Shown: positions 1 through 62,908, numbered from the whole stretch's first letter. The stretch is DNA of 62,908 nucleotides, filler included, from Bigelowiella natans CCMP2755 (GCA_000320545.1; 8 parts of 8 records of this genome joined end to end with filler, not necessarily neighbours in it), one strand, 5' to 3'. The notes: generated from the sequence alone by a model not told the origin. Translations and numbers: made by a program.

Positions 1-55
1 GGGGGGGGAGTTGGCGAGGATATAGAACTGTATCGAGTCAGGAGGTTGTTATGTC

Positions 56-97
<42 letters not shown>

Positions 98-172
98 CCG
101 CACACATATAATTAATACAATACGTGTATACTGATAAATATTCTTGTTGATGCTGCGCTGCTGCGCTGCCAC

Positions 173-669
173 CTAGCCCTCCCCCCCCGTCCTCGAAGTC
201 CTCATCGCCAGATTCGTAATAGTCTGCGTCGAGAGAGAAGAGCCCGTCCTGGTAGAGTATTGTATGGTTGGTTTGTGATACTCCTCATGCTGGACATTGT
301 AGTAGGACGATGACGATGATGATGATAATGATGATGATGATGATGACAATGACGATGACAATTGATATTGCGAAGAATAGCTAAAAAGGAACTGCATTAT
401 TATATACCTTATCTCTTGTTACGCCTTTTCCTTTGCTGCTACTCCGCATCTTGGAGCTCGAAGAGACTTTTCTCTTTGATTCTCCCAGCTCATCATCCTC
501 TGCCCCTCCTCCTCCTCCTCCTCCTCCTCCTCCTTCTGCATCATCACCATCCTCGTCGTCCTCGCAATCATTCACGATGAAGTCGTCGAGTCCCTCAGCT
601 GGCCACAACGAAGGAAATGAGGAAGAATAATATCGATGTTACAAAAAAATGGTGGGTACACACACGTGC

Positions 670-719
<50 letters not shown>

Positions 720-1206
720 GAGGAGAACCAAATCAATTCGTGCATTTTACAGAGGTCAAAGGTTGCGGAAAGAGCAAGTGGCAGGGGGGTGAGGAGGCAC
801 CATGAATCGTGTCCACGTCTTCAAATATGATGACATCTGAACCTTCATTATCATCGTCATCATCGCCCGCTTCGTTGCTCTCTTCGTCATCATCATCATC
901 ATCGTCGTCGTCTACATCGCTATCATCGTCTTCTTCCCCAGCCGCAGCCAGCTTCCTCCTCCTCCTCCTTCTTTTCTTCTTCTTCTTCACGCTGCTCAGG
1001 CGACGACGCATTAGCTGTAGTAGCGGAGGAAGATGACGAAGAAGAAGAACAAGAAGAACAAGAAGAAGAAGAAATAAGAATAAAGATTGAGGAGGAGGAT
1101 GAAGAGGAGGAGGCAGGCAATATCATCTCTGTTTATTTGGAAGTAAGTAGTAGGAGGTACCATCATCAAAACAGGGCGCAGAGAGCGAATACTGCTCCAT
1201 ATAGGA

Positions 1207-1241
<35 letters not shown>

Positions 1242-1359
1242 TTATAGCACACCTCCCTGAGGGCGTTTTGCTCCTCAGTGCCACCAGTACCTGTTGCTCG
1301 AATCTGCAGTAGCATTCAGAGAGGGAGGGGGAGGGGGGAAAGGAGCAGGAGGGAGGAGA

Positions 1360-1402
<43 letters not shown>

Positions 1403-2776
1403 CGATGATTCCTCATATAGGTGTAACAACCAACCACGTCACCCTACTATCAGTTAAAGTCTTCCACAGTGCGTGTTCAAAATATCCTTACTACTACTTA
1501 CTTTGCTTGGATCTCTGAGTCTCCATCTTCTCGTTCGGCCTGCAGTTCTTGGAGTGCTAGCATGTCCCCCCCCCTGCTGACCGCTACCTGCATCTGCGCG
1601 GTCTCCGTGGTCATCGCTCTCGTGTATATTACCACCGTGCTCGAAATCGTCGTCTCCATCCTGCTGGCTGCTGGTAGTAGAAGGTTTGCTTTGACCCCCC
1701 CCCCCCTCCTCGTTCTCTCCTCCTTTCGCATCGAGATCAACGTCGACCCCCTCTTCCCTTTCTTCCTCTCCCGATTCGCCACCCCCCTCTTCCTCCCCCT
1801 CCCCCTCCTCGTCATTGTCAAAGATGATTCTACTCGTTCTCCGACGCCTTTTCCGGGAGGGGACTATGCTGCCAATGTCCTCATTATCATCGCCTTCATC
1901 ATTATCTGCCCTTTCTTCGTTTCCGCCGTCGCCATCACTCTCGTCTTCGTCGCTGTCTATAATGACACTTCTGCGGCGCTGTCTTTTCTTGATAGAATCT
2001 TTTCTTCTCTCTGCCCCCCCCCCATCTCTATCATCATCATCATCATCATCATCATCGTCATCTCCGCTTTTGCTGCTGCTGCCACGAGCTCGCCTCCTCG
2101 TCGCGTGTTTGCTCTCCTTTGGTCCTTGGCCACGTCGTCCTTCTCTTGCTTTGCTATGTGCTCTGCCTTTGCGTGGGAAGGACACTACTGACGGCACCTT
2201 TCGATCGCTACCATCATCGTATTCATCAATTATCAGCGATTCTTCTTCTTCTTCTTCTTCTTCTTCTTGTTCTTCTTCTTCGTCGTCGTCATCGCAAGCT
2301 TATGGAGAGTCGTCCTTTTTCTTATCCTCCACTACATTGTCCTCCTGCTTCTCCTCTTCCTCCTCATCGTCGTCTTCATCATCAGAATCTATAATTCTTT
2401 TGCTTCTTCTTCTTCTTCTTTTCCCTTCTATTTGTGATGCCGATCTTGTAATCGCCTCGTCTTCGTTGTCGCTGCCTTCATCGTCGTCGTCGCCATTCTT
2501 TTCCTTCTCAGAATAGGTGTCTTGTACATTTTCCTCCTCCTCCTCCTCCTCCCCCCCTTCTTCTTCCGTATTCCACTCCTGATCATTCTCGTATTTTCTC
2601 TGGATCTTCTTGTTCTTGCTGGCGGTGGTGGTGGACCTCCTTCGCACATTTGTTTTCTTCTTCTGCTTGTTGCTTCTCAGGCGTTTCTTTCTAGCAGACC
2701 CACGATTGCGCCACACGGCGTGCTCCTCCCCCCCAGAGGGCTCCCATTCTGATTCTTCACTGTCAGCGTTGATGTC

Positions 2777-2811
<35 letters not shown>

Positions 2812-3664
2812 TGCTGCTCGTTTGTTCTTTGTTTGCGAATTTGCGCCTCTTTCGTTTTTGTCCTCGTACTCCTGCGTCGGTTACTCGGTTCCCACTCCTC
2901 CTCCTCATCCTCGTCGTCATCATCTTTTTTCATCGCCATCACTTTCAGGGCGCCATACAGACCCTTCACTCTCTTCCACACTACTGCGGTCTCCATTCTC
3001 GTTATCGTCGTCTTCAGAAGTCGGGTTCTGATGTTCTTCTTCGTCTTCAATCTCATCTTCTGAGGATCCATCGGAATCGCCACCATTTTTATTAATAGTG
3101 CTATTGTCAGTTGAACCCCGTGCTGTTCCTTTTCTCCCCCTCCTGCTACTCTGACGCGACTTTCCCCTTCTATCTCTCTCTGAGGTCTTTTCCTCCTCCG
3201 CCTCCTCCTCCTCGTCTTCGTCCTGCTCCACCTCCCTCTCTTTCGCCTTCTTTTCCTCTTCCCTCTTCTTTGTCTTCTTCTTCTTCCCCTGACCCCTTGA
3301 AGGCCTCGAGCCCTTCTGAAGGACGTTTTCGAACATTAAAGGAGTGTAGGGGGGAGGGTAGCAGGAGGAGGAGGAAGAGGATCATAGACATGAAAATAAA
3401 ACTAAAATAAATCAGAACTAGCACCTTGTTGGTAGCGGCGTCGTCACCGCTTTCACTACCCTCTTCGAGGGGAGGTATCTCTCGGAGATCGACAACTTCG
3501 TGGAAGTCTCCGACATTTTCTAAGCTCGAAGGGGGAGCTTCTCCATTCGCCTTGCTTTTCCTACTTCTCCGTTGACGCTTGGTGGGTGTGGGGTTCTCGG
3601 GCAGAGCTCGGATAGTCTTCCCTCCCACTACTTCCCCCGCTAGAGTTTGCTTCTTCCGAACCAT
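173..3664 (-). CDS. Hypothetical low-complexity acidic/basic (D/E/K/R/S-rich) protein, multi-exon, probably nuclear
   Basis: ATG at 3664 (MVRKKQTLAGE...). AAG|GT donor at 3424 and a CAG acceptor near 3316 continue in phase into KGSRPSRGQGKKKK. Long D/E tracts and K/R clusters recur in minus frames down to about 173, with frame switches at homopolymers. No recognisable domain, and the 3' end is uncertain. Confidence 0.45.
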
Positions 3665-4231
3665 TATCAGCGGACCCCTTCCAAAAAGAGCAGCCTGTTG
3701 GTGATCAGATCAGCGTAGAGGCGCTTCAAAAGAGAAGAAAATCTTGATCGTAGTCTCGATGTGGAGCGCTGGAGCGTGCCGAATTGGTAAGGGTGGTTGG
3801 GAGGAAGCACCGCCCGTTCGCATGTCCTCTGAGACGCCAATTCGGATTTGGAAATGTGTTGTTTCTGTTATCGCGGTGCTTTGCCCAGACAAGGGCAAAA
3901 TACCTAATAAAAAATATCTAAATCTGGAAGGCCTTTTTTAGGGAGACTGCCCTTCTTTTTAAATTATTTTTGCAGCTTTTTAAAAAAAAACAGCGAGATT
4001 TTCAATATTAACGGCGAGAATTTTTATCAACGGCGAGATTTTTGAATCGGAGAGATTTGATAGGTCTCTTGTCCTTGGCATCCATCGGCAATTTACAGGG
4101 CGATTTTCACCATGCGACAATGCAGAAGAGCCATTTTTCCCTAAGTTTTTTTAGTATAGCATCGGATGTATTTCGCTGGTGCTCGGTCACAGTGGCAAAC
4201 TATCCACGATCCGACCCCCCATCCAACAGGA

Positions 4232-5699
4232 ATGGCCGAATCTTCCTCCAATCGTCACCTGGAGAGGTACCTGAACACCTCTCTTCTCATATTCAGTTCA
4301 ATGATCTTACTACTGATTGATACTGCGCAGGCTCCAGGCCATCCAAGGCCACTTGGTGCCCCAGGAGCGCAACCGTTGCCTTTCTCGTGATAGTTCGGGG
4401 GGGAAAGCGCAGCGGGGACCAACACCTTCGGAGGACATGCGCATCTTCAGTGGCACAGCAAATCTACCGGTAGGTGCCTATGTTTCCAACGCACTCTCTT
4501 CACACCTCAAAAGACTGTTTGGAATGGTGGTTTTGCATCGGCGAAGCTGTCGTCGCAGGTTGCGAAGAAGCTCGGCGTCTCTCTGGGGAAGAGCAAGATC
4601 CGAACCTTTGCCGACGGAGAGATTGGAATTGAGGTGAACGAGAATGTTCGAGGGAAGGATGTCTATATAGTCCAGCCGACGTGTCCTCCGGTAATCCGCA
4701 AACAACAGCTCGGTGTTGATATGTTCCAGAATCTCCGAAAGAACAGTACCCTTCCACTTGCTCTGAAGCGCATATCTTCCAACTGTGCAGGGTGTAAATG
4801 ACCACTTGATGGAGCTCATCCTTCTCGTGTCAGCAATGCGAAGGTGGTCGTCCATACACGATTGTCGATACTCAGCGATCATAGCCCAAAATACGAAGAC
4901 ACTTGCGCAATATTTCTCATAATAAGATCATATCAATAGGCATGGTGCTCTGAAGACACCAATCGCCATCACACTGAAATATCTCTACCATGTTGTTCCT
5001 CCAGAGCATCAGCCCGGTGCGTGACCGCCGTTATTCCTTACTTTGGGTATGCGAGACAAGACCGAAAGATGCAGACACGTTCACCTATTTCTGCTGCGGA
5101 TGTTTGTCGCTTGCTCGAGTCCGTCGGTGTAGATCGGTACGCCGCCGATTCCCAATAACCCCCTTCTCTCCTACTTCCTTCTCTCCAGCGATAGGCCAAT
5201 AATATATCTTTCAAAGATCATCGAAACTTTCTCGTTGAATCCGCCAAATATCAATTGCCGAGAACTAACGTTGATGCGCGTTGCAGAATAGTCGCTGTGG
5301 ATCTTCACTGTGGTCAGATCCAAGGTTTCTTCAGGCCACGCACTCCATGCGACAATCTAGAAGGTTCCGTCATCGCACTATCATATTTTGCGGGGCTAGG
5401 CCTCAAGAGCGAGGTCGGTTGTCGTTCCACTCGTCCTAACATCTACTTGTGAAACGGAGAGGGGGCGAGAAAGCAAAAATGTAGAAGTGGCACATATCCT
5501 AATATCATATGTCCTAATATCTTCTCTCTCGTCATCCATGCTGCAGAAAACTGTAATCGTGTCGCCAGATGCGGGTGGGGTCAAGCGCGCGAGGCAATTT
5601 CGAGATCGGTTGAAGAAGTATTTTGGCATCGACGCGGTCGTCCCATCAATGATAACACCAAACGCAAAGAGAATGCAAAAAAACTAATATTTATTTTCA

Positions 5700-5791
<92 letters not shown>

Positions 5792-6804
5792 ACGAGTAAT
5801 TTTGTGTTTGCCTTTCCATTTGTGCCGATTACAAGTCTTAGTTCTCAAGGCTGTGTTAATCATAAACTGGTCAAAAAATGTTATAATAGAGTTCTCACTC
5901 CCTGCCTGCACACAGGCTCTCGCAATAATTGTGAAGCAGAGGCTGCGAGCGAATGAAGTAGCGCGCATGGACTTGGTAAACACGGACCGATGAAGTTATT
6001 CGCTGCCAACAGACAACAAGCATAGATCTAGAAACAGAGACTGCAAAGAGCATATATTACATGTTCCCTTGCGAATCTTGCAAAGCAGGGCCAACAATAG
6101 CCTTGGATAATAATAGGCATTGTAGCTGATACTACCTTTTGTGCGACCGTTAGGTCGGGAACGTGGAAGGATGTGACGCTATTCTCATCGACGATATGAT
6201 CGATACTGCAGGGACATTAACGAAGGTGGGCTATTCCATGGTATTTATGTAAGAGCTTCTTCGTCTACCCTCGCGCGCGCGCCCCAAAAACGGTTTCAAT
6301 TCATACGTCTCAATATGTATATTTCTACTACATCCATATGTTGTGTCGCTGAATAAGATCCACCAGTTTTTGCTTTGAATGCCTCTTACATTGATGCATT
6401 ATGTTACGATAAACATTGAATCGTCGAACAAAATCTCAGGCTGCTTCAAAGCTGACTGGCAATGGTGCTCTGCGTGTATTTGCATACGCCACGCATGGGC
6501 TCTTTAACGGGCCTGCCGTCTCGCGTATTGAAAAGAGCAGTCTTGAGGAGGTTGTGGTGTTTTCTTTAACTTCGGAAAGATTACTGACATCGTGCGATCC
6601 CTCGATTATGTGCCTAAAACTCAATTGTACTATTTTTTTAATACACAGGTGATAATCTGTAACACTGTTCCTCTTAACGAAAAGGCCGTACACTGCAAGA
6701 AGATAAAGCAGCTATGCATTGCAGAACTACTTGGGGAGGCTATAGTGCGCATGCAGCATCGAAAGTCGCTCTCCGACGTCCACATACAACAGCTGAAGAA
6801 GTAA
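4232..6804 (+). CDS. PRPS: Ribose-phosphate pyrophosphokinase (PRPP synthetase), about 11 exons
   Basis: Spliced GT-AG exons give [101 protein letters not shown] (PRPP-binding loop), YATHGLF and a stop at 6802-6804. Confidence 0.95.
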
Positions 6805-8069
6805 AGAATGTCAGACACGGAAAATAGCAATAGGGCTGACGATTAACGACAACTAATACGCAGCAGACATGTCTGCATGCGTGCGACAGAGTTCTAGCAT
6901 AGCTTCACCATGTTATTCTTTCATTTTTCGAATTACTCGATTACCAATTCTAGCACGTTGCACGCTGCAGCACACATGTGCAAATTATCCTGTGCACAAG
7001 GTGTAAAAAACATTGTGTCGCCGTCAGTCCTACAAGTAGCATGCCACCTGCTAGCCCGCACTAGCGCACAACGCATGAGGATCGACAGCAGCACTGTTGG
7101 CGACATTTTGTCTCTACATCCGTAACCACAGGCACGCAGCACATGATGGGGCCCTGTTTCTTTGCACAATTTTAACATGTTCACTACATCAGTAGAGACA
7201 TGATTTTCTAGATGCGAGCTGCGAGCTGCGAAGCATGACTACGCTCAAATGAACAGAGCTAGAGAGCTAGAGAGGTGCGCAACAACAACGGCGCTGCTGG
7301 ACATCACTTTCATTGAACTCAGTCAAGGAGGGGTTCAGAACGATGACACATCAAGCATGCAGGAAAAATTCTACATGGGCTATGGATGAGCCCTCCTTCA
7401 TTCAGTGCATGCACATTCGAAACTCAAGAAGCTCAGCGGAGCTTTCGGATCATCTTCAAAGAGTGACGCAGACATTTGATGACTACCGCAAGCTCCTGAC
7501 ACCAGCAAAGTAACGCTCTTCGGAGAATTTGGAAATAAATCCGTAAAATTCCTTTCTTCCGACTCGCCCATTCTTCGCGGCTCAAATTGGGCAAAACCAG
7601 CTATTTCAAGCCGAGATATTCGCCCCATTTCGCAGCACAAAAGTGCTCGGGAATTTCGCATCCATTTCTCTCCACCGACAGCCGTCGGACGACCAGATCC
7701 GGCGAAGGAGCAGCCATTTACACTTGGTGCGACAAGGAAAAATGGCCCTTGTTCTAAGACTTAGCGGCCGAGTGAACAGGGGCAATTTTATGGCGGGTTA
7801 GCGCCCTGCGACACCTGCCGAAAAATACCTCTGTGAGTGTGTGTATTTTCGGGATCATCCCTTGCCCGGTCCCTTGCCCTTTACGATCTCCCGCCGTTTG
7901 GGCCCCGGGCCAGTTTCGGCCCGTCTTTAGACATGCGTTGTGCGCGCGCGCGCGTCTTTATTTTCCATTGTTCTGCATGTTGACTGACCCATTCCTCTCG
8001 TCTCGAAGGTCACGGGCGCGTGTGTGTGTGTGTGCTGATATCTTTGGGTGTACAACAGCGTTTACAAGG

Positions 8070-8915
8070 ATGGGAGGAACCGCATCGACACAGGCAGAGC
8101 TGGCGCCTATCAATAGCCCGGGGGACACCAGCATCAACTACGGTGGAAATGAAGAAGAGACGAGTTCGGGGGGGGTTAAAGGAAATGGCGGCTGCCTCGA
8201 TCGTTATTTCAAAATCTCGGAGCGTGGGAGCACCGTCAGAACAGAGCTCATCGCGGGGGCAATTAACTTCGTGGCGAATTCATACCTCCTGGTGCTCATG
8301 CCTAAAATTCTCGAGCAGGGGGGAGTCGACCCCAAAATCGCGATCTCGGCGTTTGTTCTCTCCACGGCGGTAATAGCAACACTGACTATCCTACACCCTC
8401 ACAACTGGAGAAAAGAGTGTTTCTCTCCACACCGATGCCAGCGCCACCATCCCCAGGCGCAATATTCTCATTTTGTCACGCTGTGGTTGATGTGATCTTC
8501 GACAGCTTGTGTGTGGCATTGCTGGTGTTTCTTTCACCTTATACTCCTCTCGATGTGTATTATTGGTAGATGGGATCTTTGATGGTTGGCTTGCTCGCAA
8601 ACCTCCCCGTCCCTGTCGGCCCTGGCCTGGGATGTGCCGCTTTCTTCGCGTACGGACTCACTGGGAGCCGCACCACTGTGGATAGAGCAATCACCGAAAT
8701 GGGAATTACGTGTTGCCTCCTCTCAGGTTGATATGAGAATCCTTCTTCGTCCTGTTATGTCGCCCCTCTTCCTCTCACCGATTGCTTGCACATACATTCC
8801 GCCTCCCCCCCCTCATTATTTTGACTTAGGCTGTGTGATGTTGGTGCTGGGAGTGTTGGACCTCCCTCGACGCATCTTTGGCATTGTTCCTATCCCTGTG
8901 AAGCACTCTATGCCG
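8070..8915 (+). CDS. AzgA/PbuG-like (NCS2 superfamily) adenine/guanine permease, 5' part, truncated at assembly gap
   Basis: LDRYFKISERGSTVRTELIAG...ANSYLLVLMPKILE, then the next exon GLLANLPVPVGPGLGCAAFFAY and RRIFGIVPIPVK. These match the AzgA-family N-terminal motifs (FKLSERGTTVRTE; ANLPxxxAPGxGxxAFFAY). Confidence 0.85.
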
Positions 8916-8970
8916 GTATTATTATTATTATTATTATTATTAAAGAGATGGTGGTGGAGATGATGGTGGT

Positions 8971-9070
8971 NNNNNNNNNNNNNNNNNNNNNNNNNNNNNN
9001 NNNNNNNNNNNNNNTTAATTAATTAANNNNNNNNNNNNNNNNNNNNNNNNNNNNNNNNNNNNNNNNNNNN
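8971..9070. other. Assembly gap/linker (N44-TTAATTAATTAA-N44)
   Basis: The identical 100-nt spacer recurs at 27061-27160, 38807-38906, 44403-44502, 51106-51205, 56143-56242 and 60465-60564. True gap sizes are unknown. Confidence 0.97.
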
Positions 9071-9354
9071 TCCCCCTTTTCCCCCCCCCCCCCCCTTCAT
9101 GTTTCTCAGGTTCCTTGCATGGCTTTTGCCCGAGGTGCAGGGTATATAAACCCCACGCTGCAGCGGGCGAAATTCGATGTAATGAGTCGCTATAGAGGGG
9201 AACGAGAGGGCCTTTTTGAGTGTTCGTCATAATATTTGTAGCCGCGCCGCAAATTGTTGTTCCAACTACAATGTTATTACCAGAGAATCGATTTTTTCCT
9301 TTTCTCTATTCTTCCCGCCGATGGCCCCGTGATGCAACAACCCTCTTCACCCAG

Positions 9355-9420
9355 GTCATTACTTTGGATAAAAACATCGATGTGGGGGAAGCTCTTGGGG
9401 CGTTGGAAGAAACGGTAGAA

Positions 9421-9459
<39 letters not shown>

Positions 9460-10441
9460 AGAGGGACGGAGAGGGAGGGGGGGGAAGCGATTCGCATCAG
9501 GACATCCCCAGCACAAAAAACGCAAATCGAGCAAGCTCTTACTTCACCGAACCGATTGTGAGGCAAAGAGGCGTATTCTCGCTGATGATCCGCACAGCAA
9601 CTCAAAGGACACGCAAAAACCCTCTTTGAAACGCACTGACGAGCAGCTATTCTGTACACCGTAATGAATGCAGGCGTGGGTTACAGGCAGGAGGGCGACG
9701 GTGCAGGGCAACCTAGACCCGCAGCTGCTTCTTGCAAACAGCACAAGAGAGGCCATTACTGGGGCCGTGGAGAGCATGATCGCGCGGGTTGGGAAGCAGG
9801 TAGCAATGGCAGAGTTAGAATGATTGCTTCTCCCCCCCTCCCCCCCGACCCCCTCGGGGTACAATAACTTTCTTCTCTACCGCGTTCCAAACGCGGTGGG
9901 GGAGCGATCCATGCATATTGCCCACAATCTGCGTTCCGAGTCGGAAAGCAAGGGGACTAGTATTGGCCGAGAATCTGATATTCTCTTCTGCCGCAGGCCA
10001 CCATCGCGAATCTTGGCGGTGGTCTCATGGGTAGTGACACTTCGAGTTCTATCTAGTCTCATCAGCTGGGGGGGTGGAAGAGAGTGGGTGGGTGATGGTG
10101 GCGACGTTGCAGGAGGCTGCCGAGCAGCCTCAGGACGCGCACAGAGACGCGCAAACAAGCAACTCTTTCTGTTCCTTTTCTTTTTCGAGAAGAAGCTAAC
10201 TCTAGTACGTGTGCGTATTATGAGGACATAACCGTGCCGACGGACGAAGGCCGAGGCATTGCTGTTAAGCCTCTTCCTCCGCAGCAATGACATTGAATTT
10301 TGGGTTTTGAACAAATGCGTGTGCGATTGCCCTCCTCCTCGTCCTTATAGTTTCGTTGAATGTGCAGGTAAAGAGGACCCAGACTTAGTGGCGCACTACG
10401 TGGAAGAGGTGCGGCGGCTATCGCGACGGCGAGCGGAGTGA
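9355..10441 (+). CDS. hemE: Uroporphyrinogen decarboxylase, 3' part (5' part lost in gap)
   Basis: Exons 9355-9414 (VITLDKNIDVGEA), 9674-9799 (ATVQGNLDPQLL...AITGAVESMIARVGKQ), 9997-10030 (ATIANLGGGLM) and 10368-10441 (GKEDPDLVAHYVEEVRRLS...stop). All are GT-AG and in phase, and match the UROD C-terminal QGNLDP and IANLGHG motifs. Confidence 0.85.
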
Positions 10442-11543
10442 TTTGCCCGGTATTGCAATGAGATGTTCCTGGCAGAACGCACAGTCAAAGCCACGTCGCG
10501 TTTACTAATTTAGAATTACGCATCGACAGTGTGTCGCAGGCATGCTATGGTGCTGTGCCTAGACGTCTAATCCTCGTCCTTATATACTTAAGAGAACACG
10601 GTCATAAAGACGACGCGTATATATATGGTGTTTTACATGAATAGCTAATAAATATAAAGTTATGATTGTTTGCATAGGATGTGCTCAGGTCGAATGTTAG
10701 AATGCAATGTAAGATATAGCGCAACGAGAAACTCCGTTTCAAGCAATATTTATGTAGCTGCCGGCTATAACATCTTAAGACATAGCTATTATAGATAGTT
10801 GCTGCTCTAGTACATCCATCTTCGTAGATCCATCCATAATAACGAGCACTGGCCACAACATGCATGCATGCGTGATCTGTGCACAATAAATGCGGCCCGC
10901 TAAAGCATCTTAGTACGATGACTAATTGATCGATGCAATGCGCTACGAAGAAGCTAACTAGCTATAAAGTTCTGACAACTACTGTCGGAAGTCAGGTATC
11001 TATGTTGTTATCTAGGTTATTGTTTTGCAGCATCACGGTGCGGCGGAGGCGGACGGCCAGCATGTCAGTCGTCCATGTTGAATGCTATAATACTTGTTCA
11101 TGCGTGTCAATGTTGGTGATGACATGGCACATGTATGTGTAGTCAGTCAAACGTGCTTTCCGAGAGTGCACACGAGAAGAGACCGGCAACAAGCGATCGA
11201 TCTATCATCATTCATTCTTCGACCGACCCGCGGAGCTGCTCGTTCACCGACGAGGGTGCGGCGTCGAATTCTTGAAATAACAACTGAGACTACTTTTATT
11301 CCATACTCTATACAACTTTGTTTGATGAATGGGGGATTCTGCGCTGCGCCCGATGCAAGCGAGGTGGGAAATAGCGAGCTATTTCTTTGTTTTGTTTTTC
11401 GCTTTTACTTTGTAGCTCGATACATGAGTGCCGTCGCCAAGCCACTGGGTGTGCAGAGTATCACCATTCTTCTCGCCAGGCACTGTTTAGGGCTGCAGCT
11501 GCATCCCCCCCTCTCGCGACTCAGCACCGTCGTCCGACTACAC

Positions 11544-13650
11544 TCACGAGAACGAGTCGAAGGATGTGCGAATCCTAGCCTGGAATATCGGCTTGTTTCC
11601 TGCCGCGCTACCGCCGGGGTTGGCAGCCGTGGAGGCGATGAGCCCACAATCATTCACATCATCGTCCTCACGGTCCCACGACGATATTATGGTGGAAATG
11701 GCATCCATAGCGTCGGCGTTGCCCAAGTCTTTCGATGAAGAGGCCATCGACTTTTGGCCGCCCTCCCCCGCCCCCCCCGCCGCAGCAGTGGCGGCGGCGG
11801 CGGACGCCGCCGCGGCTACGGCCTTGTTCTTGCTCATGAGCCCGTCTGAGATGAGCGATGTCATGGCGGAGGTCCCCGACGACGACGATTCGGAGTGGTT
11901 GTGGGGGGAGGAGGAGGAGATTGCCGACCCGAGCATGGCGTCGTTGAGGTCGTCGCGCTCCTCCAGGATGCTGTCAAAGAGGGAATCTCCAGGAAGCGTG
12001 GGGCTATGCATGCCCTTCAGGTCGGGGCTCTCTATCAAGCTCGAGAGACCGGAGCTCCCCACGCCGCCCAGGAAAAAGCTGGACGAGTCGCTGTAGTAGG
12101 AGGGAATCAAAGGCGTGCTATGCGCCCTTTTGAACGCTCGCACCCCCCCCCCGCCGCCGCCGCTGCTGTTGGCCGTGCGGCTGCTGTTGCTGCTGCTGTT
12201 AAGCAGGAACCCGGGGGGTTTCAGCAAGCGCGACATGCTACCATCATCGTACAGCATATCGTCTGGGAGGAAGAGGGAGGCTGCTCCTCCAGACGATGAC
12301 GATGGCGCAGCGGGTAGGTCGTTCGGTATGGAACTCTTCAGATCGCCGGTGTTGCTGCCCCTGTTTGATTTGTGCTGCTGCTTCTTTTTCTGGCTACTTC
12401 TCTTGGGCCTTTTCCGGAACCCGTCCTCCTTTTTTGTCGTCGACGTTTTCTTGCCGGTGAACATCGAAGCGATGGTTTCTGTGCTGGCGTCAGTAACAGC
12501 GTCAGCTAAGCCGTCGCAGGCCTTATCCTCGAAGATCTGGGTTGGGGGGGGAGGGGGGGGAGGGGGTGGGACAAACGGAAGAATAGTGAGCGCGTGAAAT
12601 ACTCGAGGCAGCATCATTCTCGGCACATAAGTAACAACTCCTTCTCCTCCTCCTCCTCCTCCTCCTCCTCTTCCTCCTTTCATCTCACATACCTCATCCA
12701 ACCACGACGCAACGTTCGGATCGCCGCTGCTGGTGTCCTTGGCTGGGTCCAGCATCCAGCTACTGTCGTCCATGAACGTCGAGCAGTCAAACGATTTCGC
12801 AGCCCGGAGCTTGCTCGAGGAAACCCTACATGAATACACGGAAGCGGCGACGACGATGCGAGAACAGCGACAACAGCGACAACAGCGAGTCAGAAATAAA
12901 TAGCGACGACGACGACGACGACGACACTAGTAGCCGAAGCAGATTCATCGCCCTTCTCCCGCGCTCCTGCGGCTACAAGATGAGAAGTGGTGCGACATGC
13001 AAGGGGGGGGGGGGGGGGGGGGACAACACTACCGCTACTTCTACATACCTCGGGCGCTTTTTGGCTGGCTGGGGCGGCCTGCAGTCAAACGATTTCGCCG
13101 ACGTCACGAACCGAACCGCACGTGAGCCGAACTTCTTCAACTCGTTGAGTGTCTTGAACACCGGCGAGCCGCCCTTGGAGCGGCCATCACCGCCGCTCGC
13201 ACCGCTCGGAACGGCCTCGAGCATGCTCGACGCAGAGCCGTGCGCTGACGGCGCAGTCGCAGGCTTCATCATCGCCCCTGCCCCTCCATCACGCTTGAAC
13301 AAGAGCGAGTAGCTGCCTTTCATAGACGACGACGGGGAGAATGGCGTCGAGGCCTGGGAGGGCGGGTAGGACAGAACTCGGTGCTGGTTGGCAGATGACG
13401 TTGACGCCAGTGATGACGGGTCTAACAGCTGCTGCTTCATCGAAGGAGCTTGGGGCGCTCCTCCGTAAATGAACGACGTCGAGACGGCTTTCCTCAGGCT
13501 CTTCCTCGGCCGTTTGGGAGCAGCTGGCGGCTTCGTCTTCTTGCGCAATGCACCCGAAGATGTGGTGGAGGGTTGCATCAGCGTCATCGTCGAGATGTCA
13601 TCCAGGCTCCGGGCGCTCGGTAGGAAGGGCGTTGGCACGGCTGATAGGAA
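11544..13650 (-). CDS. Ser/Gly/Ala-rich disordered coding exons, probably the C-terminal part of the HMG-box gene
   Basis: Long GC-rich minus ORFs 12973-13638 and 11544-12839 on the same strand and directly downstream of the HMG exons. They are separated from those exons by a low-quality stretch at about 13650-14050. Confidence 0.55.
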
Positions 13651-14244
13651 GGCCAGGGGGGGGGGGGGGGGGGGAGGGTTTTAAAAGAGGGGGTTTTTTT
13701 TTTCCCCAAAAAAACTTTCAAAAACCTTTCCAAAAGGGACCCACCCCACTAAAAAATAGGGGATAAGGGGGGCAAAAGGAACACTCCTTTTCCCCCCCTA
13801 CATCCCATTTTCTTTTATTACCCCCCTCCTTTCAGGAAACCCCCCGCCCCTTGGAGGGGAACCCCCCCATATGTGTGAGATTTTCCTAACAGCCAGAAAA
13901 GTCCTAGAGGGCGAGAGCTTCCCACCCTGGGGCCCCCCCCCCCTTTTCCAAAGGGGGAGAAACGCAAGGGCCCCGCACCCCTTTAAAAAATTCTTCTTCT
14001 CCTATTCCCTCCCTGACAGGTTCTATAGGGGGGGAGGGGGGAGAGAGCGTTTGTTCAGGGACTTGTTTTGTTATTTGCCGAGTAATAATGAACAACAATT
14101 GGAGAATTAGGACGCAGGGGGGAGAGTGAGAGACGGAAAGGATATAAAGGTGGCGGCAGTCAAAAACCCCTTCTCTCTCTATCTCCTTCCTCGCATATAT
14201 GTATAATGGGAGAATGTGATTGAGTTGTAGATTATTTTTCTCAC

Positions 14245-14296
14245 CTTATCTTGCTCTGCCATATCTTGAAACACTTTTCGTTCCTGCGCAACGAGG

Positions 14297-14342
<46 letters not shown>

Positions 14343-15319
14343 CTTACGTTTATCTTTTTAATTTTTGTATATATGCGTGTGCATGTGCGCGTGTACACGC
14401 GCAATACCTGCGCTGATAGCGCTTTCCACCTTTGTCCTATGATGCGAGCCACCTAAAAGGATCATGCAAAAAAAAAGGATAAATAGAGCGTTCAGCAGTG
14501 CATGTTTTCTAAAAAGTTTCAGCTTCTTCAATGCGAGAATTCTCGCTCTCGAAGAACTAACTCTCCAATGCGAGAATTCTCGCATTGGAGAGTTAGTTCT
14601 TCGAGAGGAAAATGGAGGTCAATCGTCTCGCTATATTTTGTAGTTAAAAAAGCAAAAAAGACGCTGTGGGGTGCTGATGGCATGGCAGGTCTGCGTTTTG
14701 ATTTCCTCTCGTTGCTGCCCTCCGCTCTCTCCCTCTCCTCCTTCCCAACTACCTTTTCGTTGTGGAGCACACGGTCGTTGTCCTCGGGGATGTCCTTGCA
14801 CAACCGTTCTCGGACCGAGAGTTGGAAGAAGTTGTATCTTTTTTTTTTAATAGAGGGGGGGGGGGGGGGGGAGAAGGAAAGGGAAACTAAACTTAACGGC
14901 CCTTCTAAACATGCTATTGCCAACACATACATGCCCGTGATAGATTATTTCTTCATCGCATGATCACTGCATCGGCATCTCATTCGTTCGCGCGCCCTTC
15001 CCCCCCCACCCCTCCCCAAGATCGCTCGATATTTCGGAATATGTAGAAAATCACGTCATTAGCAACGTACCCTGTCTTCGGATGTTTGGGTTTCTTCGGC
15101 TTCATGCCACCGCGCCTTTGAGAGGCGGAATGGCGGATGATTGCCTCCTTGGAGTCGACAGAGTAGCAACGCTTCAGGCCCATTCTAAGACACGAACATA
15201 TGTTTAGATTTCTGCTTACCTCAGGGGGCAAGTAGTTGTAGCAATCGGCTACTGTTATGGGACAAAATCACGGGAATGCTTGTGATCTCGTCGCCAGTAA
15301 ATATATGTATACATGTATA

Positions 15320-15355
<36 letters not shown>

Positions 15356-15936
15356 TATTAGCATTGTAGTTGCCGCACTGCTTAATTGTTACCGTGCACG
15401 GCCCTTAGTCTTATAGAGCGAAGAAGCTACTTGGGGTTTCCTCATCGATCCCGCCATGCCTGCCTTCGACTGGCGTTTGCGCGTCGTTGCGGAGGAGTAC
15501 ATGCCGATGTTCTTAAGTGCCGCTGTTGCTGCCGCTTCCACGGCGATAGACTTGCCACCGATGCCTCGTGCTACCCCCATAAGATTCAGACCTACAGCCT
15601 TCTTAAGCGCTTCGTTTTTCACACCGAGTCCAACGCCAGGAGCGCTTGTTTTCAGCGATGAAATAGCGTTGCCTTTAGTGTTGTTAGTGTTGTTGTTGTT
15701 GTTGTTGTTGTTGTTGCCAATCGCCGATTCGAGTGAGAACGCTCCAAAGTTGCGGAGATTCGGTTCTTCTCCGGGAGTGCAGACGGCAACGATGTGATCG
15801 GGGGGGGGGCGTGCGACCTGTTTTAACAAACACCCAAAGACAGGTTTTTTCAAGCCTACGCTTCCTGCGGATTATTTCAGAATCTGGCCAGAAACTAAAA
15901 GGGAAATTGGCATCTTACGAAGCGGTAGTTGGCATC

Positions 15937-15968
<32 letters not shown>

Positions 15969-16692
15969 CATTATCATCCTAACATATATTTTCTGGCAAT
16001 TGACTACATTTCGAACCAAAGTAGCTAATTATTACCATGCCAGCAGTAGTGCTCACCCAGGCCAACTGGCCCGTAGTATTCTCACGCGCAAGAACTAGCC
16101 ACTCATTCGTCCTTGGGTTGAATACTTTGGGATTATGAGCGAATATGATATCCTGCGTCCTCGTTCTGGAGCTTTCGTCGTTGGCAGGTCCGTTTTCTTG
16201 TTTCTTCTTCATGCCAGTACTGCTGGCATGATTCTTCTTCGCCATGCTCGAGGCGACTATCTTCTGAGAACTCTGATGTATCTGGTGATGCGACCCCTTT
16301 TCAACGAAGCTGTCTCCAAAAACGGGGAGGAGTTTGCCGTTGTTACTGAAGCCGGACACGAATACGTGTGGCTTGTTCGCCTTTATGTCGTTACTGACTT
16401 GGCCAACACTATTGGACAGGTCGTTGGCTTTGAAACCTGAAGGGGGGGATATTTGTTTGTGGGTTTGGACTGGTTCTTGTCGCCTTTCTCGTATGTCTCC
16501 TGGATGAAGAGGAGGGAGAAGGGCCTTTGCGGAGTTATAATTGATGGCTGGGTGGACTATTTCTCGTCGCCTTTTGCGGCCTTGACTCTGGGGGGGTGCA
16601 ACTTCTCCTCTCGCTAACCACGAGAGCGGCTGATAATTGTCCTGAAACAGTCCAACCCCTTCTCGTGGGCAATCTGCGGCTACTTGTGCCAT
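14245..16692 (-). CDS. HMG-box domain protein (multi-exon)
   Basis: An exon ending at 15071 plus exons 14753-14837, 14408-14452 and 14245-14283 splice in phase to PKKPKHPKTGYNFFQLSVRERLCKDIPEDNDRVLHNEKVARIIGQRWKALSAQERKVFQDMAEQDK, a canonical HMG box. Upstream minus ORFs 15389-15853 and 15979-16704; candidate ATG at 16692. Confidence 0.85.
14546..14607. repeat. Perfect 62-bp palindrome in an HMG-gene intron
   Basis: CTCTCGAAGAACTAACTCTCCAATGCGAGAA|TTCTCGCATTGGAGAGTTAGTTCTTCGAGAG: 31-bp arms that are exact reverse complements, with no spacer. Confidence 0.97.
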
Positions 16693-17054
16693 TCCCGCGT
16701 CCAAGCCCCTCCTCGATTACCTGCCTACTTCTCGTGGGTAGGGAACAGCACAAACGAAGCAGAGAGGCACGCGAAATGTAATCCTTCTTTTATACCAAAT
16801 CCTGGGGATTTTGAGTAGCGACAACAAAATAATGCCCAAAATGCTAGAAATGCTCTGAACTCCCCGGCCGACAATGTTCAAATCGAAGCATGGTAGGATT
16901 AGAGATTACGTTCGAATCTCGTGGTTTTTCCTGGCAAAGGGGATTTATTCTCTCTAATCTCTCTTTTTACCTATGCTACACACGTCATTTGATTCTCTTC
17001 TCACTCTCTCTGCATTTGGCATTCTAGGAGTTTCCGGTAGATTTCTTGGCAACC

Positions 17055-17112
17055 GGGAGATTGGGCAATACCGGCTACTAATGGGAGATTGGGCAAAATA
17101 CCGGCTACTAAT
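17055..17112. repeat. Tandem direct repeat (2 x about 29 bp) in a divergent intergenic region
   Basis: GGGAGATTGGGCAATACCGGCTACTAAT followed by GGGAGATTGGGCAAAATACCGGCTACTAAT. Confidence 0.9.
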
Positions 17113-17267
17113 AAAATGTGGCCCGTGCGAGGTTTTCTTGGGCGGGAAGTATGATTTCGAAGGATTAGAGGACATTTTAGGATTGAGACGTACCTTGACA
17201 TGGTATTTTACTTATCTTTTCGCCGTCTGTTGCCCCACTTCCACCACTCGGCGAGCCAGCATTCATC

Positions 17268-17854
17268 ATGGATGGCAAGATCGAAGACATGGTATTTTTG
17301 GCAAGGAGATGGGTTGATAGGGAAACAGGCTTCTAGGAGATAGTCTTCATCATTCCCCCCACCCTGATATGTAAATGTGTGCGTGAATTAGCCCATCATC
17401 GATATGGAGATGGCAGCGAGCCAAGTGGACCAAGACATGGAATTCTTGAGGGAGTTAATTCAAGACTTCATGGAAGAATTCAATAGCAAAAAGGAATCGA
17501 GCACTGAATTGGTAAAGCGGATGGCAAAAGACAAAAAAGCTGTGAAGGTGTGCCTTCACCCAAATGGAATTCAGTTGTTCACTCATCCGCTAATATTTTC
17601 TTCTTGTTTAGGAGGTGCAATCACGTGCACATGCAGTTAAAGGCTCTGCCTTAAATATTGCACTACGGAGGGTTGCAGCTCTCTCTCTTAAACTAGAGTC
17701 TCAGGCGAAGGTGTACGTAAGTGAGGATAAGTGTCCGAGCGACGAAGAAGCTAAGGCGATGGGAGATGTATGGGATTCCCTTTGCAATGAAGCCACAAAA
17801 GTGCAGGAACAGTATGACGCTATGATCAAAGAGAAAGAAAAGGAAGAAGATTAA
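17268..17854 (+). CDS. Stand-alone histidine phosphotransfer (HPt) protein, 3 exons
   Basis: Exons 17268-17291, 17392-17547 and 17612-17854 give MDGKIEDM-PIIDMEMAASQVDQDMEFLRELIQDFMEE...-EVQSRAHAVKGSALNIALRRVAALSLKLE. This matches the HPt motif AHxxKGSxxxxG/A with the phospho-His and the upstream D-x-EFLxELxxxF helix. Confidence 0.88.
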
Positions 17855-18439
17855 TTGTTAGAATTTGTTGGAGAAAATAGGAAGTAATGTAAAACATATG
17901 GAATTGTATAATTTGAGGAAATAAAATTATTGACACCTTAAGAGAATGATTCTCAGTTAAGTTAGGAAGTTAATTTTACTATCTAAAGTATGACTGAAAT
18001 TTTTTATTGCGACCGTAGAGGGCACAGATGACATATTGAATTGAAGGTGTGCTTTCGTAGCTTATGATCTCTTCCATGTAGAGGTTTGACTTATAACATC
18101 GCACATTGATAAGCTCATCAGCTGCGAAAAGGCTGGGAATCAGCCGATCTGATTGGAGGCTCAGGTCAATCGATGGTCATCAGCGCTCGGTAGCATTTGC
18201 ATGTATGTCACGAGTAGCCAAAATATGACTAATTGGGTTAGTGATCAAACCCGGCAATTCCAGCAAAACCGCCGAATAGCTTCTTTGGATCCTTTCGCAC
18301 GCAACGTGCTGCAATTGCCGAGCAGAATTGTGTGATCTGCTGAGTGTGGGCAATTACATGCATAGTTTCGGTATGCGTAGCCGTGCATGTAATGTGCATG
18401 GCATGGCATTACTCACACGCACGCGATAGCGATGTCATG

Positions 18440-18477
<38 letters not shown>

Positions 18478-18906
18478 GTGAGGCAATATTTATGATCGAT
18501 GGAGTAAAAAAGTGTGGCGAGCTAGCGCAGTCTGTCGATTAACGTAAACGATGTATGTACGACGCATGGTACATGGCGTCCGCGCGAGCATCGATGCATC
18601 GCAACATAGCTACGAGTTCTGTTCCCAACCAACCCCGCAATCTCCGCGGATGCAAATTGAAAGGAACTGTTTGCAGCTGCCGCCTAGCTGCGCAGTGCAA
18701 TGTCGTGCTAGCGTGGGCGGATGGAAAGTTCAAAGCATCGCTGAAAAATAAGATTATAGTAAGCAGTATCGCTAGATCGGGCTATAAAAAATACAGCTTG
18801 ATTGCTATGATCGATGTCTAGCTTGGCATGCTGTGCATGCGGTTTGTTGAGGCTTTGAAAACGGGTCATTGGTAGTATTCAGCCAAACATGTGCCTGCTC
18901 GGGGAA

Positions 18907-19716
18907 TTACGTCACAGCAACCCAGGGCTGCGTTATGTTAACAGCTTCGATGCGTATGTTGTTGATGATGTAGAGGAGGAAAATGAGGCCGTGTGTATAG
19001 TAGTAGACATAGGCCATCATGCATTTGGGATGTCGCAATGCAAAATTTGCCTCGCTAAAGCTGAACGACATCAACTTTGCCATCCAATATTGAGTATCTG
19101 ATGACAAACACTCATTAAGAAAATTGAATATGACAATATTTGCTTTTAATTCAGGTCGATTTGTGATCACGTATTATTAAATCCCGGAGATTCTACTCTA
19201 GACGAGATGGCAATAACACCAGCCCCATCGTCGCATACATACCGGTAACAACACACATATTTCTCGTACTCATGCAGTACAACGTGATATTTTTAAAATA
19301 GGCTAGCATCCGTAGGACAGCACCCCTTTTGCAAAAAAATCAAAGGAACAGTCACGTCTTACATGAATAACGCCCGTATCGATTTTGTTCTAATGCCGCA
19401 CGCGTACTTGACCAACAGCCGCCTCGGATCTGCAATGGGTTACCGGACGTTTTCAAGAAAGCCAAGAAATTGCAAGTCTTCAAAAAATGTAGATTTCGCA
19501 ATTTCGAGCACTGGTGCTTCTGCCCAGCGACTGGCGAGGACAAAACATGTCGGCACGCTTTCCGTTTGATTTTATCTTGCAAAACAACTTCGTCGATCTC
19601 CTCCCGTCAAGGGGTTCTTATATTAAATTACCGTTTCCTTTAAACTTTTTCGGGCAAATGTACGCTGCTTGCTGCCCGTCCATCACCTTCGACATCTACC
19701 AATACATGCACACAAT

Positions 19717-19809
<93 letters not shown>

Positions 19810-20269
19810 TATTAATATATAAATATATTCACATGTCAATATGTAAAATACATGTATACAATTTGATATTGAGGGAGCTGCGAAGAAACACATCATAATA
19901 ACTCAAACAGCCATCTCTTCCTTCTCGAAGATCAAGCGATGTTTGCAGATCCTCGTCGTGCGGTTGCTCGGCGAGGTAAACGAGCCGAAGAAGGAAAAAA
20001 ATCTCTCGTTTCGCAGCCGTCCCAATCGCTGGAAAACACACACACACACACACACTCTCTGGCGACAAAGAGCCTAACAAGGCAGCCGCTTATTGCGCTC
20101 TTTCTCTTTTGCTTCTTCTACTCTCAAGACATCCACGTGTTCTTTCATAAATAGCCTCTGTCCTAGTGATTCGACATGCAGAACCAGGCCCACTCTACTA
20201 ATAACAGAAGGAGGCGCACCAGCTCTCGAATCTCCAAGATGCGAAGATTCACAGCTACCAACTGCGCGT

Positions 20270-20310
<41 letters not shown>

Positions 20311-21094
20311 ATATATATAGGTTTTCAATGCCACAGTAATTCAAAATCTAAGCTCTACAAAGGCCTTTCTTTGGATGATAAATACGAACAGCCCACACTG
20401 TAGCACCATCATAATTTTTGTTTCCGGAATAACCCAATTCAATATCATTGTCATCAATCGCCATCAATCGCCATCATCATCATCATCATCAACAACAACA
20501 ACAACAACTGCAAAATAATCTTCATTATCATCCTCATCATGATCCCTCCCCCTAAACGGTGCAAAAAGATATTTTTCAACCTTTACGTCCTGATTAACTT
20601 GAACGTGCATCCCTGCGAGGCACTCGAGAAGCTTCTCGCCGATGCTAGCATGCTATACCGGTGGTGGAACAACAACAACAAAAACAACAATAAAAACAAG
20701 AACAAAAAACAACCACCATAAAACGAAGTAAAGCAAACGGACAACAAAATGCATCGTTGTGTCGGCCGCCGCGTTCACACCCAATCACAAGGCACGCCAT
20801 CTTGACAATTCGCCTCCCTACCTTTTGGATGTAATTCGGAATGAAGTATATATTTGGGTAGACGTTCCCCGACGTGGCTCGCTTCTGATCTCACCAATAA
20901 CGAGTAGAACAACCGACATGTTTGATGTGAGGCGCGTGGCAATGCTCTTTTAGTCGCGCGGTGAAAGCTGCGAACTGTCTTTTGAATGGAATTCGGTTTC
21001 GATCGAAGAATACATTGCATCGGGGGTTATGCAAGGGACAGTAGAGAGCACAACAACGCCATAACGACTATGAGGTGGTGGTGCTGCTTCTATC

Positions 21095-21131
<37 letters not shown>

Positions 21132-24100
21132 GAGATGGTGACGGGGAGGTGGAGCAGGAAAGAGAGGAGACTAAAGGAGGTAAAACCTTGGTTGTTAGAT
21201 CGCTCGCTAATTGTGGTTGAGCTCCGGAAGAAGCCTTCGTGTCACCAGGGAGCTTACTGAGCGAAGGCCCTTTCAAACATCGATACATACATTACTTAGT
21301 GACGCATAATCGGCACGTATGGATGGACTCCGCCAGCGTGAATCCCCCCGAAAGGGTCATTCGGATGCTGTCACTCCTCCTCTGGGGGAAACAAATGCCA
21401 CTTTGGAACAGATGTCCAAACCCATCGGTGGCAAGGAGAAAGGGGTGTTTTAAGCCAGGGGGATACTACTATTTGACCCTTTCTGGTCATCATCACCGCC
21501 ACCATCATCACCATCGTCTTCGTCGTTCGTTTGCCGTCAGTCATCGTGATCATGGTGTAATATGGGGAATGCGGGTGTAATGCGTTGGGTTTTATTACTA
21601 TCACCCGAGTGCGACAGAATCCAGAGCGGCACGGCCTCTCTGCGTATCTCAAAATACGCCTGATCACGCACGAATGATGATGATGATGATGATGGCGATG
21701 ATGATATCGATGGTGATATTGAGGATGATAACGAATTTAGCGAAATGCCAATTCGTTTCAATGGATTGACAGACTCGATCATGGCAGGACAACCCCACGT
21801 GCGAAGTTAGATGAAAAAGTGGAAGGAAAACTACAGAAATAAATGGCTATGCTGCATTCAACCCGCCACAACACGCATTGGGCTCTTTTGAACGAACGAC
21901 ATTTTGCAAGTATCCCCTTTGCAGATATTCAGCCATGCATCGATGAACGGTTCAAAACCCAAAAATCACGATTGATTTTCAACCTCCACCCCCCCCCCCT
22001 CTCCCTCATCTCCAATACGTTTCGATCTTGGATACTGGCGTCTCTTATGCGAACCTGGTTAGATTGTATCACACAGAGATATGGTTTTAAATGTAGTGTG
22101 GCAATCCTACAGCCGCCACAGACAAAGTGTTCGTTCATCATTGCGTCGTTTTGGTCCTTATCAAATACCGCCATGTGCTCGCGCCCAAACGTGAAAGATG
22201 GGGAAATTGATACGAGGTGACGTTGCGGAAATGAGGATGGTGATGATAATGATGATAGTGCTGATAAGGATGATGATTTAGAATTCTATCCAGTACCAAG
22301 CCTTGGTCTTTTCCTGCTCGCGTCTCCACGAGCCATCTAAAGCAACCACGTTTCATTGTTTTCATGTTCTTTCTCCACCACCACCACCACCACCATCTTC
22401 CTCCTTTTCTTCTTTTCATTTTCTATTTCTTCTTCGTAATGTATGAAAGACAACGACGATAATCTTATGAACAATGTTTTGCCACACAAGAAAGAAGGAA
22501 AAACGTTTGTTTCAGAGATTTGACAAAGAAACGATTGGAAACAAGGAAAAATCAACATCTGGAATACTATTGACAATCTTACACAAACCGACCTCAAACC
22601 GATGTCGCAGCAGTACTGCCGTGCAATGTTCAAATCGACTAAAGGCAGGAAGAACGGAAACAACGGGGAGAAATCGCGCAGAATTACAGAAATAAAATCG
22701 GAATCAGCATCAATCAATCAAATCAATCAATCAATCAGAAGGCCAAATGGCTTCGCCTGCACCCAGCGCCAACCCAAAACAACGGGTAGACGCCTATAAA
22801 ACTCCAGGAAAACATCTTTCCTGGTACAAGACGGGCTATTTTCCGTTACAGTCGGAAGAATGAAGGTCAAAAGGCATCCGGAATTCCAAGAAAGAACAAA
22901 AAAACACGCTGCTTTGGTTGGCTCGCAAATGCTCTTTACATATTCGGATCGGGTAGCGATATTCCGCCCGAATTCCTGAGGCTATTAAAATTGAAAATCC
23001 CACCAACGGAAAGAGAGGGGGGGGGGGGGAAAGGGGAAGTCGGGTTTAAGGCGTTAGGATTAGACCGAGATGAAACTGTGGCGGACTGAAAAGGAAGAGA
23101 AAATGCTGTCTTTGGGAAAAGGGCCAAAGGGAAAAAGATTTTCTTCGAAAATGACCTTCATCTTGGTTCAGCGGCAGGATTTCAATTAAAAAACACGCAC
23201 ACGCACACCCGCGGCCGCGCGCGAGCACATTTGTCCTTTCTGCTTTTTTGACTGTGTAATGAGCTGTACTACTACTACTACTAATACTAACAATACTAAT
23301 ACGACCCCATAGCTTCGCTGCCAGCTTTATCCTCACGTCCATGTCGCTCATGTTGTTCGCCCCGCTGAAGTGAAAAAAGTAATGAAATCACGTTGGCATT
23401 CTCCCAATCGCTCGCAGAGATACATGTTTTCTTTCTCCCCACAAACAGCGTCGTAATCGCAGTAAAAACGGCGAGAATGTGTTGATGCTTGCGTGTGTGC
23501 TCGTAAGGCTGTACTGTGCGCTGAAGATGAGGGACGATGTGTCTTGTAGCCTATGATTGCGTCAAGAATTCAGTATGGAAGGAAGGGGGGGGGTAGGAGA
23601 TAGATAGAGAGATGGAGTGAGAGTGAGTGAGTGAGAGAGAGAGAATATAGAGAGAAAATCCAACTAATATTGTCTGAGAAAACAGTTCCATTTTGAGATC
23701 AATATACACGCGGCTCAACAATTCGCTGCCCCTCCCCCCACCCCGTGAGCCACTTCTCAGAGTAGTGTAGCATCAGTCAAGTACCCTGGGAGCCGTCTTC
23801 CAATGTTGGACGCCGCTCCAGCGGTCCCCCCCCCTTGCTTCAGATAACTCTTTGGTGACGATTTATCATTTCTTGCCACTGCCTGATGAGTCAGACGAAA
23901 GTGATGACGATGGTGGTAATAGCATGGGGTTATATGATAAACGAGGGCGCGACGATAGCGCCCTCCACCCTCAATTCCATCGGCCAATCAGGACCAAAAG
24001 TCTCTTCGTTAAAGTTCTATGTAGACTAAGGGGTGAGGGGCAAAACTACTTGGATTATTTTTTCCACTGCCAGGTTCAAGCTGAAGCAAGAGAATGCAAA

Positions 24101-24320
24101 TAGAAACACCAACAAATGAAAGTCTGTGAGCGGTATAGATGCATAATCTGCGTCATTGCGAATATCGTCGTCGTCAACTTCCTCAACCAATACTGACGTT
24201 TATTTGATCTAGTAGCACTAAGTACCAATACCCAATCGCCTCAAGCGGCTTTTGCATTTCCTGAAACCCGCATAAACGCAGGCAAACAAACACGTGTGTA
24301 CAAACCATCAGGGAGGGAGG

Positions 24321-24356
<36 letters not shown>

Positions 24357-24935
24357 GAGTGTGGGGGAAGGGGAGGGGGGGGAGAGAAGGACGCTTTGAC
24401 TCGAAACGCGACACTGTGCAACCTTGGTTGATGTGATGACTGGAGGAGAGAACGTTGCGACCAGCTCATCGTACCTACGGCCACGCATAAGGCGATTTCA
24501 GATGGGGTATCTTCTGTGTTTGTCGCTCCCAGCCATCAGATGCCGGATGGGTACAAGATCCTCGATGATATATTGTGGTCTCGGGGGTATTCAATCCCCC
24601 GTTATTTCCAGCAAGTATTCGCGTCTCTATCAGATATATATGATTATGTATCATGTTCGTCAGGCCGCTGCCTTGACCTGCCCCCGATAGCAATAACTTC
24701 TCCTAGCCCCCCCGTCGTCGTCTCCTCTCCGTACGTGCACACCTGCAGTGTCACAGAAGTTGTTGTTGTTGTTGTTGTTGTTGTTGATGATGATGATGCT
24801 GATGCTTCTGATGCTATTGCTACTGCTGTTCTCAATGCTGGGATTATTCAAAATTTCGATTCGAAAGCGAAGGAAGAGCATCGTTATTACTAAAGTGGTA
24901 CGTCAAGATGCATTATCGGATAGATAACACACACA

Positions 24936-24974
<39 letters not shown>

Positions 24975-25322
24975 ATACCCACTCACTCGCACTTTCATGT
25001 ATGCTGCATTCATTCGCATCATATACAAACAACACACCTGGAAGATGAGCCCGGACTTGAACATCGGCTCTTTCAGCGCCAGGCCCGGATCGAAAACCAC
25101 GCGAGAGCTGCCAAACAGCATAAAGAACATCACGTGAAGATTATGGTGATAGCAACCCATAGGAGGGGGGGGGGAGGAATGAACTGCCGAATCCAAGATT
25201 CTGCCAAAACATCTAGGTGAACGAAAGGCCGGCCAACAGAGAGCACTCGCCGTGACATGTTTAAGCCATGAAATTGGGAATCGACTTGGGTCGATTTGAA
25301 AAACAGGCAATTAGAATATTAG

Positions 25323-25362
<40 letters not shown>

Positions 25363-26666
25363 AATCGCCGGTCCTTCTACCCGCGGTTCATAAACTTCAG
25401 GGCCTGCATTATCTGCCGTATCTCTTCAATCGCCGCCTTCGCTCGCTCCTCTATGAGCTGCTTCCACGACAACTGGGGGTGGTGGCTGTGGTGGTGCTGC
25501 TGCTGCGGGACATTGTTGTGCTTCGATTTCTTCCTTCGCCCTTTCTTCTTTCTGATATTCTCTCCTCCCCTGTTACCGGAGTGGGATTGCTTCCGACTTT
25601 TCAAGATCACCTTACAGAACCTGTCAAGGTTGGAAAGGTGGCGATTTTGGACATATTTGATAGCAGTACTGCTGCTGCTGTTGTTGATGATGATCGTATC
25701 AATGACGCTATCATGCCTCTGGAAATCTTCCGTCAAGAATCTGTCTTTGGACGCACGCAGAGCCACTTATTGGGGGCAATTTGCGACGGGTATTTGATGT
25801 GTGGATAAATCTCCCATCATGCGTGTGAATGCAATACCTCTCCTTCCACTTCGAGCTGATCTCACCCACCCCAGCGTAACAATGAAGTCTGCATCAAAAC
25901 AGCAACAAGGCACGAGCGAGATTAGCATCAGCTCACTACTACTAGGAATATCCATCTCCTTTGGGTTGACCAAATTTCCCTACTACTACTATTACTACCA
26001 CTACTTTTACTACTACAACTACTGACTATGCTACTACAACCCGAAGAAACCTTTCACCCTTCCCAATGCACAAAATTGAATAAATTCTACCCTGCTCTAA
26101 AGACCCTCAGCGCGCTTTCTGGAAGTGAGTTGTTTTTAAGCAATTTTCTATATAACGACAACGACAAATGAGCGAGTCAGGAGCTTCCAGCAAACTCGGC
26201 ATCACAAGCATTTACACACTCTTTACGACACTATTCATCGCTCATCGGACTCTTCCTTGCCTAGTCTCTGGATCATTCCCCCCCCCCCCCCCCCCCCCCC
26301 CAAAAAAAGCTTCATGTGCATCTTTCATGATTTGGTGGACATCGCAATTTGGGAGCGTGTATGAGACATATTCAATAATATATTGTAGAACATGCAGTTT
26401 TGTTGTACATGAGATCGGAAGAAATGACGCTTTTCCCTGCAGTGTGAAACAGTATGCCTTAGAACTCATACATATATGCATATCATGCAAATGCTACTCG
26501 TCTCATCAATAAACGTATCCCCCCCCTTTGGGGGTGGGAGAAAAGACATATGCACAGCTGCACAAACATTCTGATCATAATCTTACGATCTTTGCCGATG
26601 CGTTGTCCTGCACACACTCTATGCACAGCTTTGATAAAACTGTGAAACAACACACACATTTTTATA

Positions 26667-26702
<36 letters not shown>

Positions 26703-27060
26703 TGCTTCGAAAAACTCAGAGAGAAAACCGACGATATCAGCAGCACAAACTGCCTGCATGATTGCTGGCCGGAGGCTCGCGGCAAAAGATTTTTTTTGGT
26801 TGCCGTTGGTGAGTTCTCAGCAAATTAACGAATGAATGTGATGGTGCTGGAGAAGAAGAAGATGAAGATGATGATAATGATGATGATGATGATGATGACA
26901 TTGCTTCGTTAGCACCTTTGAACGTCCTTCTGCGTGAGTGACTGCTTTGCCGTAGACTCAAGTGCCGCCTTGACAATGGCGGGCAAGATCGATGTGTGGG
27001 ACACGTAGATCACACCGTTTCCTGGCGAAAAAGACGGGATGTATTCAGCAATAAATAGGC
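18907..27060 (-). CDS. One or more large, unidentified multi-exon genes
   Basis: Repeated blocks of complex protein-like sequence on the minus strand (e.g. 25377-25973, 21929-22174, 20950-21288, 20074-20270, 19860-20030) alternate with microsatellite-filled intron-like segments. No motif recognised, and boundaries and gene number are uncertain. Confidence 0.35.
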
Positions 27061-27270
27061 NNNNNNNNNNNNNNNNNNNNNNNNNNNNNNNNNNNNNNNN
27101 NNNNTTAATTAATTAANNNNNNNNNNNNNNNNNNNNNNNNNNNNNNNNNNNNNNNNNNNNGTTTTCCTGCTTTTGCGAGAAGTTTGTGCGTGAGAAACGA
27201 CTTCTTCATGATCTCATCGCTTCATTCTCAACCCCGCCCCCCCATCTCCTCGAAATGCACCGAATGAATA

Positions 27271-27515
27271 GCTACGCGGCTTTGGAGGGCCCGGAGAAGG
27301 TGAAGGGGACGTTCAAAGAGCTGAAGAGGATGGGGTTCACTGCGCAGATGCTAACGACCGAAGCGAACCTAGTCGGGTGTGACCTCGACGCCATGACGAA
27401 GCGCCTCGTGTCGGCAGTGGGTGCGGCGGAGGAGGAGAAGGCATCTGACGATGAGGCGGAGGAAAGCAAAATGACCGAGCTACTTCCAGCACTACTGCGG
27501 GCCCTCGAGTCGTGA
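27271..27515 (+). CDS. 3' terminal exon of an unidentified gene (rest lost in gap)
   Basis: GC-rich frame YAALEGPEKVKGTFKELKRMGF...LLRALES-stop following an AG at about 27270. Confidence 0.45.
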
Positions 27516-28482
27516 TGAGCGCGCCCATAGCAGCAAACCTCGCCGTGCATGCCCACACGTTGCGGGTTAGTCTTCTTTGAGCTGCCTGCTGCGGGATGTG
27601 CTTCAGCTTGGAAGAAAAGACCAGTAGTGTTACGTGACGAGCAGCACATCATTTGAGCTAGCATGCATGATTCTCCGGTCTCGATCTAGCGATCCGCTGC
27701 TCGTTTCACCGTCTAGCCGTGCTCGTATTTTAGTTCATTGTTCATTTGCGACCCGGCCAAGCATGCTCTTTTATGCTTACACATTAACAATTACATAGCG
27801 TCAGCCAACTTAGGCACATTGCACCATATGAGGCATGCATCTATGTGTAGCCATCGCGACACATCTACAGTCGTAGATGCATACACAGCAAATATCTAGA
27901 CATCAAGCTAGCATGCAAGGTGCAGAATCAACAGCATATCAAATGATCATGCTAGCATGTGTGCATGCATCGTAACGCATATCTCGATCTCTCTGGATGC
28001 CATGTGAGACCCAATATAAGGTCCACCTAGCCATATACTAGATATACAGTTGTGTAGCAAGTGCTAGGGTGCCATGCTAGCATGCTAGCGCTCTAGCTAG
28101 CATAGCAAAATGTGTCTGCAATCTATCTATGCACATCTAGATATATATGCGCTCATTGCGAAGTAAGGATTCATCTACGCGCTACGCTAGACAATATTAT
28201 GCATAAAGTGATACAAAAAACTGAAACGTAGAAGTATATGCATGCAGCATGCAGCGTGACGCTACGACGACGACGACGCAAACAACAAACGACATCAACT
28301 GGACTGAGAGGCGGCAAGCTTCCGCTGATATCACCAGCACGTTGCTGCTTGTTGCCGCTACTGGCGAGGCTGTTTACTATGCTCTTGGTACACCGGCTGC
28401 TAGCTGCTACTTTATGCGTAGCGGCTCGCACCGCGGTCGTACTAGTTTAGTTCTGGCGGATGATGATAATGGATTCGTTCGC

Positions 28483-30557
28483 TCACTCCGCAGTCTTCTT
28501 CTCCTTGATAGCCACCGCGATGGAGAGCTCCTCGAGCTGCTTTCCTGTGATCTCGGAGGGCGCGTTGATCATGAGATCACGCCCCATCTTGTTCTTAGGG
28601 AAGGCGATGAAGTTGCGAATACTCGTCTCGTTGCCGAGGATGCTACAGAGCCGATCGAAGCCGAACGCCAGCCCGCCGTGCGGCGGCGCACCGTACTCGA
28701 ACGCGCCCATCAGGAAGCCAAACTGCTTCTCGGCCTCCTCCTTGGTGAAACCGAGCTTCTCAAACATCGTCATCTGGATGTCGCGGTCGTGGATACGGAT
28801 CGACCCGCCGCCGACCTCCACGCCGTTGATGACCATGTCGTACGCGTTTGCGCGCACCTTGCCGGGCTCGTCCTTGAGGTACTTGACGTCCTCTGGCTTG
28901 GGGCTCGTGAAGGGGTGATGCATTGCGCACCAGCGCTTCTCATCTTCGTCCCACTCGAACAACGGGAAGTCGACGACCCACAGCCCTATTTGGGGTAGCA
29001 GCAGCAGCAGCAGCAGCAGAGAAGAGGGGGGGGGAGAGGAGGGAAGGAGGGCAGGTAAGAACGATGTTTGCGAGGGGAGATACTAATGGTGGTGGTGGTG
29101 GTGGTGGTGGTGGTACACTCCCCCCGCCCCCCGCTCTCTCCCCCCTCCCTTTTCCATTCGAATGATCCAGACAGCAAGAAAGATGCACACAGCATAACAC
29201 TAGCCCTCCCAGCACCCCACACAGCGCAGCACCGCCATCGCCACAACCCAAACTTCTTCTCACCGTAGAAGCCCTTGTTCCTGAGACCGAGGCGTGTTCC
29301 CATTTCGTGGCGGAACTTGCCCATGGCGTCGCGCGCCTTGTTGTCATCGCCCCAGAAGACAAGGATCATGTCGCCGGTTTTTGCGCCGCACAGCTTTGCC
29401 CAGGCCGCGAGATCGGGGGCCTTGAAGAATTTATCAACCGACGATTTGAACTTACCGCTCTTCCCGTCCTCCCCCACCTCCTCGCACTTCACCCACACCA
29501 TTCCGCTGGCGCCGATGCTCTGGTCCTTTGCGAGCTTCTCGAGCTCTTTTATCTTCTTCTTCGAGTATTTGGCAAGGCCTTGTGGGGGGGAGAGGATGCA
29601 GAAGGGGAGGAGGAAGAGGTGTGGAGAGTCGTGATGGTTACTAAATTGTTGTTATAGTAGTAGTAGTAGTAGTAGTAGTAGTATGGTAGTGGCAGCAGTA
29701 GCAGTTGCAAGACTTACGATAAAATGGTGTACGCTGTTGTCATTATGATCGATTCTCGCAAGCACGAAGCCGCCACTAGCCGCATCGATCACCACAGCAT
29801 ATCCCCTCCCCCCCCCCTTCCCCATCACCTTCGCACACAATCCCGACGACGAGCTCCGATTCATCAAACATCTTGAGCCCCTTGCCCTTGGCGAGCTCGG
29901 TGAGGTTCTTTAGCTTCATCCCATACCGGAGGTCGGGCTTGTCAATCCCGTACGCACACGCACACGCACACACACGCACACATACACACCTCAATGAAGC
30001 CTTCGCCTGCAAGATAGTTCCTCACAACTTGGGCGCATTTTGCACGCAGGATGAGGGCGTCCTTCACAGGATCACGGCGAATGTCGAGGAAACGGTATCT
30101 GAGTGATTGGGAGGTGAGGCAAGGTTAAGGCGGAGTCGTAGGACGAGCGTGCGCGGGGGGGATTCGTTGTGCGTGCTGGTAGATGATGGCGGTGATGAAA
30201 TTCATTGTAGAAATGATGATGATGATGGTGGTAAGATTGATGTTGATGGTGGTGATGACGATGTTTGATCTCCCACACAAACGACTACTTCATGCGGATT
30301 TCCTCAAGACCGTCAGTCTCCGATTCGATCTTGAATGGCGGAGTTTTTGACTGGTTCAGGACTTTGATGCTGCGAAGGTAGGTATGAGTATATATATTCA
30401 ATTGTGGGTGCAAGCAAAAGGGAAGGTCGGTTTCACACGCAGCCCCAACAACACCCCCCTTCGTTCACCCCCCCCCTACCCATCGCACCTTGTTGGCGCT
30501 AGCTCGATAGCTCCGGTAGCCTTATCCTTTGATTTGTTCGAGCGCTCAATCACCTGT

Positions 30558-30603
<46 letters not shown>

Positions 30604-31760
30604 GTGAGGTAGGGTTGGAAAGAGGAGGGGGAGAGGGGGAAGGGGGGGGGGGGCACTTTCCATTTGTCGGACCTATCTATTTATCCACTTGTCGATTAAC
30701 TATTCCACAACGTTTATCAAACTACCCCTGTGACGAGCCTAAATATTCCCTTCCACCCCTCACCCCCTTTATCACCACCACGACGCCCTTCATCGAGGTT
30801 CTATACCTTTCCCGTCACTTGGATGACATACTCGCGACCGAGCTTCCTTGCGATCTCGTAACGCTCCTTCTCCCCCTGAAAGAAGGGTGGAGGGACGTAC
30901 GTTAGAACGGGGATGAATAATCTATCTAGTTGAATGATAGTCGTTTTTTTGGGTGTGTCATTGAAAGGCTCACACGCCCATGGGTGGGGCATCCTTCTGT
31001 GCGAACTGAATGCATCGGAAACGCAGGAGGAGCACCTTTTTCTCCTCTGGTGGGTTATCTCCCGGGTTAGGAAAGACGCACTGCGTCTGCCCATATCTAG
31101 ATGATGCCGTAATTATAAAGTGTGGGTAACGATGAATAATTATAAGATAGGCAATCCTCAGGGATTCAGTGATTTCGCTTCATGTGCAGTGTTCGGTGGA
31201 AAAAGTCATCTCTCTTTCTCCTCCCCTTTCCCCCCGCTTAACCCCCCCTCACGCATCCGCTGCTCGTTAATCTAACTTAAATGGGGAAGAAGTCAAGCTC
31301 GTATGTGTTGAAGGGATGCATCGTCAGGGCGAATGTCAGTTGCTGCAAAGTGAAGTTCGGCACCTATCACGGATATCCACGAAGGCCATACCGCGCTGGT
31401 CGCGGCTCTTTTGAACCCAACCAGACAATGTAACTTCCTTGCCAACATCGCCTATTCGCAGCTCGCCGCAACTGTTCGTATCATCCCGAAGAACGGGGAA
31501 CACAGGCGGAAAATTGGCGATCAAAATACGGCAGAACCAAGATCTTAAAATTATTTGCGGGCGATGTGCCTCGTTCACCATTGTTTTCTTGGTCTGCATT
31601 CTTACCTATGCGTACGATATCCCGTAGTTTTGGTATACTTTACTTCTGGCTCCTTTGACTCCATGTTCTTCTTCTCCTGAGGAAAGTATTGGGTTGAGTT
31701 GGAGAAAAACAAACCACGAGAATATAACCACCACCGGAGGAGCGGGCGGAAAGTAAACAT
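28483..31760 (-). CDS. aspS: Bacterial-type (organellar) aspartyl-tRNA synthetase, multi-exon, central segment missing in this assembly
   Basis: YRTHSCGELR...[10 protein letters not shown]...[35 protein letters not shown]...[31 protein letters not shown] (GAD insertion), [10 protein letters not shown]...[41 protein letters not shown] (motif 3), IAFPK. Confidence 0.95.
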
Positions 31761-33298
31761 AATTCGCAATTACTCTATGCGTGCGAAAGTTTGATTTAAT
31801 CCAAAATGTGTGGATTTAGGGCGAATTCATCAAAAGAGGTGGAAAGATAGGAAACATGTTGGGCCGGGGGGGTGGAAGGCTGACCTTCGGGTTATGCGCA
31901 GCAAGGAGCCCTGGGTGTCGGAGATCCTGGAGTACCAAAAATTACCGGTATTTTATCCAGAAATAAGGATAAAGTCATGTCGCAAGAGGAAAACGCAACA
32001 TATTCGAAATTCGGGAAACTCCGCAGCGATTTTTCCTGGATTTTCTCCTGCGGAGAGATCGTCTTAGAATCAAATGAGCGGAAGTTGATGACCTCCAACC
32101 CGAAAACATCCTAAAAAAGTTGACCCAATGTACCCACTCCCACCTTTCGTTGTCTTATCGGGATTTTGGCTGTCGCACGCATTCCAATCGAGGGCTCAAA
32201 TCAGAAGGAATTCTCATATGATCAGTTCAGAACGAATTTCGTCCATGTCTGTCGAAGCAACTTCTTTTCCTTTGGCTGCGACTGGAATTATGGGGTTTGC
32301 GTATCTTTATGTTTGGGAGCTCAGTGGTCATTTGTGGATCCAGCAGGCTGCACTTCTGGTCTTACCAACTGCTTCTGGCTACGTGCTGAGGAAACATTTT
32401 TTCGGCCCGTCAACATACTCCTGGGAAATTTATTTCTCACGTTAATTTACAAAATGCATAAAAAGTGCGGACATCTTTTTGGCTAGTCAACGGCTTGAGA
32501 CTTGAGACCAAGGCTGGAAGCCAATTATAGACCAGTGGCTGGGAGCAACTCAGTAGCTTGGTTGGGCAAAATCAATGATATAGCTGAGAGAAATCGGGCG
32601 TAATATTCCAAATCAAGTGGCTTGTATCCTTGTCTCAATCAAAATTACCTCGGCATTAATATCCCCACTACTTCTCCCTTCCAGGCCTGAATGGAATCAG
32701 GCCACGCGACAGACGTGACTTTGTGATCTTCCCTCCGAATCTGGAAAAGGACATCGAATCCCTCAACTGCGACTCACTCTACAGGCCTTCTGTGCAGAAA
32801 TCACACGGCGTTCAGTAAAGGTTCATCTCCGATTGCGCACGTTCCCAGGCGATCTCAGCCGGTTTTCCTTGATATTTCCGTGATTCGGTTGAACTTGCCC
32901 AAAATGCCACGGGTTTTCTCCTCGAATACACACTTCCACCACTTTTCTCTGTCCGTGGCAGAACGAACCAGCAATCAGGTTCTCCCCCTCAGCACACACT
33001 CAAAAGGAATTTTGGTTTGGAGGTTCGTTACACGCTCGGCCTGGGCTAGCTTGGAGAGTAACGGTTGGTACTCTCCAGATGGTCCAGCAACCGAGCGTGA
33101 GAAAATCCGAGTTTTACCTTGCTAGATAGGGATGAGAGAGGCAGCACTGATGGATCGCTAGTCCAATGAAAAAAACCCTTTGTTCTCTGCAGTGCGCAGA
33201 TGCAATGATCCTCATAAAATATTAAAGAATGTGACATTTGATGCAAATCGTGTGATCGCTGTAACACTAAACCCAGTCCTAATCATCAATTGACAGAG

Positions 33299-35467
33299 AT
33301 GAAGGCATCTGAAAAGGCCGCCGCTGATGCGACTCCCTGCGAGATCGTAAACAAGGTCTGCAACGAGCCGAGCTCTAACCCTAAGAACGGGTCGAAGGCA
33401 AAGGATGCTCAGAGTCCTGGCCTGATCCTCCCTCTCGGTCTGTGCGTGCTTCAAGTCGCCATCGTGAAAAGGATGTGGGGAGACGAGTGGCAGACGATGT
33501 ACAACCCGTTTGGCACCGGTGTATCGATCGTCTACCCCATTGTCGCCACGGTGCTCTACCTCATCATGGTTTTCGGCGGCCAGAGGATCATGAAGGATAG
33601 GAAGCCGTTCGACGACTTCTGCAAGCCATACATGCTCGTTTACAACCTCTACCAGACCGTATTCAACAGCTGGTGGGTCGTGATGACCGTCTACGAGGTG
33701 TACAAGTTGGGCTACCCGCTGTTCCGACTGAGCCTGAAGCTGAACCAAGAGCAGTTTAACTTGGGTTTCCTCATCTGGCTCCACTACCAGAACAAGTACC
33801 TCGAGATGCTGGACACGACCTTCATGGTGTTGCGTAAGAAGAGCAAACAGATTTCATTCCTCCACTGCTACCACCACGTGCTACTTGTGTGGTCATGGTA
33901 CGCGGTCTGCAAGTTCGGCTGCGGCGGGGAGGCCTACTTCGGCGCATTGATGAACGCGATCATCCACGTGATGATGTACGGCTACTACTTCCTTTCAACC
34001 TTAAAGGTCACTGTTCCTTGGAAGCGTCATCTGACCTCTATGCAGATGGGACAGTTCGTCTGCTGCCTCTCCCACAGCATCTGGTGCTTTGTGAGCGGTG
34101 TTTACCCTCGCTCTCTCTGCCTCCTCAACATGTGGGTGATGATCTGCATGCTGTACCTCTTCAACCGCTTCTACACCCAAGCCTACAGAAACAAGAAGAA
34201 GAAGAAGGGGGCGGCTGCGTCCGAGAGCTCCGCGAAGGAGGAGGCTGAGAAGCAGCACACCGATGAGAAGTCTCGCAGCTACGTGTATCTCAACGGCCTG
34301 AAATACGATGTGACGGAGTTCGCACCTCGCCACCCCGGGGGGAAAGTGATCCAGTACTACCTCAACCAGGATTGCACCGACGCTTATCAAGCCTTTCACC
34401 GCTCCTCCAAGAAGGCCGCCGCGGCGCTGAAGAAGCTTCCACGAGTGAAAGCTGCTCCCAAGGAGATCCCTGAGCAGCCTGCCTACGTGATGGAGTACCG
34501 CGAGCTGGTCAAGAAGTGGACCAAGATGGGGCTCTACAAGGTGAACTGGGGTGTCATTGGGCTTCGCATGGCTGAAATCGTCGCTTGCCTGGTATTCTCC
34601 GTCTACTACGCGCGACACTCGATAGTCATTGCCGGCGCCGTTGCAGGCTACGCCTGGTCTAAGTGCGGGTTCCTGCAGCACGACGCCGGTCATCTCGGCA
34701 TCACAGGGAACTCGGACATCGACATCATGATCCAGGTTGTCACGGAGGGCTTCGCGAAGGGGGGCACGGCGGCCTGGTGGCGCAACCGGCACAACAAGCA
34801 CCACGCCAAGCCCAACGTGCACTCGCAGGACACGGATCTCATCACCCTGCCCTTCCTCTCGTGGGACAAGGAGCACGCGAAGGGCGCGCCCAAGTGGCTC
34901 ATCCGGTACCAGGCCTACTACTTCCTCCCCCTCCTCTGCCTCTACGTGCCCATCTTCTTCATCACGACGAAGCTGTTTATGTGGAGGAAGAAGAAACCCC
35001 TCGAGGCGTGCGTGTCGCTGCTCCACTACATCGTGTTCGTCTCCGCGCTCCAACAGTGGAGCGGGCTCACGGGGGCGGCAACCGCGGCGTGGTTTCTCGT
35101 CGGCTACGCGGTGCAGGGGGTCTACCTCGGCTTCTCCTTCTCTCTCTCCCACTTCGCCATGCCGCACATCCACTCCGCGGACGGCGCCAAGAACATGGAC
35201 TGGGTGAAGCTCCAATGCAACACCACGCTCGATTTTAGCAGGAGCGAGATCATCGGATGGCTAACCGGCCACCTCAACCTGCAGATCGAGCACCACCTCT
35301 GCCCAACCATGCCCACCATGAACTACCAGTACATGCGCGAGGACGTACGCAAGCTGTGCGACAAGTATCCCGAAGACCTCCACTACACCTCGATGAGCTT
35401 CTGGGAGGCTGTCAAGCTCAACTTCGGAACTCTCAACGAGGTTGCGAGGCACCGCTGCGCCAATTAA
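33299..35467 (+). CDS. Fused PUFA elongase (GNS1/SUR4 ELO) - cytochrome b5 - front-end fatty acid desaturase, 722 aa in one uninterrupted ORF
   Basis: ELO motifs KYLEMLDT, QISFLHCYHH (His at 33863), HVMMYGYY and TSMQMGQ. Charged linker at about 34193-34278. Cytochrome b5 HPGG (34331). Desaturase boxes HDAGH (34679), HNKHH (34790) and QIEHH (35282). No stop, intron or gap between the domains. Confidence 0.97.
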   Translation: MKASEKAAADATPCEIVNKVCNEPSSNPKNGSKAKDAQSPGLILPLGLCVLQVAIVKRMWGDEWQTMYNPFGTGVSIVYPIVATVLYLIMVFGGQRIMKDRKPFDDFCKPYMLVYNLYQTVFNSWWVVMTVYEVYKLGYPLFRLSLKLNQEQFNLGFLIWLHYQNKYLEMLDTTFMVLRKKSKQISFLHCYHHVLLVWSWYAVCKFGCGGEAYFGALMNAIIHVMMYGYYFLSTLKVTVPWKRHLTSMQMGQFVCCLSHSIWCFVSGVYPRSLCLLNMWVMICMLYLFNRFYTQAYRNKKKKKGAAASESSAKEEAEKQHTDEKSRSYVYLNGLKYDVTEFAPRHPGGKVIQYYLNQDCTDAYQAFHRSSKKAAAALKKLPRVKAAPKEIPEQPAYVMEYRELVKKWTKMGLYKVNWGVIGLRMAEIVACLVFSVYYARHSIVIAGAVAGYAWSKCGFLQHDAGHLGITGNSDIDIMIQVVTEGFAKGGTAAWWRNRHNKHHAKPNVHSQDTDLITLPFLSWDKEHAKGAPKWLIRYQAYYFLPLLCLYVPIFFITTKLFMWRKKKPLEACVSLLHYIVFVSALQQWSGLTGAATAAWFLVGYAVQGVYLGFSFSLSHFAMPHIHSADGAKNMDWVKLQCNTTLDFSRSEIIGWLTGHLNLQIEHHLCPTMPTMNYQYMREDVRKLCDKYPEDLHYTSMSFWEAVKLNFGTLNEVARHRCAN

Positions 35468-35939
35468 ATTCCTGTTGGGGGGGGGGGAGGCGAAAAGCAC
35501 GCATATAGCTGTAGGATTTAAGAAGGAAATATTCGGGTGCGTCCCCGCATATTGCCAGCGACAACTCTTCGCCCTCTTCGACAACTCCAAATAATGGCGA
35601 GAGCGGGAGGAATTAGATACAGGCCACAGACGAGTATACTGTATTACGTCTGATGATGATATCGACGCTGATGCTGCTTGTTAGTAGTGGCATCTATGCT
35701 TCGATCGGAGATTATGATCCATTCCCAATAAGGAGGTGAAATGCATGCCTCAGCATTCCATGTAGTACCCATCCACTATCAAAGCTTAGCTCGCCATCTA
35801 AATTTGCCGTTGCGACGGGAAAAGCGGCGCACAAAAATATATGCATGGATGTCGCAGCTTGTTATTGGAGCAAGAGCAATGTCTAGGTGTAACACACGTG
35901 TGTGTGCTGTGCGCACAGCAGCAGCATGCAAATGTGCAA

Positions 35940-36350
35940 GCTGCTGGGTGTAAACCATGCCCCACATTTCATTTCCCTACTAGTAAAACGGCAGCAGTAG
36001 CAAAAATTGCGAAAATGCGCAATGCAACATGAAAATTTGCCTACACTGACGACCTCCCGCTGAACTGCATTGCTAGAATGACATAGTGCAAATCATAGGC
36101 ACATCACATGTCTTTGTTCATTGTGAAAACAATCTTTGTTGAAAATGACACAGCAAAAATTCACAGCAGAGCATCGCGTCATTGCCCATATTGCTCAATT
36201 TGTTAGCAATGCAAGATCCATCCTGAACCATTCTCCAACATGACCACAGCGCAGAGTATGCAAATTTTCATGTTGCGCATTTTCACAATGCTTTGCTACT
36301 GATTGCAGTTGTGAAATGAATAAATGTGGGGCATGGTTCATGCCCACAGC
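35940..36350. mobile_element. MITE-like element / long imperfect inverted repeat
   Basis: Left arm about 35940-36050 (AACCATGCCCCACATTT...CAGTAGCAAA...AAAATGCGCAA...GCAACATGAAAATTTGC) mirrors right arm about 36250-36350 (GCAAATTTTCATGTTGC, TTGCGCATTTT, TTTGCTACTG, AAATGTGGGGCATGGTT) around a spacer of about 200 bp. No ORF, and no clear target-site duplication seen. Confidence 0.55.
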
Positions 36351-36987
36351 ATGTGATAATCGACTTGCAGGTTTTTGTCTAGTTTGATTGCACGTTAGAC
36401 ATACATGGGCCCCTGTGTCGAAACATTCATAGATTTCTCAAGCTTTGCATGCACATCTAGCTAGCTAGACATGTGCGGATGTGTTGATCGGAATAAGTGT
36501 GCGATCGATTTGAATTCTTTCTCATAGACAAATGCAACGTGCATGCAACTGAAGCAATGCGCAGCGCCCGATGCTGCTACATATTGTGTCATTCGATGCA
36601 ACGCACTGCGATCAGGCACTGTGGCGCACATCTACTAGCTAGACGACATGTGCTGCGATCAATGCCTACCTTGCTAGCTCATTGTGCTTGCGCGGTACGA
36701 TGATGCAATGAAACAGAAACATGAGGCCATAGTAGTGTGGCAATGCAACACGCTCAGCGGCCAGTCATCATCATAACCAAACGCAACAATGTTCCCCAAT
36801 GCATCTAGCCATAGAAGGATCGCATTGTGCCATTATTGACTCGGTTACGTCGATCTAGGCGTGCACACTCCAGGCTGGTGGTTGGGCTTTACACATAGTG
36901 CCCATCGAATAAACGCTATGGATGGAACTCCAACTGCCTCCGCGCCATCTACCATATCGTGGTGGCCATGCATTGCCATCAACTAGA

Positions 36988-38806
36988 TCAGATGACTGCG
37001 CTCGCGCCCTTGTGGTCTGGCGATGGCAGGTTCTTCGACTTCATCACGAAGTCAGTTCGATTATTCGATTGGTTTGCTGCCATCCTTGCCTGCACACATG
37101 ACAATTATCTCAATAATTCTCTCAAGGGAGGAGCCGAACAATAGCTCAATGCACTGCGCTATCACACGAAGGGAAAATGCCTCATACGGCCGAGACAGAA
37201 TGCTAGCTAAGGAGAAGAGAAGCGCATCATTTGAACATTTTCGTCGTTTCCTGTGGGGTGCTAACGTACCCGTGCAGACCTTGATGACACCTTCTTGAAT
37301 CCTGGATACGTTGATCACAAAAGCAAAGGAGAGCAACACATATGTGAATGGATGGACAACTCGTTACCAGGCCGAACATGCACGCTTTGTCCCTCTGCCT
37401 CTCACACTCGCACGCACGTATATAAATGCACACGCACACACACACACACACACGCACACGTGCGCTGGTGTGTTCTCAAAATGCGTAATGTGGGACGATG
37501 GAGCAGCAGGAAGTTGTACCGGAGAAATGAGCCCCCACGTAGCACCTCTTGTAGGCGATGAACGCGATCAAGCCTTCACAAATACCCAAAAAAAACCCGA
37601 AGGTACAACGTAAAATGACGACAGGAGGAAGAGAAAAAAAAAAAAAATCTGATGAGCTGGATAGAAGCAAATGGGAGCAAATCATGCCGAAATGCGTAAA
37701 GATGAATATGGTTTGCTGTGGCAGTATACAAAGCTTAGATCAACAAACCTATTACGCAAAGCACGAAAATAGTAGCAAAGATCGCAGCCTGCAATACAAA
37801 GGCACAAGAAAAAGTGTGGAGAGATAATTAAGAAACCCCCAGACGACTTGGACGGTAGAAAAGCAAATTGCAAACAAAGAAATTCTCTACGTGTGTGAAG
37901 AGGAAAAACACCGGATATATGAGAGACAACCCCGATAATAAATTGAAAGCGACTAGAGCGGAAAAGGAAGAGGGGGTCAGCACTCTAAACTTGCTCTTGA
38001 GCAAGTTTTTAGCGATGCATGGAACCCCCCCGCCCCCCTCTTTCTCCACAGATTCAAGGTGATTTTTCGCAAATTTACTCACCGCTGCGTCCCTCCCTTC
38101 TTTCTCAGAATCATCATCACCCCCTAAGCAGACGAGTCATACAATTGGGAAGAGCGTAAGGAATAGTCGCAACGGCAGGAGGACGAGAATTGAAGCTTCC
38201 CTCCCTCCCTCCCTCCCAACCTTCATACATCAACAAAACGGGCCCTCTTCCCTTCCCACCTGTTCCGCCGCCGCCGCCGCCACTGCCCCCATTATTGTTG
38301 GAACCAAGGATGCCCCTGTCGCTTTGTACATTCCCCGTGATGACGAGGCTGTAGTTCTATAGGCCACAGAGGACGATAGCAGGAGCAAGAGGTCCGTTGA
38401 TCATCGAGATATTGACAAAATGGGGGTTTATAGGGCGCCGCATACGCAAAAGCACATTCCACACACGGGGGCGCAGGATTCACCCCCCCGCCCCCCCAGG
38501 AATCCTTTCGTTTTGGTTTAGTAGGACCTGAGTGGTGGAGGCCACAAGAGTTTTCGCCGTTACGGTGACAAGGTAAGGGTCATTTGTTTTGGTGGGAAGA
38601 AACCGCTCAGTGAAAGAATGGGGGAGTGAGTGAGTATGGGAGTAGGCTAAATCGATTGTTGATGGGGCTGCCCCCCCCCCCCGTAAATTCTCTCCTGTTT
38701 CATTCGTGTCCGAGGACTCTTTTCTCACCGTTTGTGAGGGACGTGTTGGCAATGTGGATGCGCTCGACGTTGTTCAGGGTATCGGCTGATGCGGCGCGAC
38801 CGTTTG
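36988..38806 (-). CDS. Possible 3' part of an unidentified multi-exon gene
   Basis: Candidate AG-started exons LDRVHRLQEVLRGGSFLR (about 37520-37575), IQEGVIKVCT (about 37270-37300) and ARMAANQSNNRTDFVMKSKNLPSPDHKGASAVI-stop (about 36988-37089). Confidence 0.25.
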
Positions 38807-39096
38807 NNNNNNNNNNNNNNNNNNNNNNNNNNNNNNNNNNNNNNNNNNNNTTAATTAATTAANNNNNNNNNNNNNNNNNNNNNNNNNNNNNNNNNNNNNN
38901 NNNNNNGGGGTGTACAAAGTGGAGATAAATAAGAAAAATTAGGAATAAAAAAGGGGTGAAGATAGTATATTCCTAGCGTAGAAGTTTAACCGAACAACAC
39001 CTTTGAAAGCTCCAACCCCCCTCCCCTTTTCCTCTTCAATGTGAAGATGTATGATTCTGTGTTAGCGGTTTACCTTTATCGTCCTTTCTGTGTTAG

Positions 39097-39609
39097 ATGT
39101 GCCGTGGATGACTCTTGCAGCCGTCGTTAAGATGCACCCCGTAAGTTTACCGCAGCAGTAGCCGGAGGAGGAAGAGAGGGGGGCGAGGGGACAAGCAGGC
39201 GGCAGCATAGATACAATACATTTATAATATAATAGATATGTATATATATATATATATATATATACTATATATATATATATATACACAAATCCCCCCCCGA
39301 TTTTATTATCGGTACCGTACTCGGTGGAGCGCTTGAGAAAATAATGAAGACAATAGCACAACAACATATACACAGTACTTTTCTTGTTTGGCTCTGCAGC
39401 ATGCTATTATTGCCGCTAACATTACCGTGATCCATCACCCTATTTCTCATATTTTCCTTCCTCCTCCTCCTCCTCCTCCTCCTCCTCTCTATAGCTGATA
39501 ATAAGCATTCAAGAGCTATTCACTGACAAGTTAAAGCAAAACCTCAAGGACTATATGGTCCAGGAGGCGAAGGTGCAACAACAATTATCAGAATCATATA
39601 TGTATATTA

Positions 39610-39647
<38 letters not shown>

Positions 39648-39743
39648 GTGTGTATATTTATTTATTTATATTTATATTGTGAATGAGGCCCACACAGCGC
39701 TTTAGCTGACGTTCATTACCCTATGCTGCTGCTACTTCTACTT

Positions 39744-39777
<34 letters not shown>

Positions 39778-42700
39778 CCTAGGCACTGCCCGTCACTATA
39801 GCAGCATTGCGGACAGAGAAGGAGAGCTCAGTAGCCCGCAGTGAGTATTCCAACGCGCAGAAATTCCACGACGAGATCTTGCGCCTGGAGAAGCAGATGC
39901 GAGACCAAACGAGCGGGGACCGAAAGTTCATCGAGAGCTTCAACTCGTACTGCAGCGACATCGCTCAGTACTTCCAGTTCCTGGTGATTGCCATCCGCAT
40001 CCCGAGAACGCCGGAGTACGAGGATGACGCCATTGACGTGTGCGTGTGGCTCATCCAATTTCTCCGCAAGATCGGGAAGAAAGAGCAGTGCTCGCAGGTG
40101 TACGACATGTTTGTAGAGATGCATCTCCGGTTCCAAAACGGCACGGAGCAGGGCAATGCGCTGTTAGAGTACGCCGACTTTCTGCCCTGGGGCGGGGGGA
40201 AGGAGGAGGAGAAGAAGTTCGGGCTGCTCTACCAGGCACACCAAGTCTTCCAGAAGGAGAACTCCCTCGCGCAATGCGTTCAGGCAATGATGATGATGAT
40301 GATGATGATGATGGTGGTGGTGATGATGATGGAAGTTGGTCCTACTGATCAATCGCCACCACCATGGCTACCATCGGAATTATTGAGGCTGTTTTTGACG
40401 ATAATGCTGATGATGTTTTTTATTCGTTTGTTCGCTCTTTGGTCCCGCTGCAGGTGTGCAAGAGGCTGGCATTTGCGCACGAGATGTATTCTCTCAAGTT
40501 CATGGATGTGAGTTGCCGCACACAAAGACAATATGAAGTAGCATGATATTCTCACCTCCTTTACTTCCTTGCATTCCCCCCCGCTCGCTCCCCAATATAG
40601 GTTGCTCAAATGTTAAGGGATGAGGCCAAGTATTTCGAGACGCTGAGTCAGAAGGACCAGATCTCTGCACGTTTCTACCGTGTGATGTTTGTTGGACGAG
40701 GAATCCCAGCTCATCTTCGGGGGAAGTCATACGTGTAAGTTGCTTCCCAACCCATCATAGATCCCATGATCGATCGGGCCCTGTAGAGGAGGGGGGGAGG
40801 GGGAGGGGGAGGGGGGGGGGGGGGCGTGCGAAAAACAAATTCGAAATATGTGATCTTTCTCGCAATATAACTCTTCTTGGCGACCAACCAACAGTTATCG
40901 CTCTGGAAGTGCAACTCGTTTGGTGTCAGTCGGGGAATTCACGAAACAGATAAAGGACTTTTTCCCAGGAGCGAAGGTAGAGAACCTTTTTTTGGGGGGG
41001 GTGGCGGGGGGGGGCACATTTCATGCGTTCGTAAACGGCGCAGATGTTGCCGTCACGTAGCATAAATGCGGCTCCTAACATACCCATTATCGATCTGTCT
41101 ATTGACCAGTACTTCTCATACTGTGATGAAATTTTATAATGATGATGATGATGATGATGATAATGATGATGATGATGATGATGATGATGAGCTAGTGAAG
41201 CGTTATCATCCGCCTCTGCGTGCCTATAGCATGTTCTGGGGCTTATCAGTAGTAGGAGTAGTACTAGTTGTAGTAGTAAACGTGATATAGTAGTAAGGGC
41301 AGTAGGTATCTCGACTAGCTCTACTGTATTCGTATGCGAAGCACTCTGAAGGCATGATCATCATCGCTGTTTTTCTGTCTTCTTGTATGCTTGAAAAGGT
41401 GATCAACACGACGGAGCCACCTACCCTTAAAGCCGTGCAGACCGCCTTGAAGGAGAACATCAAATGGCATTCGAGGCAGTACCAGGAAGACCTCAAAAAG
41501 AAAGAGAATGTCAGTGCTAGAAAAGAAAATCTAACCGAAAATCAAGAGGGGAGGGGGTGGGAATGGCGCAAGTTATCATTTTTTCAAATCTAAGATTTTC
41601 GTCGTCCTCCTCCTCCTCCTTCCTCCTTCCTCCCCCCATTGTCTCCACTTTCCTCTCTTGGCCATAGCAGCCTACACACACACGCACGACTCCTCTTTGC
41701 CTCATCCATCATCTGTTTCATATTCCCCGTCCTTGTCGTAGGAGCTTGCTTCTGGGGGGGGTGATGCTACCTTGCTGAATGCTAAGGTGGAGAAAATCAA
41801 GAAGGTCCAACTGCATGATGACACTCTACACTCCTCTCTGCGTCTCCTTGTCTTTGCTCTCCTCGCAGTGGTTTTTGGGTTGGCATGCTAAGCACACAGC
41901 AGCAGCACCAACGGCCAATGGTTTCTGCTACGAAGTTGAAAACGACGATGGTCGGTCTTTGCCCCGCCTCGGCGACATTTGGCGTGTGTCGCGGGACAGA
42001 AATCATCGGTGTTTTCGCTTCGATTTCGCGCGTGTTCTTTGTCCCACTCTCCTTTCACGTAAACGATGATTATATTAGGCAATATCTGATCTTGATGCGA
42101 GCTCCAGCTTGGCGAATACGGAGGTTGGGGGTGGGGGAGAAGGGGGAGGAGATGAGAAGAACCAAGAGAAGAAACTCTTCCAGAAAATGTAAGTCCTTTC
42201 TGTGAGCGAATACGTGAGAAATGTGCAGCTTCTGCTGCTGCAGTGCATATGTATGCGCGCAAACGAGAGTCTTTATTGCCAGCAGCATTCCGATATGGTC
42301 CACGAAAATCGATACAAATCTGCTGGTCCCCTCCCAAAAGAAAGAAACCAGTAGATAATACGCTGAGAATCGTCGAGAAAACATACCGATTTTGTACCAC
42401 GGACTTTGAGGAGGAGCGTGATGATAACGAGAATGATGATGATTATGATGATGATGACACTGTTTTCTAAGAAGTACCATGTTATCTTTATATTTTCCCC
42501 CAACCCCCCTCCTCAGCATCACAAGCTCGCAACACCTCAAATTAATCCAAATCACGACGCTAACAGTTTCGAACGCCATGGTGGGAAGGAATCATGCTGG
42601 CGGGGGAAAGAGGAGGGGGGAGGGGGGGGGGGGGGCGGGGGGAGTAGGATAGCAATAAGGCGTTCCTCCGAGATTCATTTCAAGAAAGACGCGTTTAATT

Positions 42701-43454
42701 GATGGTTAAAACAATGGTGATAATAAAACAGGAGCTGCAAGGGAAAACGCATCATCTACGGCACGTGGACGCCACGAAGCGCCATAAGCGCTACCACTAC
42801 GAAAACAACGTCGAGGTGTTCATGTTCACTCGCGTCATAAGACCCACCTCGTCTGCCGTAATTAAGTACTGCAAGGTACACACGGCCGACAATGAAAGGA
42901 GGGGGGGGAGGGGGGGGGCATATTTTTTTAAAACAAAAGTGTCACTCAATTGTATTCAAACGCGCGGGAGCACGTCGTTTCGTTCGCCATTACAATGTTG
43001 CGGTGGGTGGGGGGGAATGGCGCTCTCCTCCTCCTCCTCCTCCTCCCCCTCCTACCAATAATGTGATTACGGTTGGGCGTCTGCTGCTGCTACTGCTGCG
43101 CAGGAGCACAAGTGCGAGGTCCCCCCTCAAGGAGCAAAGCGCAACGAATATCGTGATTTGTGGGTTGAGCGTAACTACGTGAAGGTACAACAGGCCATGC
43201 CTACTGTGCGTCGCCGTGTGCCGGTATTGAACATAACCAAGGCAATATTCACGCCCCTCCGCAATGCCATCGTCACCCTGCGCGACAAGAATGAAGAGGT
43301 CTCCATCGTAAATCAAGTGATGATGATGATGATGATGATGATGAACCTATATGTAGTGAGCATATTTATAATATCCATGCGAACGAAAGCTGGGCGGTGT
43401 ATATCGCTGGGTGTGCCTCTTCTCCCTGATGCTTACACGGTGATGTGGGGATCT

Positions 43455-43496
<42 letters not shown>

Positions 43497-43604
43497 TCCC
43501 CTCCTCCCGTGTGTGGCAGATTAAGTCGGCCATGTTGCAAGCGAGGTCCAGCCATGAGCCAAATGACCTCGTTCCGCTCACTCAAAACTTATCGGTAGTA
43601 GCAC

Positions 43605-43638
<34 letters not shown>

Positions 43639-44129
43639 AGTGATAGTGATAGTGATGATACGCGCCACCGTGCAATTTTTGGCGGTCTCTTTCCATGGCT
43701 TGAGACGGCCATTTTATCCCCCAAAAAAAGGGAAAACAACGAGGCATCTGGCGTTGTTCACTTACGTCACCAATCCCTAGCTGTCGTGTTGCGCAAGCAA
43801 TATCATCAGCGATTTTCCACTCTCTCCTGCGCCTCTTGCTGATGCAAACGGTGTACTTTGGTAATCATTGTTGTCATTATCACTATCATTGTCAGGGCGT
43901 TATCGATGCAGCAGTAGCCGGGGGCATTGCGAACTACATCGAGGCGTTCTTCGATGGATCCTACTTGAAAAGCTTGCCTCAAGAGGTGGTGGGGTGGGGC
44001 GTGGTGTGGTGGATTGAAGGGTTACGTTGCATTACCACTGAAAATACAATGAGGAGGAGTTGTGCACATTTTCAACGCGGGGGGGGGGGGCGATCCTTTC
44101 TGCTGTGTCTTTCGCACCCTCTGAACAGC

Positions 44130-44172
<43 letters not shown>

Positions 44173-44316
44173 ACATCGTCAATACTCCATATCATCGATA
44201 TACATACTAATCGCTGTCGTCGTCTTCTTCGTCATCATTATACGCACAGGACACCGCATTGCAGCGTTTAAGGAGACTCTAGAAGCTCAGTTAGAAATCC
44301 TAAGCAAAGGCTAAAG
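39097..44316 (+). CDS. DOCK-family Rac/Cdc42 GEF, C-terminal part with DHR-2 domain, bounded by gaps
   Basis: VEMHLRFQNGTEQGNALLEYADFLPW, TFYRVMFVGRGIPAHLRGKSYV, HYENNVEVFMFTR, LWVERNYVKVQQAMPTVRRRVPV...TPLRNAIVTLRDKNEE, and GVIDAAVAGGIANYIEAFF (nucleotide-sensor Val motif, exon from 43896). Confidence 0.9.
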
Positions 44317-44502
44317 GTGGGTGATAGTTGTAGTGGTAAGCAGTAGGAAGAGGAGGAGGAGGAGGAGGAGGAGGAGGAGGAGAGGAAGGGTAGGGGGGGG
44401 GGNNNNNNNNNNNNNNNNNNNNNNNNNNNNNNNNNNNNNNNNNNNNTTAATTAATTAANNNNNNNNNNNNNNNNNNNNNNNNNNNNNNNNNNNNNNNNNN
44501 NN

Positions 44503-44523
44503 GAACGCAGAACGATGGCGATT

Positions 44524-44561
<38 letters not shown>

Positions 44562-44839
44562 CGCCCAAAATGACAACAAAACATCATCGTCAAATATGCC
44601 CTTGGATCAAGTCTCGGTGAGTACTCGCAACGACTCATATATGCATCACCTGCTTCAGGAGAAGAGCGTATCGAGGTATACGCTGCACCGGCATTATCAA
44701 ATACGCCATCAGTCCAAGGCCGTTTCCTACCCATGCAACAACAAAGGCAGCAAAGGGTTTGCGTTGCGTTTCTCTCTCGCTGATGCGCGTTAGTCTTTGC
44801 TATTGTGATAGGTGTTAATTATTATTGTTGTTGTCGTCG

Positions 44840-44871
<32 letters not shown>

Positions 44872-44971
44872 ATTGTTTCGTTTTCGCATTTTACCTGACA
44901 TCTTGCACGCATTCTCGAGGAACTTTTGGAATCTGCGTTCAGCCGTAAAACCACACACATTGTGAATGACC

Positions 44972-45047
<76 letters not shown>

Positions 45048-45288
45048 GATAGGAAGATAGAACTAAACAGGGATAATTAAAAGTCGCCTCCCCTCCCCCC
45101 CTTCCCACACACGCATCACCTTGAATTATCCTCGTTCAGTCGAACCACATCTATTGCCTTTCCGTATCCATTCACGTAGCTTGTATAGATCTTGAGCAGA
45201 AGATGCAATCTCGCAAACGGCACATGAATGTCCTCTGCCGACGCTTTCTCGAGATTCTCTAGAAGAACCTGTCATTTTACATAAATTT

Positions 45289-45330
<42 letters not shown>

Positions 45331-45569
45331 GTATACATTCATATTTACGTATATCCATTTTATTTAAAATGTAGCCATCCGGCGTGCTGCGTGTTCTTGC
45401 TTCTTGTGGTCTCCAAGCCTGATCTCGGGACGCAGCATACATAATCATACATGCATACATACAACACGTTTTCTCTGTATTTCGTTCGGTTTAACGACTG
45501 ATGCGCCGCACTTCCCCGTGCAACGCAGCTCAACTATCACACCGGTTAACTATGTATAGAGTCAGGGAC

Positions 45570-45624
<55 letters not shown>

Positions 45625-46070
45625 AACCTGGTGTAAATGAAGTATCTGCTCTATATTGGAAAAAAGCTTGGCGGCCTCCCCAGCCTTCATAACCGACGAA
45701 TTTCTTTTCTCCTTGAGGGGATTGACGAAGTGCGTTACGAGGGTGTCTAGGTTGGCCACGTAAGCCTTTTCTGTCTGCACGATCTCGGCGCACACCCTTT
45801 ATCAGTAAAAGGTGTGGAGGAAGAGGAGGAGGAGGAGGAGGGGGGGGGGGGAAGAGATTAAAAACGATAGGATTGAGTGAGGGCGAGGCGAGACTTGCTT
45901 GTCTCTGTCAAGAGGGAATGTCTGCAGAAGCTGCAGTTTTTCGACTTATTGCTTTATGACGAGGTGGCGACTCCGGAATACGAAAGAGGGTATTTGCTTC
46001 TTTACTTCCCTTCGTCCCGTCCCCACGCACCACTCTGTGAGCCTCTCTCACTCTCTCTCTCTCTGTCTGT

Positions 46071-46112
<42 letters not shown>

Positions 46113-47540
46113 GTGTTTGGTTGTCTTCGGTCCAACTTCTGTCTTATCCTCTCCATTTTCTCGAGGTCGCTCTTGCACTTCAGCACCGCGGCTTCCGAGT
46201 CTCCCTGTGACGCCCGGCTGCGACTGTGCCGTCCGCGGTGGTGGTGGTGGTGATGATGGCCCCCTCCTTGCCTTAGGGGTGGGACTTCATCTCGCTCGTC
46301 CGGATCCGATTTGTCATTTGAAGTCGACGAGTTCTTTCGATCTTGCTGCTGCTCGTTTGGCGGGCATGCCTTCAATGACGAACACGCATACACAAGCAAG
46401 CAAGCACGTTGGTGTCTTCAGGTTCCCAGTCTTATCACCTTCGCATTCCCGTTGGGACGAGCAAATTTTTTCGTATCTGCCTGCCCCTCGCCCCCTCCCC
46501 CAAAACGAAACGGAGATAATAATAGCCCGACCTTTACTGAGCTACTTTCCCTCCGAATACGCGCGGGAGGGGGTGGGGTTCTTGAAGTTTCACTGCATCA
46601 ATGGTACAGCAACGAAAAGTGCATATTTCAGTAACAACTTCGAGAATTCCAAACAAACATCAGAGGCTTGAACGGCAGCACAAAGCACCTCCTATTCACG
46701 CTAGGTCTTTGTCCTCTAGGCACAGGCGGGGGGGTCGCCTTCCCCGCACTACCCTTTCTGGGGGGTGGGGGTGGCACGCTCTGAAAGCACATTAGGAGAA
46801 GCGAGGGAGCGGGAGTCAATGGGGGTTAGATTCGTTCGTTCCCTGCGGAAATAGAATGACTCGCAAATGGTTGATTGCCCTCCATCTATGTACTACTTCC
46901 AAATGACACCAACCTTCGACTGGAGAGCTTGAAGGCTACTCTCCGCATCCGCTTTCTCTCTCTCGAGTTTGCCTATGACCTCTTCCGTCTGATGCGTAGG
47001 ATGGCGGCTCAATTTTGAACAGGCCACGCATGCCGCCACGCGCAAGCTAGGAAAAAACTATTTTCTACGAATCCATGAAACAGTGTGGATCCATCGTGTT
47101 GAAGATTCCTACCTTCTTGAGAAGCTTGAGCAATCGTTCCTTCTCGTCCAGTGCTCCTTGGAGCTTCTGCACGGTATCCTCGAGTTTCTTCCGTGCAAAC
47201 TAGGGGGAACGGGTTTCAAGCAAGTCGTATGGAGAGGGGAGGGGGAAGAATCATATTGATGACGAGCTTCGGCAATGAAGCATCTCAGGACCTCGTGTCT
47301 GTCTACATCGAAACAAACACAGCAAGAAACGTTTATTCGCGCCGCGTACCTCCTCAACAGACAGCATCAGGGCACGTCGGAGACAGTCTGCAGCCTTGCT
47401 CTTCACTCGAGACCGATCTAAGTCGAATCTCTACGTGTCAGAGTTCGTATGGCAGTCGTTGAGAAGTCTGGCCTCGGAGGTTGGGGGGAGGTTTGCAGAG
47501 GCCAGTCGGGGGAAGCAGGCTCTTCCAGATGTAGATCCAT
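44503..47540 (-). CDS. Dbl-homology (DH) RhoGEF with N-terminal coiled coil, 3' end lost in gap
   Basis: EIVQTEKAYVANLDTLVTHFVNPL...LFSNIEQILHLHQ (45630-45797), LKIYTSYVNGYGKAIDVV, FQKFLE and LMAYLIMPVQRIPRYALLLKQ (44650-44726). Upstream coiled-coil exons such as ARKKLEDTVQKLQGALDEKERLLKLLKK. Start at 47540 is tentative. Confidence 0.88.
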
Positions 47541-47873
47541 TGTCGCACAATAAAATTCGACTACATATGATGCAAAATATGAAAATCCCCGCTGGATGGA
47601 AAATAGCCTGTGATTTCCAGATAACGACTTTCCTAAAATCAACGGAAACAACGCCCACACGCCCGAAACGGCCTTCAGTTTTGTACATCTTACACACGCC
47701 CAACTCGATATTTATCCAGTTGTTCCTTGCGAATGCAAGGCATTCTCTTCCGACGACTTAAGGAGGAAATCGAGAAAAATATATACAGTTGAATTTTAAA
47801 TTGCGACATGCTCAATATCGTGTCGCACTAATTAAAACTCTATCTCTTTTCCGGTCAACGGACAGATGGTAAC

Positions 47874-48675
47874 ATGGACGACGGGGAATGTCTCAGGCCC
47901 CTCAATGATGGGGAGCGGCTTCAGCAAAGAGAGCATAACAAAGAGCAGAAGAGAGGGTGATGCTAGCGGGATAAGCCTTGAATCGTGTGTACTGTCATCA
48001 TCATCATCATTATTCTGAGACTGCCTCCGTGAATGTTACTTCCAAACGTGTAACAGGAAGGCTCACGAGACTAAGCCAGCGATCATATCAGTAGCCACCA
48101 TTAAGTGCTCGAGCACCCCGCCAGTCACCCCTCCTTCCCCTCCCGTCACCACCCTCGCACATGGGGTTGAGACAATATTGAAGCTGCAAGAAAGTTTCCT
48201 GGAGGATGCACTCGGCCTCACAGCGACTCGCAGCGGGGGCCGGCCCTCGCCTCCCATCGAGAGCCCCCCGAGCACTCCGGATGAGAGGGAGGGGTGCGGG
48301 CGGCTGCAGGAAGCGGATATCAAAGCCAATCAGCGAACCGAAACACCGTTACCATTACTTATAACGAATGGGAGTTCCGAGCACATCATTGACCTGGTGG
48401 AAGAAGACGACGACGAAGAAGAAGAAGAAAAAGAAGGAAACCTTGACGATGAGGGAGCCTCTGGCGATGGAACATTAGGGCTTGAAGAATCCCCTACTAG
48501 GCCTGCAATTACGATCGATCTTAGCATGACGGAAGAGGAGCAAGATCAAAAGGATAAGATCCAAATCGAGGAACGAACGATGATTCGCTATGTCAGGTGA
48601 GAGTGCTGAAAATACGTCAAGATGCGTTTTCCTCTCTCTCTCTCTCTCTCTCACTCTCTCTCTCTCTCTCTCTCT

Positions 48676-48723
<48 letters not shown>

Positions 48724-49600
48724 CGCGTGTTCGCGCGCGAGCGCACACATGTTTGCCCCTCCCTGTTGGATCTGAAAGAAGGTCGTTTATCGTAACTTAG
48801 GACGGAAACCATCTCCACCTTGAAGAAGCAGCACACACTGCGCCACTGGGAAGATGCGCAATTAAAATGGAAATCGGTCGGAGCATCTGCCTGTCGTAGC
48901 GGCACTGCACTTATTCGTTCTTACAAAATGCCGTTAGCCGTAGCAGTAGTAGTAATAGTCCCCACCCTAATGAACTTCAGCGACCCAAAATGCGGTTGAC
49001 TACTCGATGTATCTTCTTGCAAGTCGCCTTCTATTCCCTTCTTCACCGCTTTCGCATGCATCCGAGTTCGGATGAAGCGCACGCGGGAGTCTTTCACTGG
49101 CGAAACCATCTTGATTGATGATAGTCTTTGGCCTTCACCAATAGGCTCTGGAGAAAAAAGCTGCTAAGATTTCTGCCTCGTACGAAGATCTGCTGCGGTA
49201 CGATGCGAACACGCTCATTATACTGCCAGTAGGAAGAGGGGAAAGGGGGGGAGATCGGTGGTGAAGAATACAGAATTATTTTGATTGGGCCGCTGAGACC
49301 GATTTCACGAAACGGGCCCCCATTCCGATTTGCATGACACGTGTAGTAGTAAATCAGTGTTTTCAACTGCTGTTAGCATTTCATGCGGGCCTGTATTTTG
49401 TGGCGACCTAGAAAGCAATGGTGTGATAATGTGGAGAGCCCCGACCGCCATCGAAATCATCTCGGAGAACCCACGCACGCGTGCGTGTGTGTGTGTGTTT
49501 ACATTAAAAACTGACGGTCATTCATAGATGGGAGCGCGACGAAGTCCTTGCTGCTCGTTCCAAGCTCGAAACGCTTCGGACTGACACCGCAGAGGTAGAA

Positions 49601-49640
<40 letters not shown>

Positions 49641-50683
49641 GGTAGGTTCAGTAGCTTGTTCTTGTTGCCGTCGTCATGACAGGAGGATGAGGAGGGGGGG
49701 AGGGGGAGAGGGAGACCTAGTGAGTCGATATAAAAAATGGCTGCCAATATCGTTTCCGCCAATCTCCCTGCTCTGGAGCAGGGACAGAGCAGAGTGCTAA
49801 CCCCGCTAGCAAAACAAACACAGGTTCATCGTCGGCGGTCTCAGATGCACGATCGTACGAGACAGTGCGTGGCCAAACGAAGAATGGCCGCCAAGACCTG
49901 GGCGCGCAATCTCAACCTTCTGCGAGCGCAACAAGTCATTCATTGCCTGTGCTTTGTTATAGCTGTGGCGATATTTTGAAGCACTAACAATAATGAAGGG
50001 ACACGACTCCGCCGCTAAAGAACGCGAGAACGAATGGCTGCTGCCGCCGGCTAGCTGCTACAGCTGATGTTCTTCCTCGTTTGTGTTGTGATATCCGTAT
50101 CTAATGAGCAGATGGAGAGTGAGATGGAGGTCCAGAGGAGGAGGGAAGAAATGCAGGAACAGCACACCGCGGGGGGGAGTAGGAGCGGTGGTACCTACCC
50201 ATATTTTGGGGATTTTCACCCAGAAATAAACCTCCACTGCCCCCCCCCCCCCCCCCTCGCGCACCAAACCCCTGCACACACGTGTGAAAAAGCTGAAAAC
50301 AAATAAACTGAAAGATTCGAATTTGTTTTGTGGGGACAGAATAAAGAAGCGATTGTCGCGAGAGGAGGATCTCAAAAGGCAAGAGCACATTCTTCTTCTT
50401 CTTCTTCTTCTTCTTCTTTTTCTTCTTTTTCTTCTTCTCAATCTTTCTACACATGAAAGGACGGCACACGCAGCATACAAATTGCAACAGTCATCACGCA
50501 TCTACGCAATAATCGATTTATCATTTAAACGCGCTAGCTCGTGCTGCGTGCGACTTTCGCCGTTTTCACGACCGCTTCTTCGCTGACACAGGGCTCGCAA
50601 AGAGGAGATAATTGCCCTCAAAACCAAATTGGAGACAGAGGTAAGGGAATGCACGGATACTATATTCGATGTAGTTGCTTCTG

Positions 50684-50724
<41 letters not shown>

Positions 50725-50803
50725 GTGCGTGTGTGCATGTGTGCGTATGATGGAATGTGAATTACAAAGACACCATCATTAGCGCGTCGCCATTTAATCC
50801 AAC

Positions 50804-50853
<50 letters not shown>

Positions 50854-51105
50854 TTATCCTCTCTGGGGAATTGAACGGTATGCAGCTCCGTGACGCGCTG
50901 AGCGGACTAGAAAAGAGCTTCTCGCAACTCCGTCAGCAACAAAGAGAGCGCGTTCGCAAAGGTGCACTATTATACACACACACACACACACAAATATATA
51001 TATATATATATACTATACACTATATTCCTACTAATGGTGAATGATGCTTCTAGCTGTGTACAATTTACTGCATTAAATGCCTCAGGTCGCCATTAAAACA
51101 CTAAC
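47874..51105 (+). CDS. Hypothetical multi-exon protein with disordered N-terminus and coiled-coil segments
   Basis: AG/GT-bounded blocks: 48060-48596 (P/E/D-rich), ALEKKAAKISASYEDLLR, WERDEVLAARSKLETLRTDTAE, MESEMEVQRRREEMQEQ, ARKEEIIALKTKLETE, LRDALSGLEKSFSQLRQQQRERVRK. Confidence 0.45.
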
Positions 51106-52439
51106 NNNNNNNNNNNNNNNNNNNNNNNNNNNNNNNNNNNNNNNNNNNNTTAATTAATTAANNNNNNNNNNNNNNNNNNNNNNNNNNNNNNNNNNNNNNN
51201 NNNNNCCCAGAGAATGACAAGTTTTGGCCAAGAGCCGGTCAACAACTTCGCTAGAGTTGTTGCTAGTTCGCGTTCGTGTTCGCTGCACATTTTTCGACAT
51301 CGCGTTAGATCGCCCCCGTGATGAGTGTGTCAATCAAAAATTGAAGCCACACACACACAATTTCATTTTTGACAGCTCAATCACACGCATTATCTCGCGC
51401 ATTTTGTTGCTGCTGTCCAGCTGTGTTGATGGCATCAAGGAACAAGTACATGCGAGGAAGAGATCTCAGGCCCAGCCAACTCAGCCAAATGAATCTTGAA
51501 TGAAAAAAGTCAGACATTAATTTGTTGCTGGCACTTTTCCCTCTTGGTTGACTTGGAATGTCATGCGAACACAAATGCTTGCATTTCATGTTTGGCCCAG
51601 CTAGCCAGTTGTCAGTTGGGGCTGCAAGTGCGGGCGCGCTGCGCTAGCGCTAGCACTGGGTGCGTGAAATTGTCTGCGCGCATGGGACACACGCTCCCGT
51701 TTCCGTTCGCTGCGCCACTCACATGGCTACACGCACGTGCATCTAGCGCCACACTGCACGCACGTCATGCGCAGCGCGCAAGCTCAAAATACACGATGAA
51801 CAACTTGGTCATTGTGCATGCAGCAGCTTGATCACATCATCGTGACTCCATGCAGCACTGTGGCTAGCTAGTGCATGGCACATGCTGCACCACCTCGCTG
51901 CCGGGCTGTCCCGCAGCATGGCAGCCATCATGCAGCGCGTCGCCGCCACCATGCTACAGCTACATTGGGATGTGTCTACACCTACCTAATGCAAAAATGT
52001 TGCAATGTTTTCATTGCACATCCATCATCATCATCTCATCTAGTCACTCTAGTCATGCGCACAACTTCCGTACACTGAATGAATGTGAGCTCATGATGTT
52101 ATAAACACATGTGTGTGTACATGAAGATGAGCTCATACGACAACATCCATGAATGCACATGTTTCACTAGCTAGCTAGCTAGCTGTTCATTGTCCACCAT
52201 CGTGTGCATTTGCAGCACTGGCAGTACCGAAGGTCTCTAGGTGTCTGGCTATATCGCAGCGAAGAATTGCTTCGTATGTTATATTGTTTGAACACAGTGC
52301 GTGTGCGATACCACACTAATAATCATTCGGAGGCTCAAACAAAGCGAAAAGGGTCCACGTCTTGCACGCACACACATAGTAGAACATGCCTGACGGACGC
52401 AAGAGTTACGATACTGAGATAGTGATTTTTGTGTAGTTC

Positions 52440-53620
52440 TTCCGCTTCAGCCAAAGCTATGAAATATCCATTGCATCTAACCAAACATTATGTTGTGCCA
52501 CAGTTTTCAGCGCTCTCTTGGAGATCCGTTCCCCTGTGCTCGTTTTTTGGCTTGATATGCCTTGAATTTGCGAACTTTCCTTCTCTCCTTTAAGAAATTC
52601 AGAAGTTTGCTCATTGATAAATGATATTGACCATTAAAACAGAGAATGAAATATGTTTATTGTGCTTCAAGGTTTTGAGTAAACAATTAAATGTAATGCT
52701 AACGTCTTGAGGTTGGCGGAGAAGCGGTTTTACCTGTCCATCCTTTCTCGTTCGCTTTCTAGACTTTTGATACGACTCTCTATGCTGTCTCTGCCTCTTC
52801 TTTAACGTGTCTAGTTGTAACTGCGTCAAATATAAAAATTCAATATACTTCGTGCCGCAACAAAATATTGTGTAACCTGTAGAAGGAGTTTTTTCTTCTT
52901 GCTTATCTTGTCGTCTCCCAGCTTTTGCGTTAGGTCCCAAGCTTTTCGAAACCTTTCCGACTTTCGAAGAAATGTATAGGTATGATTTTATAACCAATAG
53001 AAACAATATGCTTTCAAGACATACCTTATCTGCTCTACAGACTGGCCCTCCAAAGCCCCTCCCACCGCTGCGCCTACGGACAGTCATATCAAAATTTTTG
53101 TATCTAGGACAAATAAACACAACGATTCCACACTTCTTTTCGCTTCCCTTCAGCCTTTTTCCACCTCTTAGTCTCCAAATATTGCTGAAAAGATAGGAGA
53201 GACGAATTCTGTGTTTCAGTTGCGTGCGAGCGCTGGTTCTTCATAATGTTATGGATGTAACTGTTGAAATTACAGAACTGTGAAGTTATCCGCATATGCT
53301 TGCACAATTTGGAAGCTGAGCATGAATACGACACCCAGAATTGCACGCTGCATTCAGGATTTTTGACTTATGCTGGAAAGTCTCTTTCAGGTCGGCACGA
53401 AGCTTCCCTTCGCACTAGGGCATTCGGATCAAAGACGGCGTTGTGTTGAAAATGTGTCGATATCCTCTCCGTTCGTCGAAGCCTACGGCAGAAGCCTGCG
53501 CCCTGCTAACATTGAAATCGGGAATTTTAGCCGAATCCACAGGTGTGGGGTAGGGGCAGCGACGAGCGAGCACGGGGAGCTCAAGGGCCTGTGTGTGCAC
53601 AGGTGTAATCTGAGTAGTCT
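52440..53620 (-). CDS. Hypothetical basic (K/R-rich) multi-exon protein
   Basis: Exon-like blocks FQQYLETKRWKKAEGKRKE, YKNFDMTVRRRSGGRGFGGPVCRADK and LQLDTLKKRQRQHRESYQKSRKRTRKDGQ are separated by AT-rich GT-AG segments. No family recognised. Confidence 0.35.
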
Positions 53621-54149
53621 GTTGCTTGTGCTAACGCCGAGTATCTCATACTAAAGATGCGACCAAAATCTCTTGTCTCTCCTAAGTATTGCATTTGTTT
53701 TTTAAACCTGCGACAACTCGAATTTGGGTTGCGTAGCCCGAAGTGGATTTTTCGCACTTCGTACCGACTTCTCGAGCCCGGCACCAAATCAGATTTGTGC
53801 CCGAGGTTTTACTACTACGGTCATGTATAATGCTAGTCGCACACTGTAAATCACATAAGAGAATAAATTAATATTTTTTCGGCAGATTTTATCTGCAAGC
53901 ACCTCGAAACCCAACTTAGGCTCCCAACCCCCCCCTTTCTTTGCGTGCAAGCAACTCAGAGGTCTTATATGATGAATGGCGGATAGATTCAGCTTATATT
54001 TCCAAATAATCCTATTTTAAAAGTTACATAAATTGTATGCAAATGCGTGAGGTGGCATTGTTCCAATCTTACACAATACGATACGGTGTTCTCTCGTGAA
54101 TCGCTCACACGTTCGATTGCTATAACGACGCCACTTTATTCAGGAAATC

Positions 54150-56096
54150 ATGAGTGATAGGTTCGAAGCTTTGATGGTGGACCAAATTAATGTGAAGGAT
54201 AAACGCGTATTTGTCAGGTGAAAAGGAAATATAAGATATTCTCTTGAATTCATGTATACTGGACAAAACGTGTGTTGAGTGTCAAAAAACAGCTTGTACA
54301 GCTGCAATGATGAATAACCTGTTGCATATGCTAAAATTATACTAGTATTTATTATTGAATTCTATGACTTGCTTATTCTTTGTGCTCGTTCGCATTTGAC
54401 TGCGTGTCTGTGGCGTATGGTATTAGAGTCGATTTCAATGTGCCCCTTGATAAGAAAGGAAACATACGAGGTTGTAAGTTGTAAGTAGGAAAGGATAACG
54501 TGATATCGAAAACAAGTCGTTATAACATAGCAACATTTTTGCCAGATAATGCCCGCATCGCCAAGGCCTCGCCAACCATCAGACACATTCTGAAGAAAGG
54601 TAGATCTATGTGACATTAGTACTATTAGAATGGTGCTAGGCAGCACACTAATAAAGCAATGGCCGATAGAATCTACGTATGGGAAAATCACTCTTCTTTA
54701 TGCTACAGTGCTAAGCTGGTGCTTCTTTCTCATTTTCCTCTCTATCGGACTTACTTTTTGAAGGCGCCAAAAGCGTGGTCCTTGCCAGTCATCTTGGGCG
54801 TCCTAACGGGCAGCGTAATGCCAAATTCTCCCTCAAACAGATCCTTTCTGAGGTACTTTAATCAAAGCAGAGGTAGAGGGGGTTACTGATGGTGTTGGAT
54901 ACAGCAACCGAGCACTTTTTCCTCCTGCTTCTTTCCCCCCCAGGTCGAGAAGAGCATTGGGACAAAAGTAACCTTTCTGAACGATTGCGTAGGACCTGAG
55001 GTAGTCACGTGTGCTTCTTGTTCTTGTGTTTCTTCTCCTTATGTCGTTGCGGTATTGGTGATGATGCGAATAGAGGTCCTCTTTCTTTGATAATGACACG
55101 TTGTTCAAATGCAGGTGGAGGAGGCTTGTCGAGATCCGAAGCCAGGAACCGTATTCCTTCTTGAAAACCTCCGCTTTCACGTGGCTGAACAGGTTTTTCA
55201 CCGTGCAAAGATGACGATTGTGCGGCACTGTGGCAATGGCAGCGATGAAGATGCATCGCCCGTCTTGTTCCGATGGCTTGTTTTCCTGGTTTTCGTATCT
55301 TCATATTCTGTATTTGTGTTTAATTAAAAAAAAATGCTGAATATATGTGTCTTCTGTGTGCCTTCGTGCATACGTGTATTGTTGGTCAATGCGGACGTGA
55401 AGGGGAAGGGCAAAAACAAACAAGGCAAGAAGATAAAAGCGACGAAGGCGGAGAAGAAGGATTTTAGAGCATCGCTAACGAAGCTAGCGTACGGCTCACT
55501 AATGTTCTTCAAGTTGATTTATCTCATAGATTAAACAAATAGCAATGTTTGGCATTTCTGAAAGGCTAACAACTTATGCAGAGAAACTTGTAACGACACA
55601 GATCAAAAGTCGATATGAAGATGGTTTATTCGCATTCCCATAGAAAAAAAGTTAACCCCCTTCACCCCCCCTGCCTCTCTCCTTCCTTTCTTCCGTCCCT
55701 CCTTTCAGCGACATATACGTGAACGATGCCTTTGGAACTTGCCACCGAGCACATAGCTCCATGGTTGGGATCGGCCTCCCTATAAAAGCTGCAGGTGACA
55801 ACGAGCAGTGAGGCTAGTAGCGATGCTTGTTCTCTATCATAATTCATTGGTAGTGTGGATGATGCTGCTTTTGGGCTCGACAGTAGGATTTCACAAATCA
55901 TTGGTAGTGTGGATGCTGCTTTTGGGCTCGACAGTAGGATTTCACAAATGCATTCTGCGAACGTATCATCAGCGATTTGGAGCCGCTAGTAATATACCCC
56001 ACCCCCGTGCCGATGGTAGGCTTTTTGATCAAGAAAGAGCTGAGGGCTTTCGGGAGTGTGTTGGATAGGCCGAGAAGGCCGTTTGTTGCTGTGCTG
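54150..56096 (+). CDS. PGK: Phosphoglycerate kinase (cytosolic eukaryotic type), 5' half, truncated at gap
   Basis: Exons give [20 protein letters not shown]...[65 protein letters not shown] and FLIKKEL...PRRPFVAVL. Confidence 0.96.
55845..55949. repeat. Tandem duplication (54 bp + 51 bp) in a PGK intron
   Basis: Two copies of CATTGGTAGTGTGGATG(ATG)CTGCTTTTGGGCTCGACAGTAGGATTTCACAAAT, differing by one 3-bp indel. Confidence 0.92.
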
Positions 56097-56789
56097 GTGA
56101 TGAGATAAAGATTGTGAGCACTCCGCTGTTTGAGTAGTCTATNNNNNNNNNNNNNNNNNNNNNNNNNNNNNNNNNNNNNNNNNNNNTTAATTAATTAANN
56201 NNNNNNNNNNNNNNNNNNNNNNNNNNNNNNNNNNNNNNNNNNAATAGCTGGGGGTAGGGGAGTTAGCATCCTGTTCATTTTACAAAAGCCTTCATTATTG
56301 CCCTCAACGTCTCGTAGCCCCACCGACCTGTAGTGTGTATTTTCTCTAGCTGCCGATCCGGGTCCTGCCTGTCTCGTAAAAGGTCCATGGCCTGCTTTAT
56401 TATAGCTAGCCATTAGAGCTTGTCGTCTTCGGTGGGGTTAGGGGTAAAGTCGCAGAGTATACTCCTAGCGTTCTTCCACCACCTCCTTGCCTCACCTCTT
56501 TTACCGTGGTATTTCAAATGGTACCTTGGTGCTGTTTTAACAGACATGAACTGGCTTTTCCGATGTACCGGCTGTTTTTTTTTGAAGGCAATGTGGTTCG
56601 TCCCCCGGGTGGGGCCCAGAGCCCCGTTTGGGGGTGGAGGGGGGGGGGGGGGGGGTTCAGCAGTCGAAAAGAATGAACGGTGTGCGACGGTAAGAGAAGG
56701 GGATAAGAACACGGGTGGGGAATCTGTTGTGCGAGAGTTTTGACTATTCTGTGCTGTGTGTGAAAAGCCGCTGCGTTATTTCGCGTCTG

Positions 56790-58356
56790 CCTCGACTTAC
56801 CATCCCTCCTGCATGTAAAGAATCTTAGAGTTGTCCTTCAAAGAGAGGAAGCCGTGTGCACACCTGCCGCCGGTAGTACAAGTCGCAGTACCGTTAGTGG
56901 TAGTAGGGAAGGGGGCTCTTAGATCGATCTCAGCGAGCCAGAGAGCAAATCTACTCGCGGAATGCTACGAGCAGCAGCAGCAGCAGCAGCAGCATGTGTT
57001 GTTGCTCTCTACCTTGGGGGAATGTACATCTGGATCTTGTTCTCTTCGGAGAGCACTCGCCCCGTCCATTTGAGGAATGTAGGGGAGTCGGGGCGCAGGT
57101 CCACGAAGCAGTCCCATATTGCACCTTAACACAGAAACGAACGAGTTATAGCGGATGTCTTCTCGGAGAAGGCTGGAAGTAAGCGAAGACGTGAATTAGA
57201 TAAAGCTGTGATTCTTTGTCTTGATTGACCTTCGAGGCATGTGACGAATTTGCCGTAGAAAGAGCAATGAAGGCCTAGCATCCGACATCGGAAAGGAAGA
57301 GGAGGAAGAAGAAGTAGGTGTGGTGAGAGGAAGGATGGGAGAAAACACGCAACATAGAACCGCACGGTATCAACCGTGCGTATGCTAAACCATCAATAGA
57401 ATATACTATGACGGCCTTGTTTTATTTGTAGTAGTAGTTCTTGCTAAAGCCGCCCTCTTGCTACCCTGGTTACATCCCCCTTACCTCTCCCCGCCACATG
57501 CACGCCCTACTCTTCTCTTCGTTACCTCTCAGCACGTCCTTTTGGGAGCGGGAAATTGAGAATTGCTTGAACTTGTGACCAGGGTAGCTGAGAGAATAAT
57601 ATATATCAATATAATTGCTGTTGTTGTTTACCCCTCCCCGCATGTATTTTTACACTGCTGTCATTTGTTAACCCCGTTCGAGGGCGCGCAACACGCACAT
57701 CAGCTACTCTTTGGGACTATATATTTTCGATATTTTCTTTGAAAGAAGAAGTGTCGCTCCCGTCGCCTCGCTAATTGTGCATGGTGTGCATACGTTTGGA
57801 TGTTGTAGAGCTCCTGGAAGTAGCCTCGCCAGTCCCCATATCTGTCGAAGGGAATGATAATACAGAGGCATGTTAGTGCAGGCAGAGTGTGAGTGCGCGA
57901 TGAAAATTTATTGTCTCGACGGTTCAACAACAATGGCCCCTGGATTCGTTTTAACAATGCTATTTCTCCAAGAAATTGAAATCCATCATAACGTATGTGA
58001 CGGACCGAGGAGGGTTGAGGATGTAGCCATCACGCACTGGCAACAGTGTCTTCTCCAATTGAGGCTTGCCCTTTGGCTTCTCCTGTTAGATGGTAGAAAG
58101 CGTAATTTATTGTCACCGATAAAAATACGGGCAGTAGAAAGGGGAAAGTTGATTTTGGGACTGCTGCTAACGACACGAGAGGCGCAGGTACAATCGTACA
58201 ATCCCGCACATAGCTGCGATTTGCCGGTTACTATAGATCCACGAGGAGCTTGCGTCGTTAAAACAAACAAGGGAGTCTACACCAACTTTATCCGCCTCTA
58301 TTTCCGATATTATTTGCATTCATCCCCACCTTAACTTCGTCCTTCTTCTCTGACAT
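56790..58356 (-). CDS. rmlC: dTDP-4-dehydrorhamnose 3,5-epimerase (RmlC-like cupin), multi-exon; may continue towards the gap at 56242
   Basis: Spliced exons MSEKKDEVK / ...VRDGYILNPPR / YGDWRGYFQELYN / FKQFSISRSQKDVLR / GLHCSFYGKFVTCLE / GAIWDCFVDLRPDSPTFLKW..LSEENKIQMYIPPR / CAHGFLSLKDNSKILYMQEG contain the RmlC motifs GDxRGxF, LRGLH, VDLRxxSPTF and AHGF. One 1-nt frameshift near 57070. Confidence 0.88.
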
Positions 58357-59676
58357 TCTCTGGGTTTGTGGGGTGAGATCAGCGTCGCGGAATGCTCGAA
58401 TCAGGCGATTCTTGGTACTAAAAGAAAGAATCCCGTAGATTTTAAGATAAAATATCATTTTTATATTGTCGCATTTAATAATTGGTCTCATACATGCGAC
58501 GTCTGTCGCTTGCGCTGGCACGAGCCACGTTTAAATCTCGCCCCCGACTTTTTTATTCGATGGAGAAAACTTAATTTAGCGCTGATATATTATGCGCTTC
58601 CATTTTGATAATAAGCTAAGCAGTTCGTTGTCGTTATTAAGCGTTAGCCATTCCTTTGACGTCCAGTCCGAACTTTTTCTACGACAACATTGCATACGCG
58701 TGTACTGAAAAACCAATGTTGCTTGTATTACTTAGGACGATTTACGTTGTCGCATATAATGATATGAGGACGTTCTCTAAGAGGCTGGCCATATCTATCA
58801 TCGTTCTGAAATTTATTCGGATCTGAAAAGAAGCATTCGCCTTTCTACGATTACCTTAAAACGATGATAAATAATTATGTTTTTAGTATTTTGTGATGTC
58901 GTTTAATTAAAATCGTGGATTTTAACTTACAGTCTGCTCCTGAGTGAATCTTAACGGTTCGGATCGTGGAGATCGATCATTGGCTGTAACCCTGCACCTT
59001 CCAGCCTAGGGTAGGATAGGGGTAGGGGGGGGGGAGGATTTAACTATCCTTTCTTTTCTGTAAAACAAGGAGGATCACTAAATAGTATCTTCAGGAGGTT
59101 TTGACAAGTGCCATTCTAAATCTCCATCCTCCAGGAGCATTGAATGAAAATTTTGTGCTAAAAACGACGATGAATTGTTGTTTTTGAATATGTCAATTAC
59201 CATATCAAATGGTATATCTCTGTGGTTTACCTCTTACACACAGATGCGATGGGTGTTTCTTAGCTACCATAGATAGTTGTATCATGAGGGGAAAAGCATT
59301 GAAGGCATTCTTGTAGGGTATACGCTCCTAACTGCACACTACTATATCCCTAGGAGTCAGTTGTTTCGAAAAAGAAGAAAACTATTAGAAGCGAGTCACA
59401 GAGGGCAAATAAGGCTTGCACCTCCTACGCGGCTGGTCTTTCTTCATCAAGATGGCACTAATCGGGGACTATTTTTACAAAGAATCTGCTTCGGTAGTCA
59501 GCAACCAACACACAGAAAATGGAGGCACAGCACGCCGTCCCCTCAATCAACGGCTGCAAAAATACCCTTTCCTTTTCTACCTTAGTGATCGATCTTACTT
59601 GCTCTATTGTTATCTTGCAGTCCCCTTCTCCTTTTCTACCTTAAGTGATGTTATTTACTTTATCGGTATCTTGCAG

Positions 59677-60117
59677 TTCCCTTACCTATGGCAGAAAAGG
59701 TTCTTCCAGCTATTCGAGGAAGATACGGGTTAATATTGTACCTTGAATAATAGACAGGAGATACACACATGCACACACATGCACACACATGCACACACAT
59801 GCACACACAAATCATGACCATGAAACGTATTCAAAACCATGCTTGCAACACATTCGTTTTGTATCAGCGGCGCATCTTAAGAGAGAGCATATCAAGGATT
59901 TTGTGGATGCAATACATTCAGCTGATTATCGTGATTCATAGGAAATTATATCCTCTATCGAGCGAGAGAGAGTGACGGGAAGCCGAAGGGCCGTATTCCA
60001 ATTGCGAGAATTCTAGATGTCATACCATACACAACCAAATCTACAGAGCAAAGGTAGTCAATAGTAGTAGTAGGTGAAAATGATGAGAGCAACAACTAAA
60101 GTTTCATAGATGAATCG

Positions 60118-60156
<39 letters not shown>

Positions 60157-60376
60157 GCATCTAACATGAAACCAAGGTTTGAGTACTCCCTCTCGATTGA
60201 ACGCTGCGTCTCGCCAGTGTTCTCATATCATCACTCTCCAGCACTAGTGTGATCTGTCTTTTTGCCCTCTTCCTCCTAGGTTTAAGATCATCATTCCGAA
60301 TCGTACGTATTACCTAAAAGCCATGAGTGTGGACATGCGTATGCGGTGGGAGAAGGCGATAAAGGCATCTATAAAG
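59677..60376 (+). CDS. PH-domain protein (partial; start probably upstream, end towards gap)
   Basis: FPYLWQKRFFQL, DGKPKGRIPIARILDV and FKIIIPNRTYYLKAMSVDMRMRWEKAIK show the PH beta-2 WxKRxFxL, the PKGxIxL motif and the terminal helix Trp. Confidence 0.8.
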
Positions 60377-60574
60377 GTCCTTGGAGAGGAGTTGCAATGA
60401 GAGTGAGAGGAGGCGCTGTTTTTTGCGTGTACACACACATATACACACACAGAGAGAAAGAGGGNNNNNNNNNNNNNNNNNNNNNNNNNNNNNNNNNNNN
60501 NNNNNNNNTTAATTAATTAANNNNNNNNNNNNNNNNNNNNNNNNNNNNNNNNNNNNNNNNNNNNCCCCCCCCCT

Positions 60575-60615
<41 letters not shown>

Positions 60616-60621
60616 GCGCAG

Positions 60622-60851
60622 GGGCAAGCTGATGATGCTTCCCACGGACATGGCAATTATCGAGGACCCGATCTTCAACGCCGTACGCGGAGATGTACTA
60701 CAAAGACGAGGAATTGTTCTTCAACGACTTTGCCAAGGTGGTAGTGTGGAAACCGGCTACATCCTTTGTCTTGTGTCGAAAAAATATAGGAGTAAATTCA
60801 ATTTTCCATCAGGTATGGTACAAGCTGCAACACGTGGGTTTCACGCTTTAG
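60622..60851 (+). CDS. Class I heme peroxidase (ascorbate/cytochrome c peroxidase), last two exons
   Basis: KLMMLPTDMAIIEDPIF-(1-nt shift)-PYAEMYYKDEELFFNDFAK / VWYKLQHVGFTL-stop matches the APX/CcP C-terminus LMMLPTDxAL...DxxxFFxDFAxAxxKL. Confidence 0.85.
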
Positions 60852-61248
60852 ATTTATTAGCCTTCCGTAATCACGCCGCATATGCCCAGTGCAATGATGA
60901 CTGCGAATTGAAGAGCTTGGTTTTGATTAAAAGAGGCGCACAATTTCGGTATCCGCACCAAGAACCTCTCTATGCGCGTTCGCGAGATCTGTAATTCGCA
61001 TGTTGCATGCTGCTGCTTTGCATAGCTACATTAGGATGACCAATGAAAAAATCTGATTTATGTTCATTGCATCCGTCTCATAATTCGCATCTCATAGCTG
61101 ACCGTGACGTACCAACACAGTATAGTGCTCGCGCAGTGGCGCGTTGTTTGTCGGCAGTACACATCATCTAGTACATCTATATAGACATGCGACATGCGCC
61201 CCGTGCATGCAATTAACGACATGTGCGTGCGATTATATGCGCGACACT

Positions 61249-61285
<37 letters not shown>

Positions 61286-61469
61286 CACACATAGCTTTGG
61301 ATAGTGTTTGTTCGTACCATAGCTAGCTAGCGTACGCAATTGTTCATGATTGAAGACATCTAGACATGGATTCATGCTTTATGTGTACGTACATCTAGCA
61401 TGCTAGCACAATAAACTTGTGTCTGCAGAGCCTGCAATGCTAGAATGCATGGTCAACGCTAGAACGTCG

Positions 61470-62908
61470 CGCTACGTTGTTACCGTTGTGTCATCTGCTG
61501 TTATCGGCGGCGGTGATGTGCGATGACGACGAAGCTTCCTCCGAGACTTCGACTGATCTTCCGGACGATGACAATGCCAGACCCAGAGATCGGTTGTGTT
61601 CTTAGGCACGGCTGCCTTCACCAAAGCTTGTGGATGCATCTTGCGGAAATACGCGTGACCTGCATCACAAGCAACAACAAAGAATGTCGGCTGACACCAT
61701 CGGTCTCTCAGTGACGCTAGGGGAACACGCGCGTGTCCTCGTTACCATTCCACGTGACGAATCCTCCGTAATTTCCCTCGATGCATTTCACCTATCACCA
61801 GATATGATAGAAGAAAATCTCACCGACTCAGCCCTCGTAAGTACGTTCTTATCGCTCTCTGAATACGATTCTAAAAAGCCTTCAAAGCACAGCTAGGGGG
61901 CCATTCGTGTACTACTGTGTTGGCACGGTACCTGGCAGTGATACAGGCTTTCAAAGTTGAGCAGAGAGTCGGCATCCTGGCCTTCGCAAGACTGATAGGT
62001 TTATTGGGAAAATACATTTCGATGAGGAAAGACCGCCCTCGGGCGGCGAAGACCATGCGCCTCACTCGTGAACAGGGGCAACAACATACGCTAATCTTGC
62101 ACGCGGTTGAAATAGGATCGTTCCCCTTTTTCCCTTAATAATCCCCCCCCCCCCCATCCCCCCCCCCCCCCCCCCCATTTCATTTGGATGCGAGGGACAG
62201 ATGGCTTCGATGGATTACAGACTTCGCTCATGGGTATCAGCTCGAACTCGCTTTGATTCACTACCAGAGGCACCTAAATTTACAACGTGGCCCTGTTCAG
62301 CTGCAGATTTGTTGTACGCGTGGCGTGCTAAGTACTGAGATACGCGATCAAGGCGATCTATGGTACGCCTGCATGCTACTCGTGGCATTTCGGGTGTGGC
62401 GCATAGGTCAGATGGCGTGTTTTGGTGGAACATGACTGGCCTGCATCCTGCAGCCAGAAAGGCTCAAAACGCCTATGGGGAAAAATGCACCGCTATATCT
62501 ATCCATTACATTAATGTACAGCGTGTGCTCTGCGCTTCTCACACGCGAACGCCGAAGGTCATCCCAGCCCTGAAGCAAGATCGGGTCGAAAACGGTTAAT
62601 GCGTGTGCCAGTTCAGCAATAGTAAGATGTACCCCCTGGCAACAATCAACTTACAGCAAAGGCGAGGGAGGAAGAGGGAAATAGAGGCGGAGACGGAGAG
62701 GAAAGGAAGGGGGGGGGGGGGAGGGGGAAGAAAAGATAGAGAGAGAGAGAGAAGAAGGAAGAGGAGACCACTGGAGAAACGACTTAATAGTTGTCCTTGT
62801 GGGGACCATCAGGTCAGATAGCGCGCGCACCTTTGTGCTACTACGTGAAGTAGCAGTTTCCCCGGCAGAGGACGAAAGCCGCTGTACCCCTTTTGGCGAC
62901 ACATCTGA
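61470..62908 (-). CDS. 3' part of an unidentified multi-exon gene running off the window end
   Basis: The terminal exons splice in phase: YQSCEGQDADSLLNFESLYHCQ / VKCIEGNYGGFVTWN / GHAYFRKMHPQALVKAAVPKNTTDLWVW. Further exon-like blocks lie upstream. Confidence 0.45.

Follow-up and report, generated by a model that had tools for sequence, protein, structure and literature searches.

Elongases of the ELO family and cytochrome b5-fused desaturases are, to our knowledge, separate proteins in all characterised cases except that of Euglena. In the DNA examined here (the window, 62,908 nucleotides from Bigelowiella natans CCMP2755, made up of parts of eight records of the genome joined end to end with filler), an earlier note described a second such case, which it proposed as a candidate for a single polypeptide converting EPA to DPA and then to DHA. 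The locus raises the questions of whether this fusion is genuine, where its two halves belong and which reactions they may catalyse. The precedent on which the note drew is a real one, the Euglena DHA synthase EgDHAsyn, described by Damude et al. in 2008 (WO2008/124048, cited by PMC13326528), being a C20/delta-5 elongase fused to a delta-4 desaturase. Our overall reading, held with considerable confidence, is that the locus encodes a chlorarachniophyte two-module fusion that is independent of the Euglena one and whose desaturase lies outside the classical delta-4 clade.

Architecture of the encoded protein

The ORF listing and the translation agree on a single stop-free frame of 722 codons at 33299-35467 (+), and together with Pfam and motif evidence they define a complete, single-exon ELO–cytochrome b5–desaturase coding sequence (CDS) of 722 amino acids plus TAA. 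It opens with the first ATG (33299), downstream of an in-frame TGA at 33239, and closes with the TAA at 35465-35467; the N-terminus so defined, MKA..., matches that of Chlorarachnion reptans P0001 in the alignment. The description of one intact frame carrying an elongase, a charged linker, a cytochrome b5 and a front-end desaturase is borne out, and a residue-level check recovered all of the motifs quoted in the earlier note, with every catalytic motif intact. The composition of the CDS (GC 57%, GC3 83.5%, against 48-51% GC in the flanks) is that expected of a real, codon-biased gene. Overlapping and antisense ORFs at 34001-35215 (-), 33212-33784 (-) and 34663-35238 (+) gave no Pfam match and are shadow ORFs, and a Pfam search of the neighbouring ORFs across 27161-38806 returned zero matches, which means that the fusion gene does not sit in a cluster of PUFA genes. 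A retrogene origin of the single-exon gene was considered and rejected, as no poly(A) tract was found 3' of the stop codon. The closest matches of the ELO half and the desaturase half alike come from chlorarachniophyte genera, and the locus is a real nuclear gene, in all likelihood that of a chlorarachniophyte (Rhizaria).

The N-terminal half contains an ELO (GNS1/SUR4) condensing-enzyme domain at residues 77-303 (33527..34207, +; Pfam PF01151, E 6.7e-58), preceded by an extra hydrophobic helix, GLILPLGLCVLQVAIV, at residues 41-56 (33419..33466, +; hydropathy peak 1.74). This helix, which is presumably membrane-spanning, is kept in the chlorarachniophyte fusions and also aligns in the Euglena DHA synthase, where it is likewise N-terminal to the ELO domain. 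The extent first given for the elongase, 33420-34190, was approximately right, except that 33419-33466 is this pre-domain helix and the Pfam domain itself runs from 33527 to 34207. The boxes of the ELO family are KxxExxDT, HxxHH, NxxxHxxMYxYY and TxxQxxQ, and all four are present, viz. KYLEMLDT (166-173), the catalytic His box QISFLHCYHH (184-193; 33848..33877, +) with a canonical HxxHH, NAIIHVMMYGYY (219-230) and TSMQMGQF (246-253). The Gln in a His box of this type is typical of PUFA-type ELOs. Compared with the solved human ELOVL7 structure 6Y7F, the ELO half matches at E 1e-31, and its HxxHH aligns to QVTFLHVFHH.

The cytochrome b5 domain lies at residues about 328-392 (34280..34474, +; Pfam PF00173 match 315-379, E 1.4e-10) and holds the HPGG haem-ligand motif at residues 345-348 (34331-34342, +) and the second haem-ligand His, H367, in AFHRSS (34391-34408, +); H345, P346, G347, G348 and H367 are invariant in the alignment of the fusion with its relatives. 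The membrane fatty-acid desaturase domain follows at residues 444-691 (34628..35371, +; Pfam PF00487 FA_desaturase, E 1.7e-30). Within it, the motif check placed His box 1, HDAGH, at residues 461-465 (34679..34693, +), the His box 2 region, WWRNRHNKHHAKPN, at 34775..34816 (+), with HNKHH of the H-x2-HH form at residues 498-502, and His box 3, QIEHH, in the Gln form, at residues 662-666 (35282..35296, +). Front-end desaturases carry H-x3-4-H, H-x2-3-HH and Q/H-x2-3-HH boxes with Gln in the third (PMC3423564), and the HPGG motif, the second haem His and the three His boxes mark this half as a cytochrome b5-fused front-end desaturase. The folds of the modules are established by the Pfam hits and the ELOVL7 match.

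Read in this way, the protein would be one ER-membrane polypeptide, of predicted location and topology, whose two catalytic modules both serve long-chain PUFA synthesis. Its N-terminal ELO would condense acyl-CoA with malonyl-CoA, the first and specificity-determining step of two-carbon elongation, and the C-terminal di-iron front-end desaturase would receive electrons via its own fused cytochrome b5. Since the C-terminus of the ELO, like the b5 domain, is cytosolic in known family members, topology allows the two to be joined directly.

The junction and its origin

It is extremely improbable that the fusion is an artefact, i.e. a chimeric assembly or a read-through of two adjacent genes between which a stop, frameshift or intron really lies. 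The frame is open over all 722 codons with the high GC3 maintained throughout, and the junction is common to three independent chlorarachniophyte transcript/protein datasets, colinear and gap-free. In the transcriptome MMETSP0109 of Chlorarachnion reptans the protein P0001 (711 aa, 74% identity) is a colinear, unbroken fusion; a second colinear fusion, P0002 (726 aa, 69% identity), is encoded by an mRNA-sized JGI contig of 2278 nt (CDS 3-2183); and an Amorphochlora fragment, P0083, crosses the junction from the ELO into HPGG. The gene-record look-up found neither a genomic record of the Amorphochlora fusion locus nor a gene call for the B. natans fusion itself. At the level of sequence, these relatives confirm that the fusion is not an assembly artefact, and they suggest that the B. 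natans gene yields a single transcript.

The charged, Lys/Ala/Glu-rich linker RNKKKKKGAAASESSAKEEAEKQHTDEKSRS occupies residues 297-327 (34187..34279, +) in the junction alignment. The stand-alone chlorarachniophyte ELOs P0084-P0091 (e.g. Amorphochlora amoebiformis AAMO2058_000610100), which are 64-72% identical to the ELO half and share its clade (99*), have a Lys/Ala-rich tail homologous to the linker and terminate within this equivalent stretch, without b5 or desaturase. This homology between the linker and a tail that occurs naturally in stand-alone ELOs again argues against an artefact, and the linker is, as the alignment indicates, derived from that C-terminal tail. The fusion originated among the chlorarachniophytes, the Lys/Ala-rich tail of a resident ELO having been joined to a b5-desaturase from outside the classical delta-4 clade. 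The Amorphochlora ELO gene contains introns and extends over 6.9 kb; the B. natans fusion gene is a single exon.

An origin shared with the Euglena enzyme can be judged from the Euglena gracilis ELO–b5–DES protein, which was recovered as P0175/P0306 (793 aa) in a cluster holding the Swiss-Prot delta-4 desaturase Q6WNG7. Both proteins have, by Pfam, the order ELO–linker–cytochrome b5–desaturase in one polypeptide, and their ELO halves are 44% identical (E 1e-69) and both of subfamily ELO-A. In contrast, identity drops to 26% between the desaturase halves, which fall in different clades, with HDGNH and H-x3-HH in Euglena versus HDAGH and H-x2-HH in B. natans; the Euglena enzyme has large insertions relative to the B. 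natans fusion, and its linker, longer by about 55 residues, is unrelated in sequence. Activity has been demonstrated for the Euglena enzyme. In the ELO tree each of the two ELOs has stand-alone ELOs closer to it than the other fusion is, which indicates that the fusions arose independently; the independence that had been raised earlier as a possibility is further supported by the non-homologous linkers and the separate desaturase clades. A tandem of two ELO domains matching the Euglena ELO coordinates, P0166, is present in UniParc only and was disregarded, being in all probability a construct engineered for a patent.

Affinities of the two halves and candidate reaction pairs

In the ELO tree the elongase half sits inside the chlorarachniophyte clade (99*), along with complete stand-alone ELOs, and this clade nests in ELO-A, the Euglena C20-elongase subfamily, which also contains ELOs from four to five fusions of the delta-4 type, including one whose domain order is reversed. 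The proposed resemblance to C20 (delta-5) elongases thus holds, given the 44% identity to the Euglena C20 ELO domain and the shared subfamily.

The delta-4 desaturase of Isochrysis, to which the other half had been likened, is generally grouped with the Euglena, Pavlova and Thraustochytrium delta-4 enzymes. In the desaturase tree the delta-4 clade has support of 100/100 and the B. natans desaturase belongs to a separate one (97/98), sister at 80/87 to a clade with HExGH. Identity is 26% to the Euglena delta-4 enzyme and 38-50% within its own clade. The second His box has the form H-x2-HH in 67/69 members of the B. natans clade (RHNKHH in B. natans itself) and H-x3-HH (e.g. QHVIGHH) in 8/8 members of the delta-4 clade, and the box1-to-box3 spacing is shorter in the former (median 194 vs 223). 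The reading of the desaturase half as a delta-4 enzyme of the classical algal type is, therefore, not supported. Forcing its clade together with the delta-4 clade gave a delta lnL of 16 in the AU test, a marginal result (p = 0.087) by which the union is not formally rejected; placed by sequence outside the classical delta-4 clade, the half could possibly still have a convergent delta-4 activity.

Sequence searches and name look-ups found no functionally characterised enzyme in the B. natans desaturase clade, so that all assignments of regiospecificity are indirect. The named anchors among the relatives are the Euglena delta-4/DHA synthase and the 'delta-5' annotation names of trypanosomatid proteins. 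It is from the latter that the HExGH clade takes its 'delta-5' label, which is also supported by the HEAGH and HEMGH motifs reported for delta-5 enzymes characterised from Leishmania and Thraustochytrium (PMC3423564). His-box motifs were rejected as decisive markers of regiospecificity, as characterised delta-5 enzymes vary in this respect (HDASH, HDSSH, HEMGH, HEAGH, HDYGH and HDANH; PMC3423564). Look-alikes of both halves in the ESM Atlas carry generic names only, with nothing on regiospecificity. Regiospecificity also switches between close paralogues, e.g. vertebrate FADS1 and FADS2.

Further information comes from other fusions, which were found in at least eight combinations of elongase clade and desaturase clade, including some in giant-virus genome bins, and which extend to reversed DES–ELO order and to triple ELO–Des–Des proteins. 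Only two desaturase clades, that of B. natans and that of the delta-4 enzymes, were seen in fusions with ELO-A and ELO-B. Fused proteins of about 616 aa with the same ELO–b5–desaturase architecture occur in the choanoflagellate Stephanoeca diplocostata (P0020), in many marine metagenome proteins and in giant-virus MAGs (IMG/VR P0169, P0066), some being encoded on giant-virus contigs. Their desaturases belong to the B. natans clade (38-42% identity) and share with it WWRNRHNKHHA and the QIEHH-non-Phe signature, whereas their ELOs form a deep separate clade, ELO-B (99*), with 32-36% identity to the B. natans ELO, and they are without the N-terminal extension. A variant QxxHH His box is present in 12/20 ELO domains of ELO-B fusions and is found neither in the B. 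natans ELO (canonical HCYHH) nor in its clade. No functionally characterised member was found among these ~616-aa proteins. On the giant-virus contigs L005 and L012, a fusion with a B. natans-type desaturase lies about 7 kb from a separate HExGH (delta-5-type) b5-desaturase.

Most likely the two modules catalyse neighbouring steps of one pathway; their functional coupling and their substrate specificities we infer. An ELO releases a 3-ketoacyl-CoA, which needs a reductase, a dehydratase and a reductase before a desaturase can use it, and direct hand-over is consequently chemically possible only from desaturase to elongase, and only with a desaturase that uses acyl-CoA.

As a DHA synthase, convergent with that of Euglena, the protein would elongate EPA (20:5n-3) to 22:5n-3 by a C20 (delta-5) ELO and then form DHA by a non-canonical delta-4 desaturase, a reading that we consider possible but doubtful. 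It would suit the identity of the ELO half to the Euglena C20 elongase domain, the occurrence of this ELO subfamily, in several lineages and in either domain order, in fusions with classical delta-4 desaturases, and the restriction of the partners of ELO-A and ELO-B to the B. natans and delta-4 desaturase clades. The separate delta-5-type enzyme of the viruses fits a route from delta-5 desaturase through delta-5 ELO to delta-4 desaturase, and delta-4 affinity survives the AU test. The identity, second His box, spacing and clade of the desaturase all count against it, however, and since this half is not of the delta-4 clade, it is the ELO half that is left to carry the label 'EPA to DPA to DHA'. 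The lipid profile is also at odds with that call: EPA, the major chlorarachniophyte PUFA, was the sole one recovered of four PUFAs surveyed in Chlorarachnion SAG 26.97, DHA not being recovered (PMC3175173), and 22:5 has been reported from Chlorarachniophyceae (Leblond 2005, cited in PMC9292221), these data coming from few strains and partly via secondary citation. If the fused delta-4 step were efficient, little 22:5 should be left, and the reported 22:5 therefore counts against a DHA synthase.

A pairing that would end in EPA joins a delta-9 elongase (18:2/18:3 to 20:2/20:3) to a delta-8 desaturase (giving 20:3n-6/20:4n-3), which would feed a separate delta-5 desaturase; the viral fusion and its delta-5-type neighbour would together complete such a delta-9/delta-8/delta-5 route, and EPA is the main PUFA of chlorarachniophytes. 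The delta-9-specific Isochrysis elongase IgASE1 is reportedly distinguished (Qi et al. 2003) by the QxxHH variant that 12/20 ELO-B fusions with the B. natans-type desaturase show. The B. natans ELO, however, has the canonical HxxHH and belongs to the Euglena C20 subfamily, not to ELO-B, and the tree anchors include no characterised delta-8 desaturase or delta-9 elongase; we consider this pairing unlikely.

A delta-5 or delta-6 desaturase paired with the preceding or following elongase is a serious possibility, though one advanced tentatively. Such a protein could combine a delta-6 ELO and then a delta-5 desaturase (an EPA/ARA synthase), a delta-5 desaturase and then a delta-5 ELO (EPA then 22:5, a 'DPA synthase'), or a delta-6 desaturase and then a delta-6 ELO. 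EPA and 22:5 are exactly the PUFAs reported from chlorarachniophytes, and only the desaturase-then-elongase order makes the product of one domain the direct substrate of the other; the order of domains need not mirror that of reactions, and reversed DES–ELO fusions exist. The HExGH clade, with its trypanosomatid delta-5 enzymes, is the sister (80/87) of the B. natans desaturase clade, but this relationship is weakly supported, and the giant-virus genomes hold a B. natans-type desaturase beside a separate delta-5-type one, which argues against simple delta-5 redundancy. The role of a delta-6 ELO is, moreover, ill-suited to the C20-elongase affinity of the ELO half. Some other substrate pairing of the two modules seems improbable.

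Recurrence of elongase–desaturase fusion

In the searchable literature, the 2008 Euglena patent was the only source found for a natural elongase–desaturase fusion, and papers on choanoflagellate FADS (PMC13572491), chromerids (PMC7464705) and viral cytochrome b5 (PMC11537341) do not describe one. A 2026 review asks why the fused form, if efficient, has not evolved more often (PMC13326528). The chlorarachniophyte protein offers an answer, as fusion did recur, in an independent case, with a desaturase of a different clade and in several chlorarachniophyte genera. It is conceivable, if rather unlikely, that B. natans has a second, convergent single-polypeptide synthase of DHA (or another C22-PUFA), combining a C20 elongase with a delta-4-acting member of a never-characterised desaturase clade, which circulates fused to another elongase in giant viruses as a portable PUFA module. 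If this convergent DHA-synthase reading is true, elongase–desaturase fusion would be a recurrent evolutionary solution, not a Euglena oddity. The natural panel of enzymes makes it testable whether fusion relieves the dichotomy between acyl-CoA and phospholipid substrates, and it offers new compact parts for the engineering of omega-3 production. As the desaturase clade is apparently uncharacterised, knowing the function of the B. natans protein would assign one to a large set of enzymes from marine organisms and viruses.

The fusion gene and its chlorarachniophyte counterparts

The fusion gene lies on the plus strand of the piece spanning positions 27161-38806, as a 722-codon ORF that runs from the ATG at 33299 to the TAA at 35465-35467 and is preceded by an in-frame TGA at 33239. 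Pfam domains for ELO (residues 77-303, E 6.7e-58), Cyt-b5 (residues 315-379, E 1.4e-10) and FA_desaturase (residues 444-691, E 1.7e-30), all on the plus strand, share this one reading frame. All four ELO boxes (KYLEMLDT, QISFLHCYHH, NAIIHVMMYGYY and TSMQMGQF) are intact, as are the HPGG motif and second haem-ligand histidine of the cytochrome b5 and the three desaturase His boxes (HDAGH, HNKHH and QIEHH); the ORF, Pfam and motif checks thus bear out in every detail the fusion ORF with full motifs described in the earlier note. The ELO His box matches that of human ELOVL7, which has a solved structure (6Y7F), residue for residue (E 1e-31). The coding sequence is codon-biased (GC3 83.5%, GC 57%), with flanks of 48-51% GC, and no family match was found for the antisense and overlapping ORFs at the gene or for the neighbouring ORFs in the same piece. 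A pyrimidine-rich stretch at 33170-33195, some 105 nt ahead of the ATG and with ttgttctctgcag at its end, has the look of a 3' splice acceptor and may mark a 5' UTR intron. A ten-G run (ttgggggggggggag, 35467-35490) stands immediately 3' of the stop codon.

The 711 aa protein P0001, from the Chlorarachnion reptans transcriptome (MMETSP0109/EukProt), is colinear with the fusion protein over its full length at 74% identity, and P0002 (726 aa) is 69% identical, its CDS (3-2183) being alone on an mRNA-sized 2278-nt JGI contig. An Amorphochlora fragment, P0083, extends from the ELO domain across the linker as far as HPGG. The best matches to the ELO half come from Amorphochlora, Partenskyella and Norrisiella (64-72%) and point to a chlorarachniophyte as the probable source of the gene. 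On this sequence evidence, the elongase–desaturase fusion is real rather than an artefact, and is conserved across genera. In the transcript-derived Lotharella globosa protein P0003 (UniRef A0A7S3ZBG0, 511 aa), the N-terminal region and first helix are kept and the ELO core (approximately window residues 98-288) is absent, after which the protein continues in frame into linker, b5 and desaturase (alignment A1, columns 1-300); either a misassembly or an alternative isoform may lie behind this.

Affinities of the two halves and the Euglena precedent

The earlier note had named a Euglena precedent, which is documented: Damude et al. (2008, WO2008/124048), as cited in a 2026 review (PMC13326528), reported that in Euglena gracilis a delta-5 elongase and a delta-4 desaturase are naturally made as a translational fusion. 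The protein itself was recovered by exhaustive HMMER search and cluster look-up (P0175/P0306, 793 aa, EukProt EG_transcript_2988), with ELO + Cyt-b5 + FA_desaturase architecture and a 90% cluster that includes Swiss-Prot Q6WNG7, a characterised acyl-lipid (7-3)-desaturase, i.e. a delta-4 desaturase. The ELO halves of the two fusions are 44% identical (E 1e-69), whereas their desaturase halves share only 26% identity (E 7e-11).

A 161-row tree of ELOs puts that of the window in a chlorarachniophyte clade (99*) that mixes fused and complete stand-alone ELOs and is nested in the subfamily ELO-A (83-88 rows). This subfamily also takes in the ELO of the Euglena DHA synthase, the ELOs of other delta-4-type fusions (P0172, P0180 and P0188) and that of the reversed DES-ELO protein P0309. 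Homology and repeated fusion to delta-4 desaturases support the window's elongase being of the C20/delta-5 kind, and the earlier proposal to that effect gains from both the identity to the Euglena ELO and the ELO-A placement.

The desaturase was placed in a quick 154-row tree and a careful 63-row tree (LG+C20+F+G4, ultrafast bootstrap/SH-aLRT). In the careful tree the delta-4 clade (Euglena, P0180, P0172, P0080 and P0309) is supported at 100/100, with a branch of 1.68, and the window's desaturase lies outside it, in a separate clade (97/98) that counts 28 rows here and 69 in the large tree. Discrete characters agree with this placement: the second His box is H-x3-HH in 8/8 delta-4-clade members and H-x2-HH, within WWRNRHNKHHA, in the window and 67 of the 69 members of its clade, and the median spacing from box 1 to box 3 is 223 in the former and 194 in the latter. 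Forcing the two clades together cost 16 log-likelihood units in an AU test (p = 0.087), a preference for their separation that falls short of formal rejection. We take the Isochrysis delta-4 enzyme to group with those of Euglena, Pavlova and Thraustochytrium, and the Isochrysis-type delta-4 likeness that had been read into this desaturase is therefore not supported. Name look-ups of ten further proteins gave Pteridomonas danica and environmental sequences as the named members of the window's clade, and no characterised enzyme was found among them. The sister of this clade (80/87) is one with an HExGH first box, which includes trypanosomatid 'delta-5' enzymes; motifs HEAGH and HEMGH have been reported for characterised delta-5 desaturases of Leishmania and Thraustochytrium (PMC3423564).

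Complete stand-alone chlorarachniophyte ELOs (P0084-P0091) carry a Lys/Ala-rich C-terminal tail of 20-45 residues, their completeness being indicated by a stop and 3' region on the P0084 contig and by the label 'type:complete' on two others. The linker of the fusions is this same stretch, leading directly into the b5 domain; that of Euglena exceeds it by about 55 residues and is unrelated to it. Each fused ELO also has stand-alone relatives closer to it than the other fusion's ELO, and the two desaturase halves come from different clades, so that the chlorarachniophyte fusion is independent of the Euglena one, a possibility that had already been raised. The fusion gene is a single exon of 2.2 kb. 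A stand-alone ELO paralogue of Amorphochlora amoebiformis (GCA_054601695.1, L090:6001-12899) encodes 324 aa over 6.9 kb and is therefore intron-rich by comparison. A recent retrogene origin of the fusion is not indicated, as no poly(A) tract was found 3' of its stop codon.

Combinations of clades and giant-virus versions

Scanned locally for domains and assigned to clades, the full set of retrieved proteins shows that elongase–desaturase fusion is recurrent and combinatorial. ELO-A is joined to the window's desaturase clade in chlorarachniophytes and to delta-4 desaturases in Euglena and others, in reversed DES-ELO order too; ELO-B is joined to the window's desaturase clade in 19 proteins of ~616 aa, including P0020 of the choanoflagellate Stephanoeca, and to delta-4 in P0080. 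ELO-C occurs with HExGH (green alga Chloroparvula P0189, P0205), with delta-6/8-like desaturases (P0285, and P0229 with two ELO domains) and with both in P0183, and ELO-D with HExGH in P0198. The exhaustive search also returned putative three-enzyme polypeptides, ELO-b5-DES-b5-DES (P0183, 1181 aa; P0178, 1025 aa). In P0183 a QxxHH-box ELO is combined with two desaturases, one delta-6/8-like and the other HExGH and delta-5-type, so that the entire C18-to-C20 PUFA route could lie on one chain. The desaturase precedes the ELO in P0309 (739 aa; a delta-4-clade desaturase with an ELO of the window's subfamily), P0174, P0173 and P0305, and P0229 (1052 aa) reads ELO-ELO-b5-DES.

ELO-B fusions are found on giant-virus contigs as well. 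The ENA scaffold with P0056 (L003:10001-11896) has dense genes on both strands, among them PIF1, PhoH, DUF1599, Eco57I, GIY-YIG, RING and Ras. A scan of IMG/VR gave 621-aa fusion ORFs on GVMAG contigs L005-L008 and L012 (e.g. L005:6390-8255 and L012:1600-3465, both plus strand), whose desaturase domains match P0169 at 87-99% identity, together with stand-alone relatives. Viral ELO-b5-desaturase ORFs in these metagenome bins measure 621-631 aa and lie near genes typical of giant viruses (NUDIX, HNH, ConA-like, PIF1, PhoH, GIY-YIG and RING); the 621-aa type has eroded ELO boxes, and its ELO domain now escapes detection by Pfam. No paper describing viral elongase–desaturase fusions was found in the literature. 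L005 (15260-16183) and L012 (10453-11436) each encode a further b5-desaturase some 7 kb downstream, distinct from the fusion and belonging to the HExGH, delta-5-type clade; it is on the plus strand and cut by the contig end in both, and its presence beside the fusion suggests a multi-step viral PUFA module.

Catalysed steps and implications

The relatives show two intact catalytic modules staying together across genera, and we infer that they catalyse neighbouring reactions of LC-PUFA synthesis in the ER. Affinity to ELO-A points to C20 elongation as the role of the window's ELO. The argument for a DHA synthase, i.e. a delta-5-ELO/delta-4 pairing, holds for this half but fails for the desaturase, which leaves the earlier label as one possibility among several, and a somewhat doubtful one. 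Pairing of such a fusion with a separate delta-5-type desaturase on L005 and L012 argues that the window's desaturase clade is not simply delta-5; it would fit delta-9-ELO/delta-8 + delta-5, delta-6/delta-6-ELO + delta-5, or delta-5 + delta-5-ELO/delta-4. A delta-9-ELO/delta-8 pairing in the window is unlikely. The QxxHH variant, reported as characteristic of the delta-9-specific elongase IgASE1 (Qi et al. 2003), occurs in 12 of 20 ELO-B domains; the window's own ELO has the canonical HxxHH.

Elongases of this family yield a 3-ketoacyl-CoA, which needs a ketoreductase, dehydratase and enoyl reductase before desaturation, and there can therefore be no direct channelling from the ELO to the desaturase domain. 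By established ELO chemistry, an intermediate could be handed over directly only in the desaturase-to-ELO direction, and then only if the desaturase acts on acyl-CoA. Coupling to a delta-5 or delta-6 desaturase is a tentative reading, at less than even chance, and includes a desaturase-first order, delta-5 then delta-5-ELO, of which the products would be EPA and 22:5; anything else is very unlikely. EPA was the sole PUFA recovered of four surveyed in Chlorarachnion SAG 26.97 (PMC3175173), and 22:5 is attributed to Chlorarachniophyceae (Leblond et al. 2005, via PMC9292221); no report of DHA in chlorarachniophytes was found in the literature.

Judged from sequence, chlorarachniophytes have independently evolved a new version of the Euglena-type multizyme. 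This fusion bears directly on a question posed in the 2026 review (PMC13326528), namely why elongase–desaturase fusions did not evolve more often, and it exposes a recurrent, largely unremarked architecture, giant-virus genome bins included.
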